64,000 nt of DNA, from the NCBI GenBank assembly GCA_905178155.1, contig CAJINV010000003.1, positions 816,517 to 880,516 on the forward strand, given 5' to 3'. Shown piece after piece: positions 1 through 64,000 of the stretch. The stretch comes from Amoebophrya sp. A120 (lineage: Eukaryota > Protista > Dinoflagellata). The notes under the pieces were generated by a model, which saw nothing but the letters and a program-made list of their open reading frames with translations, did no database searches and was not told the DNA's origin. The first letter of the stretch is position 1; every line of letters begins with the position of its first letter. A program made the translations under genes and the position numbers.

Positions 1-2583
1 ACACGTACGGAGTTCATTGGCGGGGAGAATCCCAACGCCGCCCCGCGCAACATCACGCTTGCCGAGTACGAGTGTCCGGATATCCTGGACGCCGTGCTTC
101 GCCGGTTCGAGGACGGCGGCGAGGGGATCGTGCGCACCACCGGGCCGTGCTCCTACTACCCTGAGGAAGGAGGTGGAGAGCAGCTGCAGCACCTGGAATT
201 CCAGTTTCAGGTCTACAAGCATGAAAAGGCGGTCACTCAGGCGACAGGTATAGTAATTTCTTGAACAGCTCCTAGCGCAAGTAGGAGTAGCGGATCAGAA
301 TCATTGTCAATGGCCGTGAAGATGACGTTGAAGTCTTTTTTGCTACGTGCCCTCGCCTTCTGCTTCTGCTTGTGATCTTCTTATTTTTCAACAAATCTAT
401 AAAATAAGACCAAGATTTGGATTTCCCATTTCGTCGCATAATTTCGATCTCCCAGCATGTGCATGAACTGAGCAATTCTTGACAGGCACGAAGGATGTCG
501 CTGCGGATTCGAGCGCCGGCAGTGGCTTCTTGAATGGAGCTGTCAGCTCAAAAGAGAAGCTGGATACGTTCGTTATGATCTGCAGCTCAGAAGATGTTGT
601 TGCATTCATCGTCTCATCAATCAGAGTTCTTCATTTGGATTGCATATATAGACACACAAGTATCTATACAGTTAGATGAAATAGCAATGGCTATATGGTG
701 AACAAGTGGTTTTGAGGTCAAGCATAGGAGTAGAACTCGCGAAGAGAAATTGCAATCAAACGACGTCTGAGCATTCCATATTCCACCGCTCCAAGGCCGC
801 AGCGGACCAGCAAGAGGCAGAGGCGCTCGAGGTCGCTTGGAGCGTGAAGAAAGGTGGTATGCTCGCAGCGCGCCGGTTCCGTCGCGCACTAGAGTTCTGC
901 AAGCAGCTGTCGTCATCAAACAGCTCTCCTTCCAAAAGTGGCGGTGCTGGCGGTGGCAGCTCTTCGTCCAGCAAAGAAACATCCAGTACCGGAGTCTCGG
1001 CGCAGAGCGACGGCGATCAACAACCCGTCGGTACAACCGGCACCACTTCTACGGAAATAAGCAGCAAGCATCTGCGCGAGCTGGAGGTGAAAGCGAAACT
1101 GGGACTCGCGCGTTCGCTCGTCATCGCGCAACATGTGTTTGCGGTCGAGAAGGCCGACCGGGGGGACTTTGGCAAGGATCTGGTGAAGTTCCTGGCCTCG
1201 AAGGGGCACAAATCCGCCGTGGAACAGAGCGTGAGTACAGACGATATCAAATGCAAAAATGTCTGGGTCTGGAAGCTTGTGATGCTAAAATGTGCATGAT
1301 GAAAACACTTCCGAATGCAGTCCGGCATGACAACTTCCCAAAACGCTTTCTCGTAGGCAATCCGCATGAGAAAGTGCGTTTTTGCATGACAAACGAGGCT
1401 ACGACTTTTGTTGGTTATGCAATACAGATTTTCTAGGTATGGAAAGCTAGCATTACAAGTTCCAACCTTCCAGACCCAGACATTTTTACAATCCATAGAC
1501 GAGGTGGAAGAAGCATTGAACCTTGCGGACGACGTCCTGGCGACCGCTCCGGGTGGCCCCACCTGCGAGCACTACCTGGTCAAAGCAGAAGCGCTCAGTA
1601 TATGAATCACTTTAGTAGGATCAACTTCTGTTTTACCAGCAGTTTTACATTTATACTTCACTCGTGTTTATTTTAATCGGCTTCGGCTCCTCGTCATGTT
1701 GATCGCAGATGTGCATGTGTTAGCGCTGGACCGCCCGGTGCTAAAATGAATTCAAAGCAATTTCAAAGTGAATTCAAAATGCCAGCGTTTTTGATTTCTG
1801 GTTGGTTGTGCCTCGTCTATCAATTATACAAGACTGAGACTCGTGTCTCTAGTCGGTGTTCCACGACAAAAATAACTAACTACAGACGCACTCGACCGGC
1901 TGGAGGATTCCCTGGCGGCGATCGAGTATGCATTCCAAAAATGCCTGGGTCTGGAAACTTGTGATGCAAGAAAGGGAATAGTGAGCAAACTGTTATGCGC
2001 TGCCAAGCATGACAAGTTTTTCCGTGGTTCTGAGTTGCGTACTCCGCAAGAGAAACTGCGTTTTTGCATGACAAGCAAGAGGAACTCATCGCGGTGACGC
2101 AACACAGAGTTCAGAGTCATGCCAGAATAGCATGACAAATCTCGCAACTTCCCAGACTCAGACATTTTTGCACTCGATATCGAGGAAGGCTTTAAGCTCG
2201 ACCCGAAAAACGAACCATTGCGCAGCGAGCGCGCCCGGGTGAACCTCAAGTTGAAAAAAACGGGGGCCGCCAACTCGGCCGAGCAAGTGAAGGCGTGGAA
2301 GGAGCGGGTGGACACCGAGATCGCGAAAACGGACGACTCCGAGCGGAACCTGAAGTGGATTCGGCAGATGATGCTGGACTTGGGCGACATGTGCGACAAG
2401 AGCGCGGTACAGTGGGACCAGCTGATGACAATCAAGATCGGCAAACCCATCGGGCAAATACAAAAGGCCTCGTGGGCCCAGGCGTCGGAGGTGGAGGGCG
2501 AGGATTCCCTGAACCAGCTCGCGACCAAACTTATCAAAAAATTCCGCAACATGGCCGAAAACAACCGTCCGCTTTGGAGCTAG
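1..2583 (+). CDS. FKBP-like plus TPR immunophilin-type protein, 5' partial, multi-exon
   Basis: Frame-1 exon 1-247 (ITLAEYECPDILDAVLRRFEDGGEGIVRT...LEFQFQVYKHEK) resembles the C-terminal half of an FKBP domain. TPR-like helices follow (AARRFRRALEF, EVKAKLGLARSL, LEDSLAAIEEGFKLDPKNEPL), joined across two introners; stop at 2583. Confidence 0.55.
1245..1497. mobile_element. Introner family A (TAT-N4-TGCAAAAATGTCTGGGTCTGGAA TIR)
   Basis: TIRs; DR gacga/gacga; excision gives STD|EVEEAL. Confidence 0.93.
1927..2179. mobile_element. Introner family A
   Basis: DR tcgag; AAIE|EGFKLDP. Confidence 0.92.
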
Positions 2584-3543
2584 AGGATGAAACGGAAACC
2601 AGAAAGGACCACTTTCTTCAACACAGACCCTTCACATGATGCTGACTACCCGAACGCCAACGTCGCACACGCACTTACCATATTAACGCATGAAGATGAA
2701 CAAGCAGCAACATCACAATGCAACCGCATCGAGCAGCACAAAAACAAAATTACGACCCGCTAATTGATCGTGCAGTTTTACTTTTACTCCTTACGCCCGG
2801 CGACGCAATTCATTGATTCAGAAACCGCTCAGTCGATTTTTCGCTTGAAGATTTGACACGACAACGTACGCGTACCAAGTAACCTTGCTGAAGTGCTACT
2901 TCAGTTTATTGCACCCGAGCTCTTTGAAGCGCTGCCGTGGGCTTCCTCTCCCTGGTGTTCGCCACCTCATCTGTGCCTGATATAGTACTCGTGACACTCA
3001 TCATTCTGTTGAAATTATTCGTGATCGCCGTTCCTGCATCCTGTGAGTGAGACGAGAGTCGTGATTGTTGCATTCATTGTTGCATCGACGGGTAAGAGAG
3101 AACGTGTGTGATTGTGCGTGTCGTGGTGTGCTCGATCGTCGAGGGGGACCATCTTCAAGTCATCTTGGTTGCACCTACTTGTACTAGCTGCCACCACTTC
3201 TTCTGCGAGAAGTACATGGTCCACCCAAAAATCAAAGCATGTCTTTGAGAAGATGACGCGTCTGCGTCCCCGCCCACAACCGCGTTCTCTGGATATAGGA
3301 CCTCACCGCGAAGAACCTGAAGCGACAAGCCGCGCATTCCTGTGACGTCGAGAAGCTTGTCGTTGCAGCTGGTGGTCACGTATTAAAATAACTTCCTGCA
3401 CCTCCTTCTACTCGCCTTGGTGCTACCAGGGCTGCGGGACGCAGCTTTGGTTTGCGTTTGTTGACTTCTTCTCGGGATCGTTCTCGCGGCAAAATAAATC
3501 GGGAATCACTTGAAAAGCATTTTGGTCGACGAAGTAGAAGAAG

Positions 3544-6500
3544 ATGTCGGCGTACGTGCTATCTTGGTTGAACGACGAGCTACAGCTCTCGGCCGGCCAG
3601 GTCACCGTGATCGAAAAGCAGTTTGCCTCGGGTATGGCGTTCTCAAACGTTACATTCTCAGCTGTTACATGAAATTTGTCATGCAAGAATGGCAAAAGTG
3701 AAAGGGAAAAGATTGGCCCTTTTGCATTACAGGTTTGGAGCAGATTATAATGGTAACTAGCGCGTCGAGAAGTTGTCATGCGGAGAAGGCTTGATCGTGT
3801 GCAGAGCGATAGTGTTTTTGCATGACAAATCATGTAACAGTTGAGAATGTAACATTTGAGAACGCCATATCGGGATACCTCTTCGCGGAAGTGCTGCACC
3901 GGGCGCATCCAAAAATTGTCACGTCGGACGACCTATCCTGTGCAAAAGTATCGTACTCGTACTGATTGCAGTTATGCATTACAAATCTCCTCCACAAGGC
4001 AAATCCGCATTACAAATTTAATTTGTAATGCTAGGCCAATTTGTAATGCAATTTATACGAGTACGATACTTTTGCAGTTCATATGACCTGGCTGAGTTCC
4101 TCAATGACAAAAAAGGTATCAGAATGTTGTGACGAGTCATTCTCATTTAACTACGATCCAATCAATCTGGTTGTGGACGACATATGATACCGATATTACG
4201 CCGATATTATGTAGTAGAACATCAAAAACTTCTGTTGAGACTCTTCTGAAACTGAAGAAACTCGTGTTTCACTTTCATCTTCATGATCTTGCGATCGACA
4301 CATCCGGATCCGTATAAAACAGCAAAAGGCGTGACGGTCGCGGGCGCGAAGAAGCACAACGCGGGTTTGCTCCGCAAGACGCTGAAGAAATGCGAGTTCA
4401 TACCGTACCAGGACGATTTGGTGGAGCAAATCATGGGAGAGGACCGGGGCACGAGCCTGCGGTTGCTGTACCAGATCCGCAAGTATGCATTGCAAAAGTA
4501 TCGTACTCGTATAAATGCATTACAAATTTCCTCAGCGTGACAAATGAAATTTGTAATGCAGATTTGCCTTAGGACAGAGATCTGTAATGCAAGAGTTACA
4601 TTTATACGAATGCGATACTTTTGCACAGGATAGCAAGAGCCTGGACGAGCCGAAGGTGCACGAGAAGCCGGAAAAAATTCCCAAGCTCCCCCGGACGGAG
4701 CTGGATGCGTCGGACGTGTACTGGTACAACCTGGGCGGCCATATCTCACGAAAATGTGTTACAGTTACACATTTGTTGGAGTTCCTGCATCACAAAGTTG
4801 CTCGACATGCCAAAGCAAACCTGTGATGCGCAGACTATAAGGGAAAACACGAATGAAATGAGGCTGGCAACAAGCATTTCTTGCATGACAGCGGTTGCCT
4901 GTCTTGCTTGTTTCGCAACACAACGTGTAACTGTAACACTTTTTTCTTCGCATAGCCCACAAGGAGCCGTTATTGAAGCCCTTCTTCGACGAGGAGCGGC
5001 AGCAGATCATCCACGGGCTGGAGCTGGACGAGCAGCAGGAAGCCGAGATTCTGCACAACCGGGACGTGAACCGTGCCTACCTGCTGCAGAAGGAGGTGGA
5101 ACGCCGCCAGGAGATGGCGGACGACGACGAGCGAGTGCTGCAGTTCTGGCGGAACACCTACCGCGCGGACGTGCGGAAGACCGCGGAGGAGGTGCGGGTG
5201 GAGCGCGAGGTGCTCGCCCGGGAGCAGGCTACCATCGACCAAACGCGGCGGTACTACCGAGGCCAAGCCTTCAACGGGATCGACGGCTATGAGCGCAACC
5301 TGCAGCGGATCGGGATTGACACCAGCGAGAACGCCGGAACGGATGTCGGTACCGAGGGAATACAGAACATGGGCCAACTGATGGAAAGCATGAAGTCTAG
5401 GTACGATCAGCAGTTGCAGTTCTAGTTCGCGGAAGATACAAGAACGTCGTTGTATACGTACAATTTGTAACGATCATCGGTGAGCTGAAATTGCTGAATG
5501 CTGCTTGAATGTTGAACCTGCTCAACCTTTTGTCTTAGTGAAGCATCTAGATGGTACTAAAAGATTTCAATGCGGATCAGACTCGATGCCGCCAAGAAGA
5601 ACTACAACATGACACGTACATAAACAGGTTACCAACCCGCAAGAACTTGTTTTTGGAGTGCCTCGCGAAGATGCGAAAGATCAAGGCGGGAGGCAAGACC
5701 AGAAGACGTGCGGCCGTTGAACGCGAGAAGCGACGAAGAAAACAGCGGGTGCAGACGGCCGCAGAGGCAGAAGATCTTGCGAAAACCACCGCACTGAAAA
5801 CCGAAACGGATAGACTCACACAAGTCATGGCTACGCAGCAAAAGGCGGCAAGGCTACACTACTTGCAGCGGGCCTTCGAGGAAAAAGAAACAGAGCACAG
5901 AGCGCTCCTGCAGACCAAGACCGCGGCAAGAAGGTATTTTTGATGGCTTTTTTTTGGGTAATATACTCTGTACTTAGCTGTACGCATGATCATGTTGTTC
6001 CCATTTCGTTCTACAGCAGTCCCAGTCGCGTGATGCTGGGTCATTAGTTGCTAAATGAATTTACGTGATTTTTGCAGAGTTAACATTGTTGGAGACAGGA
6101 AAGTGTTGATGCCCATGTAGTTGCTTGAGTCCGTAACCTACTTAAAGAATTCCAAGCGCCACTGATTTCTGGTGGCATAATTGTCACCTCAACCACTTCA
6201 TCTCGATTGCACGACAGGAAATCCGAAAGCGAGGACCGGTGGGCCGCTGCGTCGCAGATAGTACGAGAGGAGTACACCGGCGCGCACTATCCAGGAAAAA
6301 ACACCAACTCCCATCCAATTTGTCATGCAAAACATGCAAAGGGAAAGGCTGCAGTGTTTGTCATGCAACAAATGGATGGGTATGCTATGGGTGTTTTTTC
6401 CTGGATGCGCAGGCTGCTGTCCGGAAAGACCACCACGAGACGTTCGTGATGATGGAAAAGGACCGCAAAGCGGCACGGGAGTACAAGCACGCCTCTTACT

Positions 6501-9500
6501 GTGACCGCGTACTCGATGACCTCGTGCACATCGCGGACAAGATATGGGAGTGCACAATAAAAATTCCCCCTCGCTCTCATTTGTAATGCAAAATACCAAA
6601 TCCACCTCCTAGTCTTACTTGCGTTGTTGAAGCGCCGTCCGTATGACAAATTTTAGAACCTTAAACTTAAACAGTACTACAATCCGGGCGCAGGAGAAGA
6701 TATGTAATGGTGCGAGAGACCCACAATTTCTGCCGTTACTTCTACTTGTGTTGCTGTTCTACTGCCATACAAATGACGGGGACGGGGGGGAGTTGTGCAC
6801 TCTCATAAAAGATTTTTCGCCACCGCCAGGCCAAGTACCAAGCCACCGGAGAACTGCCCCCGCCGTCGATGCCCCCACAAGACTACCGTGTTTTTCTCGA
6901 AGAATTCGTCGAGATGGGTGCTGGGCCGAGGCAGCCGTAGAATTATTTTAGCTAAAACTTCTTGTTGTTGTTTGCCTTTGCTGTTCATCTTGACAGACAA
7001 TTTGCATTTGTCCCCTGACTCTCCTCCTTCGTTTTGATGATCCTTTGATACTGTTACTGTCACTGTCTGCAACATGGGAGGCATAAGTAGAAAATTTCGA
7101 TTGTGGTCCACAAGAACCTCGACCACATATGAAGTCAATGTCAACAGAAGTACTTTATACAAACACGTCGAATTATTATTATAAACAGGCGTCCAGATTT
7201 GTCTTCTGACGGCGACAAGGAGCCGGAAGCATTGCCCGTGCCGCCTGCAGGACCGATTGTGTCTCGGCTGGGCTCCGACGCGATCGTGCGTGACTTTTTT
7301 TTCAGTCAAAATGCCTGGAGCGTTTCCGCCGAACAGGCCGCCGCACTCGCAGCCGCCCGGGAGGAACTTCCGCCGCCAGAGTTTGCGTCCTATCAACCGC
7401 AAATATGTCTGGGTCTGGAAACTTGTGATGCTGGGTGGCGTCTCATGATGAGGCCACAAGTGCTGGCTCAGCATGACAAGTTTCTGAGCTGCTAGGTGTT
7501 GCCTATTCTGCATGACAAACTGCGTTTCTGCATCACAGAAAAGTTGAGCTTTTGGGTAACGTGCATGACAGATTTAAGAGTCCTGCCAGACACGCATGAC
7601 AAACGTGCACTCTTGTTCCAGACCCAGACATTTTTGCATTTGATACGTCCGTCGCGGAGACGATCACCAAGATTTTCCAGGACGACGCGTACGACACCAA
7701 GCTGCAAGTGCGCAAAAGCGTATTTGAAAAAATTCCGGAGATCAAGCTCGAAGATCCTTCCGTAGGAGCAGAAGGTGATTCTGCTCCACCCGCGGAGGGG
7801 GAAGAAGATCCGAAGGCTGTTGCGGCCCGGTACTTGCCCGCACCCACCCGGGAAGACATCGAGTTTGTCCTCGTCAGCGGCCCGCCGCTGTCGGGCAAGC
7901 GGTCTGTAGTGCAGGCGCTGGCAGGTGACCACGTCTTTGTCGTTATGAATTGCAAAAGTATCGTACTCGTACTAGTACTACTACGCACTACTCGCACTCA
8001 TGCATTACAAATCTGCTTCTCAAGCAGGAAAATCCGCATTTTACAGATTTTGTTTCTCGTCATGCTGAGGACGAATAAATTATTTGTCATGCAAAAATTT
8101 ATACTAGTAGTACGATACTTTTGCATCTGATAGTCGTGGATTACGAGCAATTGATCACCGGGGCACACGCAGTGTGGCTTGACTACAAGGTACGTATATT
8201 TAAACATGGTTCGGTGTCATAATGCTAGTACCTCCTCTGTTCCTATCGTATGCAGATCAGTACAACGGCGGGAGCATAGATATGGTAGGTCTAGGTGGAG
8301 GAAAAAAATGGAACGGGAAGTGCCACCAGAAAGCAAGACGTCGTCGTCGATCTTTCAGTTTACTTTTCTGGTGACCTAAAAAATGAAAAACGGAAAAATG
8401 TTACAGCCCGAGAAAGTCGAGAACCCCGAGGACGAACCCGCACTACCGTTGGAAATCTCCGCGCTGACGGAAGGGCACGCGGGCAACACGGCTGCTTTCG
8501 CGCAGATGAAGGACGAGCTCCTGGCAGCTCTCGACCTGCCGCCGCCCAAGAAGGGCGAGCCTGCCCCGGGCGAGGGCGTGGCGAAGAAGTATTTAATGCA
8601 GACGGAGCTGACCCAGAGCATGTTCGAGAAGCTGCTGAAGACGCACTTGGCAACCACGGTAGACGAAAAGTGCACCCCTTACCTCGCGTCCGCGTGCCTG
8701 CAGAAGCGGGAGAAGATGGCGACCGACCTGGCCGCACTGCAGGAAGCACAAAAAAGCGCGGAGGCCGAACTGCACGAAATTCAGAACCCGCCAGCGCCCG
8801 AACCGGCGGAGGGCGAAGAGGATGAACCTCCCCAAGCGCCAGAAGTTGACCAGGAAGCGCTTGCGGAGGCGGAGGCGAAAGTTGACGCCGCGATCCGAGC
8901 AGTCCGCGAGTGGCACGCCAAGGTGAAGAGGATATGAGACTGCACAACTCGTCGTCCCCCTTCCCCTCGTTTGTTATGCCAAATTCCAAATAGAAGACGA
9001 CCCCTTGCTTGTATAACACAACTGTTTGCATGAAAGATTCCGGAATGATCCAAAACAGCACTATAGTCCTCTAGGAATTTGTCATGCAAAAGGTGCATCT
9101 TTGCCAGCGCTTGCGTTGCTGTTCATGCAACACATCAAATGAGGGGGAGGGGGAGTTCTTGTGCACTCTCATAGAGGAAGCCGCGGTGCTACATCGTCCT
9201 CGCCGCAGACTACTACCCCATGGACGCTGCGGAAACCACGTCTCTGATGCACAACTGCATTTTGCCGATTCTGGGCTGTGACCTGGCCGCGCTGGACTCG
9301 GAAACTGCGAGCAGCGCGTTGCCGAAGCCTACGGACTCGGAATCGCGGAAGACCAAGGCGCAGCGCGCCAGCGCGGTGCTGCTGCCAGAGTTGGGGTTGC
9401 TCCGGGATGGTGCCATGGTACCGCCCGGCAGTCCGGCCAGCTCCTCTTCTAGCGGTTTTTATTCCCGTGCGTCGAGTAAAGCAAGGCAACCCATCGCGAC

Positions 9501-12500
9501 ACTGCCGTGCTTGCGCAAGGTGTATTTGAGCGCCGGCCCGGAAGTGTACGAGCGCCCGGACGACCCTTCGCGGCTGCCGGAGACGTTTTTCAACACGGGG
9601 GCAACAGCAGAGGCGGAAGGCGAAGGCGCCTCGGCAGCAACAACCTGCTCCGTCTTCCCCTTCGTCAGAGCCACGACCCACCCGCTGATCGACCGGGTGT
9701 ACCAGGCAAAGGTTGCACTGCAGAGTGCAGTATCGAATGCAAATTAATATGTCTGAGTCTGGATGGATTCGAATTTGTGATGCGCGTTTTGGATCAGACA
9801 AAAATCTGTCATGCGTGGACAGCAAATATTAATAAAGACTCCTACTTTATTTCGTCATCAAAATCTGGAATTGGAAATCGTCTCAAATAAACCTGTCGTG
9901 ATGCAATCGCACGCTTGCATGCCAGAGCTTCTGCTGGGTCATACAAAAACTGCATTACAAAGTCCGCACTCTTCCAGACCAAGACCCAGACATCATGTTT
10001 GCATTCTATATGCAGCCCAAAGTCCCTTCACCCCCGTGGCAGCCCCCGCGTCTTCCAGTTCCAAGGCGCCGCGGTCCAAGAAATCCGGCAGCATGATGGG
10101 CAGCTCCGCCATGCTGTCGGCGTCGGCCTCCGCCTTCCCGCTCGGCGCATCCTCTGCTGCTCCCGCAGGAGGTGCTCCGCGAGTGCCGCCGCCGTCCAAT
10201 TTCCAAGTGTTCCGCACCTCCACCGACGAGGGGGTCCGCCCGGTCGTGGACATCGCCAGCGACATTCGTAACGCAATGCTGGTGCCCGAGACCCCGGTTC
10301 TGCCGCCCGTTGCGCCCGCGTCGGACGGGACGGAGTACGAACAATGGGGCCAAGTGGCACTCGCCTACGAGCAAAAGTGCCTCAACCTGCTCGACTCGCT
10401 GACGGGCCAGACGCAGACTTTCTTTCGGGAGTTGGAGGACAAAAAACAGAGCTTCGAGAAGTTCATGAACCTGTATGACAGTGCACAACTCCCCCTCCCC
10501 CTCATTTGTCATGCAAAATACCCAGTCCACCGCACCGCTTGCCTCTACTTGGCACTGTTTGCATGACAAGTCCGGGTAGCTCAACGAGCACTATACTCCA
10601 TTGCTAATTTGTCATGCAAAACTGGCATTCTACTTGCTGATGCTTGCATTGCCGTTCATGCTATACAAATGAGGGGGAGGGGGAGTTGTTCACTGTTATA
10701 ACCTGAAAAACGAGAACTTGAAGCAGCCCATCCGCGAGGCGGGCCGCAGCGTATGCATCGCAAATATGTCTGGGTCTGGAAGGATGCAACTTCTCATGCT
10801 AAATCTGAACCATGCAAAAATCTGTGTTGCGTGATTACCAAAAGTCGTCCACTTTTGACCAAGTTGGGAGGGGGTTGCTCATGCAGGATAGGCATGATAT
10901 TGATAGAGATCCTCGCACAGAATCTGTCATGCTATGTCCTGCATTCCAGACCTCATGGGTCATTGAAAAACCGCATGACAAATCGCGCACTCTTGCAGAC
11001 CCAGACACTTTTGCATTTGATAGAGCGCCGTGCGGAACGACAACGCCGCCGAGAATGTGTCGGACCTGTTGTGGGCGGAAGCTAACCGACGGCGGAAGGA
11101 CTCGGAGGAAGAATTTACAAAAACCTACCTCGACGACAGCGCCTGGTGGAAGTCGAAAATTTTAGATTTTCTCCTCAAGACGTAGAACCCGCTCAAGTGT
11201 TACAAGAATCTCAAGCGTTACAATAGAATATGGAAATCTGTGATGCAAGAGTGCATGATCTAGCCATCAACTCTAATAGGAATGCGCATGACAAGTTCCG
11301 GATCCACCGCGACCGCCCCAAACGCCAATACAATCTGGCGAAATTTGTATTGCAAAAGGTGGAACGCTGTGCGAGTCTGGTGTCAACATGCTCATCATGC
11401 AACACAAATTCCAGACTCTGTTGCTGTAACGTTTGAGATGGTAACCGATTTGAGCAAGTCATAAGACGGCCGAGCAGTTTCTCGAAGCCCACTGGCTGTA
11501 CGCGATCGAGTATCCAAGAAAAAAACGTTGTTAGTGTAAATTTGTGATGCGCAACATGCAAGACGGTTGCGTCTGTCATGCTTGGCATGCATCGTAGGGC
11601 CCATTCAACGGCGTTTTCCCATACTATCTGCGCATGACAGGGATTTGCTTTCATGCGAGAGATTTTTGTCATGCTATTGCTAATCCTCCAAGAAAGTGAC
11701 ACCTACAATGTTTTTTTCGTGGATATCGAGCTCAGCGGTCTGGTGGCGGGCGTATCCACGGGTGACGCGGCAACCGCGGTCGGGCCAATATGAACTGCAA
11801 AAGTATCGTACTAGTATAAATTGCAATACAAATTTCCTTAGCATGAGAAATGGAATTTGTCATGCTGTTTTAGCTTAGAAAGGCGATTTGTCATGCATAA
11901 TTGCGATTACTACGAGTACGATACTTTTGCACAGGATAGCCAACCACCTTTACCAAAACGTCACCTCCAACTTCGAAGAAGTTTCTCGCCGGAGGCGCGA
12001 TGCAGCACTTGCCCATTCCCGGGGACGACAACGTGTTCGCTTTGGGTCGATTGGTGATGAACACATCACCCCTGCCGGGAGCACCATCACCAGAAGGAGA
12101 CCACCCAGGAGCCGTTGCTGTCCCGGTCAGCGAGGCTATGCGATTATTGGACGCTTTGTGTCACATGTATTCCAGCGCGGCCGCCACGACGTCGGAACAA
12201 ATAAGCAGTCCGATAGATCCAGGTGTGCAACCGTTCTACCTGGAAAGGTGTCACTCCACGCTCGCAAAGTTTCGTGACCTGGCTATCCTGAGTAAAAACC
12301 AACCTCCCCGCGGATTGGCAGTGTAGTACTCGTCTTTAGGTAGTGAAGCATCATCAAAGATCTAGCGCATCATGCTAGTAGTTCGAGCGTCACAAATCTC
12401 AAAACACGTACGAGAAAATGCTTATCTATCATGATGGGCTCCGCACGAGAAACATTTGCATTTACTTACAACTCTGGGGGCGCGGGAATGCTTTTACGCG

Positions 12501-15500
12501 GGATACTTGCCCGCACGATCGAGGCCACGACACGACAAACGCTTGTGGAAATGGAGGGCTGGATTGCAAAAAGGGTATAACATACGTGAAGATAATTTTT
12601 CTCACAGGAGCAAGTAGAAGCTTGAGTTTTCTTCTTGTGCATCGCGATGCTTGAACCACGATGATCACGTCGGATATTAACAAGTAAATGAAAAACAACG
12701 TCAAAAATTCAAACACCGCCCCACGAGGTTTCTTTGGAGAACGAGGTAATCAACAAGTACATGGAGGCGATTCGCATCCGCGTCGCCGCGGAAGTGGAGC
12801 CCCCAGCGAAGAGTAAGGAGAAAAAATTGATCGAGTATGCCGTGGAGACGTCAATTTTGGAGGAGTGTACCCCCGTGCCGTCGTTTGCGGTCCAGCCACC
12901 GCCTGGGTCCGTTCCTCCGCGCACGACCATTTCGTCCGCTTCCAGCGCGGCAAGCGCCGCTAGTTCCTCGTCCCAGAAGTCGGCACGCGGAGGTTTTTTT
13001 CCGAGTAATTCCTCGAGCACCTCCTCGTCCGCGTGTAGTTCTTTCTCGGGAGCCGTGATTGTGGACAAATTCCTCAGTTGTGCATCTTCAAGGCCTGCTG
13101 GCGGCGCGTTCAGCAACGTGTTGATAAATGGGTCCTCCTCCTCGTCGTCGTCCAGCACAACTCCATCTTCGTTTATTCAGAAATTGGAGGCCATGTACCT
13201 GGCCGGTTGCCGCTACGAGGTTTTGGACCAGTTTCCTCCCTCTCTGCTCCGCTTCCCGGTGGACAAACTTTCGGACTTCGCCCGGTTTGTCCCCCCAAAG
13301 TGGTGCGGCTCCCCGCTGGTGCCGCTCTTGTTCTACAACCGGAGTTTACAGCCCGACGCGCTGGCGAAAATCCTGGCTGCGTGCACATCCGCTACGGATC
13401 TTCTCACCGATATGGAAGCGTCAGGACTGAAATCGTCAAAGTTGAAATACTTTGTGATGCATAAAATGCTAGACGCAAAGGGCCTGTCTTGCAGAGCAGG
13501 CAACTGAGGCCGATTATCAGCCTGCTTGGGGTGTGAGGTAGAGCTGCTAAGATAGCATGACAAAAGCAGTCTTCTCTGCTCAAACAGCATGACAAATTGT
13601 AGTTCCATGCTCCCAAAATTTGTCATGCGCCACTTGCAAGCTGGGCTCCAGCTTGTATCGCTTTTCTGCATTACAGATTATTTCAACTTTGTCGATTTCA
13701 TTCCTGACGCTCCCATAACCGAAGACAGCTTTGCGGGCATCGGCGGGCTCTGGTCGCCGCCTCCTGCGTCGCCGGAGGAGGGGCGGGTGCTCAATCGACT
13801 GCTCTACGGGGCCGCTACCGGCATTCTCGGGTAAGTACGGATTGCTCATGCTTCTTGTTGTGTGACTTTCACCTTTGATGTTTATTTTTTTTTCTGCGTG
13901 CATCTTGTAGTAGTAGTTCATCGAGGAGGTCAACACATGTTCATGTTGATGTTGATTCTCATTCTTTTTTATTCGCTTTGGTTGAGTTGCTGCCTTTCCT
14001 TGCTGAAATTGGTTCTTTAACAGTTCCCCCGGAACTACTTCTACCTAAGATCTATCACAACAGGATGTGGGCCCTTCTCTCCGGAGCCGATTTCCCCCCA
14101 GGATCCGCGTCCGGCTCCGGGAGCCTTTGTGAGCCCGTGCTGGCTATGGATTGCAAAAATGTCTGGGTCTGGAAGATTGCAACTTGTAATGCTGTTTTTG
14201 GATTCCAAAATAATCTGTATTGCATGACCAGCAACAGGACTCCAGTTTGTGTTACGCGGAGAGGGCATTTCTCATGCGGAATAGGCATTAGGAAGCCCTC
14301 TAAAAATCTGTGTTGCTAGATCATGCATTAGGGGCATCAGTCATCATACAAAAGATGCATGACAAGTCTGCATTGATTCTTCCAGACCCAGACATTTTTG
14401 CATTTGATACTGGCGGTTTTGGAGAGCGGAGCACTGGAGTTCACTGCGACACAAATAGACGATCTGGCGTATGAGGGAAAAATTTGCACTGCACCCAGAG
14501 CCAGAGCCTCACAGCACCAGCACCAGAGTACAACAAACATATTAATCCACTGCAGGTGCTGTCCGAAGATCTACGCAGCCTACGGAGGACGACTAGACAT
14601 ATCTAGATCTTCGTCCTTAGCAGCGTAGAAGTACTGTGGAGATAGTCCACAGGACTACTAGACAGACACTACGACAAGGCGACTCTAGTACTTTTTTAGG
14701 CTGTTGCACACGCTGGGCCCTTTATGAGTACTATTGCGCAACCGCAAGCAGAGAGAAATCAGTAGGACATTATGTTGCGGTGGATGTATGCGCAGAGTCC
14801 TCTGTGGTCTAGAGGCACCACTTCTAACAACTGTAGCTGTAGTTCCCCCGCCCTGGTGCTTGCACGTAAGTGTAGTTTCAGTTTGTATACTCCGTGAACA
14901 TGGTTTGTTGTGTGCCGTTGCAGATTTGTTTCCCTGTACATGGCGTATCCGAACCCCGTCGAACAGAAGGCACGGGACGACTTCAAGCAAGCAGCACACG
15001 CTGCTAACCCGCTGCTAGAGCAAGCCGCAGCCGGGATTAATATGGCCGCGGAGACCACAAGCCCGGCGGCAGCAGCAGGAGACCACCCCCCGTCGCAAAC
15101 CACTCCAGTGGCCGGGGCGGGTGGCGAGATGACCATGCTGATTCCCCCGCCAACCGTTGGAACAGGAACTCCGGAAAACCCCGTCGTTGTGCCGGTCAAG
15201 CTTTCCCGGAGTGTATTCGCATCAGCGACGGAGGCACAGAACCTCGCGCTCGCTGTGACTCCGCTGCTACCTGGCGATTCTCTCGTGCAAAACTTTTTTT
15301 CCTTTCTCCTCGTCACACTGCCACTGCACCAGCCTCCACCCAAGCCGGTAGCTGCTCCTGCCGCGGCCGAAGACGGGGAGCAGGCCCCCGCAGCGGAAAC
15401 TGCAAACGAGCAGGGCGAACTGCCACCAGTGGAGGTCGAACAGGCGGCGCAAGCACTTGATGCGGAAACCTTTTCCCTGCACTGCCTGCTGCAAGTGGTT

Positions 15501-16474
15501 GGGAAAATGTTGCCCCCAGTACTATATCCATTGTAAAGTAGGTATCGCAATAGTATAAATTGCATCACAAAAAACAAAAAATCTAGAAGAAAAATGGAAT
15601 TTGTAATGCTGCTGGAAGATATACGTAAACTTAAAATTAAAAAGGGATAATTTTCATGCATGATATTTATATTAGCAATTACTACGAGTACGATACTTCT
15701 TTTGCACAGGATATACTAGCGCCGCCCGCAGCCGAGCCGGAGGAGGAAGTTGTAACTGCGGTGGCGGAACTGTCCAGCTTTATCGAGAAGTACTTCAACG
15801 CCACCAGTATTGAGGAGAAGCTGGCGGTGGATGAAACGACGAACGACTTGCGGTATCCTGTGCAAAATCAAAAATATCGTACTAGTAGAAATCGAATGTT
15901 GACAAATTTGCGCAGCACGTCACATAGAATTTATTATTTGTAATGCTGATTTATTAGCTGGTTGGGAAGATGAAGATGAAGATTTGCATTTGCCATGCAC
16001 GATTGCGATTACTACAAGCCCGATACTTTTGCGTTGTATATAAGTCTGTCCCGCGAACTGTTTTTCGCGTATCCAGCAGTCTACCCGCCTATGGAAGCGT
16101 CAGGTTTGAAATCGACAAAGTTGAAATGATTCGCCATGCATAAAATGCAAGGCATGAAGTGCCTGTCTTGCCGGGATGGCAAGCGTGGCCGACTGTCAGC
16201 CTATTTAGGGCTTGAAATAGAGCTGCTAAAGTAGCATGACAAAAGCAGTCGTCTGTGCCCAAACAGCATGACAAATTCGATTCCGGTTCTCGGGAAATTT
16301 GTCATGCACCGCTTGGAAATTGGGCTTCCAACTGGTATCGATTTATGCATTACAAGTTATAATTTCAACTTTGTCGATTTCAAACCTGACGCTTCCATAC
16401 CGCCCGTGGCCAAGATCTTGGCTGCATGCGCGTCGCGATTCTTCCGCACGCAACCTGTCACTTGGGACTGGTGA
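3544..16474 (+). CDS. SPEF2: Sperm flagellar protein 2 / CPC1-like central-pair protein (CH domain, adenylate-kinase-like P-loop), ~30 exons
   Basis: Reconstructed N-terminus MSAYVLSWLNDELQLS...KQFASGYLFAEVLH...IMGEDRGTSLRLLYQIR matches the SPEF2 CH domain. Also YKHASYCDRVLDDLVHIADKI, P-loop VSGPPLSGK at ~7873-7899, LVEMEGWIAKR and C-terminus ...FFRTQPVTWDW*. Interrupted by 22 introners plus GT-AG introns. Confidence 0.85.
3633..3869. mobile_element. Introner family B (TATGGCGTTCTCAAACGTTACATTCTC TIR)
   Basis: DR tcggg; FASG|YLFAEV in the CH domain. Confidence 0.95.
3934..4083. mobile_element. Introner family C (TAT-N4-TGCAAAAGTATCGTACTCGTA TIR)
   Basis: DR cgacc/tgacc; SDD|LAEF. Confidence 0.92.
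4484..4632. mobile_element. Introner family C
   Basis: DR gcaag; QIRK|SLDE. Confidence 0.93.
4742..4954. mobile_element. Introner family D (…AAAAGTGTTACAGTTACAC TIR)
   Basis: DR ggcca/gccca; LGGH|KEPLL. Confidence 0.88.
6288..6407. mobile_element. Introner family E (TATCCAGGAAAAAACACC TIR), shortest element
   Basis: DR cgcac/cgcag; right end is ATG instead of ATA; frame restored. Confidence 0.85.
6543..6807. mobile_element. Introner family F (TATGAGAGTGCACAACTCCCCC TIR)
   Basis: DR caaga/aaaga; ADK|IFRHR. Confidence 0.88.
7391..7645. mobile_element. Introner family A
   Basis: DR cgtcc; EFAS|VAET. Confidence 0.93.
7944..8132. mobile_element. Introner family C
   Basis: DR gtcgt; HVFVV|DYEQ. 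Confidence 0.92.
8933..9173. mobile_element. Introner family F
   Basis: DR gagga; KVKR|KPRCYIV. Confidence 0.92.
9731..10010. mobile_element. Introner family A (degenerate)
   Basis: DR tgcag; LQSA|AQSP. Confidence 0.88.
10474..10700. mobile_element. Introner family F
   Basis: DR acctg; FMNL|KNEN. Confidence 0.92.
10752..11022. mobile_element. Introner family A
   Basis: DR cagcg/gagcg; GRS|AVRND. Confidence 0.9.
11183..11463. mobile_element. Introner family G (B-related, degenerate)
   Basis: DR agacg; imperfect TIR containing CTCAA(A/G)CGTTACA; LLKT|AEQF. Confidence 0.8.
11511..11725. mobile_element. Introner family E-like
   Basis: DR tcgag; TATCCAAGAAAAAAAC at left, TTTTTTTCGTGGATA at right. 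Confidence 0.88.
11789..11938. mobile_element. Introner family C
   Basis: DR gccaa. Confidence 0.92.
12284..12505. mobile_element. Introner family K (TATCCTGAGTAAAAAC TIR), degenerate
   Basis: DR ctggc/cttgc; RDLA|RTIEATT; removal eliminates the apparent stop at 12326. Confidence 0.82.
13411..13717. mobile_element. Introner family H (TATGGAAGCGTCAGG..GAAATCGACAAAGTTGAAAT TIR)
   Basis: DR accga; LLTE|DSF. Confidence 0.93.
14145..14409. mobile_element. Introner family A
   Basis: DR ctggc; PVLA|VLES. Confidence 0.93.
14470..14940. mobile_element. Introner family L (long degenerate foldback)
   Basis: DR tggcg; TATGAGGGAAAAATTTGCA at left vs TGCAGATTTGTTTCCCTGTACA at right; DDLA|YPNP. Confidence 0.75.
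15525..15713. mobile_element. Introner family C
   Basis: DR tacta; PPVL|APPA. Confidence 0.88.
15854..16040. mobile_element. Introner family C with decayed DR, now within a GT-AG intron (15853-16044)
   Basis: Flanks tgcgg/taagt; GT...AG splicing gives NDLR|LSRELF. Confidence 0.82.
16090..16399. mobile_element. Introner family H
   Basis: DR ccgcc; VYPP|VAKIL. Confidence 0.94.
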
Positions 16475-18365
16475 ATGATCACCGATTGGTGCACGAATGG
16501 TCGTGGTCCTCTCGTAGTGCATATCGTGCGAAAGTACTTTTCTAAGCTCCTGCCTGAGTGAGAATAGAAGTACATCAAAATTGCAGTCTGCACTAGTCGC
16601 AGCTGCTTCTTGCACTCGATAACTCCAAGACCGCACGTCGTCGCGATCGTGCAATGATCGCTAAGAAACGAAAAGAGAAGGCACTACAAGTATACTAGAT
16701 CCTACCAATAGCAATACTAAATTATGACTTCCCATAAAGAGGAATAGCAATAGGTACTACTGTGAACACACACAAGTAGATAAACCAGACAACTACAATT
16801 GATGAGCAAAGACGATGAGGTTAGTTCGTTGATAGCAAGCCCAGCGTCTGAAAAGGACATGGACAAATACGAGCGAAATGCAAGCAAAGTGAAAAGCATT
16901 TTCTTGAAAAAAAGGAACACAAGAGGAATGAGTTTCGATTGGGTTCTCGCAGTGTTCTCTTTGCCAAACAAAAAAAAAGCCATGGTGTGAAGAGAGGCAG
17001 TCTGTGTCTACTAGTCGTGTTGTTACTCAACCCACTTCATCTTCAACAACGCCAGCAGTGGCAAAATATAAATAAAAGCAAAAAGCCGCTGCAAGTCAAA
17101 CTAGCGTATAACTAGCGACGATGTAATTGTATAAATTACACGCTAAATAATGTAAATGAAAAGTGTATGTTGATGCTCGTCCTTGTCCTTCTACAATAGA
17201 CTTCGGCTGTTGCATCGATCCTTTGTGCCTAGGCAGGTGATGATCACCTGCCTAGGCACAAAGGATCATTGTTAGTATCTACTGAGCGAGATGAAGTCAT
17301 TGACTTTGACCATGTTCTCTGTAATCGCACCAAATATGTTAATGTTTCTTTTTGTTGGCAGCATACGCGTCGACTCCAGGTGAGACGTGAAAACTCGGTC
17401 CAGGAGAAGTTTGTAAGTTGCACTACTAAGACGAGCACTGACGACGATGAGCTACAACTACTAGTAGTACGCAAGAATTCCTGTTGAACAGTCTTGTATC
17501 TTCATGAAACGCAACGCATTGCGATCTTTCAAGTGCATCGCGGTTGCGAGTGTCGGTAAAAAATGAGAAACTTGCTCTTGTGACGCCGATGAAATGAAAC
17601 AGAACAAGGATCACCCAAAATCAAAAAATCTCAGCCGAAGGCAAATAATCTTCAACTAGCCATGATCCTCAAATGTAAGTAGTCTCTTCGAGGCTCGCTT
17701 TATGTACTATTCGGATTCATGTATATAAAAATGAATTTGTATTGCTGCAGCTCGGTCCGTCTTGATGGCGATGGTGGCGCTTGCACGCAAAATGTCGGTG
17801 ATGAATCGTCCTACTTATTAGAATCCACGAACAAAATGTCTATACAGTTTGAACAGTGCAGAAGCTTCTATCATACCTACTCCTGCTACTGTATTTTATT
17901 ATTTTGTGCATCAAGTAAACTCGAACTCATCGCAACAAAACCTGACAACTTTCCCAAAAATTAATCGTGACGGCGCGGCCAAGGAGCAACGTTCTAATAT
18001 TTGTCATTCTTAACCTTAGCGCGCATCTTTATTTTCTGACGCTTAGAGGTAGTACAAAGATCCTCATCCTTTTTATTTCGTCCTCCGTAGCCAGCATTAT
18101 TTTTATCCAAGGAGGTCCTGCTGGGTTTTTACCCGTAGAAACTGCAGCAAGTAGAGGAACTTACCACCACTACAGCCAGCTACGGCAGCAAGAGCGACAA
18201 ACCGCACACGACTACAACTAGACTTCACGAAACCAGATTTGTTATTTCCAACCTGACATCAGTTTATTTATTGCTGCAGAGATCGCATATATCATTCTGT
18301 TTACAAAGATGATTATAAAGAACTACACTCCAAGCCGCTGGTCTCCAGGGCTGGTTGCCCGCACT

Positions 18366-21300
18366 ATGTTCGTCGTCGCGTTCGAAGTTCCGATTGTCTT
18401 AGGCGTTCTTTTTTCGCGTGTGGCGGCCCTCTCGGTCTCGAGTGCCGGAGCGGCGTCGAAGTCGAACCATGTTGGGGTGCTGCAGATAAAGAACGTGTAC
18501 TTCTACAAGACGAAGCTGACAGAGTACGAGGAGAGCGCGCAGCTAATCGAAAAACTCACGGCCCGCGACATGTATCCACAGTAAATTTTCCGTACACGTA
18601 CAACTAAAAATGCACTTTCTACATGACAAAAAGCGTCACAAGCGGCATGCTCCAAGGTGGCGAGAAGTGTGATGAATTTTTTACATGTGCGGGATTAAAT
18701 TTCATGTGGATAACATGGCGCTCCATCTTTCGCCGCTCCGATACCGCACCGGCATTCAGCAGAAAAAAGACGGTCTCGGAAAGTCGCAAAGCGAAAAGTG
18801 GTATGCTTCTCGCGCAAATGGTTGCTATCGTTACACTATGCATTGCAAAAGTATCGCACTAGTATCCATTGCATCGCGAGTTTTCATTTTCTCGAGAACA
18901 AAGAAAAGCAAGGGCAACTTGTCATGTTAGTTCAGGTAGACAGTCGGGCTTGTCGTGCATGATTGCAATTACTACGAGTAGTGCGATCCTTTTGGAGTGC
19001 ATATACATCTGGAAAGCGCAAACCGTTACAGTGCTGCCCGCTGTCGAGGCGCGAGGTTCTACGCTACCCAGTGTGGTCACGCTGTGGTTTCTCGTGGAAC
19101 TATTAATGGATGGGCACCACTACGACCACATCACCGGCAGTGCGGAAAGACGCTGGAAACTGGCACTACCCCAGGCACTCACAAAAGTCCTTGAAGCGCA
19201 CCACCAGCAGCCCCAGCCGCTGGAGACTCTTGCGGCTGCAATTCACGAAGGCAGTGCTGGGTTTACTCTGTTTGACGGGCAGCAGCTGCGCCAGCTAAGA
19301 GAGCAACCGATGAGAAGTGCTGGCAGGCGTCGAGGAAACGAACAACCTGTAGCGAGATGGCAACGCCAGGAGCCGGTAATCCAGGAAGAGCAGGAGGTGC
19401 AGATTTTGAACCGGCACTTGGCCATTTTTGAGGCGGACCGCGCGTTTCAAGAAGCTGTGTTGGGACCAGAAGGAACAAGTGTCGGCCGCTCGGGCAAAAT
19501 ACCCCTTCACAAGCGCATCACTTTCATCAGTGGCCCTCCTGGAAGCGGCAAAAGTGTACAGCTGCTTGCGCTTCTGACCAAGATCGAGGCAGAAGTACCG
19601 GAGGCCGTGGGCAAGGGCCAGGTAGTCCTGCAGTACCACACCCAAAGCGAGCGGCTACGGCAGGACATTGAGACTCGGCTGCAGAAGCACTACGCTGTAG
19701 TGCCCGAATCTTTCTCGGGCTCGGACAACTCGTCTGACGGCGAGCAGAAAGCAGATGGAACAACTTCGAATGAGGCTATGCTAGTAAAACCGCTCCAAGG
19801 ACACGGAATCTCTGTACAACCTGGGCCACTTAAATTGTCGGCACTGTCACCGTATGCGCTGCAAATATGTCTGAGGCTGGAAGGATGCGAACTTGTGGCG
19901 CGCGTTTCACAGCACACACAATTCTCCCATGCATTGGCAGGAAAAGATGTCCGCTGCCACTTCCTGTCTGTCGCTGTCCTCACCAAAATGGGGGTGATTT
20001 GCCATGCCGATTAGGCGTTGCGGAAGCTTCTCGAAATGTGTGACGCTAGGGCTTCCATGACAGTCCTTCTATGTCAAGTAAAAACAGCTTGACACTCTTC
20101 CAGACCCAGACATATACTTATTTGCAATGCATAAAACGAAGCAGGAGGAGGGACTACTTGACGCGGTGGAGAAACAGCCTCTCCACGATTACCAGGGCGC
20201 GGAGGAGTACAGGAATAGTTGGGGCAGCCGCGGCCTTATGCATTGCAAATGTGTCTGGGTGGAGCTGGAAGGTTGCAACTTGCCATGCGAGATCTCGATC
20301 ACAAAAAAATCTGTGTTGCATGAACGCCACAAGCTACTCACTTCTTGTTAGGCAAAAGTCGGCTTTTTTATGCGGCATAGGCATGAGGAAGGTCTCGCAA
20401 AGTCTGTGATGCTTTTGATGTGTGCATTCCCGATCATCATCATGCATGTGGACGTGGTCCGCGAGATGCATGACAAGTCTTGCATTCTTGTTCGAGACCC
20501 GCCAGACGCATTTGCACTTGATGGGCCTTCTAGATTTGTATCAGATGACTGCCGCCATCTGTTTTGACCTAGACCTCTTCGCACAAGAGGAAGACGGAGG
20601 CCTGCGCGGCCCTCGGAAAAAGTGCAAGAAACGCATCAAGAGTAGCTTCTCTCGGAAGGTCAACAACATGGCTGCGCATCTCGGTGACAACTTCGCCTCG
20701 CATCTGGCGGGCGCGTTTCTGGCATTTTCCTTTTGGCGCAATTCCGCCCAGAAAACTGCGCCGGGCCCGTTGACACGGTGGTCGAAAGCCTACGAAGGAG
20801 ACAGCTCCTTTGCGACGAACCTCAGAAGGATCTTGAAGGGTGCGCAGATGGCTTACATCGCGATCGACGAAGCCCAGAATCTCTCGCCAATGGCCTTGGC
20901 GCGCTACCTCGACTTTGCCCGGCGACACCCTACACTCCGCCTGGTTTTCGCGTTTGACCAGAATCAGCAGCTTTTGGGCGGTTTGAACGACAAGCGCCTG
21001 TTTGTGAGCGAAATGGTGAAGCGCGACCTTTATTCAAGAAATAAAGAAACAGGAAGCGACTCTGCTTCGCAACGTGTAATCTGGGAGACCCAGCTTCCGG
21101 GGGTCTGGCGCTCTCCGTCACGCCTCGTGCCGGTTCTCCAGGTAATTGCCACCATGCGCAAACGCTTAACGAGCCCGCGTACTGGTGGCGCGGGTCCAGA
21201 CCAGAAGTTTCGTAGCGCCTACGAAGGGCGCGAGGACGTAGAGGGTAGTACGAACAGCGACGGCCCCGTGATCGTGGCGCTTGAGTTGAACAAGGGCCAG

Positions 21301-24154
21301 ACTAGTTTTGCCGATATCAAGAAACAATTTGAAGATGGCCCGCAGCCATCGGAAGGTGAAAGCGGTGCCAGGCGTCGTGCTGGGGGTACAGGGGTGTTGC
21401 GAAATGCGCAACGCACGAAGGGGATGACTGTGCGCAAGGGAAGTCGGATTTTGAAACACAAAAAGAAGGCAGGCGGCGCCCGCGTGAGTCAACGGCGTAG
21501 GGTAACAGTGAGGAGGGAACGGAAGCGGACCGTTTTCGGGCGCGCGGCATCTTCAGACGAGGGAGAACCTGCGTCTGCGAACATCAGCAGCACTAACGCT
21601 AAGGTCGACACCCTCGACAGCATGCCCTGGATCTACCTCGATGAAGACGGGGCGAAAAATTGGGACAGCGATGCGACCAGCCTTTCGGCCCTGCAGGCAC
21701 AAGGCCAAGAGTGGCCCGTCGTTGTTGTCGCGGACCCACATGAAATCCTGAGTAGTCGCAATGACGGCCCGGCCGCGGTGCGCGAGCGTGCCGACGGGCT
21801 CGCCAAGCTGTTTGTCGCACTTTCACGGGCGACAGAGCGCGTTCTCATATTGACGAAAAATGCGGCCCGCCTTCAGCAGGCTCTGGCACTGGCTCTCTCC
21901 GTGGGGACGCAAGACTTCGCGGTAGCGAGAAGCGCTGCGCAGCTCAGAGAGATTCTGAAGAAAACCCGGCGCAGCGCCCGCACGTGGGTAAGCTCCTTCG
22001 CCGAGTATTTGGCTAACGAGCAAACGCAGGAACAGGCGAAAGCCAGCTTTGTGAAGCACCTGCTCGACGGCGAAGGCGGCGCCGCAGGGGAGCGCCCCGC
22101 GCACTGGAGCAAGAAGTTCCGCGCGTTTGGCGACAGGTCTCTTGACTGCATTGTCGCGAGGATGCTGCGGGACAAAGCCTCCTGGCATTTCGCGGAAAGC
22201 CCGCAGGATGCCGCGTGGAAGGTGTTTCGCGATTTAGTAGCCGAGCAGGACGAAGCAAAGCGCATAGAAGACGAATCCTGGTCCTGGGTTGCGGAAGCCG
22301 GGGAGGCGGCAAGCTTTATCGGGTTGCAGCGTGATGAGACTTTCAAGCAGAGCAACCTGGCGAGCGAGGAGCCTGTTGGCGAAGGTGATGGTGGCCGACC
22401 TGGCCCTGCATCCGGGCCACCTGGCGGGCAAGGTCCTGACGGCGGAAACGCGGGCGACGAGGCGGCTGCGGCTCGTGAAACGGCGCCTGTCGAATTCAGT
22501 GAAGGGCAAATAGTCACTATTCATGGGCTCTTATCAAAACCGGAGTTCAATGGCAGACTAGGGCAATTGGGCCTCTTCTCCACCTTAAAAGACCGCTGGC
22601 AGGTACGCCTAACCTCTGCTGCTGGAGGGCAGGAGCCGCCCATACTACTAAAGCCCGATAACATAAGCGCGGTGTCTGTTTATATCGATCCCGAAATTCC
22701 AGCGGCGCACACGCACTGCAAATGGGTGCGTGAGTTTTTCGCTCAGACGCTCGAACTTCAGAAAACTTGGAGTGCGGGCGCGAACTTGCTACAGGCGAAA
22801 AACATCGGGCCCATCCTCGAAATCCTCCAGAAGGTTTTCGAAAGCCGTCTAATGGCGTACAAGGCTGATGGCTACACTTCGATAAACTATCCGACGCCGC
22901 TTTTGCATCCAGCGAGAAAATGCTTCCCCCGGCTGGAACCCAAATCGAAAGAAATTCAGAAGGCGCTGCTGTTGAGCAAGCAAGCGAGGACAAAAGCACA
23001 GGAGCAGGGGAGCGGACAGCTCGGAGTTCAGTTTCGCGGTCCTAGCGTCGAAGATAGCATTAGGTTCTTAGAACTTCTAAGAAAAGAGATGGAAGAAAAG
23101 CCTCAGGAATTGAGGAAAGAGCAAAAAGACAAGTACGGCGAGGGGCGGGAGGACGCAGATGAAATAGACACCGGGCTACGGGATTTCTTCCATAAAGAAT
23201 TTCAGCGGCTTCGCGAGATCGCGATTTTGGAGATGGTGCACCTGAACGACCTATCCTGTGCAAAAGAAAATGAAAAAGTATCGTACTCGTATAAATGCAA
23301 GTCTTGCATTACAAATTAATAAATTCTTTTCTTGAGGTAAATCCGCATTACAAATTCTATTTCTCCTCGGGCACAGCCAGCATCTGTCCAAAACAGCCGA
23401 GGGCCAGGATGACACCCTGAGGACGACCACAGGGGGTCTGTCTCAACGACGACGACGATGACGATGCTGGGAAAATTTGTAGTGCCTTTATACGACGAGT
23501 ACAATACTGGAATACTTTTACTTTTGCAGTGCATACGACCCTCGTCAATCCGAAGCCTACCCACCGGAGGCCTCGGAGCCAATACAAGCTGTCCGCCTCT
23601 CCGGCCTTCAAGGTTCTCCGGAGCTGGATGGGAAGATAGGGCTCTTGCGGAGCTTCAATGCAAAAAGAGGGCAGTGGGTGGTGGAAATGATTTCCGAAGG
23701 CGGTCAAAAAGTCGAAGCATTTTTCAGGCCAGAGAATATTGAAATAATCACCGACAGCACAAATTTCCGAGAGGTCGAACAGGCAACGGAAGAGCCCGAG
23801 CAGCCAGCGCAAAAGGCCAAACAGGCAGGCCGGCGAGGGGCAGCACAACAGGAAAGGCCGGCGGTGGCCGATCGCTCGGTGCCGAAAGAACGCGAGGACG
23901 GCAAATGCCGAGCTCAAGGTAAAGCTAAAGGGAAGAGGGGGCCGCGCTCCCGCAACGGAGAGCGACCACCCCCTGCCGCAACGGAGAGCTCCCGCAACGG
24001 AGAGCTCCCGCAACGGAGAGTTTGCAAGGACGGGCCGAAGTTAAAGGGATCCTTGGGTACGATACAGGAGCGCGGATGTGCAGTAACGATAAATCTAGGT
24101 GGGGCACCGGTAACGGGCCGAAAAGCTCTCCTGATGCTCGGATTTGACGTTTAG
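18366..24154 (+). CDS. Signal-peptide-like N-terminus, RelE/ParE-like domain, superfamily-1 UvrD-like helicase, two SH3-like repeats
   Basis: After removing 5 introners: hydrophobic N-terminus, KWYASRANGCYRYIWK...LWFLVELLMDGHHYD, Walker A GPPGSGKS (19532-19555), IAIDEAQ, FDQNQ, WRSP, QAQGQEW and LFVALSRA; stop at 24154. An upstream in-frame ATG exists at 18309. Confidence 0.75.
18573..18712. mobile_element. Introner family I (TATCCACAGTAAATTT TIR)
   Basis: DR acatg; ARDM|ALHL. Confidence 0.87.
18837..19003. mobile_element. Introner family C
   Basis: DR tacac/tacat; CYRY(I/T)|WKAQ. Confidence 0.88.
19853..20133. mobile_element. Introner family A
   Basis: DR decayed, caccg/aaacg; ALSP|KQEE. 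Confidence 0.85.
20237..20523. mobile_element. Introner family A (degenerate)
   Basis: DR ggcct; right end ATG; SRGL|LDLY. Confidence 0.87.
23252..23535. mobile_element. Introner family C with internal expansion
   Basis: DR cgacc; HLND|PRQS. Confidence 0.9.
23947..24020 (+). repeat. Four copies of 16-bp CTCCCGCAACGGAGAG
   Basis: Units at 23947, 23973, 23989 and 24005. Confidence 0.85.
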
Positions 24155-27132
24155 GTTTGTGACCCCACTGCTCAAATAATTACTTATATTCTCACTATAT
24201 ATAATACCCCCAAATAATTACTATGTACCCTCGTCGAAGAACTAAAAGCAAAAGGAAAAGAATTAAAATAAAAAGGCAAAAAAAAGTTCTTCCTCATCAC
24301 AGCACCGCTTTTGTACGAGCAAAGGAAAATACCTTGTAAATTTTCGCCAGCCTTTTTGCGACACTTTTAACAGTAGCAAGAGCTTCTTACTGTCTCCAGC
24401 AAACATTTATGTTTATGAGCAAGCAACTTATAATTTAAGCGTAACTTTCAAACTCAAAGTTTGCCGGAAGATAGCCGGCTTCTCAATGCTGTCGCTTTCA
24501 TTTTTTTTCCAGGTCTAAGCCAAGGACGGTGTAGCCAATTGGTATTTTTCTTGAACTAGCTCTGAGAGGAAGGCGAGCCCTTGCCCTTCAACCGGATTTT
24601 ACAACGATTAACTTTCAAGGCTTCCCAAGTTTCCAGTTTTGTTGTCTGTTGAAAATAAAGGCCGCTCTCTTGATGCGAAACGCAAAAAATCCATTTTACG
24701 GCCGTCCCTGGAGTTGCGAGTGCGTAGCTTCAGTTTCGAGCCCGACCTGGAGGGCAGATAGGCGCCCTTCGGTGGATCATTGATTGTCATTCAAAGTTTC
24801 TTGTATGCGACGAGGATGGAAGGCCACGGCATAGATACCGTGGAGACGCGTGGCACTAGAATAAATATGCATGTCCCGACGACAGCAGATGCTGAAGATG
24901 CGCAGCCGCAGGGGTAGTAGATAAATAATATGTGGCTTTCCATAAAAGTCCGAAGTGAGGGTCAAAAAAGTACCACTTAAAAAAAACGCAGGCGCTGTGG
25001 TACAAGGTGCACTCCTTGTAGATCATGTAGTCCAGTGCCCTCCTTGTAGATTTAGTCTTCGTAAACTGCACTGCTGTGCGGGAAAGTCTGCATGTCCTAA
25101 AACTTAAAATGTAAACAGCATGGGTTTAGGGTTTTTACATAAAAAGTAGTGGCGTCCGTAGAAGAAATTTACAGATCGTGATCTTGATCTTGTAGAAGCT
25201 GGTATATAATTCGAGGCTTACTTAGGGAAAAGGCGTGTTCTCACGTCGGAGAGGCGACCACAGTGCTCTTTCCTAGTCGTGTGCCAGGTTGCGAGCCCGC
25301 GCTTGTCTATCGAGGGTTAGAGTAACAGGCGCCGCCAATCGCCACCTAATTCCGTCCGTCCATTGTCATTCAAAGTGGTCAAAGTCAAAAAATATTTTAT
25401 TATTTATGCTGATGCTCTAGCTCTATTCAAACTTTAACTTCCCTTTGGGATTTTACTTTTGAATCAAGGTCGAAGTCGAATAATTTGAACATACTTGCTA
25501 CATGCAATTTTACAAGCTGACGCAAATTTTGTGTATGTTCGAACTCTCCGTGTGTTTAGTTTAGCATCGGCCCGTGCGTAGCGTAGCGTAGCAAGCTAGC
25601 ACGCATCTGTGCATCTGAACGCCAATCATTATTCTTTATCTTTACTCATTATATTCTTGCGGTCTATAATCTACAGTTAAAGTTATTGCCCCACCCCTCG
25701 AGCAGGTCGAGGCCGAGGGCAACACCCTCGTCGAGGAACGTTGCTGCTAAAGGTGCAACATTGCAAAAAGATTTTCTGAGTCTGAGTCTGAACTTTGAAA
25801 GTGCTCCCCCATAGAAGACGATAAAAGGCCAGTTATACGGCTTTTAACTCGAAAGCCAAAGCTGAGCAGTCTGAGCTAGAACTTCCCCCATAGAAGACGA
25901 AAAGTTCTTGGCAAGGTTTTAGTCCAATCAACTAGAACTTCTATGATTGAGACATGAGAAATCAAATGAAAAAAGATAAGGAAGCGTATTGTTGGGGTTG
26001 TTTGTTCGTGTTCCTCGCACCTCGCAGGGAATCATCTGACCATCCGCGATGAATTGTGCGCCCGCGATCATGTTCCGTGCCGCCTCTCACTCGTAAAGAC
26101 GCTCTATACAATAGATTTTGATTGTTGCATCGATCCACCTTTGCGTCTAGACAGACTGCGCTTGCTGTTATTGTTATCCACTGAGATCAAGAAATTATAC
26201 GTAGAGCAGATAGGCCTGCATTTATTTTCAGGCTAGCATCAAATAAGCGAAACAAGTACAAGCAGATGCAGAAGCAGTGCACATCAATAATGTTCTCCAT
26301 GGGAGAAGTAAATCATACGCACGCATCTTTCGACATATTAAGAATGAAGATTAAGTAGTCCGAAGCCGAACCAGGGGTCGTGCTAGTACAGCAGCAAGCT
26401 CTACGAGCGTAATAACAAACCATCACGCAAGAAAGCATTTTCAGGGTGTAAATAGACAAGAATATATGAAGAAGAAGTATTGAGTTTTCCTTTTCGAGAT
26501 CGTCTTCATCGAGATATCTTTGCTCAGTCAACCCGGGTGGAGCAACTCGATCTATTATTCAACCTGGGCGGGGTGATGAAGACCATTGTAGCTCACTTCG
26601 TTATGTGCGAGCAGCACGACTCCCCCACCAAACAGATAGCGGCGATCAAAAACAAGAATTCATTCAAATCGACGTTATTGACAACAATTTCAGGGCTCCT
26701 TGATAAACTCTGTATTCATCCTTTACCCGCTAAACTAATCTTTTTTTCGATTATCGTGTAATATCAGTTGTATGTTTTTGATCATGATGTACCGTTTTTA
26801 GCACGTGATGCGAGGGAAGAAGTAGTAGGTGAACTTTAACATCACACCAGCAAGCTATGAATATGATTATTTTGTTGGCAACATATAATGAGTCGACCTC
26901 GACATCGAGCATCTCGACGGCATGTTGATGTTGAATTCACATTCATCGTGCGCAACGCAAACCCAAGGTTTGAAATGATAATCATGGAAGTAAGTTAGTA
27001 ATGATTGTCGAGCCAGCCGGCGGCCCTGTACCTGTTTGATGATCTCCCAGAACTGCTTGTAGCGGACGATCCTTTTCCCATGTTCGGCTCAGCAGCTGCA
27101 CCGCTCGTCCAACGTCGATATTTAGCAGCAAG

Positions 27133-30100
27133 ATGAGCGGTATGATTCCCTCACAGCAGGGGCATCTGCATCTCTCTGGAGGTGGCAGTGGCGCCGGAGC
27201 AGGTGGACCACCACCGCCTGCTGCGCCGGACGGCAGTGGCAGTGTCAACATGCATATCAACGGCAAATATGTCTGGGTCTGGAAGGTTGCGAGATTTGTC
27301 ATGCATATTGTGGATCACGCAAATGGTGTCTGATGCAGGCAAAAGCATCAGAGGTAGTTTTGAGCACGCCTCAACATGATGCCTGTCTTGCATGAGAAAC
27401 TCTCTACATACTTCTTGCGTACCAAGAAATGGCCAGCTTTTGATGCTGGTGCTCGTCATGCAACACAAATTCTTGTGTGTTTTAGAGTTTGATGCATCAC
27501 AAGTCCCAGCTGCTTCCCAGACCCAGACATTATATTTGCAATGCATAATGCAGCAGGAATCGCAGGACCACCAGCTCCTGCACGACCAGCAGGAGGACTC
27601 CTTGAACCTGTTCTATGAAGGCCTCAGAATGGAAACCCTCAAAGTGGAAATAATTTGTGATGCATGGAATGCGACAAAAAAAAGCCTGTATAGCAGAGGA
27701 CGCAATGGAGGCCGACTATCGTCCTGCTAGGGGTGACGAACTGGAGTGCTGTTTAGCATGAGAGAAGGGTCGGACCCCTTTGTCTTAACCAGAATGACAG
27801 ACATGCTTTCAGTACTCCGGGAAGTTTGTCATGCGCCGACTACAAATGGCGCTTCAACTGGAGTCGTTTTTTTGCATTACAAATTTATTTCCACTTTGAG
27901 GATTTCCAACCTGAGGCTTTCATATGTTCCGCGAAAACGAACGGCTCAAGGCCGAACTGCGCGGGCGGTTAGGTTTGGAGAAGGAACTGAACAGTATGCA
28001 TTGCAAAAGTATAATCGTACTCGTATAAATGCATTACAAATTTCCTCAGCATGAGAAATAAAATGCGGACTTAGCTTCAGAAAAAAATTTGTAATGCATG
28101 ACTGCAATACGAGTGCGATACTTTTGCACAGGATAGACAGCCTGGAGAAGCAAAACCAAATCTTTAAGGAACAAGTGGAGCGGTTGGAGGAGGAAAATGG
28201 GCGACTCGTGCAGGACCAGATCAAGCAGGTCCAGGAGAGCACTTCCCTGGTCGGCGGGGGCGCGGGGTCCTCGTCCTCGTCGGCGCATGGCAACAAGAGC
28301 GGCACGACTGCCAGCGGGTTCATGCGGTCGGCGCTCGGTGCCGCCACCGGGTTGCTGACGGGTGCGGGCGCCGACGAGAGCGCGCTCGCGAAGGTATCCT
28401 GTGCAAAAGTATCGTACTCGTATAAATGCAAGTCTTGCATTACAAGTCCTATTCTTAAGGTGAATCCGCATTACAAATTTTATTTCTCATGCTGAGGGAA
28501 TTTGTAATGCATTTATACGAGTGCGATGCTTTTGCATTTGATAGAAGGAGCTGCGCGACAAGACGCGGGAACTGGAACTCGTGTCCCAGAAGCTGCACTA
28601 TGGATTGCAAATATGTCTGGGTCTGGAAGAATGCAAGTTTGTCATGCTTGTCTGGCATGACTCGAGAATCTGTATTGCATAGGCACGAAAAGGCCCTCTT
28701 GCTTGTCATGCAAAAACGCAGTTTGCCATGCGGAATAAGTAAGACATGGCAGCCAAGACATTTGTCATGCGGAGCTGCGTACTGCAATGCGTTCTTCATT
28801 CACTTTTAGCATTACAAGTCTCCAGGCGCAGACATTTTTGCATTTGATATGCACACCTCCGAGACGAATTTGAAGTTGCTGGGCAACAAGCAGTATCCTG
28901 TGCAAAAGTATCGTACTCGTATTGCAATCATGCATTACGAATCTTTTTCTTAAGGTAAATCTGCATTACAAATTTTATTTCTCTTGCTGAGAAAATTTGT
29001 AATGCATTTATACGAGTACGATTACGATACTTTTGCAGTTCATAAGCAGGAACTGGCGGAGATCAAGCAGCGAGCCGCCGCGGAGAAGCAGCAGAGCTCG
29101 GAAAAGCGCGCCCAGGAGATGCAGCTGCAGTACGAGCAGGCGAGGAAGACCCAGGAAAACGAGCTCGCGAAACAAAAGCGACAGGTCGCGATATCGTAAG
29201 GAAAAATCCCCCCTCCCCATATCGAAAGCGAAATTTGTGTTGCTGTATTTGAGTACACAAATCACATTCGTCTTGCTGGAGAGGACTGCAGACCCATACC
29301 AAGCCTGAGTAGAGAGGCTTTGACTTTGGCGCTTAGCATGAGAAGCGTCCGTGATGTTGGCTCAACAGCATGACAAACCGCCTCCATAATGGGACGGAAG
29401 CTGCTGCCTTTGTCTTCTTGCAACACAAACGTGATTTGTGACCTCAAATCAGCAACACAAATTCTCGAAACCTCACCTCTTCAATATGGGGAGGGGGGAT
29501 TTTTCCTTGTGATACGCGAGCCTGGAGCACGAGCGGAGCAAGGCGGAAGAGGAGAAGGAGGTCCAAAGGCAAGCGATACGCGACCTATGGCGTTCTCAAA
29601 CGTTACATTCTCAACTGTTACATGGATTTGTAATGCAAGACTAGCACAGGTGAGAGGGAGAACCTTGCGCGTCTTGCATTACAGGTTTGATCCGGATTAC
29701 AGTGCTATCTAGCCTTCCGAGAATTTGTCATGCGAAGCAGCTTGATCGTCTGGCGGGTCATGGTCATTTTGCATGACAAATCATGTAACAGTTGAGAATG
29801 TAACGCTTGAGAACCCCATACGACCTGCAGGAAGAGTTAGACAAGATGCAGACTGACTCACACGTGGGGATCTTGAGCAAGGTATCAAATGCAAAAATGT
29901 CTGGGGCTGGAAACTTGTGATGCAAGTCCGTGAACAGAAAGTGCTCTGTAATGCACCGCCAAGCATGTGCATGACAAAATTTTTCGTGGTGCTTCTGTGC
30001 TGCGAATTTCGCATGAGAGACGGCGCTTTTGCATGACAGGCAAGAGGGCCTCTTGGTGGCCACGCAAGACAGAGTGCAGAGTCATGTCAGATCGAAGCAT

Positions 30101-33100
30101 GACAAACCTTGCATCCTTCTACACCCAGACATATTTGCAATGCATACATGGAGCTGCAAGACTACAAGGCCGCGCACTACCGCCTCGAGGCAGATTTGAA
30201 ATCTGCCTGCAGCGAGAAGGGCAGCCAGCAGAGGATCTACGAGCAGGAGATCGCTCGCCTGCAGAAGCTCGTGAAGACCCTGGAGAAGGACGCGACAAGG
30301 CTCACGCAAGACAAGAACGTGCTGAACAGCAGCGTCACAGAAATGGAGAAGCGAATTGAAAGGCTGACAGGTATAAATATTTGTCGTCATCACGTTCTTG
30401 TGGTCGTCCTAATCGTGGATTTGAGACGACGAGCCTAGACGTCGTCACATTCGGATCAACTTCAATTGCGACATAATTTGGACATAGACTCACTGCATTC
30501 GAAAGACAAAAAAACACTTTGAAAATTATAAATTCCAGATATCAACTATGCCATGCGGCCGTACATAACGCAAAGCCACGCGGCGGCGGCTGGCGAGCAA
30601 ACAGGAGGGGATCTTGTGTCTGACCTCATGGAAGCGCAGGGCCGACTCACTGAAGCACAGCGCGATCACGAAAAGGAGAAGCAGAAACTGGTATAATCTT
30701 ACACGTCGTGGTTGGAATACTAACTTAGTATAGTTTTCGATTGATGACGTACAACGAACTTGCAATTGGGACAGTTGTTCCAATCAGCAGAACAAAAAAA
30801 AACCGTAGCGGAAGATGTAGTTCGAATGTCGTCGTGTTGAATATGACCTCTTTTTGTTTATTTCTGCATAGATCAAGTTGCGTCCACCGACCCCTTCTTT
30901 TTGTCTTTGTCAGGAAATGGAGTATAGTTCCCAGCTGAAGTCAATGGAAGCGGATGCGGAACAGAAAGAGCGCCACCTTCATATGGAGTTCTCAAACGTT
31001 ACATTCTCAACTGTTACATGAATTTGTCATGCAAAAGTACCTTAAGCCGGCAGATGAGCAACCTGCTTCGCATGACAAATTTAGGAAGGGCTAAGCAGCA
31101 TTTAGATCTGTGCCAAACTTGTGATGCAAAAGGCGCAATCTTCCTCCTTTCACTTTTGCCCGTCTTGCATTACAAATTCATATTTAACTGGTGAGACAAT
31201 AACACTTGAGAACTCCATACTTCAAAGCTTGCTGGAAACGCTCGAGCAGGACAATAAGTTGCTGAAGGAAGATATCGCAAGAAAAAAGTGTTACAGTTAC
31301 ACATTGTGTTGCAGGCGGCCGAGCAAGACAGACAAGCTCTGTCATGCCGGATATGCATACGAGCTTCGCTTCATAGGTGTTTTCCCGTAGGATTTCTGCA
31401 TTACAAGTTTTCTCTCTCATGCAGAGAAATTTGTGTTGCTGAATTGACATACAAATCTGTAACTGTAACACTTTTTTCGTGGGATAGAGGACTGCCGCTT
31501 GCTGACCGAGACGCAGAAACGCGAACGACAAACCTTCGCCGACGAGAAGCGCCGGCTGGAGCAAGCCCTCTCCCGGTCTGGATCGGCGGGCTCCGCCTTG
31601 AGCGCGCAGATGGACCAGCACCAGTCGTTGCAAATGCTGCACCACGAACTGAAAAAAGCCAATGGAGAGGTCGAAGCCAGCCGGCAGCGCGAGCGCCGAA
31701 TCCAGCTCCAGTGCGAACGCGCCGAAGAGGAATTGAAAGAAAAGGTGTGAATTTTATATCGTCATGTTCGACGTGGTGCCCTTCTTCTCAACATTATGAT
31801 AAAGATCATCTTTCAGGCTACTCAGCAGGCAGGACAGAGAAAGCGGAAGCGCGCAGAAGCGGTCTTTCCTGGCTCGATGTTTTGTTCGTAAAAATATCAT
31901 CTTTCCCCATGACCCCTGATGAATATTTTTATCCACGAAATTTATTCACCAGGAACTCGAACTGAAAGAGTTGAGGCACCGGGCGCTGACTCACGGCAAG
32001 AGTACCACCAAGCTGCAGACCCAGATCGATACCCTGACCGAACAGTGCAATCGCAAGGACCGCGAGTTGGACGAGCGCGGACGCGAGCTGGAGGAGCAGA
32101 AGAGCACCCTCGCGGCGTACAAGCGGCATCTGCAGGAGCGGAACGACGAGATCCTGAAGCTCGACCGGGAGCAGGCTCTGTGGAACCGCAACAAGCTGCT
32201 GTTGGAGACGGATCTGAACAAGCGGCAGCGCCTGCTGGACGACCTTCAGGGCGAGGTGGATTCCCAGCGGCACACGCACAAGCAGGAAGTGCAGCGGCTG
32301 CAGGGCGAGCTGGAGCGGGAGACGGAGGAGAGAATGCACCGGGACCGCACGATCGCTTCCATGGAGCAAACCATCCAAGAGAAGGTGGACGCCCAGTTGG
32401 ACGACCTGATCCAGATATGCATTGCAAAAGCGTTGTACTAGTATGAATTGCATTACGAATTTTCGCAAGAAGAAAAGTGGAATTTGTAATGCTGTTTTAC
32501 CTTTGGAGGAAGATTTGTCATGCATATTTGCACTTAGTACGAGTGCGATACTTTTGCACAGCATACCAGATCGAACGCATCAATTTCGACGCCCAGTCGC
32601 GCGAACTCCGCGCGGAGCTCGAAGTGTGGCAAAAGCGGGCGCGCGACGTATCCTATTTAAAAACGTCCCCACCCCATAGTTGTAATGCAAATCTGCATGC
32701 TGAAATAAAATGTGTCTCATGCGGAGCCCCATGAGAAGCATTTTCTAGTCGTGTTTTGCAATTTGTCATGCTCCAATCAGCATGGTTTGCTAGATCTGTG
32801 ATGCTCCTGAGCTAGCTCAAACAGCACTACACTACGAATCCAAATTTGTCATGCAAAACGGCCAAAACTTGTGGATTTGTCTAGCCGATTCCCCATCTTG
32901 ACTATGGTGTCGGGACGTTTTTACTCAGGATACGACGCGGACCTGCTGCATAGTGGTACGACGACGAACAAGAAAGCTGCCGGCAGCGTTCTTTCACCGG
33001 CACGCGGCGCGGCCGCTGATGATGTCGATCATCCTGCTAGTACTTCATCCCAACAGCAGCAGCAGCAGCCACCCGCCGTAGCTACAACTACTACTAGTAG

Positions 33101-36100
33101 CTTATGCCTTGGACGCTCGTTAGCATACAGAGGGGTGAATTTGCAGTGAATTTGTCTTGCATGACTTGCATTTACTTTAAAAGAGAAGTGCGCTGCGTGG
33201 TAAAGGGCTGGACACGAGCAGCCCAAGCAGCTCACGCAGCGTGAAGGGCTGCTCGGCGCCAGGTGGCACTTGCAGCACCGAAAGAAGCGGTCTTACGGGG
33301 CCCGCCGGACCGTGTAGTGCATAACCAAATAAGAAGGTGGATCGTGGGGCTCTTGTTCATCTGCGCGTTTACCTCAGAAGTTCCTCCCCGGAATGGTCGA
33401 AAGGGAGGGCGACGCCTGAACACAGGGGCACTAGTTCAACGCGTACGCTCTCGCGAGACGTTGTTTGGAATTGGATATCTGGGAGTAGCCTCGGGTGGAA
33501 GGGAAGGCACGACTCGGCCGCGGGCACTAGTTTGCTTCGCCTGCTGTGCTCGGCTTACAACTCCCCAGGTGTGTTTTTGCCTCCGGAGCAAGTCTTATTC
33601 GACGTGACCCCCAGGTCAAGACTTCCCTTGGTGAATTTTAAGGCTTTTTGTTTTTGCGACACTTTCTGGAAGCCCCAAAACCCGGAGTTTCTCATGCGCC
33701 AGCGCATTTTGAACAGGAACCGGAGGACAAAATTCACCGGCGTCCTTTCCAAAATTCACCCCAAAATTCACCGAGCGCCACTTTTCGACCGTGATAAGCA
33801 AAGTTTAGCGCAAAAAAGTGCTCAAAAAAACGCACAAGTAGACCCTGGGAAGTGGGGCCGAGGGGAAAAGACAGGCGCCCGCTGTTGCCCTTAGCGCCTC
33901 TATATTCTGCCGAAAAGGCCTGGAGAGTTCACGCGCCTGCCGGATAGACGCGTCAAAGCTATCGGCCGGGTCCTTCCACCTTTGCTTCCGCGCCTTCATC
34001 TTGCCTAAACTGCACTTATGTGCTTCGCGGTTCTTGTTTTTGGCGTCTTTGCCGCGGCTGCTGCAGTGCTTGCTCTTTTGCAAGCACAGGAAGACGAAAA
34101 GACATGGCCAAGAAAGAATGACGCCCAGGCCATGTCCAGCTGCCCGCCGCATAAGCCTGGTGTGCAGAACCCACTTCCCAGAAGAGCAAAAGGGACAATG
34201 TCCCCTCTGCTATTTGTCATGCAAAATTCACTACAAACTCACCACTTCTCATGCTAACGGGCGTTAAAGCTCTAACTAGTAGCGCCACTGCATCCCAACA
34301 GCAGCAGCAGCAGCCACCCGCCGTAGCTACAACTACCAGTAGCGTTACCGGTGTCGTGCCGCCAGCAGCTACTTCGTCCGCCTCATCTCCCGGTAAACTG
34401 CACCATCAAGTGTCTCCGCGGTCGGCCGCTGTATTGGTGGAGGCGTCCAGCATGGCGAGTGAAGGCCCCCGACGCACCATTTTACTCACCTTGATGGAGG
34501 AGAAGGAGCGCGAGAAGAAGGAAGCGCTGCAGCACGAACGCGAGGCCAGCGCCAAGATCCTGGAGGACGAACGCCAGAATTTCGGTAAAACGTTGGAGCA
34601 GGAGGCTGGGAAGCGAAAGGACCTGGAGGCGAGGTGCGAGGAGCTGCTGTCGCAGTCGAAAATGGCCGAACTAGAGGTCGAGAAACTGCGGCTGGAGATC
34701 GCCTCGCGGGTGAGTGCGGAGGAATTCGCGAGCTGGCGGGAGAAGCACGACGCGCTGAAGCAGCAGCTGGAGCAGTTGCAGCAGCAGAAGGAGGAGATGG
34801 AGAAGACCTACAAGAAGCAGGCCCACGTGGACTTCGCGACGCGCAAGGGCCTCGAGGACCAGTTGGCCAAAAAGGATTTTGACATCCAGACGGCGCGACA
34901 GCTGCAGGAAAACGAGCTGCTGAACCGGCACGAGATCCAGGCGGAAAGGGACGGGCTGAAAATGAAACAGCAGGAACTGGAACAGAAGGTGAAGAAAACC
35001 ACCGCGGAAAAAACCACGCTGCAGGAGGAGCTCACCAGGTTGCAGAAGGAAAAGTCCAGTGACGACGAGTACTACCAGAAGACGCTCACCGTGGCGCGGG
35101 AGCAGAAGCAGTATCCACAGTAAATTTGCCGTACATGCACGAAAACGAATGTGGCTTTCGCATGACAATATTTACCCTCAAGCCTCTTCAGCATGACAAG
35201 TTGCTTCTCCTAAGGTGGTGAGATAGAGATTTGTGATGCATTTTGTACATGTGCGGGAAATTTGTATTGCATAGGCAACAACTGGAAAGCATGATCCAGG
35301 GCCTGGTCGTCGGTCCGGAGGACATGCCGCAGTACTTGGAGCAGGCGCGCCGCATCGAGGAGGTGGCCAAACTGCGGGTGCGCGAACTTGAACTGGAAAA
35401 ATCCGCGCAGGCGGACGAAATCCAGATGCTGCAGCGCAACGAGGTTCTACTAAGGGAAAAACTGGACCACGAATCCGCACTGCTCGCCAACGTCCGGGTG
35501 CAGCTATGAACTGCAAAAGTATCGTACTCGTAGTAATTGCAGTCATGCAAGACCAAGAAGAGAAATTTCATTTTCAAGCTAAATCAGCATGAAAAATTCC
35601 GTTTGTCATGCGCAGCTAATTTGTGTTGCAATACTAGCTACGAGGGCGATACTTTTGCAGTTCATAGCAGCTCCAAGACGCCAAAATCGACGACACGAGC
35701 GCAAAGGAACTGGAACTCGTCAAGAAGCGGTCGGGGGAAATGGAGCGGAATTTGTCCGAAGTCAAGAGGCGCTGCGAAGAACTCGAGCAGGAGATGATTC
35801 AGGTATAAATACGTTAAGCTTGTTGATGACCACGTCCACGACGTCGACCTGCTGGCCGCGGCCGCCGGGTACTCTGGGTTGCGTGTCGGCGCCTTCCCCC
35901 TTGCCCCCTCCGCCTATCCTTCCGAAGCGGCCGCGCTTTGATGTTGGATTTGTGATGCTGATGCCCGAGCGCCCTCAATCAAAGCCGTGGCCTCTTCTGG
36001 GTGCGGAGGTCACAGCTTCAGCATGATGGCAAGACCCCTGCTACGTAGGTTGGGAGCAGCTCGCGTTTTAGTTTCAAAGAGTTCGCCTCCCTTTGGGGGC

Positions 36101-39100
36101 GGCTTTGTATCGTTTTCGCCGTCCTCGTTCCAGCCAGATAAAGACGGCCCTTCATCAGATGGAGCGCCGTCCTACCCTTCGACGGGCTTGCTGCAAGGCA
36201 AGAAAACGAGGCGCCCCCCAGACGACACTGTCGCGGGCGGTGTCCCCGCCTCCGGCCTTGCAGGTCGGCAACGCGCACCACAATCCGCCACGACAGACGA
36301 GAGCACCCCCTTCACGGGCTGCACTGTGCTGCTGTGGCGGTTTTTGGTGCGAACCCTTCCGCCGATGCTATGGCCTTCCCACCAAAATCCGCCAGAGCAG
36401 CACAGTGCACCCCCTTGAAGCACCCCGTTGCGGCACCCCGTCACACGGGCGGCTCAAAAAATCCGGCCGAAGGTTTCAGGGAGCCGGCCAGGATTCTCTC
36501 GCGTAAGTCGTTTAAGATAGGAACCAAACAAATACGCCTCCCCAGCCTTTTCGCGGAGAACCGGCGGCGCCAGTCAGTTGGCCGGGCCAGTGCGTCACCG
36601 AGAGAAGGGCCCTCAAGGCTACAAACCTCCCCCCCTTAGTCCTAGACCGGATTTGATACCTGACGCGCAATAGCTAACATTGCGCGCCGAACTTGCCTAG
36701 TCGGAAAGAAATGGAGCCTGGGCCTGGTTCTGGGATCGGAATGGAAGAGACAGGGGCGGCGCCCTGACACCGCAGGGCCGGATGTGCCTGTGGTAAGTTT
36801 CTTGATTTGAGCAGGCCGTCGACATGGCCGTGTTGCGGTGTCGGATGCGGAGGCCATCCGCAGGCCCACCTTCCCGCTCTACCCGTCCCGGCGAGGCAGG
36901 ACGCGTTGCAACGTCCTTGCGTCAGCTTGAGCACCCGTCTTGGCGAGCCCACTCGGAAAAGAAAAATTTTGAAATTTTGGCTGTGGTGCATTTTTTCCTT
37001 CGATACTTGTTGATGACCACGTCCACGACGTCGACCTGCTGGCCCCACTGCACCGTTTGTTGCTTTTTTCTTTGCACTTGATGTAGCTGATGGCAATGAT
37101 AATGACTGACTTGCTGTTGCTCTTGAAGATGCATATAATGCAAAATATCTCTTACCGCTACCGCATTTCTTGTCGGACTGCAAATACCCAGGCCGAGAGC
37201 TTCAAGGGCCCTGAATTTGTGAAGTTGTCCAACAGCGAAGCCGCTTTGCGGAAGGAACTGAACCAGCTGAAGGAGCACCTTCCGGAGGTGGAAGAAGACC
37301 TGCGACGCGTATAAAAGCCTCAGGTTGGAAATCCTCAAAGTGGAAATAATTTGTAATGCAAAAAAACGACTCCAGTTGAAGCGCCATTTCTAGTCGGCGC
37401 ATGACAAATTTTCCGCGCACTCAAAGCATGTCTGTCATGCTAGATAGGCAAAGGGGTGCCCTTCTCGCGTGCTAATCAGCAGCCCAATTCTGAACCTCTA
37501 GCAGGACGATAATCGGTCTCCGTGGTGTCCTCTGCAATGCAGTCTTTTTTGCCGTGCATTTCATGCATCACAAATTATTTCCACTTTGAGGATTTCCATT
37601 CTGAGGCTTTCATAGTGCGAGAAGGCCAAGTACAGCAAGTCCCAGATGGAGATCCAGCAGCTGCACGCGTCCGTGAGGCAGCAAACGGAGGACTTGGAGA
37701 AGCGGAAGGCTGAGACGGAGCAGGAGAAGAGAAACGCGCTGCAAGTTGTGCAACAGGAGCGACTGAGGCATAACGACACGAAAAATCAGCTGACGCAAGC
37801 GACCCAGGAGATTGCGAGCCTGAAGGACCAATGCCAAAAAACGGAGCAGCGGGCGGTCGCTGCGGAATCTGGTGCTACGCAAAAAGACGCGAGCATGCAG
37901 GAGCTGCGAGCGTCGCAGGCAGCGGAAGTCGAGGACCTGAAGCAGAAGCACCAGGCGTATGTAAAGAGCGTGACTGACAAATACAAATCGCAGTTTGAAG
38001 CTGTGAAGAAAAAAGCCGAGGAATGGAAAGAAAAGTACGACCTGTCAAGCAACGTCACCGACCGGGAATTGGAGACCATTGTCTACGTACTTACTTACTA
38101 TACCATTCAGCAGTTTGAGTTTCGTCTACTTTATTTCCAAAAAAATTTCATCTGCGACATTTCTTCGTCATTTTTCTCGATCACGTACGAAGTTCTCAGT
38201 GTGTAAGTAGCATAGCAGACAAAACGAAAAAAAGTAATAGCCGTGCGGTAGTTGTACTTGTAGCACTAGAAGTTCTACTTTGATCGTATTTCTGGACAAC
38301 TGGTGTGGGCAGCACCACCAGGCTTCACGTTTAATATACGGAATTGAGCACCTTTGACTTTGTTCGTTCCATACGTGGCCCTTCTCCCTCGATGTTGTAG
38401 TTGATAATTTGCAATGCAAATAAATCACACCAGGCCAAGGAGCTAACAGACAAGCTGAAAGACGCGGCTTTGGTGCAGCAAAAGCAGGCGGCCAAGGTGG
38501 CTGGTTTGGAACAGGAGAAGACGAAAACCACGGCTCGCATCACGGAGCTCGAGGCTGCCGTTATGCATTGCAAATATCTCTGGGTCTGGAATGTTGCAAC
38601 TTGTGATGCGCATTTCACAACACAGACAAATCTCTCATGCATAGGCAGCAAGAGATGTCCATTTTCTGTCACCAAAGTGGGGGATTTGTCATGCGGATTA
38701 AGGAGCAATGGCAATGCAGCGGAAGCTTCTCAAATCTGTGATGCTAGAGCTTCCATGACAGACATTCTGTGTCATGCAAAAGCAGCATGACTCTTCCAGA
38801 CCCAGACATATTTGCACTCGATAGCCGTCGCGGGCGAGCAGGAAAAGCTGCGGGTGGCCGCGGAGAAGCACGGCAAGGCGGCGGAGGACTGGGCACTATG
38901 CATTGCAAAAGTATCGTACTAGTATAAATTGCATCACAAATTTTTTCAAAAGGAAAAATGCATTTTGTAATGCTGATTTACCTAAAAAGGGATGTTTGTC
39001 ATGCACGATAGCAATTAGTACGAGTACGATACTTTTGCACAGGATAGGCGCAGAAGCGGGCTGATTTCGAGAAGAAACTGAAGTCCAGCGAGGGCGACAC

Positions 39101-42100
39101 GGAGCGCGAAAAGCTGCTCTCGGAGCGGCTGCAGACCGAGAAGGACACCCTGACGGCCGAGGTCGCGAAGCTGAAGCAGCGCGGCGAGCAGCTGCAGCAG
39201 ATGGTACGAGAGTTTGCACAACTCGTCCCCCTCCCCCTCCTTTGTCTTGCCTAGTGTAGAAGTACTGTTTGAGCTTGTTCCGGAATCTGTGATGCAAACA
39301 GGAGTCCCACAGGGAAGCACTTGGTCTTGGTCTTGGATATGGATTTGTGGTTTTGCATGAGAAATGAGTCTGAGGGGGGGTTTTGCACTTTCATAGATGT
39401 ATTTGGAGCAGCAGAATTCCCTGGCCGCCGCTGGGGAGCAGGGGCACCAGGCGAGCAAAATCGCCGACCTAGAGCAGGAAAAGCACGAGCTCGAGCGGAA
39501 ACTCACCCGTTTGGAAGAGCGGGTGACCAGCATGACGAACCAGATCCAGAAACTGCAGAGCGAAAATGAAGCGGAACTGACGAAAATGCGGGAGGACCAC
39601 AAAACCGCCCTTGTGCAAAGGGCCCAGGAACACACGAAGGAGCTCAAGAAAGCCACCGAAATGTATGAGAACGAAAAGCAGACCCTGGTGCGGGAAAAAC
39701 AGGAGATGGGCCAGGATATGACGAAAAACATAAAGGATTCGGTCATCGCCTGCGAGGAGGAGCGGCTTACCAAAGAGTACGAAGCAAGGCTGGACGACCG
39801 AAAAAAAGAGCTGGAAGCCGAGAATGAGCAGGAACTGAGCGCCGCGAAGAAACGATACCACGAAGAAGCCGAGCAGCTGAAAGAGAAGTTGCAGCAGGAG
39901 ACCGAAAATTTGCGGGAAAAGCTCAAAGAGCGCGAGGCGAACGCGCTGCAAGCGAAGAAGGACGATTTGGTACACCAGAACGAGGAGCACCAGAAGAAAG
40001 TCGAAAAGGAATTCGCAGACAAGAAAGCCGCGTTGGAAGCGGAGGCGGAGAGAAGGAGAGCCGAATTGGAAAAAGAATTCGCTAAGAGGTCGGAGGAGCT
40101 GGATGCAAAATTCAAGGACATGGAATCGAAGCTGCGAGCAGCCCTTGCAGAAGAAAAACAAATGTTCGAACAAACTTGCGAAGGCAACGTGCGCGCCAAG
40201 CTCAAAGCAGAACTCGACGCTCTGGAGGCGAAAAAGACGGAAGTGGCAGGGGAAGAAAAAGCCATGCAGGAGAACCGGGCGAAACTGCAGACCGAAACAG
40301 AAACACTGCAGAAGGCGCAGGAGAAACTGGAGCAAGAGACGACAGCGGTGAAAGCGCGCGAAGTTACCGTGCAACAAAAGTCTGACACGTTCGAAGTAGA
40401 GCTCAAGGCGAAGTACGAAAAACTCTGCCAGGAGCGCGATGCGGCGGAAGTGATGCTGAAGAAGCAGATCGAGCAGGAGCGCAAACTGCTTGCGGAAAAG
40501 GAGCAAAAGTTGGAAACCCAGTTGGAGACCGAAAAGGCGAAGCTCAAGGCCGAGCACGAACAGCAGCGGAAAATTTTATCGACGGAGTTTGAGACCAAAA
40601 AGAGCGCCTTGGAGAACGAGTTCAAGAGGAAGGAGCTCGAATTGGAAAACGAGGTCGCACAGCGAAAAAGCACCCTGCAGGCAGACAACGACAAGCAGCT
40701 TGCTTTCGAAAGTCAACGGCAGCAGAAAGCAGGCGAGGCGGAGCTGGCCGAGCAGCGAGTGGTGTTGGAGGACGAATTCCGGGCGAAGCAAGAAGAGCTG
40801 CAGCAAGAGAAGCAAAGGGAAAAACAGCAGGAGCTCGAGGAAGAGCGCACGCGGCTTCGCGTCGAGGTGTTCGAAAATGCCGACGCCGAGACCAAGCAAG
40901 CACTCGCTGAGGCAACGGAAGCCACGCGGGCGGCGGAGGAGGAGCGAGACCAGAAGGCCCTTGTGGCGGAAAAAAACAAGATACAGTACATGAACGTGGG
41001 CGAATACTGCTTCAAACAGCTCAAGCCGTTCGCCATCCAGCTGGCGGCCAAGGAGGGGAAGCAGCTTCCGGCTTGGAAAAAGATGACCCCCACTGAAATC
41101 ACTGAACAAGCCCAGCAGAATCTTCTGGCAGCCGCGTCAGTAGCAGCAGCAGCAGCCGCAGCATCCAAAGCAGGAGGAGCATCTACAACAACCGGGAACG
41201 CCACGCCGGGGGGACCCTCCGCTGCGACGAAATCCGCCGGACCTGCATCATCCTCGTCAACTGCCGCTGCGGCCGCACGGACTCCTCCAGCCTTTGCGGT
41301 CGCCCCGGCGAGCAGATGTCTCGGCGGTGGTGGAGGAACCGCTGGCGGCTCCTCGTCCTCTTCCTTTAATCCGGCGGCCCGCGGTGGAACAGCGATTCCA
41401 GGCTCTGGCTCGTCCGGAGTACTAAAAATTCCTTCGGAGCAGAACAACAAGCGGGCAAGTGAAGCTGCAGACCCAACAACCACCGCGGGTGGAAGTACAA
41501 TGGGAGCCGCAGCTGCAACGGAAAATACAAGTGCAAAACGCGCCAAAATTGACGTTGCGCCACCTGCAGCAGCTTCTGGCTCTGCCGGCACGACAACCTC
41601 CAGCACAAATAACGACCAAAAGCAGGTTGCTAATATTACTGCCTCCTCCTCATCTGCTCCGGCAGTGGCCGCGTCGTCTTCAGTAATAAACGCGGCTGCT
41701 GGAGGTGCACCCGGTACAACTACCTCTACGACAGCACAAATGTCCTCTTCCTCGGTAAAAATGGAAACAAAGGCCGTGGATGGCAAGGTGGTCGCAGCGA
41801 GCGTGCAAGCGCAACAAGTTCGGGTCACCCCTGAAGGCCAGGTCTTCGCACAGCAGACCAGTTCTACGTTCAGTGCCAGTGGCGGCGTAGCTGGTGTGGC
41901 ACAAGAACAGCTCCTCGGTCGTGCAGGAGGACCAGGGGGACCAGGAGCCGATGTCTCAACAACGCCAGCGAGTTCATCAACTGCAGGAGCTAACGCAGCT
42001 GGTGTTGCCCAGAACATCACCATGATAACCGACGCAAATACCGCGCCTGAGGCTGCAGCCGCAAGAACTGCAGCCGAGATGACCCCAGCACCAGCCGCTG

Positions 42101-43488
42101 ACTCCGCCTCTGGCCCATCTGATCATGCTGGACAACATCCGAAGGTGGAAACGAGAACCGAGGAACACCAGCAAGAAGACGAAGGTCTCGAGCAGGACCA
42201 CGAAGAAGAAGCGGAAGACTTCGGGGGCGATGAAGACGAAGATGCTGATGAAGCTGAGGACAATGCTAACCAACAAGAAGAGGAAGTAGACCCGAAGAAC
42301 CTGGAGGACCAGGAGCAGGCCGCTTCAGGAGCAGAACAAGGGCAACGGGAAGCTGATGAAGTCGATGAAGAGCACGACAATGAGACTGGTGCTGATCTCA
42401 ATCCTGAACAACAGTTGTCACCTGCTGATGGTGATGAGGATGTTGACATGAATCAGCAAGAAAACCAGTTGGAGGCCGCGAACGGAGCCGAGGACGAGCA
42501 GGAGGTTGTCGAGGAAGAGGAGGACGACGACGACATGGAAGTAGGAGTCGAAGAACCTGCCGACGGTGCGCAGAGTGGCGAACAAGTGGACGACGAGGAT
42601 GGAGATGACAATGACAATGACAATATTAGCGACATAACAGACAAGGACGAGGAAATGGACGTCGAGCGAGCTGATGTGGTGGAGGGGAATGATAATGAAG
42701 CGGAAGCAAGTCCGGAAGTTGTAGATGGGGACGTTGTCGTAGAGGAGCAAGATGAAGATGATGAACAGGTAATTCCTGAAGATGAAATCGCGTCGCCTCC
42801 TTCTCCTGAAGAAGAAGGCGAAGGTCAGGCAGCTGCAGCAGTAGAAGAGGACCCCCGCGTGGTAGAAGAAGAAGGAGCAGGGGGAGATGAAGCGGACGGC
42901 GACGGCGCAATGGAAATAAACGACGAAAATGCTACTGCCGCAGTCGCGGAGGAAGAGCATGACCAACCTGTAGCAGACGACGGAGCGGAGCACCAAGGTG
43001 TATCTCCCCCCGTAGTAGAGCATCAAGCCCAGGACGACCGCGATGACCCTGCACGACCAGCACAGGAGGGAGCTGCTGCAACAAGCGAGATTCTGAAGAG
43101 CGGTGACCACCAATTAGCGATAGCCTCGGATGACCCAGAAGTGGAAGAGCAGGCGGGCGACGACGCAGTTGATGAGACGCACCAGGAACTAAAAATGGAG
43201 GATGAAGATGAAAATGTCGTTTTTCACTCCGCCCAAGCCAGTCCAGTTCACCCCGGCAACGGCCCTGTTCAAGTCGGACAAGTGATTATTTGTCCCCTCA
43301 CGGGTGAGGAACTCATCGGTGTGGCCGAAATAACTGACGACGACGAGGATGTTGAGAGCGAGCAGGGCAAGAACGAACAACATGATAATCGTAATCCTAA
43401 TCCTCCAGTCGAAAATGACGCGGTCGCAGCAGCGCAAGATGGTGCCCAAGAACTTCTTGCCGACGCAAACCACGACCAAGTTGAGTAA
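27133..43488 (+). CDS. Very large coiled-coil protein with low-complexity linker and acidic C-terminal tail (TPR/Mlp nucleoporin-like architecture, tentative)
   Basis: E/K/Q/L heptad-rich exons join in frame across 20 introners and several GT-AG introns. The final 4-kb exon (39397..43488) has a KRAKID NLS-like motif and a D/E-rich tail. Confidence 0.7.
27255..27547. mobile_element. Introner family A
   Basis: DR atgca; VNMQ|QESQ. Confidence 0.92.
27614..27924. mobile_element. Introner family H2 (TATGAAAGCCTCAG..TGGAAATCCTCAAAGTGGAAAT TIR)
   Basis: DR tgttc; LNLF|RENE. Confidence 0.93.
27995..28135. mobile_element. Introner family C
   Basis: DR aacag/gacag. Confidence 0.9.
28395..28543. mobile_element. 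Introner family C (its DR happens to supply GT-AG)
   Basis: DR gaagg; ALAK|ELRD. Confidence 0.93.
28599..28849. mobile_element. Introner family A
   Basis: DR tgcac; QKLH|TSET. Confidence 0.92.
28894..29044. mobile_element. Introner family C
   Basis: DR agcag; GNKQ|ELAE. Confidence 0.93.
29192..29514. mobile_element. Introner family J (TATC..AAGGAAAAATCCCCCCTCCCCATAT TIR)
   Basis: DR cgcga; RQVA|SLEH. Confidence 0.92.
29586..29820. mobile_element. Introner family B
   Basis: DR cgacc; AIRD|LQEE. Confidence 0.94.
29883..30146. mobile_element. Introner family A
   Basis: DR caagg/catgg. Confidence 0.9.
30982..31219. mobile_element. Introner family B
   Basis: DR cttca; RHLQ|SLLE. Confidence 0.92.
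31273..31486. mobile_element. Introner family D
   Basis: DR gaaga/gagga; LKED|CRLL. Confidence 0.9.
32416..32565. mobile_element. Introner family C
   Basis: DR ccaga; LIQ|IERI. Confidence 0.92.
32649..32932. mobile_element. Introner family K
   Basis: DR cgacg; RARD|ADLL. Confidence 0.9.
33103..34274. mobile_element. Long (1172 bp) TIR element/intron, family M
   Basis: ~50-bp imperfect TIR (…ACGC(T/C)CGTTAGCAT…GGTGA(A/G)TTTG(C/T)AGTGAATTT); flanked by actagtagc and a 46-bp exon duplication. Confidence 0.8.
35112..35273. mobile_element. Introner family I
   Basis: DR decayed, agcag/ggcaa; EQKQ|QLES. Confidence 0.83.
35505..35666. mobile_element. Introner family C
   Basis: DR gcagc; RVQ|LQDA. 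Confidence 0.93.
35858..37005. mobile_element. 1148-bp insertion in a canonical intron (35803-37191), flanked by a 39-bp perfect direct repeat
   Basis: cttgttgatgaccacgtccacgacgtcgacctgctggcc at 35819-35857 and 37006-37044; GC-rich, degenerate minus-strand coding-like content. Confidence 0.75.
36310..36420. mobile_element. Nested 111-bp MITE-like hairpin
   Basis: ~40-bp inverted repeat (CTTCA..GG.TGCACTGTGCTGCT.TGGCGG.TTTTGGTG); flanking DR cacccc. Confidence 0.7.
37310..37614. mobile_element. Introner family H2, opposite orientation to 27614-27924
   Basis: DR decayed, acgcg/gtgcg; DLRR|EKAK. Confidence 0.9.
38562..38823. mobile_element. Introner family A
   Basis: DR gccgt; EAAV|AGEQ. Confidence 0.93.
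38897..39046. mobile_element. Introner family C
   Basis: DR ggcac/ggcgc; EDWA|QKRA. Confidence 0.92.
39205..39395. mobile_element. Introner family F (degenerate, TAC start)
   Basis: DR gatgg/gatgt; LQQM|YLEQ. Confidence 0.83.
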
Positions 43489-44575
43489 GCACCAACATGT
43501 TCAAGTTCGTGAAAACGACAGACGAATTTACGCAGCACGACATCCAGTTCTACTTCGTGGAGAATGAAAGTGGTGAAATGAAGTCACCTTGGTGTTCGTC
43601 GTCGTCGTCGTGTGGCTAGGTGTACAAGATTTTCTACCCTACCTGTACCTGAACCCTTGCGTCGTGCCACCGACCCCCTGGGCACCGCTCTCCAGACATC
43701 AAATAGCATGCTCTCACAACTACGACCTCCAGTTTTATAGCAAACGACAAGCGCATAAAGACAAATGTCTTCTTTGAGAAAGAGCTAGAAGAAAAAGAAA
43801 AAGCGATGCAAAGAACAAAAGAATCGAATACCAGGCACGTGAGCCGATTTTTGCAACGCAAAGAACCGAGATGACTCGAATATTCTGATGTTCGTCCACT
43901 TCGTAAGTCCAACAGCATGCTGCATCTTCAGTGCAGCAGTGCTCTTGTTGTTGGACAAAAGACTGAGATTTATTGTTATTCCGCGTCTCGTCTCAGTCGA
44001 GAGTCAAGGAAGTAGTTGTGATGGACTCGAGCATCAAGCCGTTTTTGCACCTTTTCGTCAGCGTTCCAACCGTACTCAAATACTTTTACGTGCAGAAGCG
44101 TTCTCATATCGGTAAAGGGCATGGGTGGGCGTGTAGATCGCATGGAAAAGGTGGTGCACAAGCCTATTCTCGTTCTTCTTGCGCATGAAACAAAGCGACA
44201 GATCTGCCTCACTCGTACAGGGCCTCGTGCAAGTGTATTTTTGGCAAGGGTAGCGTTACTCTTACTTCGTCATCGTGATCGTATCCTGGATGGTCATTCG
44301 TTACTGCAAAATGAAAACCGAAAACGAAACCCAGTGCCGTTGCTGTCAATCATACAGATTCGCAACATGTTTCCCGATGCCGGTGAAAACAAGAACACTT
44401 GAGACTTAATATTCACTTTCACACATGATACGGTCATCAAGAACGTGAACGTCACTGATGTTACCAGTACTTTAGTACCAGGTGGATAGCGTCAGAGTCT
44501 CGTTTTTTTGAACGCACTAGCTAAGTGAAACACATTCATCCGGTCGTTTCACCTTAGTTTCGAATTTCCAATGTC

Positions 44576-45356
44576 ATGACCGAAGGGTATCAAGCCACCC
44601 TACGGGCGTCGCCCTCTGCGCCCTCGTTGCTACGAAAGGAGCGGCACTTCAAGGTTGCGGCCAAGGATGCACCGCTGAAGTCGTATTGTTTTTCATTTTC
44701 CTCCATTTTTGTTTGTAATGATGAGCATGGTTGTGGTTGAAATTATACCTCGTCATCATGTTTTCCACTACAGCAGGGCTGCTTTCCTACAGCTCCAGTG
44801 AATTCAATCTACGAAAGATTTCAGCTCATGCTTTCTCGCCAAACGCAAACTACACAGATACTCGTCCCTGGAAGACGATGCGTTGTGGCACTTCTGGGCG
44901 AATCCGGCCTACCAAGCGCATCACATGCAGGCGGGCTTTCTGTCCCGCACCGGTGAATTGGTGGATGTAGACAAATTTCGCCGAAAAATGTACGTCGTCG
45001 AAAAGGAGCTTGCCCTGGCCGCCGAGCTCGACCGCAAGCGCATGAAGGACGCCGATGGTACTACTGTTTTTATTTCTATTTGTCACTGTTTCTGTCTTCT
45101 CTTTGATTGAATCGAAGGTGGAGTACTTAGTTGATGTTGAAAAAGGTGTTTAGCCGGTGACCGATGAAGCAAAAGTCGAAAAGACACGAGAAAACAAATC
45201 CAAATTATCCACCAAACTTCGTCCACTACAGTTCTGCTCGAGCAGAAGAGGAAGATGCGTGAGGCCGAGCGTGCGCAGCGCATTCGGGACCGCGAGGTGC
45301 AGCAGTACGTGCAGGGGGTGCGGGAGAAGCGAAAGGCCATGATGGGAGGGCACTAG
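44576..45356 (+). CDS. Small conserved ciliary-type protein, ERICH3 N-terminal-like, 3 exons
   Basis: GT-AG splicing gives MTEGYQ...FKVAAKDAPLKYSSLEDDALWHFWANPAYQAHHMQAGFLSRTGELVDVDKFRRKMYVVEKEL...MMGGH*, resembling the YNSLxDxHL...HL..GLI.R.G motif. Confidence 0.6.
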
Positions 45357-46739
45357 CATGTCAGTGGCCATGAGAAATGTCAACATTCTTTCATCGAAAA
45401 TGAATATGTGCGGTCTAGATGATCGAAAATGCCTACTTCAGTGAAGTTGAAATGTACAATTGAGACCACGGTAGGTGCCGGAAATTTTTCGTGTAGTTTT
45501 TGCTTCTATTGACGCGTATCAGTTGTATCACCTCTCTTCACTGAAGACCCTGGTCGCTCTGGTAGTGAAAGGGTGCTCAGGAGTTCTTGTACTTGTGATT
45601 GTGCAAGATTTTCATGCTATACGTTTCTTTGTCGTGGTCGTCGTCGTGCTTCCTGTATTTATTGTGCTTTCTTCGCTCTTCAGCTGATGGTGTTGGTGCA
45701 CCAGTTCGGTCTATTAGTAAAGGAAACCGAATAAACTACTCTTCAATGTACATACAACCGTGGCTCGCGAACGCCGAAGAACTTTCGAAATTGTCAAATC
45801 GGGAAATAAAGCAGAAATTGGAGCCGCAGGAGGTCACAGGCGCGTGCGACGACGGCATTATAGTCCCACCGACTCATAATGCAGCTCAATGACAACATCA
45901 TCTAAGGCCATGGATGTCGTCAGTGTTCGAGTGCAGGATGAATCTTCTGGCAAAGGCTTTTAGTTCTGGCCTGACATCTTTCATTCTTTTTCATTGCAAT
46001 CGATAACGAATGATCCCCGGTCGTGCCGGAAAGTGTAAGAAAGTGAAGGAAATGAGATGATCCCGCAAGTTGAGGAGGATCGTCTGATCCATCAAAATCA
46101 AATTATAAATCTATCTAATGGAGCAATAAACTTCATAGCATTTGCGTTGCCATACTAGCCAAGAAGCGAAGGACGTGAACGCGAGTACTACCAGATTTTT
46201 TTCGGTCTGTTAAGTAGCTGTCGAATGAAAGTAAAAGCGTCGGATGTGGAGTTAGGTCGTCGCGTAAGTTGAGTTTACAAACGATATTCTTTTCAGAATC
46301 AGATCCCGGTGAATTGTTCCAAAAGAGATGTACTGAAATTGTGGATCGAAAGATCTTGTAGCTCTTGCTGAACAGCAAGATGCTGTTCTCGCAAAAATTG
46401 AAAAATGATCGTGAGGCTGAGGATGATGATTTTCGGTGTTGATAATGGCTAGGGTCGTTGCTCCTTAACGAATGCAGGATACATACAGAAATTGATCTTG
46501 ATGTTGAAGTGGAGCTCTGCGTACTGAAGGAAATTCACATCGTGACCAAAATAAATACAGCAGGATACTAGCTGCTACTTACCTCCACGTACATATTACT
46601 AGGATAGAAACAGATATTGCGAAGACTTCTGAATCTGAGCACCGCCGCAACGTTAATTCAACAAAGCTATCATACTAGCACTTTATTTTATCAACATTAA
46701 CATTGTTGCTGCTTTCCACTACTTTCATTTAAGTACAGA

Positions 46740-47432
46740 ATGCTTCGCGCCAGCTTGGTTCTTGTACTGCAGGCTTTGTCTCTGCAACACGATGTGTTGA
46801 ATGGGTTCGGGCTGCGTTTGCAGATGCAACCTAGTTCCCCGACTGGTCCTCGCTTAAACGTAAACGGAAGTGGCGGCGTCCAATCCGGAGCGATGTGGTC
46901 GCCTGACGGAAAGACACCGGCCGCCGAGGCGGGAGTAACTCGCACTGCTCCCCCCGCTGGGCGTGTGTTCGTGTCGCCGCAACAGTTAGAAGGTAATGGA
47001 CGGAGAAAAACTCGCGGCCCTCGCGGACGCGGTCAACGGAGGAGCCGGAGCATAGGGATGAGCGCAATTCCTGAAAATTCTGAGTTTCCTCCTGTGGCGA
47101 ACCTTGATAGTGATCATGCTATGTTGCAGCGCCCTCGTGAGGACCCTCCGGCTCAGATGTCGATGGAGATGGAGCAACGCTGCTTGAGTTGCAGCTCCAA
47201 TTCTCGGTGCCGTGAGTGCCTATGTTCGGAGCATACAGCATCTGGCGCCTTTTGTGGAGGAGGCGCTGTTGCGTTTGCGGCAGGGACCATACCAGGTTCC
47301 TGTTGCGGTTGCGGCGCTCTTGCTCCGTTTCTGGGACCATACCAGACGGCTGCTTTTGCTGCTGGAGTAGGCTTTGCCGGCATTGGTTGTGCCCGTATGA
47401 CATATTTGTCTGACCGACGTGGGGAAACTTAA
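46740..47432 (+). CDS. Orphan 230-aa protein with signal peptide and Cys/Gly/Ala-rich hydrophobic C-terminus
   Basis: Single-exon ORF with ATG, starting MLRASLVLVLQALSL; two hydrophobic segments near the C-terminus. Confidence 0.55.
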   Translation: MLRASLVLVLQALSLQHDVLNGFGLRLQMQPSSPTGPRLNVNGSGGVQSGAMWSPDGKTPAAEAGVTRTAPPAGRVFVSPQQLEGNGRRKTRGPRGRGQRRSRSIGMSAIPENSEFPPVANLDSDHAMLQRPREDPPAQMSMEMEQRCLSCSSNSRCRECLCSEHTASGAFCGGGAVAFAAGTIPGSCCGCGALAPFLGPYQTAAFAAGVGFAGIGCARMTYLSDRRGET

Positions 47433-48110
47433 ACCTTAAGTCTGTGGTGCTCTCACGCTCTGCAGTGAAGATCTTCAAGAACCAGCGTGAAAATACTTCT
47501 GTAGTAGTCGCTTGCTGTTGGTATCGACTTTCACAGGACACCAGATAAAGATAATACAAGTCAGTGCGGTGCGTGTGTTGTCTTTTCGTTCTTCTAGAGG
47601 GCTGGCGCACTACAGACCGAACCTTGTCATGTGTGAGTCCAAAAACTTGTGGATATGTCCTGCAGAGGTTCTGAACTATGGGGTGGGTACGTTTTTGTTT
47701 TACATATGACACAAGGACAAGTAAGTACTTTTTGCATGATGTTGGCGCTTACCCCAAATTGAAATTACTTATATAATTTGTTCTTTTGCCAATGCCAACA
47801 GTTGCACAAGGGCGCACCAAGCACGCACGTACAGCAGAACGGCAACGAGAATAGACCCCATCTCCATCTGCGCCTTGTAACTGTAAGAAACCCTTGCAGT
47901 GTGTGAGAGGTAGACGCAGCATTGTCAGTAGTAGTCACCTTTCATCATCGCACCAGAAGCAAGATCTGATTGAGTTTGGAACTTTGTCTTCATGATTCTA
48001 CATCTACTCCACCCTGCTTTAAGTTTGTTGACATCGCTACGACCGTATTGGTACTAGGTATTCCACCCTGCATGAGCATATGCATTCCATCTGTCGCGAC
48101 GTCTTTCTGG

Positions 48111-48211
48111 AGTCTTGCTCAAAGTAAAACATCAAAGTAAAACATCAAAGTAAAACACAGTCTTGCTCAAAAAGTAAAACATCACAGACAGAGTCGTGCT
48201 CAAAGTAAAAT
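48111..48211 (+). repeat. Intergenic minisatellite (CAAAGTAAAACAT and AGTCTTGCTC units)
   Basis: Five AAAGTAAAA-containing units read directly. Confidence 0.8.
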
Positions 48212-48927
48212 CTCGATCGGCGCTCCAGGTCAAAGAATTTCTTCCTATTTTTATAAAAAGGACCACCACCACATCAACAAGGAATGTAGTTGCGTACTGA
48301 TTCTTTTACCACCAAGCAGTAGTTATTTCGCGGGAGTATTCATTGCGGACGTCGAACGAAGGGAAACGGAAGCAAAAATTAATAATGTATGATGAACACG
48401 TGTACAACCTGACTGTGTATTGTCGGGAGAAGTGCCGAAAAATCACCGCTTTCTCACGTCACCTATACGACTTTTTGGGTTGTTCTTATTGCGGAACGAA
48501 GCGGAGCCTTGTTGTTCTTTGATCCTGTTGGAGAAGATGATCCAGGAATTTGACGCGCCTTGTTCTTTGACAAATTAAATCATCGACGCAGCTCCACGAC
48601 CGCCCAAAGCCAGACAAGCCACCACCACGACCACACCGAGTACAGGATCTTTGCAGTTTTACTTTTGCGAACCCAACTTTGTAAGTGCAATTGAAGAAGT
48701 TTCTCTGATTTGTGAGGGACGACAACCAAGGCAGAAACCTTCAGTCTGGGTATTGCGTTTACGTGAGTCGGAGACGTCAAAGAAATGATGTTCATTGTGT
48801 TGTAGTTATTGCAGATCGTGATCGACGTAGTTCACCTTATTTAGTACTTATACCAGCCTCCCTCCTCAGCGGCCTTTGTTTGTTTTATGATTTATTGATA
48901 TTGACCACCCGGACGACTAGCAACATC

Positions 48928-50040
48928 ATGACGCCTTTACTCAACTCCTGCCGAAGTGGCGGTGGTGCTTTCCAAGAAGCTGCGGGAAACCGGTTTTATT
49001 CCTTTTCGGCAGTTTCCACGATTCATCGCGCACCACCGCTTCCTACGCACGTACTAGCACCTCCCGCTAGAAGCGACCAAGGAATGGGAAAACGGCGGCT
49101 CAGCATGGGCGGGACTGATGCTGTCCTGGCGCAGCTGAGGAGAACTTTCTTATCGACGCCATCATCTTCAACCTCGTCGTCGTCTAGTAGAAGTACACAC
49201 GCACGAGCATTTGCGACTGGTGCGTTAGATCATGGCTTGGACAGACAACATGTTGCGCCGCGTGCCAAGAAACTACAGCAAGAACTACATGGCCTTGAAC
49301 TACAACCTGAAAGGGAACAAACCGGTCAAAGAAAATCTAAATCAAGTTCACGACAACATCAACTGCGCCATCCAGGTGGCCATTTTCTCAACTACACACA
49401 ACAGCAACATAACTGTTCCCGCCGGTATTTCGGCACGTCAGCAGGAGGATCAGACGAGACAACTGCTGGAAACACGACGGAGGGCGGCAAACCCAAACCT
49501 CCTGTCACCGACTACTACTCTCTGCTAGGACTTCCGCGCAAGTACCTTCTGACCTCAACCGAGCTTGACCAGGCTTTTCGGGAAACGCAGAAGCGGCTCC
49601 ATCCCGACAAAATCGCCCATCTGGCTAAGGATGCGGCGGAGAAGGCCCGACTGGAGGACCAGAGCAGTTTGGCAAACGAGGCCGCGCGGGTTTTGCGGTC
49701 CCCGCTTGAGCGCGCCAAGTACTGGCTGGAGCTGCACGAAGTGCCGACGCTTAAAGAAAGCCAGCGCATCCAAGACCCCGCACTGCTGGCGGAAATGATG
49801 GACTTATACGAGGAGCTGGACGACAATGCGGCCGACGCCGAGATCGTGGCCAGAATGAAACAAGACAACGACCAGGCGATCGCAGCAGTCGTTTCGACTA
49901 TCGACCGGCTCATTCAAGCGTCGGACTTTGTCGCGGTGCAGAACCAAATGGAAAAGCTCTCGCTTCTCAACCGCCTTGCGGAAAAGTTGCGCGCCGTTGA
50001 AGACGCGGCGGAACGGAACGGGGAAGCAGAAGAACGATGA
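48928..50040 (+). CDS. HSCB: Fe-S cluster co-chaperone HscB/Jac1/Hsc20 with long N-terminal targeting extension
   Basis: DYYSLLGLP...FRETQKRLHPDK...SSLANEAARVLRSPLERAKYWLEL...DPALLAEMMDLYEEL. First ATG at 48928; start uncertain. Confidence 0.9.
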   Translation: MTPLLNSCRSGGGAFQEAAGNRFYSFSAVSTIHRAPPLPTHVLAPPARSDQGMGKRRLSMGGTDAVLAQLRRTFLSTPSSSTSSSSSRSTHARAFATGALDHGLDRQHVAPRAKKLQQELHGLELQPEREQTGQRKSKSSSRQHQLRHPGGHFLNYTQQQHNCSRRYFGTSAGGSDETTAGNTTEGGKPKPPVTDYYSLLGLPRKYLLTSTELDQAFRETQKRLHPDKIAHLAKDAAEKARLEDQSSLANEAARVLRSPLERAKYWLELHEVPTLKESQRIQDPALLAEMMDLYEELDDNAADAEIVARMKQDNDQAIAAVVSTIDRLIQASDFVAVQNQMEKLSLLNRLAEKLRAVEDAAERNGEAEER

Positions 50041-50584
50041 CCAACATGGGAGAGTGACAATATTTGCTTCTGTGCCGCCGCTTCGAGAGCGTCAACGATA
50101 AATGAAATTTTTTCAGGTTCTTCTGATGTCTGAAGGTGAACGCATTGGCAATGAGTTTCACTCACGCGACAAACAATCTCGAGTCCGCGACTTGGTCGCA
50201 CATATCATGTGTCTACAGCGACAAAGTTACAAGTGCTCGTGCACGATTCGTCACGACCTGCTGGTCTTCGCTCCAGCTGGTTGCTTGGAAGAGCAGATGC
50301 AGAGGAAGATTTTTATGATGAAATACAAATATTAGAAAAGTGTTCTTGTGTAGTTGCAACTACAACTACACGCAGCTCGTCTACCATTTTGGACCTTCAA
50401 TCTTACTAGATTCAGAGACAGAGCGCAGGATGAATTCTGAGCGAGTATGAAAACATCCGTTCAAAAGACGCTTTGAGTAGTCTAGCTTTTAGGACCCACA
50501 CAGCCGGGCTTATTCCTGGCTCTTGCTCTGCCGCAAGAAAGAGAAACAAAGTCAAAATATCCTTATCCATGCACAACGCTAAAG

Positions 50585-53500
50585 ATGCGGCCTACTCAAC
50601 ATCGTCATCCCTGTGCAGCTTCAAGTTCTTTGTCTTTCCGTGCTGCCGGTCTCGTGGTTTTGTTTTTCAGTGGTGTTTTCGTCCAGCTTTTGTTTATTTG
50701 CCCCGTCACTGTGCTTGCAGACGAAGTACACGTGGAGCAGCAGCGGGTTCTTGATGCCAGCTGCCGTGACCACCCCGGAATTCCGCCACCGCCACACAGG
50801 AACTGGAACGAATTGTACAAGGATGTCGTCGCTTTCAATCAGACGTATCTCTTCGACGGCGGGGGCGCCGGGGGAAAAAAGCCACCCGGTACTAGCGCCG
50901 CTGATGAACAACCTGTGTCGTCGCTGCGAGAGTTGAATCGCTTCGTCTTGTCGCGGGAGGACATTTTCCACGGATTTCCGAGTGTCGCCGCTGCGAAAAG
51001 GTTCAACCTGACTCGGCATCGAAAAGCAGAGCACGATGGAGAAAAATCTCTTCATGAACAGAAAGACAGTGATGTGGATATGAATACCAGTACAACTTCT
51101 TCTACGCGGGTACTCCACCCGAACGTGTTTCCGGGCACCTACACCTACTGGGAGTCGAGGTTTCTGCCCCTGTACGAGCTGGCAGAGACCATTAGCTGTA
51201 TCAACTGCAAAAATATCTGGGTCTGGAAAGTTAGAACTTGTGATGCTAGCTTTGGACTCTAGAAAAATCTGTATTGCATCCCCAGCAAGAGGAGTCCAGT
51301 TTCTGCTACGCGGGGAGGCCATTTGTCATGCGCAATAGGCATCAAGAAGCGCTCAGAAAATCTGTGATGCCAGGGAAGACATCACAGACGTCACGGGCCA
51401 TGTAAAATCTGCATGACAAGTTCGCATCCTTCCAGACCCAGACATATTTACAGTTGATAAGCTGCGTGTTCGCTCGATTGTGTGTCCGGCTGATCATGGC
51501 AATTTTGCTATCCTGAGTAAAAACGTATCCACACCAGAGCTGTAATGCAGATTTGCAAAGAGAGGAAGACTTGTAATGCGCATCCCCATGAGAGCCATTT
51601 CCAATCGTGTTTTGGGATTTGTGATGCTGTGAACAGGATGAGCAGACGAATCTGTGATGCGGCTGCACTTGCTAACCCGCACTACACTGCATAGTGCAAC
51701 TTGTCATGCGTGACTCACAAAACTCCTAGGTTTGTGTTGCAAAATCCCCATCCTGACTCTGGTGTGGCTACGTTTTTACTCAGGATATTTGCGGCGCGAC
51801 CGCGCGGAGGTTGAAGGCGTGCTGCAGCGGTTAAAGGACGACGTGGTGTGGAACGAAATCACTTTTAGTCCGTGGCCGGTCATGCATCTGCTCTACAAAG
51901 CGCAGGTGGCCACCGCCACCCTCCGCAGCCCCCGGGAGCCAAGGCTTTTAACCCTCGCAACGGAGCGCGCGACCAGAAAAGGAGCTGGCAAGGTTTTGGC
52001 AGATGCAGCCGCCGAAGGAGGGGGAGGTGATGGAGAGCGATCAGATCAAGAGCCCGATAAAATTTCAGGCACAGACAGAAGAAATACGGAGGAACTTGTC
52101 GCCGGAGCTGCTTTGTCCTTTCACGACAGTCCTGTCGTCGTCGAAGAGGCAGCGGCAGACTCACCTTCTGTTACCTCTAGTATCTCTACCGCGGAGGCTG
52201 TGGACGAAGATCTCGAGTCATTCGAGACGGTACTTTCCTCACGTCGGTCCCTGGCCGGTCTGATCGCCACGAAAGTTGACAACTGTTTTGCAGTGTCTGG
52301 GCAAAGCTGGCTGCGGCGCGAAAGCGATTTCGGCAGCTACGCGGCGAAGTTCCGCGATATATTTCCACCGATAGGTGGTGCAGACACAGATAGACAAGCT
52401 ACAAATAGTGAAACGAGATCAGGTCGTTCCTCTTCCTCTTTCTACGCCGGGCTCGCCTCCGACTTCCTGCTCAGTGTGCACAGCTGGTTCACTTCCGAAA
52501 CGACATCAAAAGATGAGCCCAGCAAAGCTAAGGCCCGCACTATGCCGTTTCCGTTTTTTGACACGCACCAGTTCTTCCGCCGGTTAGTTGGGGACTTCTG
52601 TCTCGAATACTTGTACACCTACGCGCTGATTCAGATGGCGATGCACGTGGAATTTACGAATGTGACCCCCGGGTTCGTGCTGCGCTGGGTCCAGCGGCTC
52701 CTGCACTACCCGAACCTTGCCGGCGTCGACGGGCTCTTCAGCAACACCGACAACGTGGCCCTGCACAAGGACGACGAGCTCCTGCTCCCGTGGGAGGGGG
52801 AGGAGGACGAAGAGGATGTCATAAGCGCCATCGGTTCCGCCACGAGCGGCAATGCGAAGTTCTTCCGCATGCTCGCCGCGGTGTCCAACGCTGCAGGAAA
52901 AAAAGACGACTCGAACAGTACTGCTTCCTCGTCGTCAACCGCAGCCGCGACAGAGTCCACCTCTGGGCGAGTGGAGTATGTCAAGTACGGTGTAAAGCAC
53001 GCACTTCCCTGCATGCGCCGAACTCGTAGTACTGGGAACACAGGAGCGTCAGGACGAAGATCTACTTCACCGGGCGACGCGTCCAGTGGTAGTGTGGCGG
53101 ACGACGAAAAATATTTTATAGAAGGAGAAACGGTGATCATCCGACATGATCATGGACCGAAGAAAAATCGCAGCGTACCCTCGTGGAAAGGGTGTTTTTT
53201 TTCCGGGCCGCGCCCCGGCCGAGGTAAGAGCGCTCGACGACCAAAACGCGTGGGCGCTCGTGGCCAGACGGGGAGAGTGGTTTCATGCGTCCAGCAACCA
53301 TGAAAACTAAGCACCTGGGGCCCCCAAAGCGTCCGGCCATTGTCGGCCTTTCCCATCTCCAGCACTGCTCGCATAATGTGCGCAGTGAACACTGCCACAC
53401 TCTGCGAAAAGCTGCGCCATTTTTTCGGTCCGTTAAAAAACAAACCCGCTCCGCGAGGGTGTGCTGCGATTTTTCTTTGGTAGATGATCACTGTCGGCGA

Positions 53501-56500
53501 TCGCCATTTCTCCTTCTATATATTTCGAGGACGAGTTTTTCTTCGCGCTGCGGCGCTACGTCGCGGGCGCGTACGGTAGCAGTCTGGGCTATTTTTACTC
53601 GGTCGAGCTCCACTACTGGCTGGCCAAGCTCACGGAAAAGGAGTTTCGCATGAAGCTGGGGGGTGTGGACGTCGCCGCGTACTTTGACGCGCCTAACCGG
53701 GTCGTGGTGGATTCCTTGGGAGCGGAACAGGATCAAGACCAACTGACTTCTGCTGAACAAGTGGTTGTATCATCTGGCACGACTCCTACTTCCAAATCCA
53801 CAACATCAAATTCGACTGTTCTAACGAGGCTTGAAGTAGAACAAGACGATGCACAAAGTGGTGAAAAAGATGAACAAATGGTCGAGGTTGTACAAGAGGA
53901 GCAATTTTCGGATCAGGAGCGGTCTGCCCTCCAAAAACTGCTGAAGGGCATACACGACCTGTGCGAAGCCTTTGGGCTCCCGTACGTGCTGGCGCAAGGC
54001 ACCTTGCTCGGGTCTATGCGGCACCACGGTCTGATTCCATGGACGGGCGACGCCGAAATCGGTGTTGATTACAGCTACATGCCATTTTTTTTCGTTCTTG
54101 CACTCCTACAATCCAGTCACTTCGCCCGTTTGTCGTTTCTGCACGCGGAGTTGCAGCTTTATCTGCTGGGTGGCGAACGGCAAGCGCAGGAGGACCACAC
54201 GCGCACGCCTCCTGAAGATGAAAGGTTCCGAAATAGTCTTGTGGTGTACAAAGCGTACTACAAGCAGTTGCTCGAAGCTGGTGCAGCAGCTGTGCCGGGG
54301 AACAAAAAGTTCTACTCGAGGACACCAGCAGGTACTACCCCACTTTCAACAGCGAAGACGGAATCCCAGTCACAGTTCTTGGCGCAGCGCTACCGCCTTG
54401 CGTCAATTCGTGGTCCAGCTGCACGACGGCTCATCATGAACGATCGTGAAAATAGAGCCAAAAATTACGATTCAGACAACCCCAAGAACGGCGTCGGAAA
54501 TGGTGCAGCTTCAACTGAACAGGCTCCGGCAGCAGTTCTTGTTTTGCCGAAAAAATCCAATTTTGAGTGGTTTGCGGGTGCTCGTGGACGGCTGCAAAAA
54601 GCGTTCGACATTTTTCACGCGCGCCACCAAGTTTTCTCGCTCTTCGTGTCGCGACCCTTCGCCCCCAAATTTTTCTACAAGGACCTACTGGTGGAGCTCG
54701 AAGAACTCGAAACAAGTCGAAACATGCACGCAGCTGATCCGTCAAAACAAAAACCTGCAACCTCTACTGAAAGTAGAAACGCCGTGGCAGATGAACAAGA
54801 CGGCGCAGCGACCATTTCCTTACCAAGCTTCCCAGATAGGGTGGATCTTTCCACGGCCACTGTAAATCAGTTGATCCGCGAGAAGAGTGCGAATACCGAG
54901 CAACACCAGCTCTCGACGGACGTGTCGGGATTTTATCACCGCTACCCCTACCTGGACGTGATGCCCACCTATTTCCACGAGGCGACTGCGGTGGTTGGGT
55001 ACACCTCGTTCATGTGGGGGTACCGCTTTCCGTTCACCTTTACGCTCTGCAAAAGTACCGCACTCGTATATATAATTGCGGTCACCCATGACAGATCTGG
55101 CGTCTTAGCTAATTCAGCATTACAAATACCATTTTTCCTACTTCTCGACAAATTATGTGTGATGCTATTTCTACTTAGTGTGATACTTTGTTTTGCAGTG
55201 CACAGCCTGGGTCTACCCGCGCAAGACCGTGTTCGTGGAAAACGTAGGGCCGATGTGGGCGTGGAGTCGCAGCTTCCGCGTGCTCCGCGTCAAATACGAC
55301 CGTGGCGCCATGTATGGATGTGTCAGAGTTGAAATCGACAAAGTTGAAATAGTTTGTCATGCATAAAACGGATACCAGTTAGACCTACAGTTTGTTGTCG
55401 GTGCATGACAAATTTCCCCGGTCCTGGAAAAGAGTCTGTCATGCGGTTTAGGGCAAAAGAGCTGCCTTCTGTCATGCTAGTTAGCAGTCCAACTTTTGAC
55501 CCTTACCAGGACTATAATCTGCCTCCCGTGGGTCCTCTGCAATAGAGTCACTTTTTGTATCGCATTTTATGCATTACAAATTTTTTCAACTTTGAAGATT
55601 TCAAACCTGACGCTTCCATACCATGAACCTGAATTCGGACCCGATGAAAACCTGCGTCGGGCACCACTTGTATGCATTGCTAAAGTGTCTGGTTCTGGAA
55701 GCTTGTGATGCTGGGTGGCGTATCATGGGGAGGCCGCAAGTGCTGGCTCAGCATGACAAGTTTCTGAGCTTCTAGGTGTTGCCTACTCTGCATGACAGAC
55801 TGCGTTTCTGCATGACAGAAAAGTGTGGCCACTCTAACTCTTGGGCAACGTGCATGACAGATTTAAGAGTCATGCCAGACAACCATGACAAACATGCACT
55901 CTTCCACTCTCAGACATTTTTGCATTTGATAACTTGTCGCACAAAACGATGGTGTCCACGGGGGATGTGCTACCCAAAAAAATGAACTGCTCCGATGTCC
56001 CCGGGCTCCCCGTGGCCGTGCCCTTCGCCAGCCCGGTTGCTGCCCGCACTGAAATGGCAAACGTCTTGCGCGGACGCGCGACTACTGACCACCTTGCTTT
56101 CTTGGATCGCGTGCTCGCGGTCGTGAAAATGGACCGACCGGCGGTCAAGGCGATTGGCTGGCTCTTTTCCCGCTGCGACACGCTACGGACGCGCCAGCGA
56201 GCTGGACAGCGGGCGACATCCACGAAGGACGACGGCGGGGAGGTTTCCGCAAGTGTAGGCGGTACAGGCCAAAAGGCGACGGACTTTCTCATTCACTACC
56301 AGCTCTGCTTCTTCGACCTTGTTGGTTTCCGGACAACTTCCACCAGAATTGCGAACCAAGATGAAGTGCCGGGCCCCGCTCATCAGACCGAGTCGGGATT
56401 GCAGAAGATGTTGACACCAACACCATTATCGGTGGAGCAGGTTGCTTCATCAAATTGCACGAGTTCTTGTGCTGGACAGCAAAATAGTCTTGAAGTTCGG

Positions 56501-56959
56501 TTCGGTCGCGTAGCTCAAGACGCGCCGTACTTCGTGACCAACCTCGACCTACTTCGCGCTCATCAGACGCTTCTGGCTGACGATGGAGAAGACGCTGGTC
56601 TTGGTGAAGATGCTGCTATTAACGCTGAAGAAAGCGCAAGCAGGATCGCGGAACTGAGTACCAGTCTTCATGAGGCGAGCGATCAGGTGACTTGCATCTT
56701 GCGACACGACGTAGATGCAGACGACCTAGATGTTGCAGCCAGAGCCACGGAAGATCATGATGGAAGACGGAAAAGACAAAGAGTTCTTGGTCCGCAAAGG
56801 ACTGCTGTGCACCACTGCACTCATGATTTTCTCTTCCACCGACGCAAAATAAGTAGGATCACAAGTTCTACTGCTGTACCAGAATGGACCGCCCCGGGAA
56901 GCGGCGGCGGGGAGAACGCTGGGTCTCTGCACGGCAGTCGGCGAACTGCGGTTCATTAA
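50585..56959 (+). CDS. LicD/fukutin-family nucleotidyltransferase-domain protein with N-terminal signal/TM segment
   Basis: LPYVLAQGTLLGSMRHHGLIPWTGDAEIGV, YPYLDV, and C-terminal WVYPRKTVF...LRVKYD reconstructed across 6 elements. Confidence 0.8.
51199..51459. mobile_element. Introner family A
   Basis: DR agctg; TISC|VFAR. Confidence 0.93.
51509..51787. mobile_element. Introner family K
   Basis: DR tttgc; MAIL|RRDR. Confidence 0.93.
53141..53497. mobile_element. Distinct TIR element/intron, family N (CCGACA…TGTCGG ends, ~70-bp TIR)
   Basis: TIR CCGACA(G)TGATCAT..ACC.AAGAAAAATCGCAGC..ACCCTCG.GGA; flanks tgatcat/cgatcgc; removing 364 nt gives ETVI|AISPSIYF, in frame with the LicD exon. Confidence 0.85.
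55041..55204. mobile_element. Introner family C (degenerate ends TAC…ACA)
   Basis: DR acctt/gcctg; FPFT|WVYPRK. Confidence 0.82.
55313..55620. mobile_element. Introner family H, opposite orientation to 13411 and 16090
   Basis: DR ccatg; RGAM|NLNS. Confidence 0.92.
55671..55931. mobile_element. Introner family A, close copy of 7391-7645
   Basis: DR acttg; GHHL|SHKT. Confidence 0.92.
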
Positions 56960-57573
56960 AGTGCAATCGACTTCTTGCATCTTTCCTTGGAGCAGCAGCT
57001 GCACTTTTTTGCTGCGTTTCTGTTCATCTTCAGCTCGCTCGCAGGCCATAAAAACGAAAACATTCGGAGGTGAGCGCAAAGATGAACCAGAGCCCGCCGC
57101 TGTCATTTCGAGGACCTGCTAGTGGTGCTCCTGGGTGGGCGTGCCTTCACAAGGAGGACCGCATTTTTTTATATACACTTACTGATTAGAGTTAGACACG
57201 ACCGAGGTAAATAATCACTAAGCGTCTGAGCAGATAGAAGCAGGAGATGAGTGAGATACGATAGCAACATCCGACAAGAGAGACGCTGTTTATGGACCAG
57301 TGAGTAGTACGCGGATCATTTCTCACGTGGAGCAGGCAGGCTTACCTGTGACAGATCCTTGCGCTCTGTGTCAGTGTTGCGCGGCTTCTTGACTTATTTA
57401 TCAGTGTTGTGGTTCAAGAATTTCTGCAGTCGTTTAGACTCTGACTCGCTTGTGGAAAGGGTGAGTAAATAAGGTCGGTCCGCTTCTTGAGGAGATCATT
57501 TCTAAAAAGCCCTACGGCCGTGTGGTGCATCACCGGATAATTTTGGAAGTAATCGCGGTCGACATCGTCGAAG

Positions 57574-59819
57574 ATGGGGAACCATCCTTGCTGCTGCCAA
57601 ACCGTCGCGAACGATCGCATCGCGGTCATGGCAAGATGCGGAAAATTTGACAAGCTGGCGTACACGAAATACCTATACCTTTTGTTATTCTTTCACCGCT
57701 TACTTTGGCATCAGTTTTGAAAAGTTTGATGAGTTGTTCTGTGCCATAGCCATTGGCAAGATCTTCGACATAATCCATTTCCAGCACATCATTTAAGACG
57801 TAAACAAAACCACGCCACCAGGCATCCGGGTTTGTTGCTCGTCCCCTGCCCGTGTATCTGTGTGCGGATCGGGGAAGTGAGTACGCGGCTGCAGGAGACC
57901 ATCGTGCGGTGTGAGACCAAAACGAAGGACAACGTTTTCGTGAACATGGAAGTGTCCATCCAGTACGAAATTCTCCGCGACAAGGTGTACGACGCCTTCT
58001 ACCGGCTGTCGGAGCCCCACGTGCAGATCAGTTCCTACGTCTTTGACGTGGTGCGGGCGGCCGTGCCCTTGCTTCTCATCGACGACGTTTTCGAGCAAAA
58101 GGAAGAAATCGCAAACCAGATCAAAGGCAGGCTCAGTGTGGTACTTACTTTCTTTTCAACACGGTTTCTATCAGGACAAGGACACTTCATGTTTTCTTGG
58201 CATTTTAATGCTTCGTGTTGTATGTCTATGACTATGTCGCCTGATATATTCGTTTTCGTTTCCTGTATGGCTATGGTAGAAGAAGGAGTGGATGACCCCG
58301 GTTATTCTGGTAGTTGTGGCACCTTCTTTCTCTCATGCTGCGAGGTCGACTTCGGAGTCACAGTCAACAGAGAGACAAACCTTAACCTGGGCAGCAAAGT
58401 AATACAGGTCATGAGCAGTTTCGGATTCAACATAGTGCAAGCCCTGGTTACCGACATCTCGCCTAACTTGAAAGTCAAGGATATGGCGTTCTCAAATGTT
58501 ACATTCTCAACTGTTACACGATTTGTCATGCAAAATGACCATGATCCGCAAGACGATCAAGCTGCTTCGCATGACAAATCATCGAATGGCTAAACAGCAT
58601 CTAAATCTGTGCCAAATTTGTGATGCAAGACAGACTTGCAAGCTTTCCCCTTTCCCTATCCCTATTGCTGTTTTTGCATGACAAATCCATGTAACTACAG
58701 TTGAGAATGTAACAGTTGAGAACGCCATAAAGGACGCCATGAATGAGATCAACGCCGCCTTCCGCTCAAAGCAGGCAGCAAAAGAAAAAGCAGAAGCCGA
58801 CAAAATCGTCTTGGTATAGTAATTTACTTCAAATTTTCGCAACAAGAAATCGTACATGCACTGCTAAACTTTCGATGGTTCCCCCGGAGTTGTGTTTTCT
58901 TTGTGTCGATGAAGTTTGTTTCTGTCTCTGTACCCTGTAGTGGGTCCCTTGTGCCATGGAGCGATAAATCGACCCGTGAAGATGATCATTCACGAAAGGC
59001 AGCAACTAAGCGCAAGTGCCGAATTTCAATTTTTATTTTCTTTGTGTCAGGTGAAACAAGCGGAAGCTGATGCCGAGAGCAAGTACCTGCAGGGCACGGG
59101 TATCGCAAAGCAAAGGAAAGCAATCGTGGACGGGCTCCGTGACTCGGTCGACTCCTTCACGACGACGGTGGGGGGGATGGCCGCCAAAGACGTCTTGGAG
59201 CTTGTGCTTGTCACACAGTATTTCCTTCTGTTTACTTCGTCAGCAGGCGCCCAGTTTGTGATGCTATTTCTCCTTTATCGCTCTGCTGAACAAGAAGCGA
59301 GCCAGATCGTGAAGAACAGTCAGAACTCATAGTACTTCTCAGTAAAACAAAAAATGCTACATTCATCAATCGCGACACGGCATCTTCAGGTACTTCGATA
59401 CCATGAAGGACATTGGATGTAGCTCACAATCCAAAACCATCTGTAAGAAAAGAATCACATCGCGTCTTTCCCCTCCGTTCGGTAAAATGTCGACTCGAGA
59501 AGTTTGCAATCACTTATAGTTTATCGTCTGCTCGTCTTTTGCTGGTGCATATGATATGACTGCTTTTGCATTCTGCACGGAGAAAACACGAACTTGAGAA
59601 GGAAAAATAAAGAACCTTCGAATAGATAAGGTGAAATCTAAATCAAATAAAATGGAGGACAGTACTACTACTAATTAGCAGTAGTGTGCGTTAGCCGTTA
59701 TGGGAGGACTGACAGATCTTCCTGCCATACTGATCGTGCCGAACAACCCCGGGGCCATTACAGACATCACGGAGGAGATAAGGACTGGATTCATGCAAGG
59801 ACAGGCCGGGAACGTGTAG
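57574..59819 (+). CDS. HIR: SPFH/band-7 hypersensitive-induced-response-like protein
   Basis: MGNHPCCCQTV...CETKTKDNVFV...YVFDVVRAAVP...VKDAMNEINAA...AEADAESKYLQGTGIAKQRKAIVDGLRDSV...VTQYFDTMKDIG...NPGAITDITEEIRTGFMQG; GT-AG introns plus one introner. Confidence 0.92.
58482..58729. mobile_element. Introner family B, opposite orientation to 3633-3869
   Basis: DR aagga; LKVKD|AMNEINAA in the conserved HIR motif. Confidence 0.95.
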
Positions 59820-61911
59820 AGTCTGTAGTGTTCTACTCCAGGTGCACTAGTGCTGAGGGTCGTGATCGTGAAGCTCATGCTCAAGCACCATGCCATCTCC
59901 TGCATCGCTTGTTCCTGCAAGACTCGTCACGAAGGCACGCAGCGAAGGGGATGCCGCCGCAGAGGGGATCGAGCACTGGAGGTTTTTTGAAGAAGCTGCA
60001 TCAAGAGCACTACAATCGCAGAGCCAGGGCTTCGCTATCAAAAATCTTGATGCTTGCGGGCAGAAGACCGATCTTCTTCGTGCCACCTTGTCCTCTGTGC
60101 GGCTACTACACCCTCATTTTTTACGTCACGGTTTTTCTTGAAACAGAAAACGAGTAGAATGGTGCGAAAAATGGTACCATGGGTAGCCAAGAGAGAGCTG
60201 AATGTGCACCAACCGAAAAGCACGAGAAAGCATGCTGCTTTCACCAAATCGAGTGTTCCTTGACAAAAAGTAAAGCTCGAGGTCTTGTGCAATCTAATAC
60301 TGATCCGTTGCACGACAGGGAGCGCCAGCCGTCCTGCACTTGTTCTGCTGCAGCAACCTCCAAAAGTGCACTTAAATTTAAGTACTTCTTGTTCTCGATT
60401 TCCAAAACGCACGCGTGTTAGAAGCGTGTCGCAAACCGTGTCAGAAAACTGATCTAAGCGCATTGTATCAAGAACCGCACGAATGGCAGTGATGATGATT
60501 TTTATTTTCGCCGCCGAGTTCACAAAAGAGAAATAGGATAGGGCCACTGGAAATCTCAATCTTTGTTTTATATCCGCGTCTGCTTCCAGCGACGATCCTG
60601 ATACGACGACAAACGGGCTTTCGTACCGAAGAAAAACTCATGATCTACTTCCTCTTTGCGATGCATCATTTTTGAGACGCTCTATCAATCGAGGTTCCTC
60701 CCGTACTAGAAGAACTACCCCGGGCTCGGAGGTGGAAAGCACAACATCTTGATCTCGTCTAGATCAAGAGAAGTACGATCCGAGAGGACGTCGTCACCAG
60801 CTCAAGCGGCAAAGGTCGTGAAGGTCTGACGACATGGAGCTTCAGAATGTCATGGGGATTCATGCGTCCCATAGATATGGTCCGCTGCCGACAGCAATTT
60901 TTCCTTTGATACTTTTTTTTTGTTGTGCTGATATAGTACCGATCTACATCTACTTGTTTCCCGCGACTACACAAGAAATGCGTCGCATTCATGTGCATGT
61001 GCCAGAAGATCGCGATTGCCATTGCCTCAAAAACAACAATTTCCAGCGACGACCTTTAGACCTAACATAGAAGAGAGAAATTAAGAAATAAATTGAGACT
61101 TCTTGTGAACGTGTAAGTTGTATTTCAGCAAGCTGGCTTTTTCCATTCACATAAGTACTTACACAAAGAGGGAGGTAAACAGGAACTCACTCGATTTTTC
61201 ATTAGCGTGCGACTCATTAATCATTTCAAAGTCTGAGTATATGATAAAGTTTTTTATGGAATCAATAGAGATATGATCCCCGTCAATGTCGTGAAGTAGC
61301 CTTCACAACATTTCTTTTTTCCTAGCGACAACAATGGATATGTGGAGCTCGCGCATCCGATTATATGTTCTTCTATTAGTGAGTGGTGCCTAGTGCATCT
61401 CAAGTCTGTGTACAGCACGCCAAGCATTTAGTTTCGAAGAAAAGATTTTTTGAAAATGATGCTTTTGAGCACTACCAACGCAACTTCGTGCTATCGCAAA
61501 TAGCAAGAGACAAGCTGCAACTGGATCTGGAACTACCTAATATAAGTAATCCATAGTTCCATTTGATTTTTTTTTTCGCGACTTGAATTTTCACTGCACT
61601 TTTACCGTTACCTAGTATAAATTTCGTTCTTATTCCCACAAAAAAAAACAAACAAACAGATTTAATGTTACGATTTTACTTTTAGCTAAACTTATCCGTA
61701 TTAATATTGTATCTATCGACAAGGACAAATCACTTCTTCTCGTTTCATAAAACAAACTTAAGCTTTTGCTTGAGAATACTTAACAGCATTTCGCGCAATT
61801 ACAATGGCACGAATTTTTGTGGCCTCATATTTGTAACCCTGAAGAGAGCACGCTTCCGGCTTTAAATCGCACACTGCTGCGAGCAAGAACGGAATTGCAG
61901 ATACTTTGAAA

Positions 61912-64000
61912 ATGTCCCGAAATCAGGCACCTACCGCTCCGCACTCCAAGACGGGGCACCATTTGCTGGGGAATTTTCCGTTGGACTTCTTGCAAGGGCG
62001 GTGGTTCAATGATTACAGCCACCTGATAACCGTGACGGAGAGCAAAGTTTGGACCGATGGCAACACCAGCGCTTCAGACCTGCGGTTTCGAAAAAATGAC
62101 GGGGTGTGGCAATGGGGAGACTGGGAGTTGTTCAACGTAAGTCCCCGGCCCCCGAGAAGCCTACACGATGCCATCCGCAAAAAAGCGATGGACCGCGCCG
62201 GTACAGCGGCGGACGCCATGCGCAAAAACTACTATGCGGCAAATAGTAACGCGGCTTTCGGAAAGAACGGCAACGGATCCAAGAACCAGGCTTTATCGTC
62301 CGGTGCCGCCACACCGAAGCGGAAGATGAAGGTCATGTGGCATGTGCCCCCACCGTCGAATCCCCGGAGCAGTCGAATGGAGCTTTCGCCGGGCGGACAG
62401 ACCCAGATAAAAGATAAGGAGAAGACCAAGCCCGAAAAGTATCTGATTGACGTGGACGTCCCGAAGGCAGAGGCGGAGCGGCTGATGGACGAAGGGGGGC
62501 ACAGCGAGAAGTGTCTGAAAGCCCAGCTGGTGGACGACAACCCCGCACTCAAGAGAGACATCCAAATCGTGAGGCGAGATAACCCGGACACCAGCTTCAG
62601 CGACGAGGAGGATGAGGAGGCGTCGGACGACGCTGATGCGGAGCCACTGATCATCGGACCGGTACTCGCAGACTTCACACAGCTGATGGACGCCAAGTCG
62701 GCCTGGCGACTCTCCCTGTACCGACCAGTGACGATCCTGTGGATGAAAAGCGGCCAGCCGGACAAGATTGTTCGTTGGTCGAGCGCGGTGCCGAACGTGG
62801 CGACGCCACTGGTCCTGGAGGGGGGTCCCTTCAAGAAGTGGCGCCAGATCCTCCACGAGGAGCGGGAGTACCACGGGAAAAAAGTGAAGGCGGAATTGGT
62901 GACCAGCCAATACGCCGACCCTGCAGCGCGCATGCGCGCTATCGAACGGGCCGAAGCGGAAAAGCGCCGCCAGGCGCAACTACGAGAAAAGGCAAAGGCG
63001 GACGCCAAACTGCGCCTCAAGCCCGAGTTCAAAGTCCGCGAGTCCCGTCCGCGCAAGGCCAAGCTCACCTCCTACGAGAACATGATGCTTGCGGCCGAGC
63101 TCTCCGGGGGCGACACCGCTTTTGTGCACGACCATTTTGGGCGCGGAAGTGGCGGCGTCAGTGGAGGTGGTGGTGCAACATCTAGTACGGCGAGCGCTGG
63201 GCGGGTACTACCTGGTGGAACATCCGCATCTAGGACCACGTTCCCGTGGCGAACCAAAGCTCCCCCAAACTTTCAATGGAGAGTACCGGAGAACCCCTTT
63301 CTGCAGAGCTTCACCTGCAGCGACCCGTGCCAGTCGTTCTGGGAGCGCGAGCAGCGCAAGCTGATGAAGTGCAAGTACGAGCAAATCGAGCACTTTGCTG
63401 CGCAGCGGAAGGGCAGCCGCCACTCTCCCGACTTCCGACGGGCGTTGCAGCAGGCACAGCAGCGGTTTTTGAAAGAAAAGGTTAAGTTTCGGTCGGAAGA
63501 GGAATTCTACCAGGCGCTCCGGCAAGAAGAGCAAAGAGACTTCCGCATGTTTGCCGAAGAGTACAAGGTTCAGGTTGCAGCTGCCCCGGGAGGATTTTCA
63601 TCTACAAGAACAGCTGCAGCCCCCTCGAGTAGCAGTGCTGTTAAGAACAAGAATAAAAACTCCGGCAAGATGGATCAGAAGAGCGCGAAACCCCCGCCTA
63701 CTGCAGCCACGGGGGCACGGGGAACAAAAAAACGAAATAGATCCGACTCATCCGCCTCATCGGATGAAGAAGACAGCGATGCTGAAGATTCTTCGGCAGC
63801 TATTGTTGCAAGTTCGTCTTGCTCATCGAGCGATGAGGAATATTCGGACCGTCGCGCACGCGGCCGCAAGAACGGAAACAAGAGGCGCAAAATGTCTGCC
63901 ACGAGCGGTCACAACAAGAAGGGACCCAAAGCCAAAACTGTTGTTGTTCAAGCGAAGGGCCAGAAGAAGTCTACGGCGAAGTCAAAAGCGAATCCAAATC
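61912..64000 (+). CDS. Hypothetical protein, 3' partial, with basic/acidic low-complexity region
   Basis: Uninterrupted frame from ATG 61912 (MSRNQAPT...LQGRWFNDYSH...) to the window end; absent from the ORF track because it has no stop. Confidence 0.7.
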   Translation, partial: MSRNQAPTAPHSKTGHHLLGNFPLDFLQGRWFNDYSHLITVTESKVWTDGNTSASDLRFRKNDGVWQWGDWELFNVSPRPPRSLHDAIRKKAMDRAGTAADAMRKNYYAANSNAAFGKNGNGSKNQALSSGAATPKRKMKVMWHVPPPSNPRSSRMELSPGGQTQIKDKEKTKPEKYLIDVDVPKAEAERLMDEGGHSEKCLKAQLVDDNPALKRDIQIVRRDNPDTSFSDEEDEEASDDADAEPLIIGPVLADFTQLMDAKSAWRLSLYRPVTILWMKSGQPDKIVRWSSAVPNVATPLVLEGGPFKKWRQILHEEREYHGKKVKAELVTSQYADPAARMRAIERAEAEKRRQAQLREKAKADAKLRLKPEFKVRESRPRKAKLTSYENMMLAAELSGGDTAFVHDHFGRGSGGVSGGGGATSSTASAGRVLPGGTSASRTTFPWRTKAPPNFQWRVPENPFLQSFTCSDPCQSFWEREQRKLMKCKYEQIEHFAAQRKGSRHSPDFRRALQQAQQRFLKEKVKFRSEEEFYQALRQEEQRDFRMFAEEYKVQVAAAPGGFSSTRTAAAPSSSSAVKNKNKNSGKMDQKSAKPPPTAATGARGTKKRNRSDSSASSDEEDSDAEDSSAAIVASSSCSSSDEEYSDRRARGRKNGNKRRKMSATSGHNKKGPKAKTVVVQAKGQKKSTAKSKANPN

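Follow-up and report, generated by a model that had tools for sequence, protein, structure and literature searches.

The locus described here, carried in a 64,000-nucleotide stretch (the window) of the genome of the marine dinoflagellate Amoebophrya sp. A120, a parasite of algae, raises the question of whether a eukaryotic parasite encodes a toxin-like nuclease domain joined to a helicase, where such a gene would have come from and whose RNA its product would act upon. The reading preferred here, given tentatively and at a little under even strength, is that of a spliced SF1 helicase of bacterial origin that bears a RelE-type RNase and is predicted to be exported to cut host RNA. Its parts are of unequal firmness, and they are discussed separately below. 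The features of the locus are collected in Table 1.

Table 1. Features of the RelE-helicase locus, in positions of the window.
Feature	Position	Strand	Details
Sequence 5' of the start	17686..18308	+	shares a spliced contig with the gene; 8 out-of-frame upstream ATGs
Six-exon gene	18309..24154	+	1553 aa; joints seen in public contigs; product is a deposited Amoebophrya A120 protein
Exons	18309-18567, 18713-18831, 19004-19850, 20137-20231, 20524-23245, 23535-24154	+	
Recessed hydrophobic segment	18366..18422	+	residues 20-38; contains a Glu and a Pro; basis hydropathy
RelE-superfamily domain (likely)	18477..19135	+	residues about 57-170; interrupted by introns 1 and 2; two loop insertions
N-domain residues in invariant or near-invariant bacterial columns	R126 18829-18831, H164 19115-19117, Y166 19121-19123	+	
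SF1 (UvrD-like) helicase	19511..21852	+	residues about 296-883; Walker A 19532-19555, Walker B from 20863, motif VI 21817-21831
Internal repeat copy 1	22486..22683	+	66 residues; 31.6 bits, 37% identity to copy 2
Internal repeat copy 2	23561..23752	+	matches copy 1
Introner 1	18568..18712	+	145 nt, 5-nt direct repeat; missing from paralogue-like contig of run X5
Introner 2	18832..19003	+	172 nt, 4-nt direct repeat, 25-nt inverted arms; directly after the invariant Arg codon
Introner 3	19851..20136	+	286 nt, 2-nt direct repeat
Introner 4	20232..20523	+	292 nt, 6-nt direct repeat
Introner 5	23246..23534	+	289 nt, 6-nt direct repeat

When the six exons are joined, from the ATG to the stop, the translation equals the deposited A120 protein in every letter (100%). 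The helicase exon, used as a query, returns this protein (100% identity) together with a 985-aa paralogue, both encoded on one contig. The three peptide pieces quoted in the earlier note were located in the window, and they are joined once the first two introns come out. Contigs of public run X1, which is RNA by guess, cross all five joints (18567>18713, 18831>19004, 19850>20137, 20231>20524 and 23245>23535), and those of run X4 cross four of the five, with a 12-nt loose end compatible with the remaining one. Run X4 also contains a variant over 17855-22025, with about 2% differing letters, a 9-nt gap at 21065 and identical splice joints, which is another strain or allele. The contig sequence ahead of the ATG is taken to be the 5' untranslated part of the gene, with the qualification that contigs cannot reveal a start. 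Further upstream, a perfect palindrome occupies 17217-17267, its 25-nt arms flanking a single central nucleotide.

All five introns show a direct repeat of 2-6 nt at the joint, mostly non GT-AG ends and terminal inverted repeats with 14-23 matches out of 30 in the best register. Related copies of each occur at other places in the window (2, 16, 18, 13 and 25 blastn rows, respectively, self included). These are the features reported for Amoebophrya introner elements, namely inverted repeats, direct repeats that span the exon boundary, ends of non-canonical type and repetition in the genome (PMC7789003, in the portion consulted), from which the present introns do not differ; they are thus of a type already known, and the five introners proposed from the sequence are borne out. 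The five lengths are all of the form 3n+1, which may be chance. As for the timing of insertion, run X5 looks like DNA, since the gene appears in it unspliced, and it includes a paralogue-like contig from which intron 1 is missing, so that intron 1 was likely inserted after the duplication. The proposal that introners invaded the gene after its arrival is thereby upheld for intron 1, the one intron that this evidence covers. Over 18240-18840 of the same run, the gene has a depth of about 50 and the paralogue-like contig of 22-28, and words of the intron 1 family reach 20,000; a second near-identical gene copy is possible, although depth in this run does not measure copy number.

The N-terminal domain gave no direct hit in Pfam, PADLOC, NCBIfam or PDB sequences, and its assignment runs through bacterial proteins of Legionellales and Bacteroidota in which an equivalent domain also precedes an SF1 helicase. 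A 39-row profile of these bacterial domains reaches YoeB structures at E 0.0014, and at E 0.1 16 of the 39 members match ParE_like and four match HigB-like; judged from such profile matches, the bacterial domain is a member of the RelE superfamily. Identity between Amoebophrya and bacterial domains amounts to 12-27%. Profiles of the Amoebophrya and Legionellales-type domains line up in register along the beta2-beta3 hairpin, with E 0.0075 and 0.0028 (0.002 once the selected motif is taken out), and the register is kept more weakly with the Bacteroidota type (E 0.011) and with ArmD (E 0.17). Across a 63-row alignment, part of which had been chosen by an H-D-Y motif (20 rows of the Bacteroidota type and a few of the Legionellales type), the Arg and the His are invariant and the Tyr near-invariant. 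Glocal scoring along the protein gave its best value, among 41 windows, to the N-terminal one, with z of 2.2 and 2.6 for two Amoebophrya sequences and of 2.5 and 0.4 minus the selected motif, the last being that of the AT5.2 protein. Local HMMs of the bacterial domains do not lift the Amoebophrya domain above 1206 decoys; the two loop insertions interrupt the match. Single-sequence comparisons with ArmD yielded nothing for this domain and E 0.0026 at Walker A. Among the 30 language-model neighbours shown for the domain, ParE_like is the sole named family (rank 21, 0.85), which serves as a lead.

Structural models were computed for the N-domain of the paralogue, which is 87% identical. They are of low confidence (pLDDT 43 from four rows and 59 from 63 rows), and both comprise a helix, a three-strand meander and a helix. 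Foldseek found no meaningful match for either model, and VIA none for the four-row one. For the 63-row model, four RelE-family chains stand among the 50 rows listed by VIA, at Z 2.1-2.7, spanning the whole domain and tied with unrelated rows; they include RelE 3bpq (Z 2.7, rmsd 3.2 over 60) and YoeB 7v6w (Z 2.5, rmsd 3.6 over 60). RelE-family chains were listed only when bacterial rows were in the alignment. The hidden RelE-like domain announced by the earlier note is therefore recovered as a homology that passes through the bacterial family, and not as a direct family match, and the check for a RelE/BECR fold that it suggested returned the Foldseek blank and the low VIA scores just given. Taken together with the position of the domain ahead of a homologous helicase, the conserved register makes homology to the RelE superfamily very probable.

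The helicase was recognised more readily. SF1 motifs I-VI are present and in order, as had been claimed, with Walker A at G303-S310, Walker B at 554-558, motif III at 584-589, IV at 634-637, V at 832-837 and VI at 872-876, and a long basic insertion occupies residues about 660-810. The scan of the 1553-aa protein against a family library returned no PF00580 hit and no TPR or ankyrin match, and PDB sequence searches with this protein and three further queries gave nothing useful except motif II of HelD (E 0.0037). PADLOC rows for AbiO, Nhi and Mad8 were rejected as evidence of membership, each covering single helicase motifs. For residues 57-900, every one of the ten language-model neighbours listed is a bacterial cluster of UvrD-domain proteins, 566-857 aa long (0.96-0.97).

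The nearest family was sought by fetching ArmD with 120 listed relatives and by means of a short pattern, which matched 94 genome stretches. In 59 of the 94, the N-terminal domain is followed by a P-loop, and these come from Bacteroidota, Legionellales-type Gammaproteobacteria and others; later members were gathered by a full-length profile instead of the pattern. Five of eight bacterial proteins scanned carry ankyrin matches. RelE-like SF1 helicases, often ankyrin-tailed, occur in 59 of 118 Legionellales genomes, with up to 8 matches each, and in 12 of 81 genomes of another order, three genomes being unscored in these counts. The nearest family sampled is this multi-copy group of Legionellales and Bacteroidota proteins with ankyrin tails, and the resemblance to Legionella-type RelE-helicases that the earlier note had put forward holds in several comparisons. 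A profile-profile alignment of the Amoebophrya helicase with five Legionellales-type proteins reaches a probability of 98.7 (E 2.4e-16). An Amoebophrya profile finds matches in three of five Legionellales-type genomes, all lying in long frames or in fragments (E 8e-6 at best), and a 46-sequence Legionellales-type profile scores 57, 43, 55 and 52 bits on four long Amoebophrya proteins; this set includes a probable duplicate and a single row of the Bacteroidota type, and diverse profiles are more sensitive. At equal depth (five sequences), the medians of Legionellales-type profiles are 28-39 bits, against 8 or less for the Bacteroidota type, ArmD and UvrD/Rep. On the Amoebophrya proteins UvrD/Rep scores at most 4 bits and ArmD at most 10. 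In the reverse search, 35 of the 46 Legionellales-type proteins exceed 10 bits, against none of 88 others.

A helicase tree was built from 42 rows and 207 motif columns, with every second Legionellales-type row, two of which were dropped for lack of a Walker A match, and with two A25 fragments left out. The four Amoebophrya proteins fall inside the Legionellales-type clade (99/97), on a branch of length 2.7 that carries a long-branch warning. Grouping with bacterial UvrD/Rep was rejected (AU p 0.008), which places the enzyme outside the housekeeping helicases, within a comparison limited to their bacterial members; this was the criterion that the earlier note had set for itself. A grouping with ArmD was likewise rejected (AU p 0.015). 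Neither a grouping with the Bacteroidota type (p 0.13) nor monophyly of Legionellales without Amoebophrya (p 0.31) was rejected, and the groups for ArmD, the Bacteroidota type and Legionellales monophyly were chosen after inspection of the tree. The sequences compared are those of Amoebophrya and of bacteria, so that the transfer and its direction are what we infer. On this footing, acquisition of the gene from a Legionellales-type bacterium seems somewhat favoured.

Relatives close to the A120 protein are confined to the genus in the databases searched. Scanning 1.84 billion representatives with HMMER yielded six hits, all from Amoebophrya (two from A120, two partial ones from A25 and two from AT5.2), and word-index protein searches found the two A120 copies alone. 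A tblastn search of plasmids (with the A120 paralogue and two other relatives of the 1553-aa protein as queries) found no relatives, and neither did pattern scans run over contigs from metagenomes, viruses and genomes. In all five Amoebophrya proteins that cover the region, the N-domain lies directly before the helicase. Across A120, A25 and AT5.2 this domain is 22-48% identical, and R126, H164 and Y166 are kept. The high identity of the two A120 copies in this domain was rejected as proof of selection, as synonymous changes are also few (4 in 65 codons), and it may reflect gene conversion rather than selection. The last 70 residues of the paralogue match another frame of the homologous window DNA (21765-22140), and this tail, which begins just after motif VI, reads as a frameshift or a model error. 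In the AT5.2 model, residues 1-300 contain an RSN1_7TM channel piece ahead of the RelE-like domain; the model is probably two merged genes, possibly a fusion.

At the extremities of the protein, two further elements were examined. The earlier note had placed the start at position 18366, which is Met20 of the deposited model; this model begins at an in-frame Met 19 codons upstream, as does the paralogue, so the hydrophobic stretch is recessed, with 19 polar residues preceding it. Of all 19-residue windows of the protein, it has the highest hydropathy (2.03, the next being 1.23), and the corresponding values for the paralogue are 1.85 and 1.51. By hydropathy, the segment is a possible signal peptide or signal anchor, against which the Glu and the Pro within it count. 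Over 47 codons of the leader, the two copies differ at 11 non-synonymous and 5 synonymous ones. The leader is found in both A120 copies, whereas nothing equivalent is seen in the bacterial proteins, most of which begin directly with the first strand; the A25 and AT5.2 models, which are truncated or fused, show none. The C-terminal tail contains two copies of a repeat that has no PDB or Pfam match and that, by its pattern, may be SH3-like. Within the last exon, a 16-nt unit is repeated over 23943-24021 and is translated in different frames.

According to the preferred reading, the N-domain would be a RelE-type ribonuclease fused to an SF1 helicase, encoded by a gene acquired long ago from a Legionellales-type bacterium. 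The protein would be exported, and its translocation along RNA, powered by ATP, would feed the cutting of host RNA or trigger it. The gene would have arrived before A120, A25 and AT5.2 separated, and then been duplicated, fitted with the leader and new C-terminal tails and, lastly, invaded by introners. Gating of the RNase by the helicase is suggested by the fusion of the two domains and by the requirement of ArmD for its Walker A motif. That the RNase is live seems slightly favoured, and export of the protein is a possibility somewhat short of even. In the sections available of the works cited, RelE is reported to cut on eukaryotic ribosomes (PMC11980606) and the parasite to grow inside the nucleus of its host at a time when host transcripts are falling (PMC9478091).

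The same domains and the same bacterial origin would also suit a protein that stays in the parasite, either free or tethered to a membrane by its leader, and there turns a helicase-gated RNase on viruses or mobile elements, as ArmD does in bacteria. This inward role would be nearly as likely as action on host RNA, although taken singly it is somewhat unlikely. Against it stand the rejected ArmD grouping (AU p 0.015), the hydrophobic leader added in both A120 copies and the fact that the closest relatives are multi-copy, ankyrin-tailed proteins from intracellular bacteria. Activity itself is in question if the domain is a RelE relic that has lost catalysis, or else an alpha-beta look-alike, and does no more than bind RNA or ribosomes for the helicase. 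The weak direct scores and the two loop insertions would fit such a domain, the paralogue model that leaves the frame after motif VI hints at one copy decaying, and ParE toxins have the same fold without the RNase residues (PMC11980606, as far as its text was available); the retention of R126, H164 and Y166 in proteins so divergent in this domain argues against it, and this reading is improbable.

The bacterial origin, for its part, competes with descent from an old eukaryotic lineage of TRANK1-type RelE-helicases, of which the Amoebophrya protein would be a fast-evolving member, its likeness to Legionellales being due to shared ancestry, to transfer from protists to bacteria or to long-branch attraction. 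The branch of 2.7 with its warning is compatible with this, as are a plant cluster among the language-model neighbours of the N-domain (0.88) and the GC3 of the gene, which at 0.63 lies inside the 0.53-0.73 range of five other window ORFs, so that no compositional sign of a transfer is seen. Among the 1.84 billion representatives, however, no eukaryote other than Amoebophrya appeared at E 0.001, in a search whose two-sequence profile had low power and missed the Legionellales proteins too; bacterial clusters make up the whole list of ten neighbours for residues 57-900, and the TPR and ankyrin matches are missing. This descent is accordingly quite unlikely, and a gene of Legionellales type remains the preferred origin.

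Compared with known systems, the Amoebophrya protein shares with the Legionellales/Bacteroidota family the order of domains, the helicase motifs (the stretch that follows motif IV among them), the Arg and the His that never vary in the N-domain, the Tyr that seldom does, and the presence of several copies per genome. It differs in being eukaryotic and in having five introners, a 56-residue leader, two N-domain insertions, a longer linker, the basic helicase insertion, no ankyrins and two copies of a different repeat. ArmD (ARMADA type II, E. coli ECs_5264 / z5902) also has a RelE-like domain ahead of a UvrD-type helicase, whereas its helicase belongs to another clade (as the AU test and the bit scores above indicate) and it is encoded in a four-gene operon and has no leader. 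In the parts available of its description, ArmD is a cytosolic defence protein whose anti-phage role was tested and which requires Walker A (bioRxiv 2025.09.15.676423, PMC13463889); no armABCD neighbours were recognised among 17 window ORFs scanned. The RelE, YoeB, HigB and ParE toxins of type II toxin-antitoxin modules have in common with the Amoebophrya domain the likely fold, the basic hairpin Arg and the C-terminal His-x-Tyr. The Amoebophrya domain is distinguished by its fusion to a helicase, by the lack of a recognised antitoxin gene nearby and by RNase activity that is predicted. TRANK1 holds a UvrD-like helicase, and the 1553-aa protein differs from it in showing no TPR or ankyrin match. 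In print, as far as the texts were accessible, RelE-helicase fusions appear as ArmD and beside Tiamat, solely as parts of bacterial anti-phage systems. The accessible text of a survey of multidomain RelE proteins (PMC11980606) does not mention helicases, and that of PMC3710099 holds nothing relevant to such fusions. In the literature searched, which left subscription journals outside its coverage, no description of the Amoebophrya gene or of the Legionellales family was found, and identifiers of the gene are absent from the supplements checked of PMC9478091 (5 files) and PMC6176090 (10 files).

The fullest version of the preferred reading, in which a parasitic protist acquired its RelE-helicase from bacteria akin to Legionella, added an export leader and secretes a helicase-gated RNase to silence its algal host, is rather unlikely as a whole. 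If true, it would supply a first candidate, at the molecular level, for an effector behind the 'zombified host' state, and would draw attention to a multi-copy family of RelE-helicases in Legionellales that is undescribed. A spliced RelE-helicase, leader-bearing in A120 and kept in three Amoebophrya strains, is a testable candidate for the action of a bloom-controlling parasite on host RNA, or else for a bacterial-type immune enzyme in a protist, and the comparison has revealed a widespread Legionellales family of the same architecture.

Elsewhere in the window, a frame at 50486 also has a recessed hydrophobic leader at its start, and a 1363-codon open frame at 39397-43488 consists of charged low-complexity sequence. 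An HscB-like co-chaperone (48709-50037), a LicD-family piece (53488-55329) and a Band 7 piece (57733-58590) were also recognised.
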